Shown here in pieces: positions 1 to 64,000 of a stretch of 64,000 nt of DNA. This DNA comes from Mobula hypostoma. Lineage: Eukaryota. The position numbers and the translations under genes are program-made. Numbering within the stretch: the first letter of the stretch is position 1; every line of letters begins with the position of its first letter. The stretch spans positions 39,930,001-39,994,000 of the forward strand of contig NC_086108.1 of assembly GCF_963921235.1 (NCBI RefSeq), in the 5' to 3' direction. The notes beneath the pieces were generated by a model. It was given only the letters and a program-made list of their open reading frames with translations. It had not been told where the DNA came from and made no database searches.

Positions 1-3000
1 TATAATTAAACAAAATGCAGATAGTGAAAATACAAAATTACGAATGTGATTGAAAGCGATAGTGGTCACAATGCAATTAGTTTTTCTGAGCAGGTTGTGT
101 AAGGTAGCCAGATTTATATGCGTTGAATCTTTAAATGGTGTAAAATCATCAGTGCTTTATATTTTTACTGCGTTTTGTTTCTCGTATTAAGTACAACCAG
201 TGTTTTGCAAAAGCAATCCTTTTCTGATGGGTACTTGAGATCCAGCTGATTTGTCAATAATACAGATCTGGGAGTGTGAATAGAGCAACCCTGCTTATGT
301 GGTTTGGTTTAATGGGTTGTCTCCATGGCAGAATGCTATTTTTGTTTAATTCTGCAGATACTTTTTAAACTGCTAATTATAAACAGTGCTGATGCTGTAA
401 GCAATATCTATAGTTGTCAAACTTCGGTCATTCTGCTGAGATTGGCTCTTTCAAAATTCATGGATTCTTGCTCTCTAGCTATAGAAGACTGCTAGCTTAC
501 TCAGTGGCATCAGTTATGAGAAAATAGGAACGGACTGGAGATATAGCCATGCATGCATAGTTCAAACTAAAATATTCTGGACAAGGATGAGCATATGTAT
601 ACAGTCAGTGCTTTTGCATGAAAAACTACTCTTCAGTCCCAAGTACAAAAAAGGTAAGTATTATTCAAAATCATTTGCTTATTTCAAATTATCGGGTAAA
701 GGATTTTGCATTTGGATTAATTGGAAGACATGATAAGAATTGTCCTTCAGAATAATTGGCAGTCATTCGTTTTTTTTGTGAGATTACGTGATTAGGATTA
801 TTCGGACAAGATTTAGACGGAAGTATATAAATCCCTTCCCCATTGTTTAATCCTAAAGAACAAGTGAGATTAAATTTTTCAGAAAATCGATTCAGTTTTA
901 AACTAAATGGCTGATGTGGAGTTGTGTTGCAACTGGAGAAGGTTATTGCCCAGGTCACAGTGGAGAAAAATAAGACAATGATGTCAAACAATTAAATGTG
1001 TTACAATTTTGTTTTAAAGACTATTAAAATTATGTTGTGGAGCTGAAATTTGTAAATTATGCTATTATGTTTATTTTTAATCCCCGAAGAAGTTGTTATA
1101 GAATTTGGTAACTGTGTACATTTGAGTTTTGGACATAATATCAGGAATAATATTCTATTTTTATTGGTACAAAGATCACTCATCGATTATAGATGAGAAT
1201 TAAAAGTATTTTTATACTCAATTATATTCAATTAACAATGTGTCGGTTGGCTACATAGGACATCACTCTTTTGTACTATAGGAGCAGGTTATAATAAATT
1301 TTTAGTGGCTGCCCCAAAATTCTGCTTCACATCCTGACTCTGATTTTGTGGCACTGTGGTTCTGCATATTTACTTCATTACAACAAAATTAATTTCATTG
1401 TTGTTGTCTGAAGCAAGATATTGGTTCCCTTTTTGCCATAGTTATAAACTGTACCCAAGTTCACAGACAGAAAGTGGCCCAGATTAGCCTTAAATACTAG
1501 CTTCATTACTAACTGGAACAAACAATGCAATTCAAAACCAAGTACCTTGTTGTTTTTTTCAATATGTACTTGGATTAGTAACTTTTAATGCAGATTATGC
1601 AAAACATACTTAAAGCTTTTCTCAACCTACCATTTGTGTGTGGGGATATGAGTTGGCATAACAATTGTGTTGGATATGTTGGAATAGGAGTTGAGTGTGC
1701 AAAGGAGGAAACAAGAACAATCCAATGCTTTTCTCATGAGTATAGATGGAAGGAATCTCACTGACAATGTTGTAGGGGAGTGACAACATCAGCAATGTTC
1801 TGGGAGTTGGGGAATGGGCTGGAGATGAGAACAGGGGATGGGAGTGCTTCCTTGATACTGCTGGGTGTTTCTTCTGGGGTGGATGGGGGAGAGGTTCCGT
1901 TGAATAGATTCAGTGTGAGGCAGGGGCTAGGATTTAATTAGATGTTTCTAGTTAAATTAAGTTCCCCTAAATTAGTAAAGTGGCAGTGGGAATATCCAAT
2001 GATGAAAAAATGTTCCCCTGTAATATTCGAAGAGGACTGCTGCGTGATGGAAATCATTTTCTGTGGGGCTCTGATGCAGAAATCGCATTAGGATCACATG
2101 ACTGACTCAAGGAAATGCCAGTTGAACTTACACACTAAACAACCCAGAAATGGATATAAATGTGCTTTTAGCAGAAAAAATTAACTTAATTTCCATGATG
2201 TTAGGAGAGGCAGTGGGAGGGTTGGGACAAAAGTATATTGTAATTGAATTGCCTGACATTTTTCTTATTGTTACACAACATAAAGTTATTGTTGAATGAA
2301 GGTAATAAATATTGAATCGGATTTTATATTAGAATGAGCGGTACCAAATTTTAAATGAAGATGATTTAATTGTAAAATGTTTCGGCAACTAGTCTGGGAA
2401 CATCATGCAATAGAATAATTCCTAGTATTAATTAATTCCTTGTTGTTCAGTGTCACAAATTATTTGCATAAATTGATAATATAAATCAGTTACTCATCTA
2501 CACGGACCTTGACATCTGAAGATGAGGTTTTACATGTTTCCTTCATTGTACAGAGCAGCAGTTGCCTCCTTAGAAGGTTGTAGGTTGGTGCCTTACAGTA
2601 AAAGAGAGAGTGCAGCCACCAGCCCTGAAGACAGACAGGATGCTCCCTTACCTTGAACATATCCAGAATACTAATAAGAAAAGTCGGACCCTTGAGGTCA
2701 GGGAGCAAGTCAATCATTTCAGTGATCGTCTCAGTGAGGAGAATCAAATTAGCCTGAAAAATTCAGCTGCTGGGAAGAGAGGGCAAGCAGCTGTCAGGGG
2801 CAGCAGCGATATGCACTAATGAACCAGATGAATAGTGCAAAAGCTAGAAAATAAAAACAGGACAGTTGACATTTTTCATCTGTCAAAAGCAGAAGATGCA
2901 TGAAAATAGGTCCATTTTAACTCTTTATTGCATATGCTTCTCGGCTGTTAATTCTATTTTAAAATGTTTTATGGACTACTGTGTTTAATGGCATGTAGTG

Positions 3001-4844
3001 GAAAGGTTAGCAGTGTTATTTCTTGAAGGTTCACTTAAAAGTTTAGTGATATTAGAGAATTATGTCATTGGGACAGTTTAATGACAGATGCTCTTTGTGG
3101 ATTCAGATATAAGTATTATTTTTGGGGAACAAACAGTTAAAGATACGTTTCAAAGAGCAGCCGACAGATGAGAGCCATTTTCAGCTTGTCCTGTCCCTGC
3201 TAAAGCTCACTGAGTAGCACAGGATGGTCTGCGTGTTTCGCAGAAGGTCTGCGTGTCTGGGGAATGTACACATTGTCCTTTGAAAATCAAACTTATTAGC
3301 ACATGCAGAAAAGGGTGACTGACTTTAGGGCACCACTGCACACATTGCAGTGTTGATGCTGTCCATGTTAAGGGATTTAAAGGGTAGTACTACTGAATCC
3401 CAAGGACAGTGTTACCATCAACAAAATATTATCTTGAGGATTATGCTATTTCTGCTTTAAAGCAACACATGTGTTATAGTCCACACAATTGATATGGCAA
3501 CAAACTAATCTTGGACTTACCTAACTTACTTTTGGAGTAATATTTAAAATGTAAAAATATTAAAGTAACAGCTACTTTTGTGACTGTGTGAATATTCACC
3601 TAAAAACAATTATTTTGACTAATGTAAATTCTGAAATTTAAGTTACCTTTTCTGCAGTATTCTGGTTGCCCTTTTTGGGCATAAGTGCTTCACTTTAAAG
3701 CAAGGACATAGAATTTATTGTTATGTGAGCATTTCTTTTCTTTCCAAACAGTAACCACTCCATGAATTTTTGTTGTTTGGCATAATAAAAATGTCACTTC
3801 TTAATTTTTTTAGGAATGTATTGATGTAAATTTCTCTGATTCAGCCTTCTGCCACAAGTTTAATTCTGAAGGTTCATGATTATTGGCAGCACTGACTGAA
3901 CTAGAGAGTTAGAATTAAATCGTATGGTAATGCTATTTTAATGCTCATGTAGAAATTAAGATGTGCAAGTCCTGAGAAACACGTAAGAGGAATGCATATT
4001 TTGCAAAAAGATGGGTGCACTTAACAAATGGGTTGGCTTTTATTTGACTGAAGAGGTGAACTGTATCTGTTCTAATTGGTGAATAACAGACCTGATAAAT
4101 CTTATAAAACACACTTTCAAACTTTGACCATGTCATTCAAGCTCATATTTCGACATATGGGTGTCATTTTTAAATGCTATGAAATGAGGCATGTGTATCA
4201 CCACCATTTGTATTGATGTGGGTACTAATTCAGATAGATTTACAAATTCACAGTTGTTGAAGTGTTTTGATGAGAATAAAATGAGAATCATTTTACTACT
4301 TCAATTTTGTAAGGTTCACTTGGCAGCTGATAGTACATTGGCAAATTATTTTTATTGAGTTCTGTCAATCAAATATTTGTTTCATCAAGCTTTGAAGACT
4401 AGTTCCATCTATTACATTCACAATGAACTTGGGCATGGGGTGGAACAGGATGAGATGAAGGACTAAAATTTTAACAATAGACTCAGCAATAAAATGTCAG
4501 AAAATTTTATTCCCAACTCCAGGTCCACTATTGTAGCTTGAGAAGAATCTGGAAATGTGAATTTCTGAACATCCGGGGTTAGTGATCATTCCAGTGAATT
4601 GTTATTTACATTCCCCTTGGGTTGACAGGATCAACAGTGACTTCTTTTTACCTTATCAATGAAGGTGCATTTAAGCTTAGAAAGCAAAAATTTATGAAGG
4701 GAAAATCATGTTCAATATTTCCAACAAGATCTGTTTTTTGAAGGTATAATTAGCAGGGTAGATAAGAGGGATTAGTGGATTTACTTTATCTGGATTTTCA
4801 AAATGGGATTAATAAAATGCCACATTGATTGTTACTTGAAAGTG

Positions 4845-5679
4845 CAGTAGATTGTGGTTAATTGAGACACATCGGGATTAGTACATTTTGGTGCATTTAG
4901 TTGGCTCCCCAATTAACCAAAGTTTCATGGAACTACTTAAATAGATATAAAAAAGACGAACTATCACTTAAATGAGTAACAAATTATGTATTTAAAAGAA
5001 ATACAGAACAAATTAGAACACACTAATGCTACTACAGTACTATAAAATTGTGTTAGTTCCTAATAGTTATCGATGGAGGAATTCATCCAGTGTACTCTGC
5101 CGTGTTCTTTTGACTGGACTGACTAAATGAATAAGATCAGCACAGACACCTAGTGGAAATAATGGACTACCTTCATACAATGCTTTTGATGATTGCATCC
5201 TTCAAATCTTCATTTTCATTGTAACATTCAAGATGATTTTCAATACCTTCAAATTCTTCATAGGTCCTAACTTGTTGTAGTACTGAAATTATTTCATTTT
5301 CACTCCTGGCTGTTTCTGGCATCTCCAAGCCTGGATGCTTGAAATCACAATGAGCAAAACAGTTCTGAATTGTCTTACTGTTTATTTATCACCAAAAAAA
5401 ATATCAGTGGCAAAAATCACTGCTTTTTGAATACAAACACACACAACTGATACTATTTAAAAAACTGTTTGCTCTAAGAATGGGGTAGTGTCTAATGGCC
5501 ACACAAATGTGCACGATTGACTTTAGTTAGAAACTGTTCGGCAACAGTCTTCTGTCCCAATTAAGCAGCATAGTGTCCTAAATGAAATGAATCCCAGCTA
5601 TTTTCTCTATTACCTTTTTTGTTAGTTCTGTAAGAGTTGTCTCAAATTAGTGGCTGACCCAATTAACCGAAATCCACTG
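4845..5679. mobile_element. Non-autonomous Tc1/mariner (Tigger/pogo-like) DNA transposon, 835 bp
   Basis: Imperfect TIRs: CAGTAGATTGTGGTTAATTGAG on the left and CAGTGGATTTCGGTTAATTGGG as reverse complement of the right end. TA at 5680-5681, TG at 4843-4844. Internal CCCAATTAA repeats. Confidence 0.75.
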
Positions 5680-6237
5680 TATTTGGGTTGACTTAAAAGC
5701 AGATATTGAAGATTGGTCTAAGAGTAAATTGGAGATGAACTGAATGAGTTGTTTCCAGGTTTGTACTCTGTTGCTAGTTTTGCTAAGTAAAATATATGTA
5801 TGTAGGTTGTCAGCTATTGCAATTTATATTCATGAGTTTAATGAATGAGTCTGTGTAATGTTATCAACCAAGTATGACAAAGTCACCAAGCCAGGTGGGA
5901 AAGTAAACTGGAAAGTGCAGAGTCTTCATATTGAGGAAGCATGATGTGCAATCATTCCTTTTCTATGATGAAAAATAAAATATGATTGTTTTAAATAGTT
6001 TGAAGCTAATAAATGTTGCTGCATGCAAGGATGTTAGTGCAGATGTTAGCAATTTGGATGGCAGTTGATATCTTGGCATTTCAGGAAAGAGGATGGACAG
6101 TACGAAAACCAAGGAAGTCTTGTTGAGTTTTTAGAAAGCTTTGGTGAGATCTCCTTTGAAATAGAGTGTGAAGTTTCATTATCCCTTCCTCAGTGAAAGT
6201 AATATGTTTCCAATAAACTTGCTCCCTTTTTTCTGGG

Positions 6238-6380
6238 AGCATCAATGGACAGAGTATGAACTTTTTGGGTTGATAACCTTTATTAGGCTTTCTGACAAAA
6301 TTTCATTGAACTGAAGCACTGATCTTGTTTCTCTCATCATAGATATTACTTGTTACTGTTTCCATTATTTTCATTTTTTT
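6238..6380. mobile_element. Degenerate Penelope-derived fold-back remnant
   Basis: Two inverted decayed arms resembling the terminal arms of the 28070-28921 element (agcatc...tttattagg / ctgacaaa...ctgaag...catagat). Confidence 0.4.
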
Positions 6381-7809
6381 TGTGTAAAATGTTTGTTTTT
6401 GGCTTTCAAAACAGTACCTTGGTATAGTATAAATTCAGAAGGTTGATTCCTGCATGGTAGAGTTGCCCTGTGAAAATAAATTAAGTGAGGTTAGAACACG
6501 TTCATGGAGCATTGGAGAATGAGGTAATCTCACGGAAAAATTTGAATTCTCTTGGAGGGGTTGACAGGGCAGGTGTCTAGACTCATTTCTGTTATTACTA
6601 ACTGGAGAGTCTAGAATAAGGAGTTGGCCAATTTAGTCTGAGATGAGAAATTTATTTATGCAGAAAGTTATAAATCTTAAATTTTCTACCGCAGTTGTTG
6701 TTCAAGTTGTGTATATTTGAGGTTGAGTTTGGAGGCTATGTGGATTGGATGGCAAAGTGGATCTGAGGCATAGGAACAGCTGTAATCCTGTTGTCTAGTT
6801 GAAATAGCTTGAGGGACCACATGGCTTATTGCTGTTCTTTCTTATATTCGTTTCAGGACTGCATATGAGAACTGATGAGTCAATGAGGGTTGGCTATGTT
6901 GTTGAAGGTGCTATTCATAAGGTGAAATGTCATATTGATACTCTGTTATTTTGCTGGCCTTTTAAAACAGGACATTCCCATTTGCCATGACCATCAAACC
7001 AAATACAGATACATAGCTATTGACAATTGCATTTGTGGATCTTATCCTGCTTACCTTGGCTGCTGCATTTAACAGTATAATAATCGATAATTAACTATAG
7101 TTTAGCCATGATGATGGGACAATGCAGAACCTGTTAGAGGTAAAAGACTATGCTAATAGGACGTTTTAACATTTTCACCCATATTTGCCTGTGTATTTTT
7201 TTGTTGTATTCAAAACAAGTTTGTCAGTATTTATCCTTCTTTCTCAGTCTTTCTGATAGGTCAGTCAGTCTTTCTCAGCAGTTTGTATATTGTTACCACA
7301 TTTGTAGTTTATGTGAAACCAAAGCTGAAAAACTATTTCATCAGTAACTGCTTTTTTTAAGCTGTGTGGGTTATTTTGTTTTTACATTATGGAAATGTCT
7401 GTTCATTCTAGCAATAAAACTCAAAAGATTTTTATTTGTATGGTTCAATGAATTCAATATGAATTGTACCTTTAGCAGTTTCCAGGATTCGTTTCTGAAG
7501 AAAGGAGGTTCAGGTGACATAATTGAGAAACCTGAACTCAGTAATTACACTGAGGTTGGACAAGTTGCTGTTTTCTGATGTCAACAGCCTTTAGTTAAGC
7601 TTGAACTTTATCAATGTTTTGCATGGCAAGTAGCTTAAAGTGGAAGCCATTGGTGAAAACGAGCTTGTGATAATTGAGAAAATGGGGCAAGCTGCTGTAT
7701 ACCTCCTTAATCAGTTTAAAGGTTTGTGATAGAAGTAATTCCAGGTATGAAGAGGTAAGGTAAATTATTGGGAGATTTTGAGGGCAAATCATATATATTA
7801 AAGGAATAT

Positions 7810-8000
7810 GAGAACATCAGAGAATAGAGGCAGTTGTGAGCCACTAAGTCCATCAACCTTGCTCTGCTATCAGTGTAACCATAACTGATCTGCTCTAGTT
7901 GTTGTCTCCTTTTGTGTGCCAATTCTGCATAAGCTCATTTCCCTGATACTTCAGAAGGTGTCTACTTTAAATATCTCCAGTGATCTAACCTCTACAACCA
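7810..8000 (-). mobile_element. CR1 3' end fragment, degraded
   Basis: Resembles the reverse complement of the CR1 3' UTR seen at 48440-48538 and 62590-62675. Confidence 0.5.
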
Positions 8001-10655
8001 TTTTGTAAAGTAGGGTGAGAGAGGTTATATTGGGGAAGTGGAAGTAAAAGGGTACATGTTTCAGAACATAAAATTTTGTTCAAAATCTGACCTATACCTG
8101 AGTTTTAATGGAATAAAACTCTACACTTCTTATAGTTAATTTTCATTATAAGAGGTGATGTCAAAATAATTAACACACATCATGTTATTAAACAGGTATT
8201 TATCCTGACATAGGCAGGAGTGTCAGTTTAATTTGTATCTCCTGTAGAAAGTAAGCATATTCATGCCAGTGAATGCCCTTTATCTGATGTTCCTCTGTCA
8301 TTTGTATATAAGAACAATAACAAAAGTATTTTAACACTAAATTCTGGATAATTAACTCCCTTTCAACGATTCTGCAAATAAGTAAAAGTTAGAATAAATA
8401 ATACTAGGGATATTCAGCAAGTCAGCATCTGTAAAGAAAGAAGCAGTTAATGTTGCAGATCAATGAAATTTAGCTGCTTTGTGATAACTAGGATTTACTT
8501 GTGTATTGATTTCACACCTTGAATGTAGAAGGTCTAAACAACAAGATTAGAGAAACCTTCTTTAACTTCATCGTCTTGCAGATTTAGTTGTAACATTGTC
8601 ACATGCATATTTTTTGATTTTCCTCACGAGTGACCAAAACTGGATAGGACTCTTGCTAATTGCGCCTTCTGCATTTACATTTTTGCAGGACATTCTTTGA
8701 AAGGTCATTCCATTCCACTATGTTAATATCACAAAAAGTGACTTGCATGGAAAAGCCAGTTTATTCTTAGTACTTCGTTATTGTTACAGTGATCTCAAGT
8801 TCAAGAAAAGAATATCATTGCTAGACCACTGTATATATGACTTTATCGTTGGTTGTATGATCATTTTTGAAAAACTAATTCCCAGCAAGGGGCCAAACCT
8901 GAGAAATTAAGTTCTATTAATATGGGACAAGTTAACCCTAAAACTCTTGCAGCTTTTTATCTTGCAGGTATTATTCAAGTTTATTTGGAAGAGTTATTAT
9001 TTAAAATTCCTGAATTTATGACTGTTGATGGGGTGCACAAATCTGTGTTGCCACACATTTCATTGCATTACACGGTGTAATCAAAATTTAGATCAATTCC
9101 TTGAGGAGTTGGGAATAGCTCAAAATAGTGGAGTTTAGCTTAAAAAAAAACCTTACCGCAATATGTGAACGGTACTAACAGCTATCAAAATGTTGACTTT
9201 TTTATGTACGACACTTTGTAGTACTCTAATAGTTACAAAAGTAGAATAGCAAAAATATCGGGATGTAGATTTTGGACTAATAAATTGGTGAAACTTTTAT
9301 CTCTTAAAGAATATGTGAAATTTAAGTTTATCATTATATTGTCTGATGAGATCAGATTGTTGTGCTTCTAATTTCTATCAAATCCAATGTTTTGATCATT
9401 GTACTTCTCGAACAGTAAAAATAAGAATTCTTCTGTTGACATACCTTTATTTCCATATATATGTCATTCTACTTTTTTTATTCCAACACCTTCCATTTGC
9501 ATAATTTGCTTACATTTTCAAGAGAGGATTTCAGTTCCTTTTCCAATCTGGTTTGCATTAGATAAAGGAAAGACTAAATCCTGGCAAAGCTTTACAAAAC
9601 TCAGAGAATGGTCAGTGGGGATCCTGGTAGTTAGTTGTACCTTGCTCAGACACTGAGGCTAGCAAACAAAAAGCAAGTGCAGGGAAATGTTTTACATAAA
9701 TATTATACATGCACACATAAAAGTATAGATCGTGTGCATGAGATCTTGCGCAAAATTGCAGTTTTCAGGGTATCCAGCCCTCAAAGTCTCACTTGGATCT
9801 CAAGAAGATAACCCTAAGTTAGAAATGTAATTACAAATTGCAACGCTTTAGGTATACATTTTAATTACTGTGGTTGAACAACAATTGTGCATTCTTCTGT
9901 TGGTAAACAAGTGTGCTTTATTTGCACTGGTAATGAAAATGTGAATGGATTCAAAGTGTCAAATCATCTGCAACTTAATTTCTTAGCATTACAAATCTGG
10001 GCTGTTTTGTTGTGTAACTTTAGTTGGTAATATCAAAACTTTTATACATCACAAAGCAAGGTTCAGACAACCTGTTTCTCTTTCACTTAATACCTAAATA
10101 AAAATCAGTTTCATGCTGAAGCTTAGAAACATTGATTTCACCTGACCATGTGCCAACACAGGAAACCTGGAACTCGTGTTGGTCTTTCCATTCCCTATTT
10201 CTGTTCTTACGTTACTGATGGTACATAATATTGTGCAAATGCTAATTGTTAAAGAGGTTCAACATTGCGTAAAAGGTAACTTCTTTTTCTTAGGGGCTAA
10301 ATTAAGTAGATGAAAAAAAATTAGATGGATCCATGTTTCATCGTACTTGGTGCTCATCACAAGTATCTACTTATAAGCAGAGACCAGAGGTTGAAACATT
10401 GAAAGGTCTATAGATTAGTGAAGTTTATTCATTTATGTTTTAGTAGAACATATCCTAGTCAGTCTGCTGAAATTATTTGAATGGTATAATGCAAATCAAA
10501 TGTAGGAATCTTTTTTAAGGTGGAGTGATTAAAGAGCTAGTTTTGCATGATCTTAAAAGTAGTAAATCAAATTTCTCATTCAAACACCATATTTCTATGC
10601 TTTTATTTCATCAGAAATAATCTTGTGTTTGATTTCTCCTCTTTTTTTCCCTTAG

Positions 10656-10769
10656 ATGGCTGCTCTCCAAAGTCCATTCTATGGTGATAAAATGAACTTA
10701 TATTCTCTCTGTAAAAAGATCGAACAATGTGATTATCCTCCTCTTCCTTCTGACCACTACTCAGAAGAG
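10656..10769 (+). CDS. NEK7: NEK7 (NIMA-related kinase 7) penultimate coding exon, 114 nt, phase 0/0
   Basis: Translates to [38 protein letters not shown]. Preceded by a polypyrimidine tract and ttag acceptor, followed by a GTGGGT donor. LYSLCKK and PSDHYSEE match NEK7 rather than NEK6 (LFSLCQK, PGEHYSEK) as recalled. Confidence 0.96.
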
Positions 10770-11875
10770 GTGGGTTCTGTTTTGTTCAAACTATTGACAG
10801 TCTTTTGATTTGAAGAACAACAGAAGAATTATGAGATAAGATAATGCTCAAATATTGGATCCCTATTGGAAAGTGTTTGCTTTCATTGCAACTAGCTGTA
10901 TTTTGCCTTATATTAGAGGAATAAAAGTTAGTCATCATAAATTTACCTGTAGTGTTATTTTCTGTCACTTAAGTTGCAACGGACGGAAGGGAGTGTCAAA
11001 TTATCTTGTACTGTACTTGGCTTAGATTTTCTTTGTGACAAACATCCTTGCACTAAGGCTAATAAATTGTAACTTTATCCCCATCAACTGAGTGGATCTT
11101 AGCCTGGCCATTTGCAGAAGTTGGTGAAATGGGAAAAATGGAAGAATGCCGCTCTAATGTTCAGTTCAAGAGCAATAAAATGGTTTATTCCCTCCTTTAA
11201 ACATTTATAAAAAAGGAAAATACACTTGTAAACTGATGCAGAATAATATATTTCTTATTTCACAAATCAGTAAAACTTGTTATTACTTGTAGTAATAAGT
11301 GCAAACGTGTTTAAAAGAAAATTATATCCCATAGCAATTGCTGGATGACCTTATTTGATTTGTGCTTAAAAAGCACTCTTAAAGGTTTAATGGGAAAGTT
11401 ATATTTTGGCATCGGTGTAGAACCAAATTTGGAAATGGATGGGGGAGGGGGGATATTGGGAGAGAAATCTTTTGCAAAATTTCAGTTTTTCTTTTTAGTA
11501 TTTGCTTTGGATTAAAATTTATGTGGAGTAAACTTATTTTTTTTATTTTGTTTTCTAATTGTTCAAAAATCCCTTCTAATACTTCACATTTCCAGTAATG
11601 TATATATAAATGTGTCAGTACAGATTGCTTAAAATCTGTGGTCTAGATGGTAGAGCTAGGTGTAAACAATAATGTGAAAGATGGCAAAAATGTCATAGGT
11701 TGTTCTTTATTGTGTCATTCAGACTGTCTGCTTTTGCTGTGATGCACATGAATATTTCACGTATCTGCATCTTCATCCCCATTCTTCTTGACTAATTTTC
11801 AGACTGTCTGAATTTGCATTTCACATGGTAGCTGATTAGGAGATGTTGAGTGTGGTAGAGGAGCCTCAGCAGGCG

Positions 11876-11889
11876 GTTGCTATGGCTAC
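11876..11889. promoter_or_regulatory. RFX X-box motif in a GC-richer intronic island
   Basis: GTTGCTATGGCTAC versus the consensus GTTGCCATGGCAAC. Confidence 0.45.
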
Positions 11890-14710
11890 CTTCGGCAGGA
11901 TTTAATGATGATGCCACTAGTGGTTGGTTGAAGTCGGCCTGCCTGCAGGGCTACTCTGCTCAGCCTCTTATTGTGGCTAAGTGTGAAGTGGGGGTTGTGT
12001 ATTCGCAGCCAAGGGGCAATTATCAGGGACCAGCCCAGATGGAAGGTCCCAGAGCTGGCAAAGGCTGAATCCGATCCATTCCTCCCCTACCTTCAGCAAT
12101 GCCAGTGCGGAGAGATAATTAGCACAAAACAGGAGCATTTCTTTCCTTCCAGCCTGACACAATGTGAATGTGTATGGAAATAGATTGGCTTTGTTTTTTG
12201 TTAGTATTCTTGGCATTTGCTTCTTTTCTAGAGGCATGAGAGAAAGATTTACTTTGTTTCATTTCCAAATATGGAGTTATTGTGTATAGTTATTGCCATC
12301 CATGCTTACTCATTATTTTATGAAAAATATACAAATACTTCAAAAACAAAATACATGCAGTGTTTTTTTTACATACAGTAGCCTAATAAGCACATGTTTC
12401 TTTTTGATATCCAAGAACTGGCAAGACTGGTATTTTTGACACTTGATCCTCTTTCAGACTATTTAGGTGATCTTTAAATGTACAACATAGTACAGGGACT
12501 TTGGTTATAGTTTTTTTTGGCATAAAATGTAAATGACTTTTTTACAATTGAAATTTGTTTTGGTATTCTATACTTAATGGGCTATGCTATAAAATATGAG
12601 TCAATGAATAAATGTAAATGATCCCACTATGAAGTATAATTAATGCACCTACAGTAATTTTTTTTGGCATTGACTTTGTCAGTGCAGATAACAGAAATAC
12701 ACGGAGCCTTTTGAATCTAATCCAAACATTGTGTGCATTTCTATGAGACATCTGATGCTGTTCAAAATAATTAAGCTGCTGAGTTCCTTGGCTATTATTT
12801 TGTCTCTGAAAGTCTTCAGAAGGTGAATACAAAAATAAATTTTTGAACTGTAATTGCATGGCCTAATGGTTAATTTTTGGTTAACTATAAAAAGCCAACA
12901 ATGTAATTTTTAAGAGTAAAACAAAAACCAAAGGCAATTATAAACATGACACACAATCTCTCCCAGTTAAATATGTTTCTGATTTCCACACAGGACTTTG
13001 CCCATAACTCAGTTGAAGGAGAACAAACTGTTTCACGGTGACATTTGGTATCCAGTATGGCCTCACAGCTTGAAATTATTTTATATAGCAATGTTACACA
13101 ATAGTTATCCCTTAATGAGGGACAAAATTTAATATTGTATAGTGCAAACAAGCATTTGCCCCTAAAGACTTTCAATTCAATCTTCATAATTAACTCTGTG
13201 TAATGAATTTTATCCAGATGTTTTGGTTCATACAAAACAAAGTCATAAATTTCTTTAAATATTTTATTTCTAATTTTTGACATTTAGCAGTATTTTTTAA
13301 AAAGTTCTAATGTATGGATAGTGTACATTTAAGCTAAACCTTTATTTATTATATGGGTCTAAAGGTGGCAGTAGTAATAAGCATACCACAGCTCAGCTCT
13401 TAGAGATGAACATTTTTAAGTCCAATAATTTTTGGGGAGAATTCAGGAAGTCACTACGGTATAACAGTTAAAGTGAAATGCAAATGTTTTAATGACCCAG
13501 TAATTCCTCTGAAACAATTTGTAATGTGGAATGTGAATAATGCTGCTAATCCGAAATAATGTTGAAACCTGACATCTGGAACTAAAAACATTACAGTCAG
13601 TTGTAGCTCCTCATGATCACAAATTCCTTTCAGAATGCTTGACATTATTCCAAGAGGTAAACGGCTATCGATTAATGTTAATATGTTGCTGGCAATGCTG
13701 TGCTCTAATGATCAATGCAGCTTGAGACAGGTAATAGCACTGAAAAATATACCAATTATTTTAACTAAGAAAAAATAGTTATTTATTTCTTGAATTGTAA
13801 GTCAAGCTCGGTAATATGTTAGAAGATCATCTTATTCTGGGCTCACATTTTTCATGTGTGCACCATGTTCCACAGTTTCTCTCCTGTGAGTATCCATTAT
13901 TGTGACATTAGAGTAGGATTGTTTGCTCCCTGAGGTTGATAAAAAATATAGCAAATAATGTAACCATAAGTGCTCCTGTAGGAAAATGAGAAAGTGAGGT
14001 GCTTCAGTGAGCATGCCCTGCTTTTCAACAGATTAGTGACCAGTAGAGTTTCCACTTTTTTGTACTATCCCTTGATTTCCTTAGTATCTAAAACTTGTCT
14101 ATTAATTTCAAAAGCAAAAATAGTATTTTACATTGAGATGGCACAAAATTATTTGAAAAATAAATGCAAGTGTGATGAAATGTAGCCAGTAATTACTGCA
14201 TTTCTAATGGATAACATAATTATTTTTTCTTTCTCTATTGCCTTTTCATTGACTAGCACCTTTGTAAATTAAACACAATAGAAATTTGAGTCAATCACAG
14301 TTTGAAGGGGAAATTACTTTTGTCATAGTGTCAAATGTTAAGTAATCTTAAATGGCTTCAGCTCAATTATTTTCAGTATAAGTAACTGTTCCAGAGACAA
14401 GACATCAATATCAAGAAACAAAGTTAATCTAGCTTGCTATCTGAGTGATTTAGTTTGTCTTTTCCAGATAGGACTGATAACTATAAACACTTAACACATT
14501 TGAGTAGTTTTTGACTTGGAACTGCTTTTCACTGTTGAAAAGATATAATAGCTCACTCACAATATTGTTCTCCATGATTTATAGTTCTTTTGGACTCAGT
14601 AAATGAACCTTTGTCCCAAGAACACATAGTACACTGCTAAGGCATTTTATAATATTTGTTCTTGATAATGGTCCTTTTCCTGTCATTTAAAGGATTGTTT
14701 TATTTTCTAG

Positions 14711-14821
14711 CTTCGCCAATTAGTAAATATCTGCATTAATCCGGATCCAGAGAAGAGACCAGATATTGCCTATGTCTATGAGGTAGCTAAGCGCATGCAT
14801 GCACTTTCTTCAGGAAGCTAA
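14711..14821 (+). CDS. NEK7: NEK7 last coding exon, 111 nt including TAA stop
   Basis: After the ttttctag acceptor it reads [36 protein letters not shown]. It is in frame with the 10656-10769 exon and matches the NEK7 C-terminus. Confidence 0.96.
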
Positions 14822-17800
14822 AACAAATCATGCATTGTGAAGACAGGAAAACAGAAGACATGAACATAAAATTTCAGTATTTCTGTATTCTATCATTAGT
14901 CTATTATTCTATGTCTATGAATAGTTGTACAGAATTCAGTGGTTCAATGGAATGAAAGTTATACAAGCTCAGATGAATTCTTAATGACATGGTTCTTTCT
15001 GCTGATCTGCAGTTGTTTTAATAATTACATCCTCTCAGTGGCCTTCAGTGTTTTCATTTCCACACTTGATATTTTGAAAATAAAATTAGTGTGACTACAA
15101 TATTTTTTACAATCATAAGCAAATCTGTTTTCTCTAGGCCTGTTGGACCAGAGTTGTTAGATAACTCATGCTTTTATTTACTAAATGCTGTAGCCTTTGC
15201 GGTATTTTCTGTTGACCCCAAGCTGCTTAATGGTATTGTATGAATTTGCAGAAAGTTTTGGTGTGCTATGCCAATCAGCATTTGGTTTGTCTGGACCAAA
15301 TTCTCAATTGCTTCGACGTTCCTTGTAAGTCACATAAATGATAACCAAAACACTATTAAATATTAATTGACATTTATGGTTTCTAAAAAGTGCCTTCACT
15401 TTCATTTTGTTAAAACCTGCAGATTAATGCAATAATTTTAATTGCCCATCGATGTTGAACCACCAAGAAGAACAATTATTGCTCAGTTACAACTATCTTG
15501 TGATTGGGAAACAATATTATCCCGTTTTATTGTCTTTGCAAAGATCCAGTTGAGATTCCTAACTAAGCTGAAGAGACAAGCGTTCAACTTGTCTCTTGTT
15601 GATTTGTAGTCTACCTTAATTTTATTTTTATTATTTTGTGGATTTAAAAAATTTTTGTAGTTTCTTTGCACCCCAGTTATTTGAATATTCAATTCTACTT
15701 CTGCAAAGCTTTCTCTTATGTAGTTGGAAAAGTTCCACACAGATTGGCATTAAACAAATTTATTAATATGGTTCCAAACAAATGTGATAATTTTCATAAA
15801 ATATGATAATCAATGGGGAACTGGTATAGAATCATAAAACTGTAGGCCATACCTGGAGGATTAACTCTTGAGAATCCAGAACATCTTACGGCCAAAAAGT
15901 GATATTCATCAGTTAAAAAATAATTTTGGCCCTGAATGAAATTTTTTACAAGGTCTGATACTTGATCATGCAGATCGAAGATAATGTAATCTCAGCAATT
16001 ATAGTTGACATGTTACAATTGAACATGGTGCCTTTGAATTAAGAGGGGGAAATGATTTGAGCTTTCTGCTCCAGATTACTATCAATATCCACAATTCTAA
16101 AAATCCCAATCAGAATTCACAAACAAAAATTGGCTGTTTGGACAATATTAGTCAAAACACCTGGTCCTTTAGAATACAAGGCAAAAAAAAGCATTGGAGA
16201 ATTTGAGAGGATAAGAAAAGTCCTTCCATGTGAAATAGACTTTCTGCTATACTTTTATCTTCAATATTTTAGAATTCATTTGTGTATAAATATGTTACTA
16301 TATGTAGAGAATAGTATTCACTGATTTGAGTAGTGCCTCTCCAAAAGTGAGTATCTGCCATCCAGCATTGTTATCGAGCAGTAACGAATTAAGTTAACTT
16401 GAGATTTTGGCCTAAATTAAAATTTGTTGTGTTTTTAGTTCTAAGACTTGATTTAAAAAAAAGTTCTCTAATTAATAAATGATCTTTTAATTAATTTGAA
16501 GAGTCATTTATTGAGTCAAATACATCTATTTTACAAACATTATAATTCCTTTGCAATTTTTTCCTTATTGCTTAGAGATTTTAAGTAGTATAGCTAAACA
16601 CCACTGCTGGTTTTGTTGACGTATTCCATGTATTAAAACAAAATCAATTTGATTTTTTGTTGATCATTTCAAGTCCAAAAGCAGCTTTTGTATTGGATGG
16701 TATGAACCGATATGAAACAGGACAATGGTACTGCATTCAATTTTTTTTAAAATAGGTAATATTAATTTGAAATTCTTTTAGCTCTGCAGTTTTGTATCAA
16801 TTTAATGGACACCAATTTTCCTAAAATATTCATTTCTAAATTCTTCCTAAAATGCTCTACCAATTTGTGCAACTTATTTGTAAATCCAAGCAATGTTATT
16901 TTTGCAAATTATTTACTTCTTTAGAAAAAGAAAACACATTTAATTTAAATCCTTCCTAATTTTCAATGTGTTACACTTGTTAATAGAGCCAGATTCAAAA
17001 TGTTCCTAGATTTGAATATTCTTTGACAAGAACTTATGTAGGGAAAACCAGAGTACAGTATAATGTGCTTTTATGTTTTACAGAGATGTTAAAATGTTTG
17101 TATCTAATATCATTAAGTGCATACTGATAAAGAATATATATTAAAGATTCCACTGCAGAGATTTCAATTGCTTTCCAGTATATTAACAAGAAAAATGCAT
17201 CTTTTGGTAAATAGTTGTATAATCTGTTCAATGGAAATGACACCATTTTATTACAAATCCAAAGGTTAGATATGAGATGGATTTTGCTTTTGTTCAAATT
17301 TATTCTTATTCACTGTAAAATCTAACATGCTGCTTGTCCTTGGTCAATTTTCGGATAATCGTTTATATTCTGAAAAATTGCTCTGCTTTTGCAATTCTGT
17401 TGCAACTACACTTGAAACTAATTACTTCCTTTCATATAATTGAAGAGCATTGCAGTAGATTTTCATGACTTAGCACTTGTGTGCATGCACCTCCTCTCTT
17501 GTACCTGGAATGATATTACTACCTGCTGTTTTGTTTTGTTCACTTCTGTGAATGACATTTGTCTACCTATAATTTGTTGCATTCACCCTGAATATCTAAA
17601 CATTGTTCTGAAACTTCGCTTAATATGAGTTACAAGAAGTACCTGCTAACCAGTTATCTGATTGTAATTGTTGATCAGTTAAAGATGGCATAGTAAATGG
17701 CTGAATTGAGTGACATCATTGTCAATACAAAATGGGTGTTTACCCTGAGCGCTGTATGGCTAGTTATTTTTTTACTAGATAATTTTCCATCCAATAAGTT

Positions 17801-19510
17801 AACTATTAGTCACTTTATAAAAGCTTGAATAGATTTTATTACCAATTCATGCATTTTATTATCATGGACTTTACAATTTGAAAGCTATCGTTGTTATTCT
17901 AATATATTACTATATAATTCTTTTTGCTGGATTTTAAAAAATGATACAAGGAACAATCTGTAGTCTTTCAGGTACTTGTAATGAAATTTTATTAATGAGA
18001 TGTAAAAGGCTGGCCTCCAGGTTTGTTTCATAGCTGATTTGTGTGAATCTTTTGTAATATTTTGTGTGCAATTATCTACAACCATGATAAGGAAGGGTGT
18101 TTTTCCTTCCAATTCTGATAAGTTCTTGTTATCCTTTTTTCTGTGTGTCTCTGCATGAAGTAGAACCCATCCCTTGCAAGTCAATATGCACGTGATAGCA
18201 ATCTGTAACCTAGAGTTTTCTTGTCACAATCTTTCCTAATGATGAAAATCATTAGAATTCTTCATAACTTGGTTTAGGACTGTTAAGTTTAAACATGTAG
18301 TTTGCTGTGACGTAAAATGTATAAATGCATAATTAAAATGACTACTTAGTTACATATTTGTATCTGTAAAAGAATATTTAAAATGGTTTATTAGTAAGAG
18401 AAAACTAACTAATTTTAATTGGAAAATGTACAAGTGCATAGTAATGAGGATAGACCAGTTTGAGTTTCTTGATTTTGTAAAATCTGCTTGATACAACTTT
18501 TTATTACTTAAGAATTTCTGATTTAAGTAATGAGTCTTGCATGTATAAAAGCACAATCCAGCACTGGGTGCAGGGATAATAATGCTTGCTAAGGAGACAG
18601 TGTCTGTATGTTGAAAAGTCACCTGTCAATATTTAAATGTTTACTCCTTTTTCATATACAGTACTCGGTGTAAAGTTGTGCTTTATTGCATTTGGTGGAG
18701 ACATGATACAATATATATATTTTTAAATAAGGCAATTTTTCAATTTGAATGGACTCACTAATATAAATTGTGAAGTTACTCAAGACACTCTCAGAAAGAT
18801 TATTTTGTAAGCACACTGTTTATTTTTACAGGGTAGCATATAGGCGAAGGAATAATGGTTTCTGACAAATCGCTTTAAAGCATATACTGTGACTATTAAG
18901 TACATTTGCTTGTTCTGTGAAATTGAAAATCGAATGACGTGACCTAAAATGCACAAATTATCTGAGTTTTACTGAAATCCTTCTGCGTTTCAGCAATTTT
19001 ATTTGAATGTATGGAAGGTTAATTATGTCATTGTACTTCTGCTTTGTTAAATCCCAACAGTTCTCTCTGCCAGAGAAATCCTATCTGCTGGCGATAATAG
19101 TTTTACTATCTCATTGCCACCTAGTGGTAGCACAGTTATGTTGCACTTCAAGGACAACACTAACCAAAAATAAAATCTATTGTTTTAACTGCAAAAATAT
19201 GTATATATCATTTGTATACATCCTCAATCATTAATTTACCCTGTTCAGTATAATTTTTTTCTGATTCTAAATGCAGTTGCTTTATCATTAAAATTGGAAC
19301 TTTTATTCCACTTATGGGCATTGTTCAGTCAAACTGGGTTTTGTTTTGTAATAAAATGTTACTCAACTGAATCACCATGTGCACCTTACAAGAAGTACCA
19401 GACTCCTAACTAAAGATTTCATCCTCATCAATTGCCATTTATCTGTAATTCTTAATTTTGTTGTTTTGCCAGTTTCATTAACCTAATAAAAAGAATTTTG
19501 AATGTAGTGC
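14822..19510 (+). other. NEK7: Probable long NEK7 3' UTR (end uncertain)
   Basis: AU-rich and free of recognisable repeats after the stop. AATAAA at 19350-19355 and 19485-19490, followed by U-rich sequence; Pumilio-type TGTATATA at 19200-19207. Repeats resume at about 20060. Earlier AATAAA hexamers also exist. Confidence 0.5.
19115..19145 (-). promoter_or_regulatory. CTCF binding site: core plus upstream motif
   Basis: Minus strand reads TGCAA-N13-CCACTAGGTGGCA; the core is at 19115-19127. Confidence 0.6.
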
Positions 19511-20058
19511 TTCTTTCAACTTTAATATAATATTTTTTTCTCTTAAGTGATTGCATTCCTGGTGAAAGTGGTTTATAGGCTTACTTTGTTTTCCCTGTAT
19601 TCTGGCAAGTTGCTATCAATGTGCAGAGAAGGGAAAAACCACTGCTTTCCGAAAAGTGTGGATGCTATCATTGCCCGTTGTTCAATGTAACTGTTGTGGT
19701 CCCCACACAACTGAAGTGTGAACACTCGTGCTTGAGCTGGTGAAGTGCAGGAAATTAATACAGGTTAAAAGACAGAACATGCCCACAAAATCTAGATTGG
19801 CACAGTGCATAAGTGATGGTGTGATACACTATCAAAGATCTGTGTCTGTTGAGGTGTTGAGCTGGTGCCTTATTTACCTTCTCAAATGATATTTTGATGA
19901 GCACCATTTTGAGGACTTTGTTCCCATGTTCCTTAAATGATTCCTGTCACAATACATGGGAAGGACCTCATGGTCACTGAAGCTCTTTGGTAACCCCTCA
20001 AGCTGTAAAGACGTGCTACGTGCAATTATTTCTTTAAACTTTTGAATTAAGGAATTTA

Positions 20059-20383
20059 AAGATTAAAGATGGGCTTTATTTGGCATGTACACATCAGAAC
20101 ATACAGTGAAATGCAACATTTTGGCATCTACAATGAACGGATGTGATGGGGACAGTCCACAAATGTCGCAATACTTCTGGTGGTGACATTGCATGCTCAT
20201 AACTTACTAACCTTAACCCTTGCTTCTCTTTGGAATATGGGAATAAACTGGAGCACCTGGAAGAAACTCACATGTTCATGGGGAGAATGTACAAATTCTT
20301 CACAGACAGTAGTGGGAATTGAATCCCAGTGTTCCAATCACTGCTGATGTAAACCATTACTCCAAATGCAAAGCTACAGTGCC
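20059..20383 (-). mobile_element. V-SINE (HE1-like) with a Rex1-like 3' tail
   Basis: V-domain-like ggagcacctggaagaaactcacatgttcatggggagaatgtacaaa; decayed tRNA head (gggaattgaatccc); tail aaagattaaagat...ctttatt. Confidence 0.65.
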
Positions 20384-20404
20384 ATTTTCGCACAGTGAAC
20401 ACTT

Positions 20405-20930
20405 CCAGAACAACAACGTGTACTTAATGTGAAAAAATGTTACAAGCCATTTTGCAGGCACATAACATTTGATACAGTACAAGGTATGGAAAACTTAGCA
20501 TGAACCTGAATAGATTTGGCTCGAGGTAGGTTTAAAGGGGCTTCTTGTAGAGAGCTGTCGGCCTTGCAGGTGAAATCACAACTTTGAAATGAGCAATTAA
20601 AAAATAGGTGTTATCCAAAAAAATGAGGTGCAGAGACATATGTATGATAGAGCTGGAGAAGAGATGTGGAGGAAGATTTGGAGAAAAAAAAAATAAACAG
20701 TTGAGACCATGCAGCATATATGTGGGTTATATAAGCAGGACTTGATGTAATTTACAATGTTAAAAGCTGAGTTTGATATGACATCTGGTTGGGAGGTGGG
20801 GGGGAAGGAATTTTACAGGGATAATTAGCCAAGGATGTGTTGGAATATGAAGGAAAAAGTTATCGATAGGATCTTGACAATAGATGAGTTGAGGTAGGAT
20901 GAAGCCAGATAAAGTTGTAGTGGTAATAAT
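20405..20930 (-). mobile_element. Old L2-type LINE 3' fragment
   Basis: Decayed similarity to a recalled L2 3' end (aacaacaac...gaggtaggtttaaagggg). Confidence 0.35.
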
Positions 20931-21083
20931 CAGTCATTTTACTGAAGGTTAGAGCAGTTCAGCTCTAAATAGATACCAGGTAAAGGGATGGCATACGGTA
21001 GAGTCTATAACAGGAAACAGGATAAATATTGTTTTCTTTTTTTCATTTTTCCATGGTAAATTGTATATTGATCATGAGCATGC

Positions 21084-21107
21084 AGGCATGCTGAATTCAG
21101 CATGCCT
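21084..21107. repeat. Perfect 24 bp palindrome
   Basis: AGGCATGCTGAATTCAGCATGCCT equals its own reverse complement. Confidence 0.95.
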
Positions 21108-21929
21108 AATCCCTATCAAAAGTAATAACAGAGCAGGTGATATGGTCCCAAATGAGGCAAGATCAAATTTAAAGCAGATACTTAAAAATAATCAATGTGT
21201 GAAATAGAAGTCCCAGCTGGAATAGAGGTGACATTGATAATGATATCATAGGAGAGGATGGGGTCTTACAAAGGGAATGTTCTTTGCTTCCGGGTGAATG
21301 TAATATGGACTGAAATTTTCCATGGGTGGTAATATTGTAAGAGTATTATTCACGATATCGCAGTTAACTGCTTTAGTTACATAAGTGGGAAAATGCATCC
21401 TAAATTTTCATGTGAAATCACATACTAGGAATAATATTCAGATTTCTCAATCAAATTTTCAGGCAGTTCAAGAAATGTATGCATGCATCAGAAGAGTTGG
21501 ATTGGTACAAATATTGGGAGCAGACTAAAATACCATTATTGTACTTTTAAATCTGAGCTTTTTAATCTTAACAGATACTGTTTGGCAAATAAGAAAAATG
21601 CAGGTATGTTGAATTATTACATTGCATCACCATTTACAATATGCAAAGAATATGATACCAAGTAAACTACTGAAACATTGAGTTATGAAAATTGCAATAA
21701 TGAAGTAATAACACTGGGCGATAAATTCCCAAGACCAGATGGCTTCCTTTTAAAGGAGTGGGAGAAAGCATTCATGATTCTTCCTTTTGGATTGGATTTG
21801 TGTGCATGGCATGTTATTCAACTCTTTAGAGGTATATGTTCTTCCAATGATGTTTGGAGGAATACTAGATATTGTAAGCAAGTTGGACTCAAGTGCATTT
21901 GAAAATCCAGAACATAATGAAAAATATCA

Positions 21930-22430
21930 GGTCATAGAGTTATAGAGCACCTAAACGGGCCCTTTAACCAACTGGTCCATGCCAACGAAGCTAGTTCCAT
22001 TTGCCTGTATTTGGCTCATGTCCCTCAAACCCTTTTGTTTCCATATACCAATTGAGTACTGTTTTAAATGTTAATAAGTGAATGATTCTCATTAACAAAA
22101 AACATTTTATTTTGAGAAGGCAATGAAAGTAATAGGCAAGTATGCGTCATTGGATGTTAGTTAAATGGTCTTTCAGAAGACACTGAAAGTCTCTCATAAA
22201 AGGTGGTTGAAGTCAAAGCCCAAGAGGTTAGAATGTAATTATTGACTATAAAAAATGACTGGGAACAGAGTAAGAGTCATATTAAGGACATCTGATTATG
22301 TAGAGACAAACAATTTTGGTTGGAGGATCTAGGAATGGGACAGTATCCTTAAAAAAAATACAACAGACCTCTCAAAAATGATGAAACATCCTTAGTAATA
22401 AAATAAGACAAATTTTTGAATCTGTGACAA
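21930..22430. mobile_element. Two CR1 fragments: 3' end on minus (about 21930-22075) and decayed RT on plus (about 22080-22430)
   Basis: gtcatagagttatagagcac...gggcccttt tail, followed by decayed D...DFQKA..KV.HKR-like coding sequence. Confidence 0.45.
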
Positions 22431-23184
22431 GGAGCTCTGATCTAAATGAATTGAAGAACTTTTTATGGTGGTAAATAAGTCTTGTTCCTTTGTTTCAGTA
22501 TAGCTCCATCACGTTGTACCTGTACATGAAAAACTGATTCAGAAGTACATTGTGTAAATTATCTTAACACAGTTGCATTCCAAAATACCTAGCCTGTGTC
22601 CTAATCTGCTCTGGGGCTAAACTTAATGCTTTTTGTCGGAGCAATTGCATTTCTGTTGCTCAATTACATTAACACAATTAATTGTATCGTCCTAACTTGT
22701 CTAGCTGGACATGTAAATGGCTTTCTTAATAGGTTATGAATAAATGAATCTTCTGTTCTCAATAACCAATTTTCAAAACTGATTGCATAATGATATCTAC
22801 AATGGGCTCGTGTAGCTATAAAAATAATGAAATTATGTTTTTTTTTTGATGAATCTGGTTACAAGTTTGTAAAATCTCTGCTAGGGACACAAGATTTTCA
22901 ACCAATAAGTGTGCATCATGTACTACAGAGATGTAACTTGCAGGGCATTTTATTTAAAGGTGATTTTTCTGATTTGTTGAGGTCAGAAATGTAAAAAAAA
23001 ATTTAAAAAAACAGAAACCCAATAGGAACAGAAATACATTACCACTTCCAGGGCCATACTTATTTATACACTTTGTACAATTATATTTCTATCCCTTACC
23101 TAGATTAACATGGCTAATTTTATCCTCCTTTTCTTTCCTAGATAAATTAATTGTTATTCCTTTTCACACTTTGTGAGTGTGACT

Positions 23185-23347
23185 TAGGGCAGTATTTTGT
23201 CATTTCTGTAGCATTTGACTGTTTTTTCACGAGTTGCTAGCTTGGCGTTCAACCCAGCACGAATGGAAAGCTTGCAAGGAACTGACCGGATTTGAACTCG
23301 GGACCATTTACCTCAAAGTCCAGTGCTGATGCCACTACACCACTGGC
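23185..23347 (-). mobile_element. tRNA-derived SINE
   Basis: Minus strand carries Pol III A box TGGTGTAGTGG (23332-23342) and B box GAGTTCAAATCC (23288-23299), with no complete cloverleaf. Confidence 0.7.
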
Positions 23348-23556
23348 TGACTAAATAATTTGTATCACATGTTTTGTCTCCCTCTCAGCACAGCATGACC
23401 TGCTGACATTTCCTCCAGCCCTGTCATTTTGCACATTTTAAGTGTTCTGCTTCTAACTTCCCTTACTAACCTGTCAACTGTATGGCTTCATCTGTAAGGC
23501 AGCCCTAGCTTCCTTTTAGAGAGATTTTCTTTGTCCTATCCATTCCCCAAGCCCCT

Positions 23557-23573
23557 CCCCCCCCCCCCCCCCC
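23557..23573. repeat. Poly-C tract (C17)
   Basis: Directly visible; lies in a decayed Penelope-like pyrimidine-rich segment. Confidence 0.9.
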
Positions 23574-23669
23574 ATTCTTACAGAGAGTTGACCTTGGGCA
23601 TTAACTCTCATGTACGCTACTTAACTTGTTGAGAGCTCCGGGCACTTTGTTTTCATTAATTCTTCTTTA

Positions 23670-23913
23670 GATCTGATTTAATATGCCATGGCTACCACCA
23701 GCTTGATCAAGACCTGTGTGGACAATTGTCTGCCTTTGAAAACATATTGAGCATACCCAAGCCAGAATCTTTGGATGAGTAGGGAGATTTGTAGTCTGTT
23801 GAGGACCTGTGGTGTTCAGGACCTGTGATTCAGAACCCTACAAGTAGTCGAGGTACAACCTACAAAGGTCTTCGTAAAAGTGAGAAGGTATTTCTATGTG
23901 AAGTTGGAGACAC
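23670..23913 (+). mobile_element. Rex1/Babar LINE fragment (region between endonuclease and RT)
   Basis: Alignable by eye to 24803-25055; decayed YPNQKPW-like motif. Confidence 0.6.
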
Positions 23914-24304
23914 ACAAGATTCTTCACTATTCCATCACTTTTGTGGTGTATGTATTAAAACTTGATCTGAAAAATTCAAGACTGCTACATCATGCAACGT
24001 TCAATTTCCCTCCTGGCCATATTGTTTCTTCATCCAGTGCATCTCTAGTTTCATTTTCTCTTTTAAGGCCATCCCCTAGGATTGAGGTTGACTTGATCCA
24101 AATCATTTCTGGATGCTGAGGCGCCTGATGAGGCCAATGTGTGAATCACAGACTCTACCATAGCTGGTACTGGAAGTGCTTGATTAGCCTGATTGGAGGT
24201 GCCGTGCTCCTTTCAGTGTTATGCTGAGTATCTGTGTTGTCCCAGTACATTCTGTGCATTACAAAGGGAGCCAACACACTTAATCAAACACCATCAAAGA
24301 ATGC

Positions 24305-24648
24305 TTTGTGTGGAAGAGCAGAGGGATCTGGGGGTACATGTCCACAGATCCCTGAAAGTTGCCTCACAGGTAGATAGGGTAGTTAAGAAAGCTTATGGGG
24401 TAAGGGGTGGGAAGTTCAAGGGGGATGTTAGAGGAAGGTTTTTTATTCAGAGAGTGGTTGGTGCGTGGAATGCACTGCCTGAGTCAGTGGTGAAGGCAGA
24501 TACACTAGTGAAGTTTAAGAGACTACTAGACAGGTATATGGAGGAATTTAAGGTGGGGGGGGGTATATGGGAGGCAGGGTTTGAGGGTCGGCACAACATT
24601 GTGGGCCGAAGGGCCTGTAATGTGCTGTACTATTCTATGTTCTATGTT
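24305..24648 (+). mobile_element. Young 5'-truncated CR1 with an internal deletion
   Basis: Reads VEEQRDLGVHVHRSLKVASQVDRVVKKAYG joined to VRGGKFKGDVRGRFFIQRVVGAWNALPE, with a (TTCTATG)n tail. Confidence 0.85.
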
Positions 24649-24802
24649 TGCATGCCATCTTGCACCCACACTTTGGCAAGTCCAATCACCTACTTGTAAT
24701 TCTACACCTGGCATATTGGCAGAAACTGAGGAAGATGAAAGTATGGTCAAGGGTAGCAAAGGAGCATTTATAATGCTACTTTGAATATTGGACTAGACCA
24801 TA

Positions 24803-25492
24803 GTCTGAATTAACATTCATCGCTACCACCAACTTCATCAAGACTTGTATGAATAAGTGTATGCCTTGGGGAACATACTATACATACCCAAACCAGAAAC
24901 CCCAGATGAATCGGGGGATTCATATAGTCTGTTGAGGCCTAGATCTGTAGTATTCAAGATTGGTGATTCAGAACCCTACAAGAAGTCCAGGTGTGACCCA
25001 CAAAGGCCATTGCAAAAGTGAGAAGGCAATTCTTTGTGAAGTTTGAAACCCAATCTGATGCGTGACATCTGTGGAAAGGGTTTGCATGCAATTAGTTCCT
25101 CTAAGGCAAAAGCCAACACTAGGGCACTGAAAACCTGTGCCAACTAACTGGCTGGAATTTTCAGGGATATCTTCAACTGCGCACTGCTACAGTCAAAAGT
25201 TCCCCTTAAAAGGATCATACTGGTGCCCAAAAAGATAACAGTGAGTTGCTTCGACTATCAGCCATTAGCATTTACTCCTACTGTGATGAAGTGCTTTGAG
25301 AGACTGGTCATGGTTAGAATTAACTTCTGCCCCAGGAAAGACATAGACTTGATGCAATTTTCCTTCTGCCATGATGGATCTACAGTAAACACAATCTCAC
25401 TGTGATTCTGTTTGGCTTTGTAGCATCTGGACAACAGCAATAGATATGTCAGGCTGCTGTATATCAATTACATCTCTGCTTTCAACACCACA
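24803..25492 (+). mobile_element. Rex1/Babar LINE fragment with RT N-terminal part
   Basis: ORF 25223-25405 reads PKKITVSCFDYQPLAFTPTVMKCFERLV; downstream is decayed YVRLL.I.Y.SAFNT. Confidence 0.75.
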
Positions 25493-27099
25493 TTGGATTG
25501 GAATCACAGACACTGTGGGCTGAAGGGCCTGTCCTGTGCGATACTATTCTCCGTAATTATGTGTTAAGTCCCTGTTCTTGTCTTCACAACCTAAATCAAG
25601 AATCAATTAAAAATTTCCAAAACCTGTCACACAAACACAGGTGCATTTGTTTTGTATTCTTTGTAGCGATTAAGTTTCAGACAGAGCAGGTATTGCAAAA
25701 GTACATAAAAAATATCATCGACAGTAATAGCAACAGGGTCTCTTACTCCAAATGTTATTGACTCTTACTTTTCAATCTCTGATTTTGGTTCAGTGCAATG
25801 TTTTGAGCTGCCTGAAATAAAGTTTGGGTTCCCAATACTGCACGTCCAGAAAAGAGCATTTCCACACAACAGCAATGTTGCCAGCTAGCATTGTTATGAA
25901 AGTATTGAATCACAATTCCTAAGGTGCATGTATAAGTGAAAGCAAAACGAAATGCTTGTGTTGTTTTGTGAATTATACACTCTTAACAGATTTTTTATTT
26001 TGTAAAGATTATCTTTTGAACTGCATAGTAAAATTTTAGATTTTTAAATTCCTTTTCAGTTTTGAATTTAATTCTCTATATTTTTGTTCCTTAATCTGTT
26101 TGCTGAAGGACATTATTAAACGTCCTTTTTCTTCAAAAATAGGAAACAAATATATTGTTTCAATGGCAAACCATTGAATCAGATTGGGCTAGTAATCTTT
26201 TGTATTGAATTTAATTTTACCTTGTTTTGTCCATCAAATCTTCAGAAGTCATTCGTGTATCGAAATAAAATCCAGAAGTATTGCATTCAGGACTGGAAAT
26301 TTCTTAATTTGTTATTCCACAGCAGAATATGCTTCAACGTGCAAAGTTATCACATCTTGAACGGTGCAGGGGAGCAATAAAATGACATTCTTTTGCACTG
26401 TAAATACCAGGTAATTCTATGAAAAAAAGTTAATGAGATAGAAATCTCCTGCCTTAGGCTGTATCTAGAATGTGCCTTGAATCACTTAACAAAAATTTAA
26501 ATGCAATGAAGAGGAAGCATTTTCCAGTTTTCCATCTAACATATCCTTTTGATCTTGATGACATATTTATGTTTGTGTGCATTTACTGTAAATGTTATTT
26601 TGTGTACCAGAGCAATCAGATTATAATAAACATTCATCCAAAAGTGTAAGAATGGTATATGTTGAGCTAGAGAGTTGAACATTCACTTTTGAGCCACAAA
26701 TTTTGAGAGTTTAAAGTCATCTGGGAAGAGTCCAAACCTGTACTTGTGTCCATCACTGATATGAGCAGACCGCATTTTCAAGGAAAGCTGTAATTGTATT
26801 TACCAAAGAGCCATAACACAATATGGTATCATTGGAGGGACCTTATTTAATAGCTTAGAAATGATCATTTAAAGCTATTATTGGAATTTTGTTCAATTAT
26901 AATAAATTCACCTACTTAAAATACTTGGGTGGCAAAGGGAGCTTTCCTTTGACTTTTGTAATTATTTACATTTGTGATTTGATATGCAATTTAAAATCTG
27001 TTTGATTTTGACTAACATAAAAAATGGAAATTGAAATTGTTCAAGTATTAATTATTGATGAATATGGTGAAAGAATGAACATACACTTTGTAACAAAGC

Positions 27100-27782
27100 A
27101 AAGTTCAATGTCGAGTTATTATCAAAGCACATATATGTCACCATATACATCCCTGAGATTTGTTTTCTTGCGGGCATACACAGTAAATCCAAGGAACGCG
27201 ATAGAATCAATGAAGACCACATCCAGCAGGACGGACAAACCACCATTGTGCAAAAGTTAACAAACTGTGCAACCACAAAAGAGATAATAAATAAACAAGC
27301 ATAAATGTCAAGAACAAGAGATGAAGAGTCCTTGAAAGTGAATCCACAGGTTGTGGGTACAGTTGAGTGAAGTTATTCCCTCTTTTTCAAGAGCCTGATG
27401 GTGAGGGATAATAACTGTTCCTGAACTTGGTGGTGTGGATCCTGAGACTCCCGTACCACCTTCCTGATAGCAGCAGTGAGAACAGAGCTTGGCCTGGGTG
27501 GTGGGGAATGATGATTTCCAGTGACAGCACTCCATGTAGATGTGCTCAATGGAGGGGAGGGCTTTGCCCATTATGCTTTTTGTAGCATTTTCCATTCAAG
27601 GCCTTGGTGTTTCCGTACCAGGCTGTAACGCAACTAGTCAATATATTCTCCACCACATGTCTATAGAAGTTTGTCAAAGTTTTAGATTCATGCTGAATCT
27701 TTGCAAACTCCTAATACAGTATAGGCACTGCTGTGCTTTCTTCGTATTTGCCCTTATGTGCCAGACAGATCCTCTGAAATGA
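27100..27782 (-). mobile_element. Rex1/Babar LINE 3' fragment
   Basis: ORF 27308-27595 reads ATKSIMGKALPSIEHIYMECC; homologous to the other Rex1 3' parts in the window. Confidence 0.75.
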
Positions 27783-28173
27783 TTTCAGAATCAGAATCAG
27801 TTTTATTATCACTGGCATGTGACGTGAAATTTGTTATCTAGGCAGTAGCAGTTCAATTCAATACATAATATAGAAGAGAAAAAAATACAGTAAACAAGTA
27901 AGTCAATTACAGTATATATATATTGAATAGTTTTAGAAACGTGCAAAAACATAAATACTGTATATTTTTTAAAATGGGATAGTGTCCAAGGATTCAATGT
28001 CCATTTAGGAATCAGATGGCAGAGGGGTAGAAGCTGTTCCTGAATCAACACAATCATTCCTCAGCACTTAAAAACACAAACATGAGGAATTTTGCAGATG
28101 CTGGAAATTCAAGCAACACACATCAAAGTTGCTGGTGAACACAGCAGGCCAGGCAGCATCTCTATGAAGAGGT

Positions 28174-28214
28174 ACAGTCGACGTTTCAGGCCCAGACCCT
28201 TCATCAGGACTAAC
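28174..28214 (-). ncRNA. Minimal type I hammerhead ribozyme motif with intact core
   Basis: Minus-strand RNA: UUAGUC-CUGAUGA-A-GGGU CUGG GCCU-GAAAC-GUC/GACUG. Stem I is UAGUC:GACUG, stem III is the palindromic ACGU, and predicted cleavage follows GUC. Confidence 0.75.
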
Positions 28215-28824
28215 TGAAGGAAGAGCTAGTAAGAAATTTGAAAGTGGGAGGGGGAGGGAGAGATCCAAAATGATAGGAGAAGACAGGAGGGGGAGGGATG
28301 GAGCCAAGAGCTGGACAGGTGATTGGCAAAAAGGATATGACAGGATATCTGTCTGCCAGAGAAAGCAGGATCTCCCAGTGGCCGCACATTTTAATTCCAC
28401 ATCCCATTCCCATTCTGATTTGTCTATCCATGGCCTCCTCTACTGTAAAGATGAAGCCACACTCAGCTTGGAGGAACACCTTATATTCCATCTGGGTAGT
28501 CTCCAACCAGATGGCATGAACATTGACTTCTCTAACTTCTGCTAATGCCCCACCTCCCCCTCATAGCCCATCTGTTATTTATTTATATACACACATTCTT
28601 TTTCTCTCTCTGTCCCTCTCACTATACCCCTTGCCCATCCTCTGGGTTCCCCCCCTCCCCCTTTTCCTTCTCCCTGGGCCTCCTGTCCCATGATCCTCTC
28701 ATATCCCCTTTGCCAATCACCTGTCCAGCTCTTGGCTCCATCCCTCCCCTTCCTGTCTTCTCCTATCATTTTGGATCTCCCCCTCCCCCTCCCACTTTCA
28801 AATCTCTTACTAGCTCTTCCTTCA

Positions 28825-28866
28825 GTTAGTCTTGACGAAGGGTCTCAGCCCGAAATGTTGACTGTA
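28825..28866 (+). ncRNA. Second hammerhead motif with mutated core
   Basis: UUAGUC-UUGACGA-A-GGGU CUCA GCCC-GAAAU-GUU/GACUG; three C-to-U changes in or next to the core relative to the left copy. Confidence 0.55.
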
Positions 28867-31419
28867 CCTCTCCCTAGAGATGCTGCCTGGCCTGCTGTGT
28901 TCACCAGCAACTTTGATGTGTATTCCTCAGCACTTGATTGGAAAATTGAGCCTACTGGGCCTGAACACTTCCCTCGGCAACTGGATCCTAGACTTCCTGA
29001 CTGGGAGACCTCAGTCAGTCCGGATCGGAAGAAGCATCTCCAACACCATCACACTGAGCACGGGGCCCCCTCAGGGCTGTGTGCACAGTCCACTGCTGTT
29101 CACTCTGCTGACCCACGACTGTGCTGCAATACACAGCTCGAATCACATCATCAAGTTCGCAGATGACACGACCATGGTCATCAAGAACGACGAGTCAGCA
29201 TACAGAGAGGAGGTGCAGCGGCTAACAGACTGGTGCAGAGCCAACAACCTGTCTCTGAATGTGAACAAAACAAAAGAGATAGTTGTTGACTTCAGGAGAG
29301 CACGGAGCGACCACTCTCCGCTGATCATTGACGGCTCCTCTGTAGAGATCGTTAAGAGCACCGAATTTCGTGGTGTTCACCTGGCGGAGAATCTCACCTG
29401 GTTCCTCAACACCAGCTCCATAGCCAAGAAAGCCCAGCAGCGTCTCTACTTTCTGTGATGGCTGAGAAAAGTCCATCTCCCACTCCCCATCCTCACCACA
29501 TTCTACAGAGGTTGTATTGAGAGCATCCTGAGCAGCTGCATCACTGCCTGGTTCGGGAATTGCACCATCTCGGATCGCAAGACCCTGCAGTGGATAGAGA
29601 GAACAGCTGAGAAGATCATCGGGGTCTCTCTTCCCGCCATTACAGACATTTACACCACATGCTGCACCCGTAAAGCCAACAGCATTGTGAAGGACCTCAC
29701 GGACTCCTCATACAAACTCTTCTCCCTCCTGCCATCTGGCAAAAGGTACTGAAGAATTCGGGCTCTCACGAGTAGACTGTGCAACAATTTCCTCCCCCAG
29801 GCCATCAGACTCCTTAATACCCAGAATCTAGACTGACATCTATATCATTTCTTATTATAATGTAATTTGTCCTCTACTGTGCCTATTATCTTGTTTATTA
29901 ATTATTGTACTGCCCTGCACTGTTTTGTGTACTTTATGTCATCCTGTGTAGGTCTATAGTCTAGTGTAGTTTTTGTATTGTCTTACATAGTCTAGTGTAG
30001 TTTTGTGTTGTTTCATGTAGCACCATGGTCCTGGAGGAACGTGGTTTCATTTTTACTGTGTACTGTACCAGCAGTTTATGATTGAAATGACAATAAAAAG
30101 TGACTTGACTTGAGTGTATGCATTCAGGCTTCTGTACCTCCTACCTGATAGTTACAGTGAGAAAAGGGCATGCCCTGGGTGCTGGAGGTTCTTTCTAAGA
30201 CACCGCTCCCAGAAGATGTCCTGGGTACTTTGTAGGCTAGTACCCAAGATGGAGCTGACTAGATTTACAACCCTCTGCCGCTTCTTTCGGTCCTGTGCAG
30301 TAGCCCCCCACCTCACCATACCAGATAGTGATGCAGCCTATCAGAATGCTCTCCATGGTACAACTATAGAAGTTTTTGAGTGTATTTGTTGACATGCCAA
30401 ATCTCTTCAAACTCCTAATGTATAGCCACTGTCTTGCTTTCTTTATAACTATATCAATATGTTGGGACCAGGTTAGAACCTCAGAGATCTTGACAACCAG
30501 GAACTTGAAACTGCTCACTCTCTGAACTTCTGATCCCTCTATGAGGATTGGTATGTGTTCCTTCATCTTCCCCTTCCTGAAGTCCACAATCAGCTCTTTT
30601 GTCTTACTGACGTTGAGTGCCAGGTTGTTGCTGCGACACCACTCCACTAGTTGGCATATCTCACTCCTGTACGCCCTCTTGTCACCACCTGAGATTCTAC
30701 CAACAATGATTGTATCATCAGCAAATTTATAGATGGTATTTGAGCTACGTCTAGCCACACAGTCATGTGTATCCCTGAGGTGTGCCAGTGTTGATTTTCA
30801 GAGAGGTGGATATGTTATCACCAATCCACACAGATTGTGGTCTTCCTGTTAGGAAGTTGAGGATCCAATTGCAGAGGAAGGCACAGAGGACCAGGTTCTG
30901 CAACTTCTCAATCAGGATTGTAGGAACGATGGTATTAGATGCTGAGCTATAGTCGATGAACAGCATCCTGACAAAGGAGTTAGTGTTTTCCAGGTGGTCT
31001 AAAGCTGTGTGGAGAGCCATTGAGATTGTGTCTGCCATTCACCTATCGTGGTGATAGGCAAATTTCAATGGGTGCAGGTCGTTGCTGAGGCAGGAGATCA
31101 GTCTAGTCATGACCAACCTCTCAAAGCATTTCATCACTGTCGATGTGAGTGCTACTGGATGATAGTCATTAAGGCAGCCCACATTATTCCTCTTAGGCAC
31201 TGGTATAATTGTTGCCTTTTTGAAGCAGGTGGGAACTTCAACGTAGCAGTGAGAAGTTGAAAATTTGAGCTCTTACTTCACGGCTGGGCTCACTGATTCA
31301 GTGACCACCCTCACTTCATGCCAGGGCCAGGCTAACCCACAACAGTCACTCTATTTAACTGAATAGAGCTCTAGACCACAATCTCATTCAAGGTTTATAA
31401 GATCATTCTACGTATTGTG

Positions 31420-32565
31420 TCTGTGCAGTTCACAGAAGAGTTACTGATTCTAATCCCACCTACCAACACTACATCTCCATAACCAGCCAGTGTTTAATTT
31501 TTCAAATATAACATCCATTGCTGTTGAATGTAACTTGTGCCTCATGCCCTTTCAGACAGTAAGTTCTAAGCTCACATCTCTCCTCACCTGTCATTTCATC
31601 CTTCCACCAATTACCTTATGCCTCTGGTTTGGAAATGGACCCCTCCAATATATTTTGTCTCAGTGTATAACTTTTCAGATCTCAATAAAGTTTTCCCTTA
31701 ACCATCCCTGTTCAGAAGAAACCAGAGCTACCCTATTCAGCAGTAAAATATTCTATTTGCGACCATATCCCCAAGTCTCCTGGACCACGTCTTTTAGGTA
31801 ATGTGGTGATCCAAAATGCATGCATACTTAAACTAAGAATGAACTAATGAAATTCTAGTATAACCTCCCTGATCTGCATTCTGCATTAGAGCTAATTCAG
31901 AAAATCTCCCTGGTGCCTTTATGACCTGTTATTTTCAAGGATCTCCAAGGTTCCTTTGTTTCTTCACACTACCCAGATTTCTCCTATTTTTGCATATACT
32001 CTTGTCTTTTTGTACCTTTCCAAACGTATTAGCTCACACATCTCTGGATTAAATTCTATTTGCCACTCTCAAACATCGATAGCTTCCTGCAATCTAATGC
32101 TTTCCTTCTCACTGTTAGCCACACAGCTTGCTTTTGAACCAACTGCAAAATTCTCTCTCAAAGCCAATATCTGAACCAGAATAATTAATATATGACTTAG
32201 ACCAGGGGAGTAAATACTGAATGCTCCACAGGGAACTGCCTTCAATCTGCAAAAGCCCCCATCAACCATAATCCTTTGCTTCCTGCCACTGATCCAAATT
32301 GAATCCCATGTGTAGTGTAAGACTGCTGTTAAGAAAATCATATGCTACATGGTATTGCTTGGATGCACTGTGGTATCAGACATTTCTGTTTAATTGAGAG
32401 TTTACTCTTAATATAAAGCATGTTCTGTTTTATCTCATTTATTTGTGCAAACAGCAACAGAAAAGCATGTAGACCATGGGCTTTTACTTTATTGATCAGC
32501 CTGCCATGTGTGACCTTGTCTAAAGATTTCCTTAAATCCACTAGGGCTTCATCAAAACCACTGAC
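31420..32565 (-). mobile_element. Old CR1 LINE fragment
   Basis: ORFs 32338-32541 (MDLRKSLDKVTHGRLINKVKAHG) and 32069-32341 (GRKQRIMVDG, RLQEAID). Confidence 0.65.
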
Positions 32566-33194
32566 TCATTGAACTCTGAAAAAGATAAATATTTGAATTT
32601 TTTATTCTTTACTTTGCATTAATGCTGCTTAAATTATTTGTTAGGGTCATTTTAATTTTTATTAATCTTTAAATATGATTTTAGAATTATTCTATTTGAA
32701 TTATTATTGTGTTTCTGTTAGAACTAATTGAAATCATTCCAAACCATTTGCATTAGTGAATGGTGGAATGGTTGTCGGGATGTTCTGGGGGGTGGGGGGT
32801 GGGGTGGACTTGAACCTGAGGTTTATTCACCTCATAGATCCCTTGGTTAACATCATTTGCAGCTCAATGTGTTTGTGTGTATGCGGAAACACAAACAGAC
32901 AGCTTTTTACATGAAAAAGGGTATCACTTTTCTTAAAGATGTTTGTCTAAATTAAGGCATTGGATCTTTTAAAACCAAAATCCTGAAAGCTGGTGCCTCA
33001 TTACTAGTTTTACCATCTTATCTGTACTTACACTGGATCTTGTGGACCTTGTGCATGTTGATGAGGATAGCACGAAGTGTTCAGTAATGAAAGCAACTTT
33101 AACCCTTGCACAACCTTTAATTCACATACTCATGTTCAAGGTCAAGTATATTTGGTGAGGTAATTTTATATCACTTGCTTATATTAGCTTAGAG

Positions 33195-36100
33195 CAGCCT
33201 TTCTCAACATTTTTGCTCTGGAGGAACCCTTGAAATAATTTTCAGGTCTCAGGGAACCCTGTGTAAAAATTATAATGTTTTTAATTATATGTTTTTAATA
33301 ATATAAAAATTATATCTACTGTTATATTTTATATGTTATATGTTATAAGTTATAATTGTCAATGCTCTTTTGAGTAGAGAATAAATTTTTAGCCAACCTT
33401 TCTTGAAAGCAGCAGGTAGTTAATCTGAGCTTACCTTCCTTGAAACTAATCATCCTTTCCCTTTCATAAATTTAAAAAACTCGTAAGGCAAACATAATAA
33501 ATTTCTGTTAAATAACTGGCTCAAGCCAAAATGGGATTTATTTTTTTAAAGGCGGACTCAGTGGATTTAATTTAAATATGGGTTGTAAATTGATTTTAAT
33601 TGATGCTATTCACAACATGAAAATTTATTGACAATGTTAAATAGTAAAATTACTAAAAAAAATAAGCCAAATCAATATGAATGAAAATATAGCCTGAGAC
33701 ACAATTTTCTTACAAGACTTTGAAAAAAAATGTTCTTACTAAGTGACATGATCAGGCTCAAATATAGGCCTAGCATGTGAAATCTGTGCTTGTTTTTTGC
33801 TGCACAAATACTCAGTTCTGGGTCGGACTTGAGATAAGCACACACGGATTTCACATTCAACTGAAATGAGATCATCTCTATCCTTGCTCTTGAAGCTTGT
33901 TAAACACGAAAAAATTCGCTCACACATGTAAGAAGTTGAAAACAGCAGCAAAATATTCATTGTTTTCCTATGAATGACAGGATACTCTTCTTCCACAGAA
34001 ATCCAGAATTTGTCCGAGAGCAGTTCAGTAAATCTCATCTTGAGTTCATAATCGGACTGCATCTCACAAAGTTCTTCCTCTTCCCTCAAAGTCAAGTTCT
34101 CAGGCTGAGCAGAAGATTCAGAGTGAGGATCCCTCACCCAGTCATATACTTAAGTTGAAAGGGAGGAAAAGTACTGTTCAGTTTTGTTCTGCAGTTTTTA
34201 CAGGTGGTTTACAATAAGAATTGAAAGTTTCTGATATCCTTCCTCACTCCCAAGCCCAAGCAGCAGTGGAAATATGTCAAGATTTCCTTTCGCAACATGA
34301 TTTTTCCAAAGATTCAAGTTTCCTTTTAAAAGTCAAACCATTTTCTCCAGGGCTTTGCAGAGACTTGTTCAACTGGTTCATATGATGAAAATATCTGCTA
34401 TGTAGGCTAGTTTCTGCAGCTATTCTTCACCTTCAAAGCACTTAGCAAGATCTGTCCTACTATTTTCTTGAAAATACCCCTGCAATTCACCTTTCAGCTC
34501 GAGCAACCTGTTGAAAACTCTTCCTCTGCTAAGCCACTGGATTTCTGCATGTAGCAGGAGACGGGTGTGCTCTTTGTCCGGGTTTTCACACAGTTTTTTA
34601 AACATTCTTGAGTAAACTGGCCTTTTTTTTTTGTAGCATCATCCGGAACTTTTTACATTTTATCACCAGGAGTTTTTGACGTCAGTACCTCTCTGTGAAG
34701 AAAGCAGCATGTTGTGAGAACGTCAGGATTTTCTGTTTTTCACAAGAGAAACGAAACCTCTCATGCAGCTGTTTGCAACAGAAAAAGTCTTCTTGAACTT
34801 CATCATTTACAAACGCTGCAACGTGACATTTATTGGTGAAAACTGTTGACTCACCAACCTGGATAGAGAAGCTGTTGTTTTTCAGTTTATCACACAAAAC
34901 TTCCTCATGTGACATGCCATCAATGCGTTGACCTATCGTACTCTTTGAAAGGGGCCGCCTCTTTGCCCGAATAAAAACCACGCAAGAGCCCATTCTCGAG
35001 CTATTATGTGCGGTCGACTGTGCTCTTCTCACGCGCACAGAGGACGCGCTGCAGGTTGCAGTCACCGTTTGTCAAGGCTGAAAAGGCTTTCTGGTTTACG
35101 GTAAGTCTGAAGAAAACAAAGATTTCCCATCAGAAGCCCCCTCATGGTGTTTTCAATCTACCTGGGATCACTATTAACGACCACCCTCTCACCACAGTTG
35201 AGCAGTTCACCTACCTGGGCAGCGTCATCTCCAACGACGCCACGGTAGTACTGGAATTGACAATGGACTCGCCAGAGCTATCAGTGCCTTCAGGCACCCT
35301 CAGAAACCTGTGTGGAAGAGCCACCAGATGCATCAATCCATGAAAGTCCACGTGCACAGGGCTGCCATCGTCGCAACTCTGTTATGCGGCTCCAAAGACA
35401 GGGTCTTGTACCGCAAGCAAGTCTGGTTGCTAGAACGCTTCCATCAGCGCTGCTTCTGCCCCATCGTGGTTTATCAGCTGGCAGGATTGCGTCTCCAACA
35501 ACGAGGTCCTGGAGAAGGCTCAACTTCCAATCATTGAGTCCATTTTGCTGCTTAGGCCACATGTCTCGCATGGACAACTCTAGGTTACCGAAAGCATTAC
35601 TCTACAGAGAACTCTCTCAGGGCTATAGAGATCGCGCGAGAGGTACAAAGACCAACTTAAGCAGCAGCTCTCTCAGGCAAATATTGAGGTCAAGGTGTGG
35701 CAGCAGCTGGCTTGTGACAGAGACCGATGATCCATGGGGAAGCCAAGAATTTTGTGGAATCCAGAAGAGCGACTGCTAAATAGAAGAGGAGAAGCAGGAA
35801 GGATCCTACTACACAAGTACCTGCATCCCAGCTGTTCCCGTGTCCCTACAGATCCAGAGTTTGCAGATTCAGACTTGGCCTCTACAGTCAACAATGATCA
35901 TGCTGTCGCTCCTGAAGACTCTTCTTCCCTCCTGATCTTCGCAAGTGAAGAACCACCATCATCATTGAGCATGAAACCTTTTCAATTACTCATACTGCAT
36001 CTTTCCTAGTATTTTACCAACTATAATTGTACATGCTGACATTATTAGGTTCTCACCAACTGTGTGACTTTTTCTTTTCTGGGTAATAAATTCTGCTACT

Positions 36101-36790
36101 AAATAACTTGCTTCTTGCACCCTTTTACTGACTGTGACTTTGTTAACAAAAGCTTTACTGTGTTTGTTTTGGGATTCCAATAGCCATTTAAAATAATCAG
36201 CACCTTTATGTGTGATATGGCTGTGATTTATAGTTAAGTGTCTTTTCAATTTTGCAGGAGTCATGACTGCATTGTAAGTTGTTTGCCACAGACTAGGCAC
36301 AATGGAATAGGACAACTCGGATCACCAGGCCCTGTAAAATTGATTGATAAGTAGCTTTCATTGTAAAGGTGGAAGTTTTTGTGTCCGCTGTTGCACTAGT
36401 GCAGTGAAATGTCTCAGAAGATTGTAATTCAAAAATTGCCACACTGGACTGTCAGACATGTCTGTAAAACACAGGGGTTAATAAAATATAAAATTGGGTG
36501 AGTCAACTCAATGTTCAGAAAACACACTTCACGCTCCTCATCAGCCTACAGTCCTTCCCTCCGTGCAATACAGTACTCACCAATTATCAATGGCCTCAAA
36601 AACTGAGAATGGACTCAAGCGAATAAACATGGCCCTACTGTGCACTGCCATACTGGGCTGTGTGACCTCTAATGAGATTGCTGATGGGGCTGTTCGGTCA
36701 CTGCCCACTACTATGAGTGCTAGCATCATGCATCGCACAAAGTTAAAAAAAACTCACGATCTCTCACGGAATCCCAGTTGAAAAACCCTG
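33195..36790 (-). mobile_element. hAT (Buster/Charlie) DNA transposon with both ends and a decayed transposase
   Basis: TIRs CAGCCTTTCTCAAC / CAGGGTTTTTCAAC. 8 bp TSD GCTTAGAG (33187-33194) / TCTTAGAG (36791-36798) with central TA. Transposase pieces PAKLKRHL, FSIQVGEST, LLLHAEIQWLSRGR and FSTSYMCERIFS. Confidence 0.93.
34955..35965 (+). mobile_element. RTE (BovB-like) LINE, 5'-truncated, inserted in the hAT transposase
   Basis: ELLCAVDCALLTRTEDALQ (decayed FADD region), VEQFTYLGSVIS, LERFHQRC, GHMSRMDNSRLPKALLYREL; short (CAT)n tail. Confidence 0.85.
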
Positions 36791-38529
36791 TCTTAGAGCA
36801 ATACCACATTGTAATGATCCTAGTCCAAACTATTTCACTGGTCCAATAATTTTAACCAATATTAATGGGTTAAATGGGTTCACCTAGGGCAATCAATTCA
36901 ATTTACATGGATTAATTCAAATCAATGACAGGAATGACTTTCACAAATTAGTTGTTTTTGAGCAGAGAACATCACAGTGAATTCTGAATGATTTTTGAAA
37001 ATTTAATGCAGAGAAATTTGTGTCTAATATATATCCTAATCTATTTTTCTGAAATTAGTAAAAATTGAACCGAATACATCTTAATCAGAAAATGAAGGTG
37101 TCTTGTTAATTGATACTGTAATTTTTCTCCTCACTTTATCTGATGATGAGGGGCAGACAGTACTTAAGCACTAATGCCTTTAAAGCTTACTATTTTACAA
37201 TCCCAGTGTGGTTCTTCCTGACCTACGTAGTACTAATGTTATTGCAAACCAGTGTTGGAATTATCAAACGCAGTGTTTCGTTTTAAGTAGATCTGCGCTA
37301 CCGCATCGTCACTACTTTGTTAATGAATAGGTGTTCCAGATGATCAAGAAGGTATATCACAAGACTGGCAAAGGCTAAGGTGAATTGTGTCATAAAATCA
37401 TTGATACACAAATATCATCTAATTCAGTTATGACAATAGTTTCTTTGTTGATGGTTAGGTTCTTGCATACAGTGTTGTACAATGAGACTTCATTGTCAGC
37501 AATGGGTATGATTTATGCACTTGCCATCATTATCCCTGTCCTTTATGTTGCCTTGATGCAGGCCTATTTGTAGCATATTATACCAAACTGGGATTATCTC
37601 CCTGCTGCAAGGGACGATTTAAATTCAGGCTTACACTTTTTCTCTTGAGAAGTTAAAGACTAGAATGACTGCTCAACATATTAAAAGTGAAATTCAAAAA
37701 CTAGAAGGTGAAAGCTTGTAATAATGATTTGTGAAAGTAAGCTGGTAACTTTATAGCATTGGGATAGATCATCACACCATCATCTTTAATTTAGCTGTCA
37801 GGATTATTTGGGAGTTACCTAGAAAGGAAGCACTTTGGCACTGTAGGGTTTGCTTTACTGTGTGCTGAAGTCTGACATGTGTCAGCAAAGCAGGACAGTA
37901 ATGAAAATCTGGGTACAATTAAAAGACTTGTATCCCAATGGAGTATGGAGAAAAGACTTAAATCTACTTGGTTGCATTCAATCTATAGGTAACAAAATAT
38001 ATAATTGAGTGGTCTTTCCAGTTCAACTCAAAATGCTTTTTCTCCAGCAACATAAATATCTTTTTAGTTATTTAGTGTATGTGTGATGATTTTCACACCA
38101 GTGATAACCATTGCAAATCTGAGCTTGGGTATCCAAAGGAAATTGCAAGGCTTATAATTTTCTTTAGATTTCTGAGATCAGGTTTTCAAATGGAGGCACA
38201 ATTGGCTTTTCCAGCAGGCAGCCTGTAATAAATTGAAAGTTAGGTATGAGAGGATGATGTTGTTGCACTAGCAGTGCAAGATGGCCCTTACATTAATGGA
38301 GTCAGTGAGAGACAGCTCTTGTATTCCAGCAGTCAAAGGATGAGCAGCCAATTTCTTTCTCTAGCAATTAACTAATTTATTGTTCAAACATTAACAGTCC
38401 AGAAATTTGTATTATTTCATACCACAATGAATCGCAAGTTAAACGTCAACATACATTTTAATGAAATACTTTACTTCCTCATGTAACCACGAAGTATTTT
38501 GCCATGTGAAAATGACTAAACTATGTATT

Positions 38530-38800
38530 CTTGTGATTGTAAATGAGGGGTGAATATAGACCAAAGCACCAGGAACAGCTTCTCTGTTGCTCTTTACATT
38601 TGAGCTGTGAAGGTTTCATTCACATCACCTGAGTGGGTTTGTAGAACTTTAGTCTTAACATGTTACCAGAAAAAAAAATGCCTCCTCCCAAAAATACCGA
38701 AACCCGTTGGAGAGTTGACCCAGACTTGTGCTTAAGACTACAGCAAGAGACTTAAATTTATAATCTTCTGACTCAGGCATGTGTACAGATGATACAGCCT
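38530..38800 (-). mobile_element. Deu-domain SINE (AmnSINE1/SacSINE1-like), old
   Basis: Colinear decayed match to a recalled Deu-domain consensus (gaggggtgaatatagaccaaagcacc...cacctgag...tgtgcttaagact...cttctgactcag). Confidence 0.55.
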
Positions 38801-41800
38801 TTCACCTGTTCTTACCTATTTTTCTTTGGATGAAATCATCAGCTGGCAGCATTCATGATCAGTGGTAATTAGACTTTTCCCTGTAGCCCGCACTCAAATT
38901 TTGGAACAAATGTGGGGCAGAAGTGAAGACTATTGAGTGGAAATAAGGTTTCTGGGGCAGATGGTACTGCAGGGATTAGGAAAACTATTGTGCTGAAAAG
39001 CAGAAGTTTAAAACGATGCATCTGCTTTACCATAAACTTCAAACTGTAACTGACCAACTGCTGAGCAAAAATATAGAATCCACACTGTCTCTTTGCAGGC
39101 AGTTGAAACCATTAGTCTGTTGATTAAAAAGAGGTACCTTTCAGAATCCTGAGGGATTAGGAAAGAATTTATTTTTATTTCTTGTAATAACAGAAGTGTG
39201 TAAATTTGGAATTCCTAGATGTGGCCTTTTGATGGAAGATCATAGGCTGAGGATTAAGGTAACTTTATCCAGTGTTTGTGATTATGGTTTATCTGTGTTT
39301 TGTTAATGGGAGTCCTGCAAATTTGTATATTTTATTTTCCTAGCCAGCATTTTCCTAAAACAATGTTTTGTAATCCTCATGTATTTAAGGAAGGGAGCTG
39401 GAAGGCATGTCTTTTTGAGGGCCTGTGAGGTTGATGATGTCTTTGTGAGAAAGGGAATCAGTAATTATTTGACTATTGATGTGTTGCTATTCAGTTGTAA
39501 AATTCTGACAGTAGCTGGAGATTCAGATTATTGACACTTGACTCAACTGTGTCGAGCTATCCTCCTTACACAACAGTAGTCTTCTTTTGCCATCTAGATT
39601 AGGAGGTTGAGAGGAATAAATGAAACAAAGATGATTGATTACAGGAAATCATTTAAAAGAACGACAGTGAGGAGGAAGTCTTTAAGGACCTGCAAGGTTG
39701 CAGAATAGGAAGAATGGATTCTGGTCTAAAAACAAGGCAAGGAGGCAAAGGAAACAAGTAAGGACCTGAAGTCACTGAGGTGAGAGAATATAGACAAGAA
39801 ATTAAAAGGTTTTGCTGATGATCATAGCACAGAAATGGACATGGGATTCTCAGATGACTTGACACAGGATAAGATTTAATTATCTAGGGTCAGGAAATCT
39901 GAAAGGAAAGGATTTGGAGAACCTAATGAGGAGATGTTTGAGCTCAGTCCCTGCTGCAGCAACAGAGCTTAGCTTTTGCAGAACGATAAAGGACAGGTTC
40001 TCTGCCAGACCTGTGGAGGAAATTGTAGAGAGCATGTATGAAGTAAAAGGGTGAAGTGGATTCCATGGAATAAAATGGAGAAACATTGAAGATTGTAAAA
40101 ATTATTCACAATCACAAGTCCAAAATGTCAAAGGAGAAAAGGACCACCACACGGCATCTGGAGTAGATGGAGCCCTACATGCTAACAGCCTCCCCATTCT
40201 TTTTGTTACATTGTCCCTCCCTAAGCAATATCTGCAAGTCTTTATTTCCCCTCTGTTTGTTGTCAGTGTTATGAGTGCAGGAATCTCGTCCGTGTCACAA
40301 AGGTGCAATTATGTATAGTCCAGGAGACGATTCGTTTATCACTGGACAATCGTGCTTGCCCTGTAGATGAAATATATCTTCGATTCCAATGAAGAAAGCT
40401 AAAATGATATAATGTCTGTTTTATCTCTTGTGCCATAGGTATTTCCCAACTGGTGGTAATGTTTTAAGTACACAAAACATGATAGCAAAAAAGTATCATT
40501 TAATAATATGCAGACATATGGTGCTTTGGAAAAGAGAGCGCAATCTTTGTGAAGTATGCTGGCACTTTAATAAGGTAACGGCTTTTGACAAAGTAGAACA
40601 TTCTGTCCCAATACTTGTGCTTATTACCAGAATGTCACAGTGATAATGAAGTGCAAATGGGTTTAACTGCTGCATATGAAAGATTAATACAATTCCATAT
40701 CAGCTCCAGATTTTCACCACAATTGGGATAAATTCATGTGAACATTTCACAGTCAGATTAATGTATCTGATAACAAAGATTCAAAGCAAAAGACTGTTCT
40801 AATTCTACCAGTTTTGCCTTGCAAGTTCATTGACACCAAAGGGTAAGTTAGCAGTTTGATTATCCAGAAAATTGGGCCAAGAGCTAATTAATAGGTTAAC
40901 ATTGCAAGAAAGGCAATTGGGGCAGAACAACTTAATACCTCTCAATTTATGCACCCTTTTCCCATTTTACCTGCAGTTTAGTGATTTTGCTTTAGTATTG
41001 CTTTATTGAGATTTAAAGTGGCCAACCCTAATATATCAGACTTTTAATCATTCTTTAGTTTTACACCATGAAATCAACATTAGCTACTAATTTGTGCTTT
41101 TAAGAGATATGTGACATTCAGGTTATGTTAATAACTACTGCCTGAATTTTTAATACACAAAAAACAAGATAACGGATTAAGGCAAGAGTTTGATTTTTCG
41201 ACTGTTCTGTTGTGAATGGATCACCAGGAACTGAGTTACTGCATTTCACTCTTGACATTTAATCCATATATGAAAATCTTCTTAGAGTCCCATTATTTCT
41301 TGGAAAATAATTTTATGTGGAGAATGTTCCTGCACAATATTTTTGGATGCTAATTTTCCTCAAAACACTTCCAAAGATTTTTTACAGTGCCCTTACTAGA
41401 CTGAGCAGCCAGATCAGTTCTGTTTTTACCTGCCAAATGTTCAGATTTGGCTTTGGATGAACTATTAAAAAAGCATTGAGAATGAATTAATGAATAGCTC
41501 CAGGGGGCTCCTGGTGTCCCAGGCTCTTCCATGTAAATGTGATGTTCATTATATTAGCATATTCTGGTGGAATCTGCAGTCAGGTAAATAGTCAGTGCAG
41601 TGGGTTGATATGAATTGCAAATGTTGGGAAAACTGGACTGATCTGGGAAAAGTCACAAGTTGAAATGGTCAAATAATATTCATTGTAAATCTGCAATAAT
41701 GTACAATGAGTGTTTTCATTCTGTAATTATCATGAGTAGTGCCAGTTGTTTTACTTCTGAACATACACCTACTATTGAAATTGTGGTATTTGAAACATAA

Positions 41801-42899
41801 TGTGCCTTTATAATTATCAAGAGGAGAGTTACTTCGAAATATTAATCTTCAGATATAACCCTTTCTGTAGTTTGCTTGGGTAAATCACGTCCTTGTTAAT
41901 TTAAAAGAGAGTCTCCTGCAACAACACTGACAGCTCCTGTAGGATGCCCTGCAATGACTTCCAATGACATATTGTACCAGGGTGACATATTTAAGATGAT
42001 ATAAAGAGCAGGAGATAAACATGTCAACATCTAACATAGGTTAATGATAAACCGAGACACTGGCCCAGTTTAGGGGATGTTGCATCAAGACTCTTTCCAA
42101 AACAGCAGACTTAAGCAAAAATTCAATTGGAATGCCTTATAATGTGGGTCACAATGCCTTTTTGCAAGATGTAATTTAAAGGAAGTATTAATCTGCAGTT
42201 CTGAATTAATCAAATTTGCACAAAGAAAATTGTAATTCAGTAATTGCCGTGCAAAATAATATTTGAATCAATTTATTCCAGCAGTTATTCTGACTGGGTG
42301 CACATGACTGCAAGCTACAGGTGTGTCTGGATGGCATTGACAGCAAGAATCAATCCCGAGTGCCCATGAATAATTTAAAAAACAATGCAAATTTCAGCAC
42401 ACTTTCCAGCAGAGATTACCAGTGATGTTGTGTGCTCAGTGGTTCTTTTTTTGCTACTTCTGTGTTCTCAACATTGATACTTGCAAATTTGATGAATTAC
42501 TTTGTTTTCTAGTTTTTAATTTGAAAGTAACTAAAATTCATTCTTTTCAAAAAGAAAATTGTTGATCTACAAACAAAATCTGCGAATGTGCTTCAGAAAG
42601 TACTTCAATGGTGGTAAAAATGCTATTGGGTGCCAGGTGTGAACAGTATGTTTGTCTTTTATAGGCTTGATATTATGATAAATGATTTGCTTTAAAAATA
42701 TAATAAAGTTATTTATACTTTGTGTCAGCATTCTCTCCTAAATTGTTAATGGTTATGGTTCCAAGGGAGCCAAGCATCCAATTTGTCTTTTCCAAGTGAC
42801 TTTTCTTTACCTATGACATTAAAAGTGTGGATACACTATTTAACCCTGAAATGCATTTCCACTAATCTAACTTTCTTTTTGTATCCATACTTTGCAACT

Positions 42900-43100
42900 G
42901 GAGCGGAGTCTATGTTCTGATAGGGCAAACTCGGGCAACTATTCTCTCCTTGGCCAGGTGTACTGAGGGTAATTGCAGCACAACAGCTGATGTGATCAGT
43001 TAACTCAGCACAGGCTATCAATGGAATCTCAAGCAGTGTGCCTTTTGCTGACTTGATAGCACATCAGTGGAAGTGACTTGAGAAGGATCACCAAGGGAGT
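42900..43100 (-). mobile_element. LF-SINE-like relic
   Basis: ctgagggtaattgcagcac...gatcagttaactcagcacagg resembles a recalled LF-SINE-like consensus (ctgaggccaattgtagc...gatcagctaactcagcacagac). Confidence 0.45.
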
Positions 43101-45149
43101 CCCCCTGCTTGCTACCGTACGGAGCAACGAATCACCACGTAATTCATTGTGTCAGGAGGCCTGCTTTCAAGTGAAATCCATTTGTTCTTTTGGCTGAGGA
43201 AGAAACTCACCAAATGTCTAATTCTTGTACAAAATCTTGCATTGACAGTATCTCAAAGAATAGGGATTATTATTGTTCTAGGAATTGTTGATCATTGCAC
43301 AGGACTTTCACAGATGTTGTCCCAGTTGAAAACTTTTTACTTGAAAAGGCATGAATTGTTTTGTTGCACTTGGAAAACATATTCTTTTGTATTTATCCCA
43401 TGGGTCAAATCCCGATATTCCAGAAATATATTCCACAACAGTGATACGAGGTTCAACCATTCGCTAACCACATGTTGTTTCATGCATCATTTTTTAACTC
43501 ACAAAGTAATAGATTCACCAGGGATTTCAAACCTCTCTTTTTATTTCTGAACACCTGAATTGAGTCAAATGTTCAAAGAGTTTCATGAGCTTATTTTAAA
43601 CCTACAGCTTGTATTTATTTACATTTTAATTGAGGATAATAGCTGTTTGTACGACCATAAAATGGCACTATTATAATTTAAAACGAGCAATGATAATAGA
43701 CAGAATTTCAAATGTAAAGCAGGTCTGCACCACCCTTTTCCAGAAACTTGTTAAGCAACTGTACTCTTTGAAAAAAATGAAATGGAAAAGCCTTTGGAAA
43801 ATAAATGATCCCTTTTTAGCAATTCAGAAATGCATTTACAATATTAAAAGCTGAATAAAAATGTTAATGTAACCTTTTAAAATGCACTTCACTCACTTGC
43901 TCTAAATGATATTTAATACATAAATAATTGGCATAGAAATGACTTGCCTCCACATTCTAAGTTTTTTGTAGGTTTGACTTGTCCAATATATCTAGGCTGG
44001 GGGAAGTGTGAAAATTATTGCAGTAAAGTTAAATTTAAATTCAAGCCACTGTGCCTTCATTAACACTTTCAAAATCCTAGCTGTGGTTTCATTTCAAGTA
44101 ATCCTCTGTCATATTTTTAAAATACATATTTAATCTTCAGAATTATGGTATGCCTGTGAAATAGCCAACCTGTGTGTTTGTCCTTCCAAGAAACTGCTGC
44201 TGCCATTGTTAATGGACAAGTGTATGTATTTGAATAATATTCTGTTGCTAATTCAACACACTTCCAACACAGAGTCGAGTGTAGGAAGTGAGAAATTTAA
44301 ACTCTGGCAGCTTAAAAGATTTGGTTAGAATCAAAGAGTCTGGCATAAATTCTCAGTTAGAATCTACCCTTCCTCTAGGTCTTTATCCAGACCTGAAGGG
44401 AAAACTTTCAAAGACAACTAATGTGACATATTCAGACTTCAGGGAAAAGTTTGAATCAGTCTCTTTAAAAATGTAATGATACATGCAACATGCAGTCACG
44501 TCTGGATTCCTTTTGTGTTGCTGCTTGCTTAAGCAAATAGAAATATAAACAAAATATGCTGTTGATGCATTAACTCTCAGATGTCTGGGTAAAACAATGT
44601 ACCAAAACATCACCTGATTCACTTCATTTCTTCAAGCAATCCTGCAGATTGAGCAACCTAGCCTTTGAAAAGCTAATGATATAAAAGCAATTAAACATGA
44701 AATTTATAGAAATGATTATTTATATTAATATTTAATTCCACCATTCTATATGTTTTAAAATCTCTCATCCAATTTTTCATTAATTTTTTTTTCTGCAAGG
44801 TGCACCTAAACATCTCAGGTTTGTCCTATTAATTCCAGCACATTATTTCTCTAGATAAGGCACTGTACATAAACTTAGCTCACATTTTGCTCTGTAACGT
44901 TAGCTCAATTTAATTACTGTCAAATATATTTTATATTCTGAATTATAGACTTTCTGCTGTCACCTGTCTGTAATAACCAGTCCTCATAGAGCTTAACACA
45001 GTATAATAACTTGTAGCATAATTATATATTATTTTTGGTAAATAAAGTTGGTTGCATCCTGGAGATGTCCATCTCTAGGAAGTCTTTGTTTTCACAATGT
45101 CTTCCATCCTGACTTTGGTTCTATCCTGAGATATTTTAATTTCTCTACA

Positions 45150-46605
45150 ATTAACCGGGACACTCTCAGTGCCAGGGGCATGGTTGGGGCAGTATTTGTT
45201 AGATGTAGTCAGGACCGTTTCTTGAAACAATATGTTGGTAATCAGGCTAGGGAATGGGACCATTCTAGACCTAATATTAGGGAATGAGTCTGGCCAGTTG
45301 ATTGAAGTTTCTGTGGGAGAGGTTTCTGAGAACAATGACCATAATTTTATAAGATTGTTATGGATAAAGATAATATATCCTTGGGTGAAAGTGTTAAACT
45401 GGGGGGATTATAACTACATTAGACAGGAAATGAAGAAGGTAAATTGGGGCAGCAATTTGTGGGTAAATCCACATATGACATATCAGAACCTTTTGAAGAC
45501 TAATTGATTTGAATCGATTTGATTTCAGGACCAATGCATTCCTGTAAGGGTGAAAAAATAGGGAAGGCCAAGTAAGGGAACCCTGAATGACAAGAGATAT
45601 TGTAGCTTTAGTAGAAAAGAGAAAGGAAATGTATGAGGTTTAGGAAGCTGAAATCAGATATGTCAAATACTTGAGGACTTTAAGGTGAGAGAGGGAACAT
45701 TAAAAGCAGATTTGCTTGGCATTTTTATTTTGAATACAGAGAGTGGTAGGTTCTTGCAACACATGGGTTGGTGGATGGAAGCAGATACAATAATGCTTAA
45801 GAAGGATTTAACCAGACACAGGAATAGGAAAGAATAGAGTGACATGGCCCACTGCTGGCAAATGGGAATACTTTATTTAGGCATCATGGTGGGTGCACAC
45901 ATGTTCCTACGCTGTAGAATTGATGTTTCAATTTTTCATGTAACGGCCTTCAGAAGCACAAATTGATAGGATAGTTAAGATAGCAGTAGTGTTAGGGGAT
46001 TGGGTTCAAGAGCCTTGTGGTAATGTTGCAACTCTATAAACATCTGTTTTGACCACTCTTGTAGTATTGTGTTCTGTTCTAGTTGACTGATTATAGGAAG
46101 GATGTGGAAGTTTTACCAGGATGCTGCCTGGATTAGAGGACATGTCTTATGATGAAAGGTTGAGTGAGCTAGGGCTTTTCTCTTAGGAGCAAAGCAGGAT
46201 GAGAGACAACTTGATAGAGGTTTATACAATTCTGACAGGCATTGATACAGTGGACAGCTAAAGACTTTATCCCAGGACGGCATTGACTAATACCAGAGGA
46301 CACTGTTTTACAGTGACTAGGTGAAAGTTTAGGGGAGATGTCTGAGGTAGGAATTTTGAACAGAAAGTGTGAAGTGGCTGGAAGTGCACTCTGAGGGTGG
46401 TGGTAGAGGTTGATACATTAAGGACATTTAAGAGACATGTAATAATTGCTTCAGTATTAATTGGTGCTGAAATGTACACATGCTTGTTAGATAGGTACCT
46501 GGATGTAAGAAAAATAGAATCTTATGGGCTATGTAGGATGGAAGGGCTAGTTTGACCTTAGAGTAGGCCATAGGCCAGGGGTCCTGTACTGTCTCTGTTC
46601 TGTTT
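45150..46605 (+). mobile_element. Cluster of CR1 fragments
   Basis: ORF 45232-45507 (ILDLILGNESGQLIEVSVGE); two CR1 3' ends near 45920 and 46600. Confidence 0.75.
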
Positions 46606-47155
46606 TAAATCCAAGGGACAGGCATCCAGTGCAACGGGGCATTAACAACGCATCCAGCTCAAGCTGTATTAGAATCTTAAAAACACTGAGCTCTACTCCA
46701 GCACTTGACCATTCTCAGTCTCTCATATCAGGCCTCATGTACATCACCTCACTGCTAGGCCTTGCCCAAGCCAATTGCTCCTCATTGGTTTTCTGAACAT
46801 CTCACGTGGCATAGCTGCTTTCATGAAGCCACTGTGAACTGGTACTCTCACTCCTCAAGTAGATGGCAGGCAACTTCTCTGAAATTCCTACCTTTAAGGT
46901 TTCTGAATGTACCAAGTTTTGTTAATGTGACGTCTTTGACATGGATGTTCATAAAATATTGTCTTCCTCTAGACCAGGATTTGTAATATCCGAATTGCCT
47001 TATCATGGTCTAATTCTCTGAACAGCATTTTTCTTTGCTTTGAGCATCTGTTTCCAACCCCATTGACAACACAGGTAGTTTAATTATTTCAGTCTTCTGC
47101 CCTCATTGCGTGCTCCCATACCTACTTCAATATTGATTGTTGATGGAGAATACAT

Positions 47156-48538
47156 CAGGATATATACATCCCAAAGAGGAAGAAGTATTCTAAAGGCAAG
47201 ATGACACAACCATGGCTAACAAAGGAAATCAAAGCCAACATAAAAGTCAAAGAGAAGGGCATACAATAGAACAAAAATTAGTGGGAAGTTAGGAAATTGG
47301 GAAGCTTTTTAATACCAACCGAAGGCAACTAAAAAAGTCATTAAAAAGGTAAAGATGGGATATGAAAGTAAGGTAGCCAATAATATTAGGGAGGATGTCA
47401 AAAGTTTCTTCAGGTACATAAAGTGTAAAAGAGAGGAAAGTGTGGATATTGGACCACCGGAAAACAATGATGGAGAGGTGGTAATGGGGCACAAGGAAAT
47501 GACTGAAAAACTGAGTAAGTTTTTTGCCACAGTCTTCACTGTGGAAGACACTAGCAGTATGGTGGACGTTCCAGATGTCAGGGGTCATGAAGACTGTGAA
47601 GTTACCATTACTAGAGAGAAGGTTGTTTTGAAACTGTAAGGTCTGAAGTTAGATAAGTCACCTGGACCAGATAGACTATACCCCAGGATTCTGAAGGAGG
47701 TGGCTGAAGAGATTATGGAGGTTCTTTCAAGAATCACTAGATTTTGGAATGGTTTCAGAAGACTGGAAAATTGCAAGTGACACTCCACTCTTCAAGAAGG
47801 GAGAGAGGCAGAAGAAAGGAAATTATAGGCCAGTTAGTCTGACCTCAGTGGTTGGGAAGATGTTGGAATCGATTGTTAAGGATGTAGTTCTGGGTACTTG
47901 GAGGCATTCATTTCAAGGGGACTAGACTATCAAAGCAAGGATATAATGTTGAGACTTTATAAAGCACTGGTGAGGCCTCACTTGGAGTATTGTGAGAACT
48001 TTTGGGCCCCTTATCTTTGAAAGGATGTGCAGAAACTGGAGAGGGTTCAAAAGATGTTCACGAAAATGATTCCAGGATTAAACAGCTTGTCATATGAAGA
48101 ACGTTTCATTGCTCTGGGTCTGTATTCACTGGAACTTTGTAGAATGAGAGGTAACCTAATTGAAACCTGTTGAATGCTGAAAATCTTTAATAGAGTGGAC
48201 GTGGAGAAGATGTTTCCTATGGTGGGAGTGTCTAACCCCAGAGGACACAGCCTCAAATTAGAGGGGCAACCTTTTAGAATGGAGTTTAAGAGGAATTTAT
48301 TTAGCCAGAGAGTGGTGAGTCTGTGGAATTCATTGCCACAGACAGCTATGGAGGCCAAGTTTTTATGAATATCTAAGGCAGCAGTTGATAGATTCTTGAT
48401 TGGTCAGGGTATGAACGGATATGGGGGGAAGGCAGGAGATTGAGGCTGAGAGAAAAAATGAATCACCTATGATGAAATGGAGGAGCAGACTCAATGGGCC
48501 AAATGGCCTAATTCTGCTTCTTTATCTTATGATCTTAT
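47156..48538 (+). mobile_element. CR1 LINE with the RT core deleted
   Basis: YESKVANNIREDVKSFFRYIK, FATVFTVED, YRPVSLTS and FSQRVVSLWNSLP; TCTTATGATCTTAT tail; deletion junction near 47904. Confidence 0.9.
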
Positions 48539-49299
48539 ACACATACTTAGTCTTCATTCTCTGTATTCACTGCAGCTCCTCACAAAGAATGTCTGCACCT
48601 ACAATACCTCTGCTGTCACTCCCATCTCTGGGAACTGTCTGGCCCATATCCCTTTGCTCTCATCTTAGGTTGTTATTTCTCTTCCCTTTTTCCTGTGACC
48701 TCTCACTCTCCCAGTATATTGTAATCTTTCAATGTGTTTCTCCAAGGTATGATTGTTCAGTCTTGACACTGTCCTCAGCTAGTTGTACTTCAGCCATTGA
48801 GCTATGATATGCTCTTCTTCAAACCATAGCCCAGTGTGCTTTGAAATCCTCTCTGAACCATGGATCTGCTAGTGCAGACCCAGTTCATCTCAAATGCAGA
48901 TGACTTCTACCATTTTTATTGGTTATTAACTTCTTCAGTTATCTGTTCCCCTACCTAATGCGCTCTGCAGCACTTGGAAGCTTAAGTAGGCAGCCTGAGG
49001 CCAGTGGGCTCCCAAAACATCCGAGGTTCAGCCTCCCACATTTTGCACTTAGATAACCTACTGGTTTCCCACCAACCAGCCTGTAGTGATGGCATCATAG
49101 TCTCCTTTGATCTCCTTTTATTAGTTGTGAGGCAGAGCTCGCAGGAGAACTGGGAACCATGGATATTGTGCAAACCGAAGCTCAGCGCAGGTATGATGGA
49201 GAAATCACAGGCAGGATGCAGGCATTACTGCTTAGACAAAGACATGAGGGAAGCAGGGAACTTGCTCAGATACAGGTTGAAATTGAAACTTTTCCACGA

Positions 49300-50150
49300 T
49301 CAGGGATCACAGATTAGGCTAGGAAATGGGGTTGAGTTCTGGCTCACATGCACAGTCAGCACCTGCTACAGAAGGAAACTTTTCAAGAGTATGGAGCCAG
49401 AGTTGGACTACTTGGGCAGAAGATTGAAGATCAACTTAGGAGAGCAGATCACACATTAAACATGGTAGGGAGTTGGATGACAGATTGAAGATGGGAATTG
49501 CACAGATTATTAAACGATGTCCTGGTCGAAACTGGACTTGCGATTGGTAGTCAGGATCAGATAGAAGCTGGTGGTCAGAATGGGATGGCAGGTTTGGAAT
49601 TAATACACAACTTTGGATTGGAGGTTTGGCGCATAAAAGTTACTGGATCTGGCTTGGGCAGTGAATACGTGGCTGGAGAATGAAAGTCAGGGATTGAAGG
49701 CCAGGTTCAGATGGGGATTGCAGTCCGCTTGGATGTGGGATCAAAGGTCAAACTCAGATTCTGAATTGCTGGGAGTGCTTGCAAAATAGGTCAGAGGATA
49801 TCAAATTTCAGGCTCCACTAAAGGAATGGAGCTATGATTTGGAAAGGATATTCCATAGGGGGCTTGCATACTGGATGGGAGATCGGATGGGTGGAGGCAG
49901 CTAGGGGTTTGGACGTCAGGGTGTGTCGTGATTTCAGACATCAGATGGACAGATATTTTGGAGGCTTTGCTCAGTGAGAAGGGGATTGACTTTCAGAGTT
50001 TGGGGTTATTGGCTAGGGAAGTGCTTGTCAATCAAAGATAGCCATTGATGTTGGTCATCGACGCTAATGTGCCAACAGGAAGCCTGGTGGAGGGGTAGAT
50101 GATGGCAGAGTCATCTCCATGTAAAGGAAGGAGAACAATGCTACCTTGAT
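49300..50150 (-). mobile_element. Possible very old L2-like LINE remnant
   Basis: Purine-skewed segment with faint RT-like sequence near 50000-50130; weak. Confidence 0.25.
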
Positions 50151-50194
50151 CTCTCTAGTGGAGCCCTGGTTATTTCACAAGCTTCAACGTGAGA

Positions 50195-50650
50195 TAAAAT
50201 TTTTGCGAGTTTGTATAGCCATTTGGTGGAGATCATTCTGACTGGTTGCATCACCACCTGGTATGAAGCCTCCAATTCACAGAATCACAGGAGTGTGTAG
50301 ACTCCGCCAGTTCCGTCATGGGCACCGCCCTCTCTACCGTCGAGGACATCTTCGTGACACAGTGCCTCAAGAAGGTGGCATCCATCATTAAATACCCTCA
50401 GCACCTGGGACTTGCCCTCTTTTCATTGCTGCCATTGAGGAAGAGGTATACGACTCATTCAAAAAGAGCTGCTTCTCCTCCATCACATTTTTGAATGGTC
50501 CATGAACACTACTGTGTTACTCCTTTTATTGTTTGAACTATTTATTTATTTTGTAATTTATAGTAATTTTATATCTTTGCACTGTACTGCTGCTGCAAAA
50601 ACAAGTTCAACATCATTACAAGAAAGTGGTAATAAACCTGTTTCTGAAAT
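50195..50650 (+). mobile_element. Rex1/Babar 3' fragment
   Basis: attctgactggttgcatcaccacctggtatg...aataaacctgtttctga, homologous to other Rex1 3' ends in the window. Confidence 0.75.
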
Positions 50651-52299
50651 CATTGCACCCACCAAGACACTTAGAGACTCTATACTGCTATCCACAAATT
50701 AGGCTTAAAGGAGTAGTGAATGGTTTGGGGAGAGACTTGCATTTCCAGTTTGGGTGTGTGCTGCAGGAAGCAGATGTATCCCGTCTTCTGTAAATATCTC
50801 CACCTGCACCTTATACAGACCAGTGGCTAGTGACAATTTGATGGCCCCTCCTTCTCCAGCACCTAGGCAAGCAAGCCACAGCTGTGGTGCAGAGTTTGAA
50901 TGGAATATATCATCGGCATGTCTCAAGGCCCAGAGGAAAGAGCATTTAAAGTGTGAAGGATTGCAGCTGGAGAGTCCTGCCAAGATGGGGGACCTATGGG
51001 TGCAGGGCTTGACAAGTATGAGAGGAATAGATTAACCCCCCTATGCAGATTATACCAAAATCACAGAGCCTTTCTCTGTGTTTAACTAACAATTACACTG
51101 GGTTCCATAGGGCAGGTAGATTATTTGGAGGTGAGGGGGGGGGATGGTCCCTATCTGCTGTTATTCATTTGCTTTCAGAACCGAAATACATTTCCACAGG
51201 GTTCACGCGATGAAGATTCAGCCGAGCCAGCTGGGTAACTCATTAACGTACTCTGTTTCTAAAATGGTGACAAGGGAAGTTGTATTTTTACTCATATTGT
51301 GTTGCGTGTTCTCCATCTGCTCAGTGTTAATGAAATGGTCCCATTGGTTAAAGTGACTTTCAACATTGTGACCTCTGACATTACAAGAATTTTTGGTGTT
51401 TACTGCAACTCTTCCCCAGGTAGTGCTCTATGGGCTTGTAACATTGAGTGCTTTACACAGCTCAGCGATTTCATCTGTTTCCACAGCACAGCTGAAAACC
51501 ATCTCCTTTTCATTTGGGCCCCATTTTTTCCCTCCTGTGTTAACCCCCCTTCCATCCGAGTTACTGATCTGCCATGTTGTGATAAGCGGTGGTAATTTGT
51601 GGTCTTCACTTGCTGATCCAGTAACTATTTTCTGCATTGAAGCCACAGGGATCAGACTGCAATAAGATGGACCACCCACCCACCTGCACCAACACTTCAA
51701 CGTTCCTTGGCTGATCCTTTGCCTTTGTGCCATTTTCCAATTTTCCGGCACTGGCCCATCTCCCTAGATCCAAAAAGTCTATCAGTCTCCGTTTTGAGTA
51801 TACTTCTGAGTGAAGAAAAAATTCCTGTTGAAAATCTAAAACCCAACGCTGTCAGAAATATGAAATAAAATGCTGGAAGTAACCAAAACATCAAACAGCA
51901 TCTTTGCAGAGGGATAAGAAATTACTTTTTGCACAAATTTCTTCTCATCTCAGTCTTGAATGGCTCATTGTTTTGTTCTGAGACGAGGCAATATAATCCC
52001 TGCAACTGCCTTGTCAAGACCTGTAAGAATTTTGTGCATTTCAATGATGACATCTTTTACTCTTCTAAATTCAAGAACATCAAGCTGATCTGCTTAATTG
52101 TTTGTATGACAAAGCAATGATTAAGAAATGGTCAAACAAGCTTATCTGTCCATCAGCATACAGTATTCCAGCAGTAGTCTCAAATGGGCCCCAAGTAAAT
52201 CAATTGTTACGTATGATGGTAGTCAAGATGAGTACCCTGTTCGTCTTCCAAGTTGCTTGCTTCACCTGCATATTAACCTTTATTGATTATTGATTTGTG

Positions 52300-52598
52300 T
52301 AGGATTAATATCTTATTATTGAAGATCATGTTCTCTGGGGGCTTTGCTATTGTTTGCATGGTGGGGGTGGGGGTTGATGCTTTTCCTGGAACAACTGGTG
52401 GGAGGGGAGGGGGGTGCGGGGCATTGGTGCTTTTGCTGCCGCTTGTGTGTGGGAGAGGGGAGCTGGGCTTTGGGTTTCTAAAGTTTTCTGTCATTCATTC
52501 CTCGGGATTTTCTTTGTTTCATGGACGTTTGCGATGAGTAAGGATTTCAGGTTGTATACTGTATGCATTTTCTGATATTAAATTGAACCATTGAACTA
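52300..52598 (+). mobile_element. Non-autonomous retroposon (SINE-like) 3' part
   Basis: G-rich body ending in atttcaggttgtatactgtatgcattttctgatattaaattgaaccattgaac; a second copy lies at 54022-54400. Confidence 0.6.
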
Positions 52599-53621
52599 TT
52601 GGAGAAATACTCTGCATTTGTATTCTTCTCTCTAGTGGATGAATGTGTCTTTTCACATTGTATCCCACTGGTTTTGTACTCACCCATGTCTGCACCTCTC
52701 TGAAGTCTCTGTGCATCAGCAAATGTGTGTACTGTATATTACATTGTGTCCCGCATCCAGATCATTGATAAAGATGTGACCCAATATCAATCCCTGCAGC
52801 ACCCTATGAGTCACAACTTCCCAACCTATTATCACTCTCATTCTTTCTCCAATATGCCATAGGCCATTTGAAGACTTCTAGCGGTCTAAGCATTCACATC
52901 AGCTGGTTTGCACTCATCCAAATCTCAAGAAACAGATTCCTCAAACATGATATCTCTTTCTTAAATTCATGTTGAGTCACTACAGTCCTGTAATTATTTT
53001 CACAGTACTTTTTTACCACTTTCTTTTCTCTCTCCCTTCTTTCTGAACTATGTGGCTGCACTTTTGTCTTCAGATCTGTGGGGAAACTATTCTAGAACCA
53101 AAAGAAATGTGAAAGCTTAAAGCCATTGCCTCTTGTATCTCTGTAGCCACCTGTCGCAAGTTGTCGGGTTCAGGCGATTGATTCTTCTTCAGTTCCCTCA
53201 ATCTCCCCAGAACTAAATTTACACAGATGTTGACTTCTTGGATCTCCTTACTGATTCAGGATTTCCAGTCCTCCATTATTTCCTGAAGGCCTTTTGTTTC
53301 ACTGTCCATAAAGACTGATAAAAAAGTATTTATTTAATTTTCTGCAGCTTCTTTCTTCTGTAATATTATTTCTCTTGCCTCAGTTAGTAAAAGACCATCA
53401 TGATTTTTAGTCAATACTTTCTTTTTATACTGAATATTTTGCAGACTATGTTGAAATTCCTTGATGGATTACCCTTTTGTTTCACTTTCCTTTTCTATAT
53501 CATTGTCTTGATTATCCTATGCTAAATTTCAAAATGTTTCCATTCCCTTGCAAACCACTTCTTTCGAAAACACTATGACTCTCGTTTAATCTGAGCCTAT
53601 CTCCAACCTTTTGGTCTGTCT

Positions 53622-53848
53622 ATTTACTTAGAGTTACAGCATTGTAACAGGCCCTTTTGGCCTGCGCCACCCAGCTCCACACGTGACTAATTAACTTACG
53701 AGCCCGTTCATCTTTGGAATGCGGAGCATCTGGAGGAAACCTACACGTTCATGAGCAGAATGTACAAACTCTGCACAGGCAGTGGTGCGAACTGAACCTG
53801 GGTCACTAGCACTGAAATAACATTACACTAACTGCTACACTACCACGC
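53622..53848 (-). mobile_element. V-SINE with a CR1-like tail
   Basis: ggagcatctggaggaaacctacacgttcatgagcagaatgtacaaactc V domain; ctgaacctggg B-box remnant; tail tacagcattgtaacaggcccttttggcc. Confidence 0.7.
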
Positions 53849-54021
53849 GGATGGGAGCGTACCACTTTTCATGTTCGGTTATTAGGTTCAGTACGTTATT
53901 TGCAAACTATTATTACGCTAATAAATGATAGATTTACTGGCTTACTGTCTTGCTTATCAGTGTTTTACCCAATCTACATATCCAGATCATGCCCCATGCC
54001 TTCATAGTTTGCCTTGTTCAG

Positions 54022-54400
54022 ATGTAAGATCGATGCTTCTGCTGCTGTTTCTGTGTGGGAGGGAGAGGGGGGCATTGCGGTTCTGAAGTTAATATCATTC
54101 AACCTTTGGGGTTTCTTGTTTCGTGACTGTCTCTGTAGAGCAGTGATGGCCAACCTTTTACATTCCATGCGTCGATTTTTTCACCCACGAGTTCAGATAC
54201 GATTTTTTTCATGTACGAGCTCTAAATTAACATATTTTTACAAGAATTGAACGGGGGTACAAGAGTTGTATGGTGCACCTGATCTCGTGAGTGAAAAAAT
54301 TGACGCGTGGAATGTAAAAGGTTGGCCACCCCTGCTGTAGGGTGTAAGAATTTCAGGCTGTGTACTGTAGACATTCTCTGATATTAAACTGAACCATTTG
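54022..54400 (+). mobile_element. Second copy of the SINE-like element, split by a hAT MITE
   Basis: Colinear with 52430-52595 once 54141-54342 is removed. Confidence 0.65.
54141..54334. mobile_element. hAT (Buster/Charlie-type) MITE, 194 bp
   Basis: About 56 bp TIRs (CAGTGATGGCCAACCTTTTACATTCC.. / CAGGGGTGGCCAACCTTTTACATTCC..). 8 bp TSD CTGTAGAG (54133-54140) / CTGTAGGG (54335-54342). Confidence 0.92.
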
Positions 54401-57400
54401 GTTTTGTATTCAATTAAATCTCGTTCACTCTGTGACAACAGTCTATGCCACTAGGATCACTTTTCCCTTTGTGCTCCTTACCTGCTAAATCATCAGTGAA
54501 TTCCTCATTACACAATGTAAGATCTAAAACTAGCCATTCCTTGTTGTTTGACAACCACCTCATATATTCTGTGAATTCATCGACACTACTTCTGATAATT
54601 TTGTTTATTCTGTCTGTATGTAGATTAAAATCCCCAATGAATATTCTATCCTACTTGCAACATGCATCTCTAATTTCCTGATTTATACTATGCCCTGCTT
54701 TACCACGATAGAATGGGAGCCCATATATAATTCCCACTCATGTTTACGATCTCTTAGCAATGCACTGGCTGATTCTACTTGCCTGATTTTTCTCAATTAG
54801 GACCTTTCCTCTCTAATCCTTTTAGACTATTATACTGTCCAAAATACCATGTCTGGCATTGAGTTCAGAACTGTAACAGGCCTGAATATGAAAAGCACTA
54901 GAATATCTCTTTAAGTTCTGGCTTTTCATTTGCAGTGGAACTAGCTCAGATGTGCATTTTGTTTGGCATAGATGACGAGTTCATGAAAAGTCTGTCAGCA
55001 GATGTTAACATGAGGATGCTGGGAGCTTTTAACACAACATCTCTGATGTATTTTAACCTGCCCTGGAATTTTCTTAAGTCTCTAAAAATACTGTGAAAGA
55101 GGAGTATTCTGTTAGGAATCCCATTGTGGCTTCAATACAGCTGTGGAGATGAAGGCAGAAAAAGAGTGATTGGAACAAAAAGTTCAAACCAGGCAAACAA
55201 TAGAGAAATAGTCTGAACTTGATCATTGAATCTCCTTTTGGGGCCCTTGGAATGTATTTCTGATTGCAACATGTGCACCAGCGTTTTGAACTGCCCATTA
55301 TCTGAAAGTATGAAAACCACTCTGTAAATTCTGCCTTGTCAGGAAACAGCATAAATAATACAGTAAGCTCATAGCACAATCATTCCAGTGTAATGAAGCT
55401 GCTGTCTGAGTCAGGAGATGGCTTTCTGATTGAGCATTCACACTTCCCGCAGACAAGTACAATGTGCAGCCTGTGCAGGAATCGGGGCTTGCTGATTTCA
55501 GCCTTTTCCGTTTCATCCGGGCTGCCAAGACTCAGAGAGTGATGGAGGTGAAACTGGATTTTCTCACTCAAGGGCATTGAAATATGTGGCTCTGCACCCT
55601 GTACAAATTGATGCATTAAAGGGAAGAAGGAGGGAAAATTGACTCTCGAATTGGACAAGCACTGAGGTGAATATCAGAAGCCTCTCCGCTGTTCCGGACT
55701 GTCCTTTAATCTTTGGAATCCTTGGGACAACAGCAGACTTTTGACAATGTAGTGCAATGCGTAATTCAGCCCCAGATTATGCTTTTGCAACCATCAATGT
55801 TAATAGTTGTGCGGAGCTAACTGAAGAAACAGTGACACTGCCAGGATATTAACTATTTTGAGGGAATAAATCAGAGCTCGTGTTTTGTCAACAACGGTTT
55901 GATTTTTGCCTTCAATTAAAATTTGCATCTGCTGACTCTGAAACATTTTTGGGAGGGAATGTTTAGAAGTGGAAATTTCTCATGGAAGCTTTCGCATGCA
56001 GGTTGTGCCAAGCTGCTTCCTTACCCATTACCAACCTTGATCGTACTGAACCGACACCACAAGTATAGCATCGGTTTAGCAGCATGACACATTGTTGGCT
56101 TCTCATGTTCCTCGCTCACAATGTGTGTGTGCATTGTGCTCCCTTCTTTAAGAACCCCTTGTGAGCACTTGATGTTCTGCTATAACTGTTTCTCTACTAA
56201 CGTAGTAAGGCAGAAGTGTTCTCTGCAGCTTAAGGGATCAGTGCTGTCCATGATTGATCAGTTGTGCGAATGTTTACATCCTCCAGCAGAGTATAAGGAG
56301 CCCTCGGTACACTTCAGGCATGATTTGGTTCAGCAAGCAGTGACCAAGTTACAAGCAGCAGCACTGCGTGGGTCACTGCCTTGACCTGTTCACTAACGCT
56401 GCAGCCGAAACTCAGCAGCAGATGCAAGTATTGTTCTGAGCATTGCAGCCTGAGATTCTCCCTTTTCAAATTCATCTTTTCTTTCCCTTTCAACGCAGAA
56501 CTCTAATTAATTGTTAATCAAGCACAAACTATATTCTGCACTATGTTGATGGCAGTTATTTTTATGGGAGGTCATTCTGATAACTGGGCAACAGTGAATA
56601 TTATATCGTGTTGTTCACAGTTAAAAACAATACCCAGTCCACAGGCATTTTGCCAGTCCATTATTCTGTAGTAACATCTAGGCAGCATAAACCACTTGCT
56701 GTTAATACTGTCACTAAAGGGTCATTTTATAGCAGAGAGCAGCTTTTGCTAACGTATTTAGAACATGGAGAGAAATTATGGTCAAACATCCCTCTGCTGA
56801 GCATCAGTATCATGTGTTGGTTGGTGTTTGGACCATTTTCTCAGTAAATTGATATTGCACTCATCCTTGCATTAGTAATATGAGGACAAATGCAGTATAG
56901 CTTTGCTTTTATTTTATCTGCCGACAGCTATCCATTTCTCTTCCCCTTTCCGTCAATCGGCTGCCTTCTCTACCATATCTTTCATCAAGTGGGAGTCTGA
57001 GTGAATAGTCTGTGAACTCCCATGTGAGAAATAACACTCTGTGCTGTTCGGCTGACAAGAAATGCACTTCCTGTAGGGCAACAGGGTCAAAGCCAGCTTT
57101 CCTCTGAAGTGAAGTATTTTGTCCCACAACATGCCCTATCAAGCCGACTGGCTCAATCTTATTGGATTTATTTGCTCTATTTGTCATTTCAGAAAATATG
57201 GAGGACCATTTCAGTTTTTTTAGCACCAACTCTCTGTCACTGGGTTTTAATGCGACAATATTCATCAAATGAATTACTGAACAAGCTGTCAGAAATGCTA
57301 GAGTCCAACTTAATTTCATAATCGGTCAGAATTAGATGGTCAGGTGCTTTGTCCAAGATATTGCCCAGTAATGACCAGCAACATGACCGACAGGTCTCTA

Positions 57401-58819
57401 TAACTCTCATGTGAGGGGATGATCATGAAATTTCAAAAAATATTACCTTTAGAGGTGTTGCTGTTACTCATTCATAGATAACAAACTTGATGACCCCTTT
57501 ATCTCAAATTCACAGCAGCTGAGCCTTCCCCAAGGGTGCCATGTATCCACATGGCTTCTCCCATGTTCCTGTACAGTTTCTATGTTGCAGGCTTGAAGCC
57601 TTTGGTTTATCAGCAATTTTGTGTCTTGCAGATCTAGCCAGCAATTAATTTAGTCCTTAATACAGATACCCTCTGTTTGACCAACAAAACTGCTGTTTGC
57701 GCTCATTGTAGTGAGTGGCTAGGTTAACAACACCATTAAGCTTAAAAGATCACTTGTATTGATAAATCAGCACTGTTCACTGCAGCCCACACTCAAAAGA
57801 ATAACTAAAGTCTCAAGCTCATTAGCGTTAACTGAGGGAACAAAATAAATCTGCAGTCTACAGAATGGTTAAAGAGAGACTAGCCGAGAAAATTTAACCA
57901 ATTTTATTACTCAACGCATCTTATTTTTCCCCCCAAAAATTCATTCAAATCAGCTGTTTTTCATCGGGCATGAGATAAAAGCTTATTACCTATTGCTCTA
58001 TTGGGTAAATTGAAAACCATCTGATAGATAGTGCCAAGAAAAATAAACCAAATGAGAATCATTGCCAACAGGAATGAAAAGTGTCTTTACCCTTTTCCCT
58101 CAGCTTTTTTTTCCAGTTTTGCTGAGTTTTCAATTATCCTGTTTTCATAGTTTTCAACTGCCTCAGCTCTTCTTGTCTGTCACTGCACAACAGTTCCAAT
58201 GACCTTTCAGTCACACTTTACTTGCAGCACAGCACATTTGCATAGTAATGATCCCCTCCTTTATATAACTGCAGAACAAGGCAGAAGCAATTATTTCAGC
58301 TGCGCCCTCCTTTAAACATATGACAGACTTTGCTTTTTCACTGTGTTTATGTTTAGAAATTTTCCAGAAAATATTAATTTTAGAGCATTGTCATAAAATT
58401 CTGGACTAACAAGCAATTACAGTGAAAGTTGAATACATTTATGTAACATTAATGGTGCATCAGACTCCTATGTACTACATAAATTGTGCAAACTCCTCTT
58501 AAAAGCCCTGCCAACAATTATCCAGTGCATTGCAGAAATTCTACCTTCTTGCTTCTGATGGCAAGCCTCCAAGAAACGGAGTTCACGTTTAAGGTCAAGG
58601 TGCGAGATGGCAGAGAAATTTCATAAAATAGAATTCCATTGAGTGGTAAAGCTAGCGCTTTGTTTTGGTGGGCAGGATCAATAGTTCTGATTTTTACTTG
58701 TTAAACAGACAGACTAATAATTCAAATCTGAATGATGATTTGAAAGGAGTCATGAATGTAGCCCCAATTTAGCCTGATTTAGTTTCAGGTGGCTTTGAAG
58801 CAGATTGTTACAGAGACAT

Positions 58820-59120
58820 TGCGAGGTACAGCATGGAAACCAGCCCCTTGATCTACCAAGGTCCACGCCAACTACCAGCCATTCGTTATTAATTCTGTTT
58901 TATTCTCCTTATTCTCATTGACTCTTGCCAGATTCTATCAAGCCCCTACACAATGGGGGCAATATAAGGACGTCTATCACCCTACCAATCTGCAGGTCTT
59001 GTGTGAGGAAACTGGAAGGAAAGCTCCAGGTTTCAGTGAGAGTGGACAAATTCCACACAGACCTAGATACGCAGGCATAAACCTGGGTCTCTGTCTTCAT
59101 CAGGTAGAACTCCACTAATG
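58820..59120 (-). mobile_element. Degraded V-SINE with a CR1-like tail
   Basis: tacagcatggaaaccagcccctt tail; gtgtgaggaaactggaaggaaagc...gagagtggacaaattccacacagac V domain. Confidence 0.55.
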
Positions 59121-59339
59121 GTTTGAGGAGAGCTGCAGGGTGCAAATTCATGCCTTCAGTTAGCTGCAGCACTGCAACTGCAATTTTCCATATAACGAGA
59201 GGAGAGTTCCCACACCCACCCTGCACCCACCTTCCTCAGGCTCTGAACAGACTGGGCTGGACAGTCTGAAAGGTTTTGTTGCAAACTGCCTCATGGAGTA
59301 GCCCAGGTAGTTAAAACCCTTTCAGTTCGTGGTTGCATC

Positions 59340-60721
59340 TGTTACGTGTTGTCACTCCAGAAACTAATTTAAAGAAAAACACAGGATATGGGATGGTGTT
59401 TATTTATTCCTTTTACTTAGCGAGGTGCTCACATGGCATGAAGACATATGCCATTCATGTATTTCTTACCTATAACCCATAATGAAATATGTAAACAACA
59501 AAGAATGCTTAATCAAACAATATTACTGAAATATTAAATACACTGTACTCCTCTGTGCTTAGGGAAAAACTCATACTCAGTATAGAATGCATCTCAACTT
59601 AAGGATGTAACATATTTCTCTCTAGTCATCTTATATACTGTAGTACAGTTACTATATAATACAACTATGTAGTATATATACAGCCACAGCATAGTAAATT
59701 TTAAATTGTTCCATTCAGGCCTAAAGATTTAATAGCTGTGGAAGATTTCTTACTCTTGTGGGATAATGTCTTTCCTGACGGGGGGTGGGGGGTGGGGGGC
59801 AGTCACTCTGCTTGGTAGGAGAGACTTGTGGTTGTGAAACAATCTCAGGTTCCGGGATCTCCTCCGTGGTGGTTGTAGGAGTTGACCCTGGGACTGCAGG
59901 AAATGGTTCTTATAACTCTGGGCACCTTTCCTCTCCTCAGCTGATCCAAGTGTTATATCCAGATGACATCAGATGCAATTTCTACTATGTAGGAGAGTGG
60001 TCCAGTTCTATCCTTAATCTTTCCAACTATCCACATTTAGTCATCTCCGTAGTGCCTCACCAGGACTGCTTGTCCAGGAGTGAAAGATTGAGACTTCAGT
60101 TTGTCTCAGTTGTTTGTCCTGCATACTGCTTCTGTGATTGGGTTTGAGGAGGTCCAAGTGTGAATGCAGGGGACAAGCAAGGAACAGCATATCTGGCAAA
60201 TTCTTGGTTGTGGTGTGTGCCACATTGCAATATGCAAAGAGAAAATTGGCAAGCTTCTGATTTAATGTCAGTGTAGTGTGTTCTGCTGACATTGATTGCA
60301 GTGTGTTCTTTGGACTCTGGGCAAACCTATCTGCTGGATAGGACAGTGTAGATGTAATATACATTATTCCATCCATTCATTTTCAGGAACAACTGAAAAT
60401 GTTCCATATCAAATGGTGGTCCATTGTCACTGATTACGTCTTCTGGAATACTAGTCCTTGAGAAGAGACTTCTGAACACATTTGCAGTAAGTGAAGCCAT
60501 AGTGGAGGCTATTAGGAATACTGCTACCACTTTGTAGCTGCATCCACTACTACCAAGAAAATCCGCAAGAATTCTATGCCAGGGCAATGCAGGTTATTCC
60601 CAGAGATGGAGAGGTGCTGCTCTTCGCATCTTCTGGATGTGTTTGCATCCTGAGCAGTGCATGGCAAACTGCTCAATATGCTGATTTATCCCCAGCCACC
60701 AGACAAAGCTTTGAGCCAATG
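59340..60721 (-). mobile_element. Gypsy LTR retrotransposon remnant: integrase region, PPT and 3' LTR (59340-59547)
   Basis: PWHRILADF, PEDVISDNGPPF and FLFAYCNVAHTTT integrase motifs. On the minus strand a purine tract AGAGGAG precedes an LTR containing AATAAA and ending ACGTAACA. Confidence 0.85.
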
Positions 60722-62675
60722 TTAAGGATTGCATAAAAGCCAAGGAGAGGGCATATAAGGTAGCAAAAGTAAGTGGGAAGTTAGCTGATTTGGGAAGCTT
60801 TTAAAATCCATCAAAAGGCAACTAAAAAAGCTATAAGGATGGAAAGGATGAAATATGAGGGCATACTAGCTAACAATATAAAGCAGGCTACCAGAAGTTT
60901 TATCCGTTAAATAAAGAATGACAGGGAGGTGAGAGTTGATATTGGACCACCAGAAAATGATGCTCTGAGGTAGTAATGTGAGGACAAAGAAATGGCAGAT
61001 GAACTTAATGGATATTTTGCATCTGTCTTCACTGTGGAAGACGCTACCAGTGTGCCAGAGGTCCGTGAGTGTCAGGGAGCAGGAGTGAGTGCCACTGCTA
61101 TTCCAAAGGAAAAAGTGCTAGGCAAACTCAAAGTTGTCAAAGTTGATAAGTCACCTGGACCAGATAGACTACCTCCCAGAATTCTGAGAGAGGTTGCTGA
61201 AGAGATAACGAATGCATTGGTCATGATCTTTCAAGAATAACTTGATTGTAGCATGGTCCCAGAGGACTGAGAGATGGTATGCGTCACTCCACTCCTTAAG
61301 AAGAGAAGAAGGCAAAACCGTGGGCCAGTTAGCCTAACCTCAATGGTTGGGAAAGTGTTGGAGTTCATTATTAAGGATGAGGTTTCGGGGTATTTGGAGT
61401 CTAATGATAAAATAAGTCAAAATCAGCATGGTAAAGAGAAATTTTGCCTGACAAAGGTGTTAGAGTCCTTTGAGGAAGTAACAAGTGGGGTGGACAAAGA
61501 GAAGGCAGTAGATATCATTTACTTGGATTTTCAGAAGGCATTTGATAAAGTGCCATGCAAGAGGCTGCTTAACAAGATAAAATCCTATGGCGTTACAGGA
61601 AAGATACTGGCATAGATAGCGGAATGGCTGACAAGCAGGAGGCACGAGTGGAAATAAAAGGGGTCTTTTCTGGTTGGTTACCAGTGACTAGTGGTGTTCC
61701 TCCGGGGTCAGTATTAGGACCACTACTTTTCACATTATTTGTCAATGATTTGGATAATGGAATTGATGGCTTTGTGGCAAAGTTTGTGGATGATACAAAG
61801 ATAGATAGAGGGGTAGGTAGCGCTGAGGAAGCAATGCGATTGCAGCAGGACTTAGACAAATTGGAAGAATGGGCAAAAGAGTAGCAGCTGGAATACAGTG
61901 TTGAGAAATGTATGAAAATGCATTTTGGTAAAAGGAACAATAGTGTGAACTAGTGTGGAGAAGGTGAAAACCTCAGAAGGACTTAGGAGTCCTTGTGCTA
62001 GACTCCAAGGTGGTTAATTTACAGGCAGCGTTTGTGGTAAAGAAGGCAAATGCAATGTTGGCATTTATTTCAAGGGGAACAGAATATAAAAGCAAAGAGA
62101 TAATGCTGAGGCTTCATAAGACACTAGTCATACTGCACTCAGCATATTAACAGTTTTGGGCCCCATATCTCAGAAAGGATGTATTGTCATTTGAGAAAGT
62201 CTAGAGTAGGTTCACAAGGATGATTCTGGGAATAAAAGGGTTAGCATACCCGGAGGGTTTCGTAGCTTTGGGCCTGTACTCACTGTAATCTAGAAGAATG
62301 TAAGGGGATCTTATTGAAACCTACCGAATGGTGGATGTGGAGAGGATGTTTCCTATGATGGGGGCGTCCAGAACTAAAGGGCACAGCCTCATAAATGAGG
62401 GCAACTCTTTAGAACAGAGGTAAGGAGGAATTTTTTTTAGCCAGAGAGTAGTGAATCTGTGGAATGCTCTGCCACAGACTGCGGCGGAGGCCAAGTCCGT
62501 GGGCATATTTAAGGTGAAAGTTGATTGTTTCCTGATCGGTCAGGGGATCAAAGGATACGGCGAGAAGGCAGGTGTATCGGTTTGAGTATCCGGGATCAGC
62601 CATAATGGAATGATGGAGCAGACTCGATGGGCTGAATGGCCTAATTCTGCTCCTAATATTCTTATGGTCTTATGG
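60722..62675 (+). mobile_element. CR1 LINE, 5'-truncated, about 1.95 kb
   Basis: YFASVFTVED, KSPGPD, YLDFQKAFDKVP, TSGVPPGSVLGPLLF and KFVDDTK; (TCTTATGG)2 tail. Confidence 0.93.
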
Positions 62676-62779
62676 ACAATTCTCCATGATGACATTACTG
62701 CATAAGGGGGCAGAGGGTTATTGGTGAGATATTGAGGAAGAAATATTTTCCTGTTCATTGCACAATAGAAAAAAGCATT

Positions 62780-64000
62780 TTGAATCAGAATTGGGTTTAC
62801 TATCACTGACATATGTCATGGTATTTTTTTTTGTGGCAGCAGTGCAGAGCAATACATAAAAATATTACTATAAGTTACAATATATAAAAAATAAAGAGGT
62901 AGTATAAAAAGAGAACAAAATGTGAGGTAGTGTTCATGGGTTTATGGTCTATTCAGAAACATGATGGCAGACGGGAAGAAGCTGTTCCTAAAATGGTGAG
63001 TACATGCCTTCAAGCTCCTTACCTCCTCCCTGATGGTAATAATGAAAAGAGGGCATGTCCTGGCTGCTGAGGATCTTTAATGACTTAATGATGTACCTGA
63101 AGTAAATCTCACCTGAATACAAAGTCAAAGTCATAGCTGAGGTCTGCGCAGTTGCATCACAGACACATAAAATCAAATGAGCAACATTCACAATAAAAAC
63201 ATAAAGAAAACTTAAATTAGACACGTCTTGTTCAAGAAAAACGTGACTAGAAGAAGTAAATGAAGTTCAATTTAGTACAAAGTGGTGAAAGTGTTCATAT
63301 TGTTGCTGAACTGCAGGGATTAGAGTTCACCGGTTTGTTCAAGAACCAAATGGTTGAACGGAAATAACTGTTCTTGAACCAAGTGGTGTGGGACTTCAGG
63401 CTTCTGTACCTGCTGCGTGCCTGTAGTTGTGGAAAGATGGCATGACCTGGGTGGTAGGGATCTTTGGTGATGGATGTTGCCGCCATGAGGCAGTGGCTCC
63501 TGTAGAATCAGAATCAGGTTTATTATCACTAACATAGGACGTGAAGTTTGTTGTTTGGTGGCAACAATGCAGTGCAAAGACATAAGAATCTGTAAGTTGA
63601 AAAAATAAATAAATAGTGAATAAAAAAAGATTGATGCAGTACTGTTCCTGGACCATTCAGAAACCTAATGGCAGAGAGGAAGAATCTGTTCCTGAATAAC
63701 TGAGTTTGGGTCTTTGAGCTCTTGTCTCTCCTCACTGATGGTAGCAATGAGATGAGGGTATGTCCTGGACAGCAAGGGTCCTTCCTGATGGATGCCGCTG
63801 ACCTTTGAAAATATCCTCAGTCGTGGAGAGTGTTGTGCCTGCGATGGAGCAGACTGAGTCCATAATCCTGTACGTTGGAGGCTCCATACGAGGTGTGATG
63901 AAATCTGTCGGAACACTCTTCACCGTACACCTGAAGAAATTAGCTAGAGTCTTTGGTGATATACCGAATCTCTTCAAATTCCTAATGAAGTACAGTCATG
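62780..64000 (-). mobile_element. Three consecutive Rex1/Babar 3' fragments (about 62780-63110, 63120-63500 and 63504-64000)
   Basis: Tails gaatcagaatt and agaatcagaatcagg. Peptides ITKDPYHPGHAIF..RYRSLKSHTTWFKNSYF and MKRFGISPKTLANFFRCTVKS. Confidence 0.85.

Follow-up and report, generated by a model that had tools for sequence, protein, structure and literature searches.

Does a genomic fold-back with a hammerhead ribozyme motif in each arm, one complete and one altered, represent a functional arrangement, or is it an ordinary product of retroelement insertion? The question is raised by positions 28070–28921 of a 64,000-nt stretch of DNA from the ray Mobula hypostoma (the whole stretch is referred to as the window), for which an initial annotation had proposed two inverted minimal hammerheads in the fold-back of a Penelope-like element (PLE).

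Anatomy of the insertion

The fold-back forms part of a PLE insertion of 852 bp (28070–28921) that comprises two 5'-truncated 3' ends, one inverted and one forward, of a PLE that is probably of Neptune type. The insertion is flanked by a 14-bp target site duplication (TSD; 28056–28069 and 28922–28935, plus strand), the sole exact direct repeat of at least 8 bp between the flanks, whose word occurs twice in the window. Between the left TSD copy and the left arm lies a 3' tail of 48 nt (28070–28117, minus strand), which is present at the left end only and is covered by contigs of the family, many of them ending near 28077. The left arm (28118–28346, minus strand) is an inverted, 5'-truncated copy of the 3' end of the element, 229 bp long and with 15 differences from the right arm; loose ends of family contigs behind 28346 run on as element sequence. 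At the inner junction 28346/28347, which is flush, the forward copy starts with the 5'-truncated C-terminal end of the PLE open reading frame (28347–28545, plus strand), i.e. 65 amino acids of the end of the GIY-YIG endonuclease, and the stop codon. The 3' untranslated region of the forward copy (28546–28692, plus strand) extends from the stop codon to the start of the inverted repeat and has no duplicate in the left arm; it is followed by the right arm (28693–28921, plus strand), the tailless 3' end of the forward copy and 229-bp inverted-repeat partner of the left arm. The arm length of 235 bp returned by the repeat finder is an overshoot, since its outer 6 bp run into the TSD. The right hammerhead motif starts about 280 bp past the endonuclease stop codon, in the terminal repeat or 3' end position of a PLE.

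The target was a decayed LINE, of which a reverse transcriptase (RT) fragment follows the right TSD copy (28936–29749, plus strand; Pfam RVT_1, E=4.8e-14, also ALKBH8_N) in a frame that begins near 28041, left of the insertion. Excision of the insertion together with one TSD copy restores a frame that stays free of stops from about 28041, through the empty site and into the LINE RT fragment. Because one TSD brackets the whole fold-back and the host frame is restored on excision, we consider the 852 bp the result of a single insertion event. Neither blastn nor tblastn found a further copy of the element in the window. Another LINE RT fragment (30240–31038, minus strand) faces the host LINE, and a weak match to a hAT dimerisation domain occurs at 33742–34149 (minus strand). 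The stretches 47239–48538 and 60732–62673 are two decayed copies that are about 71% alike; with RT and integrase domains near 60330–61881, they are likely remains of an old LTR retrotransposon. An imperfect palindrome of 204 bp (54136–54339), about 72% self-complementary, is possibly a MITE.

Identity of the element

The 65-aa remnant shows 81–92% identity to all four matched proteins, all of which are from rays (Mobula hypostoma and Hypanus sabinus). The locus retains just these last 65 residues, and the RT, linker and GIY-YIG features were read in the homologues: the RT motif YID and a CX2-5CxxC linker preceding the endonuclease are present in four of four, while three of four give a GIY-YIG Pfam score, each below the cut-off. 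The closeness of the remnant to such proteins bears out the proposed Penelope-like identity, and with the closest named proteins coming from Mobula and Hypanus, the suggested cartilaginous-fish origin is supported as well. The CX2-5CxxC linker is described in PMC8557442 (Craig et al. 2021) as a mark of the Neptune and Nematis clades; the assignment to Neptune is inferred from this linker and the vertebrate host. PLEs of this type have an RT and, C-terminal to it, a GIY-YIG endonuclease with two cysteines between GIY and YIG, with which the homologues agree.

The hammerhead motifs of the two arms

The left motif (28212–28175, minus strand) has the layout that had been described for it, namely stem I (UAGUC/GACUG, with one U-G wobble and four Watson-Crick pairs), CUGAUGA, an extra A (28200), stem II (GGGU/GCCU) closed by a 4-nt loop, GAAA, and a loopless ACGU; it agrees with the consensus of minimal hammerheads except for U at 11.1. 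The cut foreseen between 28180 and 28179 on the minus strand is correctly placed, with C17 at 28180, self-cleavage itself being a prediction. The right motif (28827–28864, plus strand) likewise contains UUGACGA and GAAAUGUU as annotated; it carries the changes C3U, C15.2U and C17U and keeps G10.1-C11.1. One unpaired base separates A9 from 10.1 in both arms (A28200 and its counterpart), and positions 15.2–16.2 lack a loop III; they are palindromic in the left motif (ACGU), while AUGU of the right motif is not a strict palindrome. This layout supports the assignment to the minimal type I hammerheads.

A search of both strands of the window with a descriptor of our own for this class returned one match, the left motif, as against none in 200 first-order Markov simulations, so that the left motif is not a chance occurrence. 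Five other strings in the window resembling CUGANGA...GAAA fail the descriptor. Rfam hammerhead models need a stem III; among the five weak matches that an Rfam search of 26000–31000 gave at E≤10, none was a hammerhead.

The contrast between an intact and a decayed motif, as drawn in the initial annotation, holds for the core letters, as CUGANGA, GAAA and U16.1–H17 are complete in the left motif and the right motif has U3. It does not hold for stem II, which is the weaker one in the left copy: left stem II contains two G-U wobbles, including G10.1-U11.1, with a predicted energy of –2.0 kcal/mol, compared to –3.7 kcal/mol for right stem II with G10.1-C11.1. The right motif may not be wholly dead, judging from published motifs: U17 fits the published H17, and U3 occurs together with G8 in one of 56 motifs. 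A U15.2-G16.2 combination was not seen among the 56 motifs of Fig. S3 of PMC4209133.

Unconstrained folding of the motifs was no better than that of shuffled sequences (z = 0.59, –0.12, –0.46 and –0.74), as expected for a motif without stem III, which counts neither for nor against it, and the computed hammerhead fold of a dimer reached –11.5 kcal/mol versus a cofold minimum of –32.0 kcal/mol. In the predicted minimum-energy fold of the monomer, G5–G8 pair with C15.2–C17 (28205–28202 with 28183–28180, minus strand), which extends stem I and hides the core. This helix is perfect if N7 is C, the commoner state in the family, and could represent a built-in off fold.

Abundance and variation of the family

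At least half of the sampled words were contained in eight of the 24 sequencing runs listed, which derive from two organisms. The 371-bp stretch 28050–28420 matched 112,102 and 100,987 contigs in one DNA run per organism, and 8,937 contigs in a run guessed to be RNA (X17); these matches speak for the family and not for the insertion, as no piece bridges the flank in either organism. In an unrelated run of raw reads (X21), 0 reads matched the stretch, which is no test of the presence of the family. Among the 15 of 117 joints listed, nine lead from an inverted arm of different length into forward endonuclease sequence, the sides of the joints being short (21–34 letters); this is as expected if other loci share the fold-back architecture. 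The largest piles of loose contig ends among those listed are located at the motif edges, at 28174 (1,418 and 1,168 contigs) and 28211 (1,046 and 825), suggesting sister subfamilies which have the motif in common and diverge beside it.

In the two DNA runs, the share of depth that departs from the base named, a depth-weighted value that does not equal a copy count, was 7.0 and 7.5% at C17, 8.2 and 9.1% at G16.2, 7.7 and 7.9% at C15.2, 5.6 and 7.2% at G12, and 12 and 13% at the loop G. N7 is C in 60 and 52% of depth (not C in 40–48%), and 11.1 is C in 30 and 37% (not C in 63–70%). The CpG cytosines 28266 and 28305 in the flank vary as little as the core (5–6%), in a comparison based on the 40 of 108 variants listed and to which G8, G1.1 and the non-CpG core sites do not belong. 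If such variation were due to decay after insertion, the two positions of a CpG should be affected equally, yet 11.1 and G12 are strongly asymmetric, which suggests that the mobile master copies tolerate U11.1 but not A12. As far as the variants listed go, they suggest that the master copies of the family keep the hammerhead core. Core variants made up 2.3–3.6% in the run guessed to be RNA versus 5.6–9.1% in the DNA runs, as if younger copies were over-represented.

Divergence between the arms

Of the 15 differences between the arms, seven sit inside the 42-nt motif, so that divergence is faster there than in the arm as a whole (binomial p=0.011). Six of these seven are at CpG, however, and non-CpG differences are not distributed unevenly (1/32 in the motif, 8/187 in the rest of the arm; Fisher p=1.0). 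Since the motif differences are mostly CpG changes and the non-CpG divergence equals that of the rest of the arm, there is no clear selection on the present copy. All five CpG sites of the arms are situated in the motif (five in 42 nt versus none in 187; p=0.00016), and this clustering is consistent with a family that keeps mutable sequence there.

Each arm has undergone three changes at CpG sites. Those of the left arm affect three of four tolerant positions and none of six constrained ones, but the p value of 0.033 is post hoc, the arm having been picked as the intact one, and for both arms together p=0.14; two of the three are common states in the family. If CpG rates are taken as 8–30% per site, 24–50% of insertions are expected to retain exactly one intact arm. 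A special status of the intact/decayed contrast is thus not supported, as it is mostly a matter of CpG changes in a setting in which one intact arm of two is expected that often, and the arrangement that had been singled out is published as a common product of PLE insertion. Ordinary mutation after insertion is the likely source of the contrast, which makes the locus an ordinary one.

Predicted fold-back of read-through transcripts

The proposal that fold-back could mask the motifs is borne out as a prediction: in a transcript of either strand, 38 of the 42 motif bases are predicted to be paired to bases of the other arm, at a mean probability of 0.90, in a fold-back of about –500 kcal/mol, and the duplex of the motif with its antisense has about –54 kcal/mol compared to about –12 kcal/mol for a hammerhead folded from two molecules. 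With both copies facing outward, read-through RNA would always make the antisense arm first. Sound as it is as a prediction, masking follows from any insertion of this kind and looks incidental.

No host gene or transcript covering the locus was found when 214 of the 223 stop-free frames of at least 62 aa (209, and five from a separate domain scan) were searched for domains, a size limit below which exons are missed; some of the remaining nine frames are inside the element. The domains found were those of transposons, besides one sub-threshold match to DHQS_C. The strand skew of the window (T over A, 0.03; G over C, 0.05) is too small to indicate which strand is transcribed.

Origin of the inverted arrangement

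Taken together, the data make us rather confident that the locus is a single 852-bp fold-back of two truncated PLE 3' ends, likely dead and likely of two-primer origin, whose motifs would cleave as a dimer or with protein and have likely drifted neutrally, mainly at CpG. Both ends of one staggered cut would each prime a cDNA, giving two truncated 3' ends that face outward: at the TSD, the 3' end of the top strand would prime the cDNA that carries the tail, and that of the bottom strand the cDNA that lacks it. Use of two adjacent start sites would place the tail on one end only. By analogy with related elements, the motifs would self-cleave as a dimer or with the help of protein only; the two copies would then drift neutrally, chiefly at their CpG sites, while selection on the core would act in mobile master copies and not at the present locus. 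Masking of either motif in read-through RNA would be a by-product of the architecture. The two-primer origin is proposed here from one locus.

In the empty target site, the two inferred nicks, 14 bp apart, both read T/GATTG on their own strand (28051–28056 and 28935–28940; the slash denotes the nick). A symmetry of six bases at a 14-bp stagger occurs at 28 of 63,940 positions of the window, or at 92 if four placements are allowed, and the site is one case noticed post hoc. It fits two-primer insertion by a dimeric enzyme and is a possible footprint of a dimeric endonuclease. A more far-reaching model, in which the main role of the hammerhead palindrome is to hold two element RNAs as a pair, while a dimeric RT-endonuclease cuts the symmetric T/GATTG site and primes one cDNA per nick on these paired RNAs, leading to fold-backs, appears very improbable to us. 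Naiad PLEs, which have no hammerhead, still form inversions (PMC8557442), and this counts against a need for the hammerhead in inversion.

Among the rival explanations, we would give some weight, although a minor one, to the possibility that the arms were copied from two RNAs of sister subfamilies and that part of their difference (U7 and U11.1 of the left arm) is inherited. N7 and 11.1 are indeed strongly polymorphic in the family, and a two-primer event permits two templates; on the other hand, both arms have the minority base at 28141 in common (79–82% of depth shows the other base in the two DNA runs), and changes private to the left arm at 28165, 28235 and 28259 (91–98% of depth differs) indicate ample change after insertion. 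Two templates would alter the detail of a two-primer insertion, not the verdict. That the insertion instead consists of back-to-back independent insertions of one family, or is a DNA transposon resembling a MITE, with long inverted repeats at its termini, is extremely improbable. Inverted repeats flanked by a TSD do resemble a DNA element, and the family is abundant enough for neighbouring insertions, but one TSD surrounds both arms, the inner junction is flush, the ends are unequal due to the one-sided tail, the spacer is retroelement endonuclease sequence, and the joints in other contigs involve inverted arms of many lengths.

We also judge it very improbable that, as a strong form of the initial annotation would have it, the fold-back is a regulatory device in which the antisense arm silences an active left ribozyme in read-through RNA, with the left core under selection at the locus. 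The predicted long-range pairing of the motif, the energy of its duplex with the antisense, and the avoidance of constrained sites by the left-arm CpG changes, post hoc as that p value is, would agree with such a device. There would be little to suppress, however, as a lone minimal hammerhead has no detectable monomer activity (PMC4209133), and a host-gene domain was present in none of the 214 scanned frames. The architecture is, moreover, common in the family and in print, and the non-CpG divergence of the motif equals that of the arm. We thus retain a single insertion, probably primed from both ends of one cut, as the origin of the locus.

Comparison with known elements

What the locus supplies is one clean, fully bounded PLE fold-back insertion. 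Craig et al. (PMC8557442) treat as open both what PLE hammerheads do and how inverted insertions arise. A single locus answers neither question, but the abundance of the ray family would make both testable, and the reading of a symmetric cut with two primers, if true across copies, would account for a peculiarity of PLE insertions that has been noted for long. Our literature search returned no report on the present ray family, although motifs from sharks or rays may already be among those treated by Lünse, Weinberg and Breaker (RNA Biol).

The locus extends the published class of minimal hammerheads to an abundant ray PLE family, every trait highlighted here being already contained in PMC4209133 (Cervera and de la Peña 2014). 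There, the extra base after A9 is given as a conserved trait, the palindromic 15.2–16.2 is listed too, and fishes are reported to have minimal hammerheads in Neptune, Poseidon and Xena elements. For Schistosoma mansoni, dual motifs 100–700 bp apart on opposite strands are described, and the main text and Fig. S4A present a 5'-truncated PLE whose opposite strand carries a second motif. Cleavage of monomers was undetected and dimers cleaved weakly in that study; dimer cleavage of PLE hammerheads is also summarised in PMC6765202. Like the metazoan PLE motifs, those of the ray are of type I, with CUGANGA and an unpaired base before stem II, a short stem I, no stem III beyond the palindrome, and a location at the PLE 3' end. 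The Acropora Neptune entry in Fig. S3 of PMC4209133 is built alike, including a stem II of 4 bp, whereas most vertebrate stems II in that figure are longer than here, and none of its 56 motifs is from a cartilaginous fish. The consensus at 11.1 is C, where the left arm and most of the family depth have U; by our reading, a G-U pair is present in eight of the 56 motifs.

As to the insertion, an adjacent inverted copy and a one-sided tail are frequent in PLE insertions according to PMC8557442, where the legend to Fig. 2 shows the architecture. With the Neptune/Nematis-type units described there, the locus shares the 5'-truncated copy next to an inverted 5'-truncated copy, the tail at one end, a TSD of variable length and, in the homologues, CX2-5CxxC before GIY-YIG; unlike them, it has no tandem pLTR and is not inserted in a (TA)n microsatellite, and its tail, at 48 nt, slightly exceeds the described 30–40 bp.

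Hammerhead-bearing, PLE-derived non-LTR retrozymes with a mean family length of 363 bp have been reported for the one chondrichthyan sampled (bioRxiv 10.64898/2026.07.22.740005). Animal non-LTR retrozymes are head-to-tail non-coding repeats, whereas the locus consists of two copies in inverted orientation and includes coding sequence for an endonuclease; with one such pair, its coding remnant and no further copy in the window, an identity as a non-LTR retrozyme was rejected.

Another related system is the Poseidon element PAc of Anolis carolinensis (Frangieh et al. 2024, PMC11167929). Its protein, a predicted dimer with a preference for ATT, nicks both strands and extends them, and it starts reverse transcription at two adjacent sites that define the tail. 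Its hammerhead cleaves only with the protein of the element and is dispensable for insertion in vitro. Both are PLEs with a hammerhead near two RT start sites which define (in the ray, presumably) the tail, and the preference for ATT is paralleled by the GATT that follows the inferred nicks here. In PAc, the start of the open reading frame overlaps the ribozyme. PAc differs in that it belongs to another clade and has been tested biochemically, whereas the ray family is known from its sequence.
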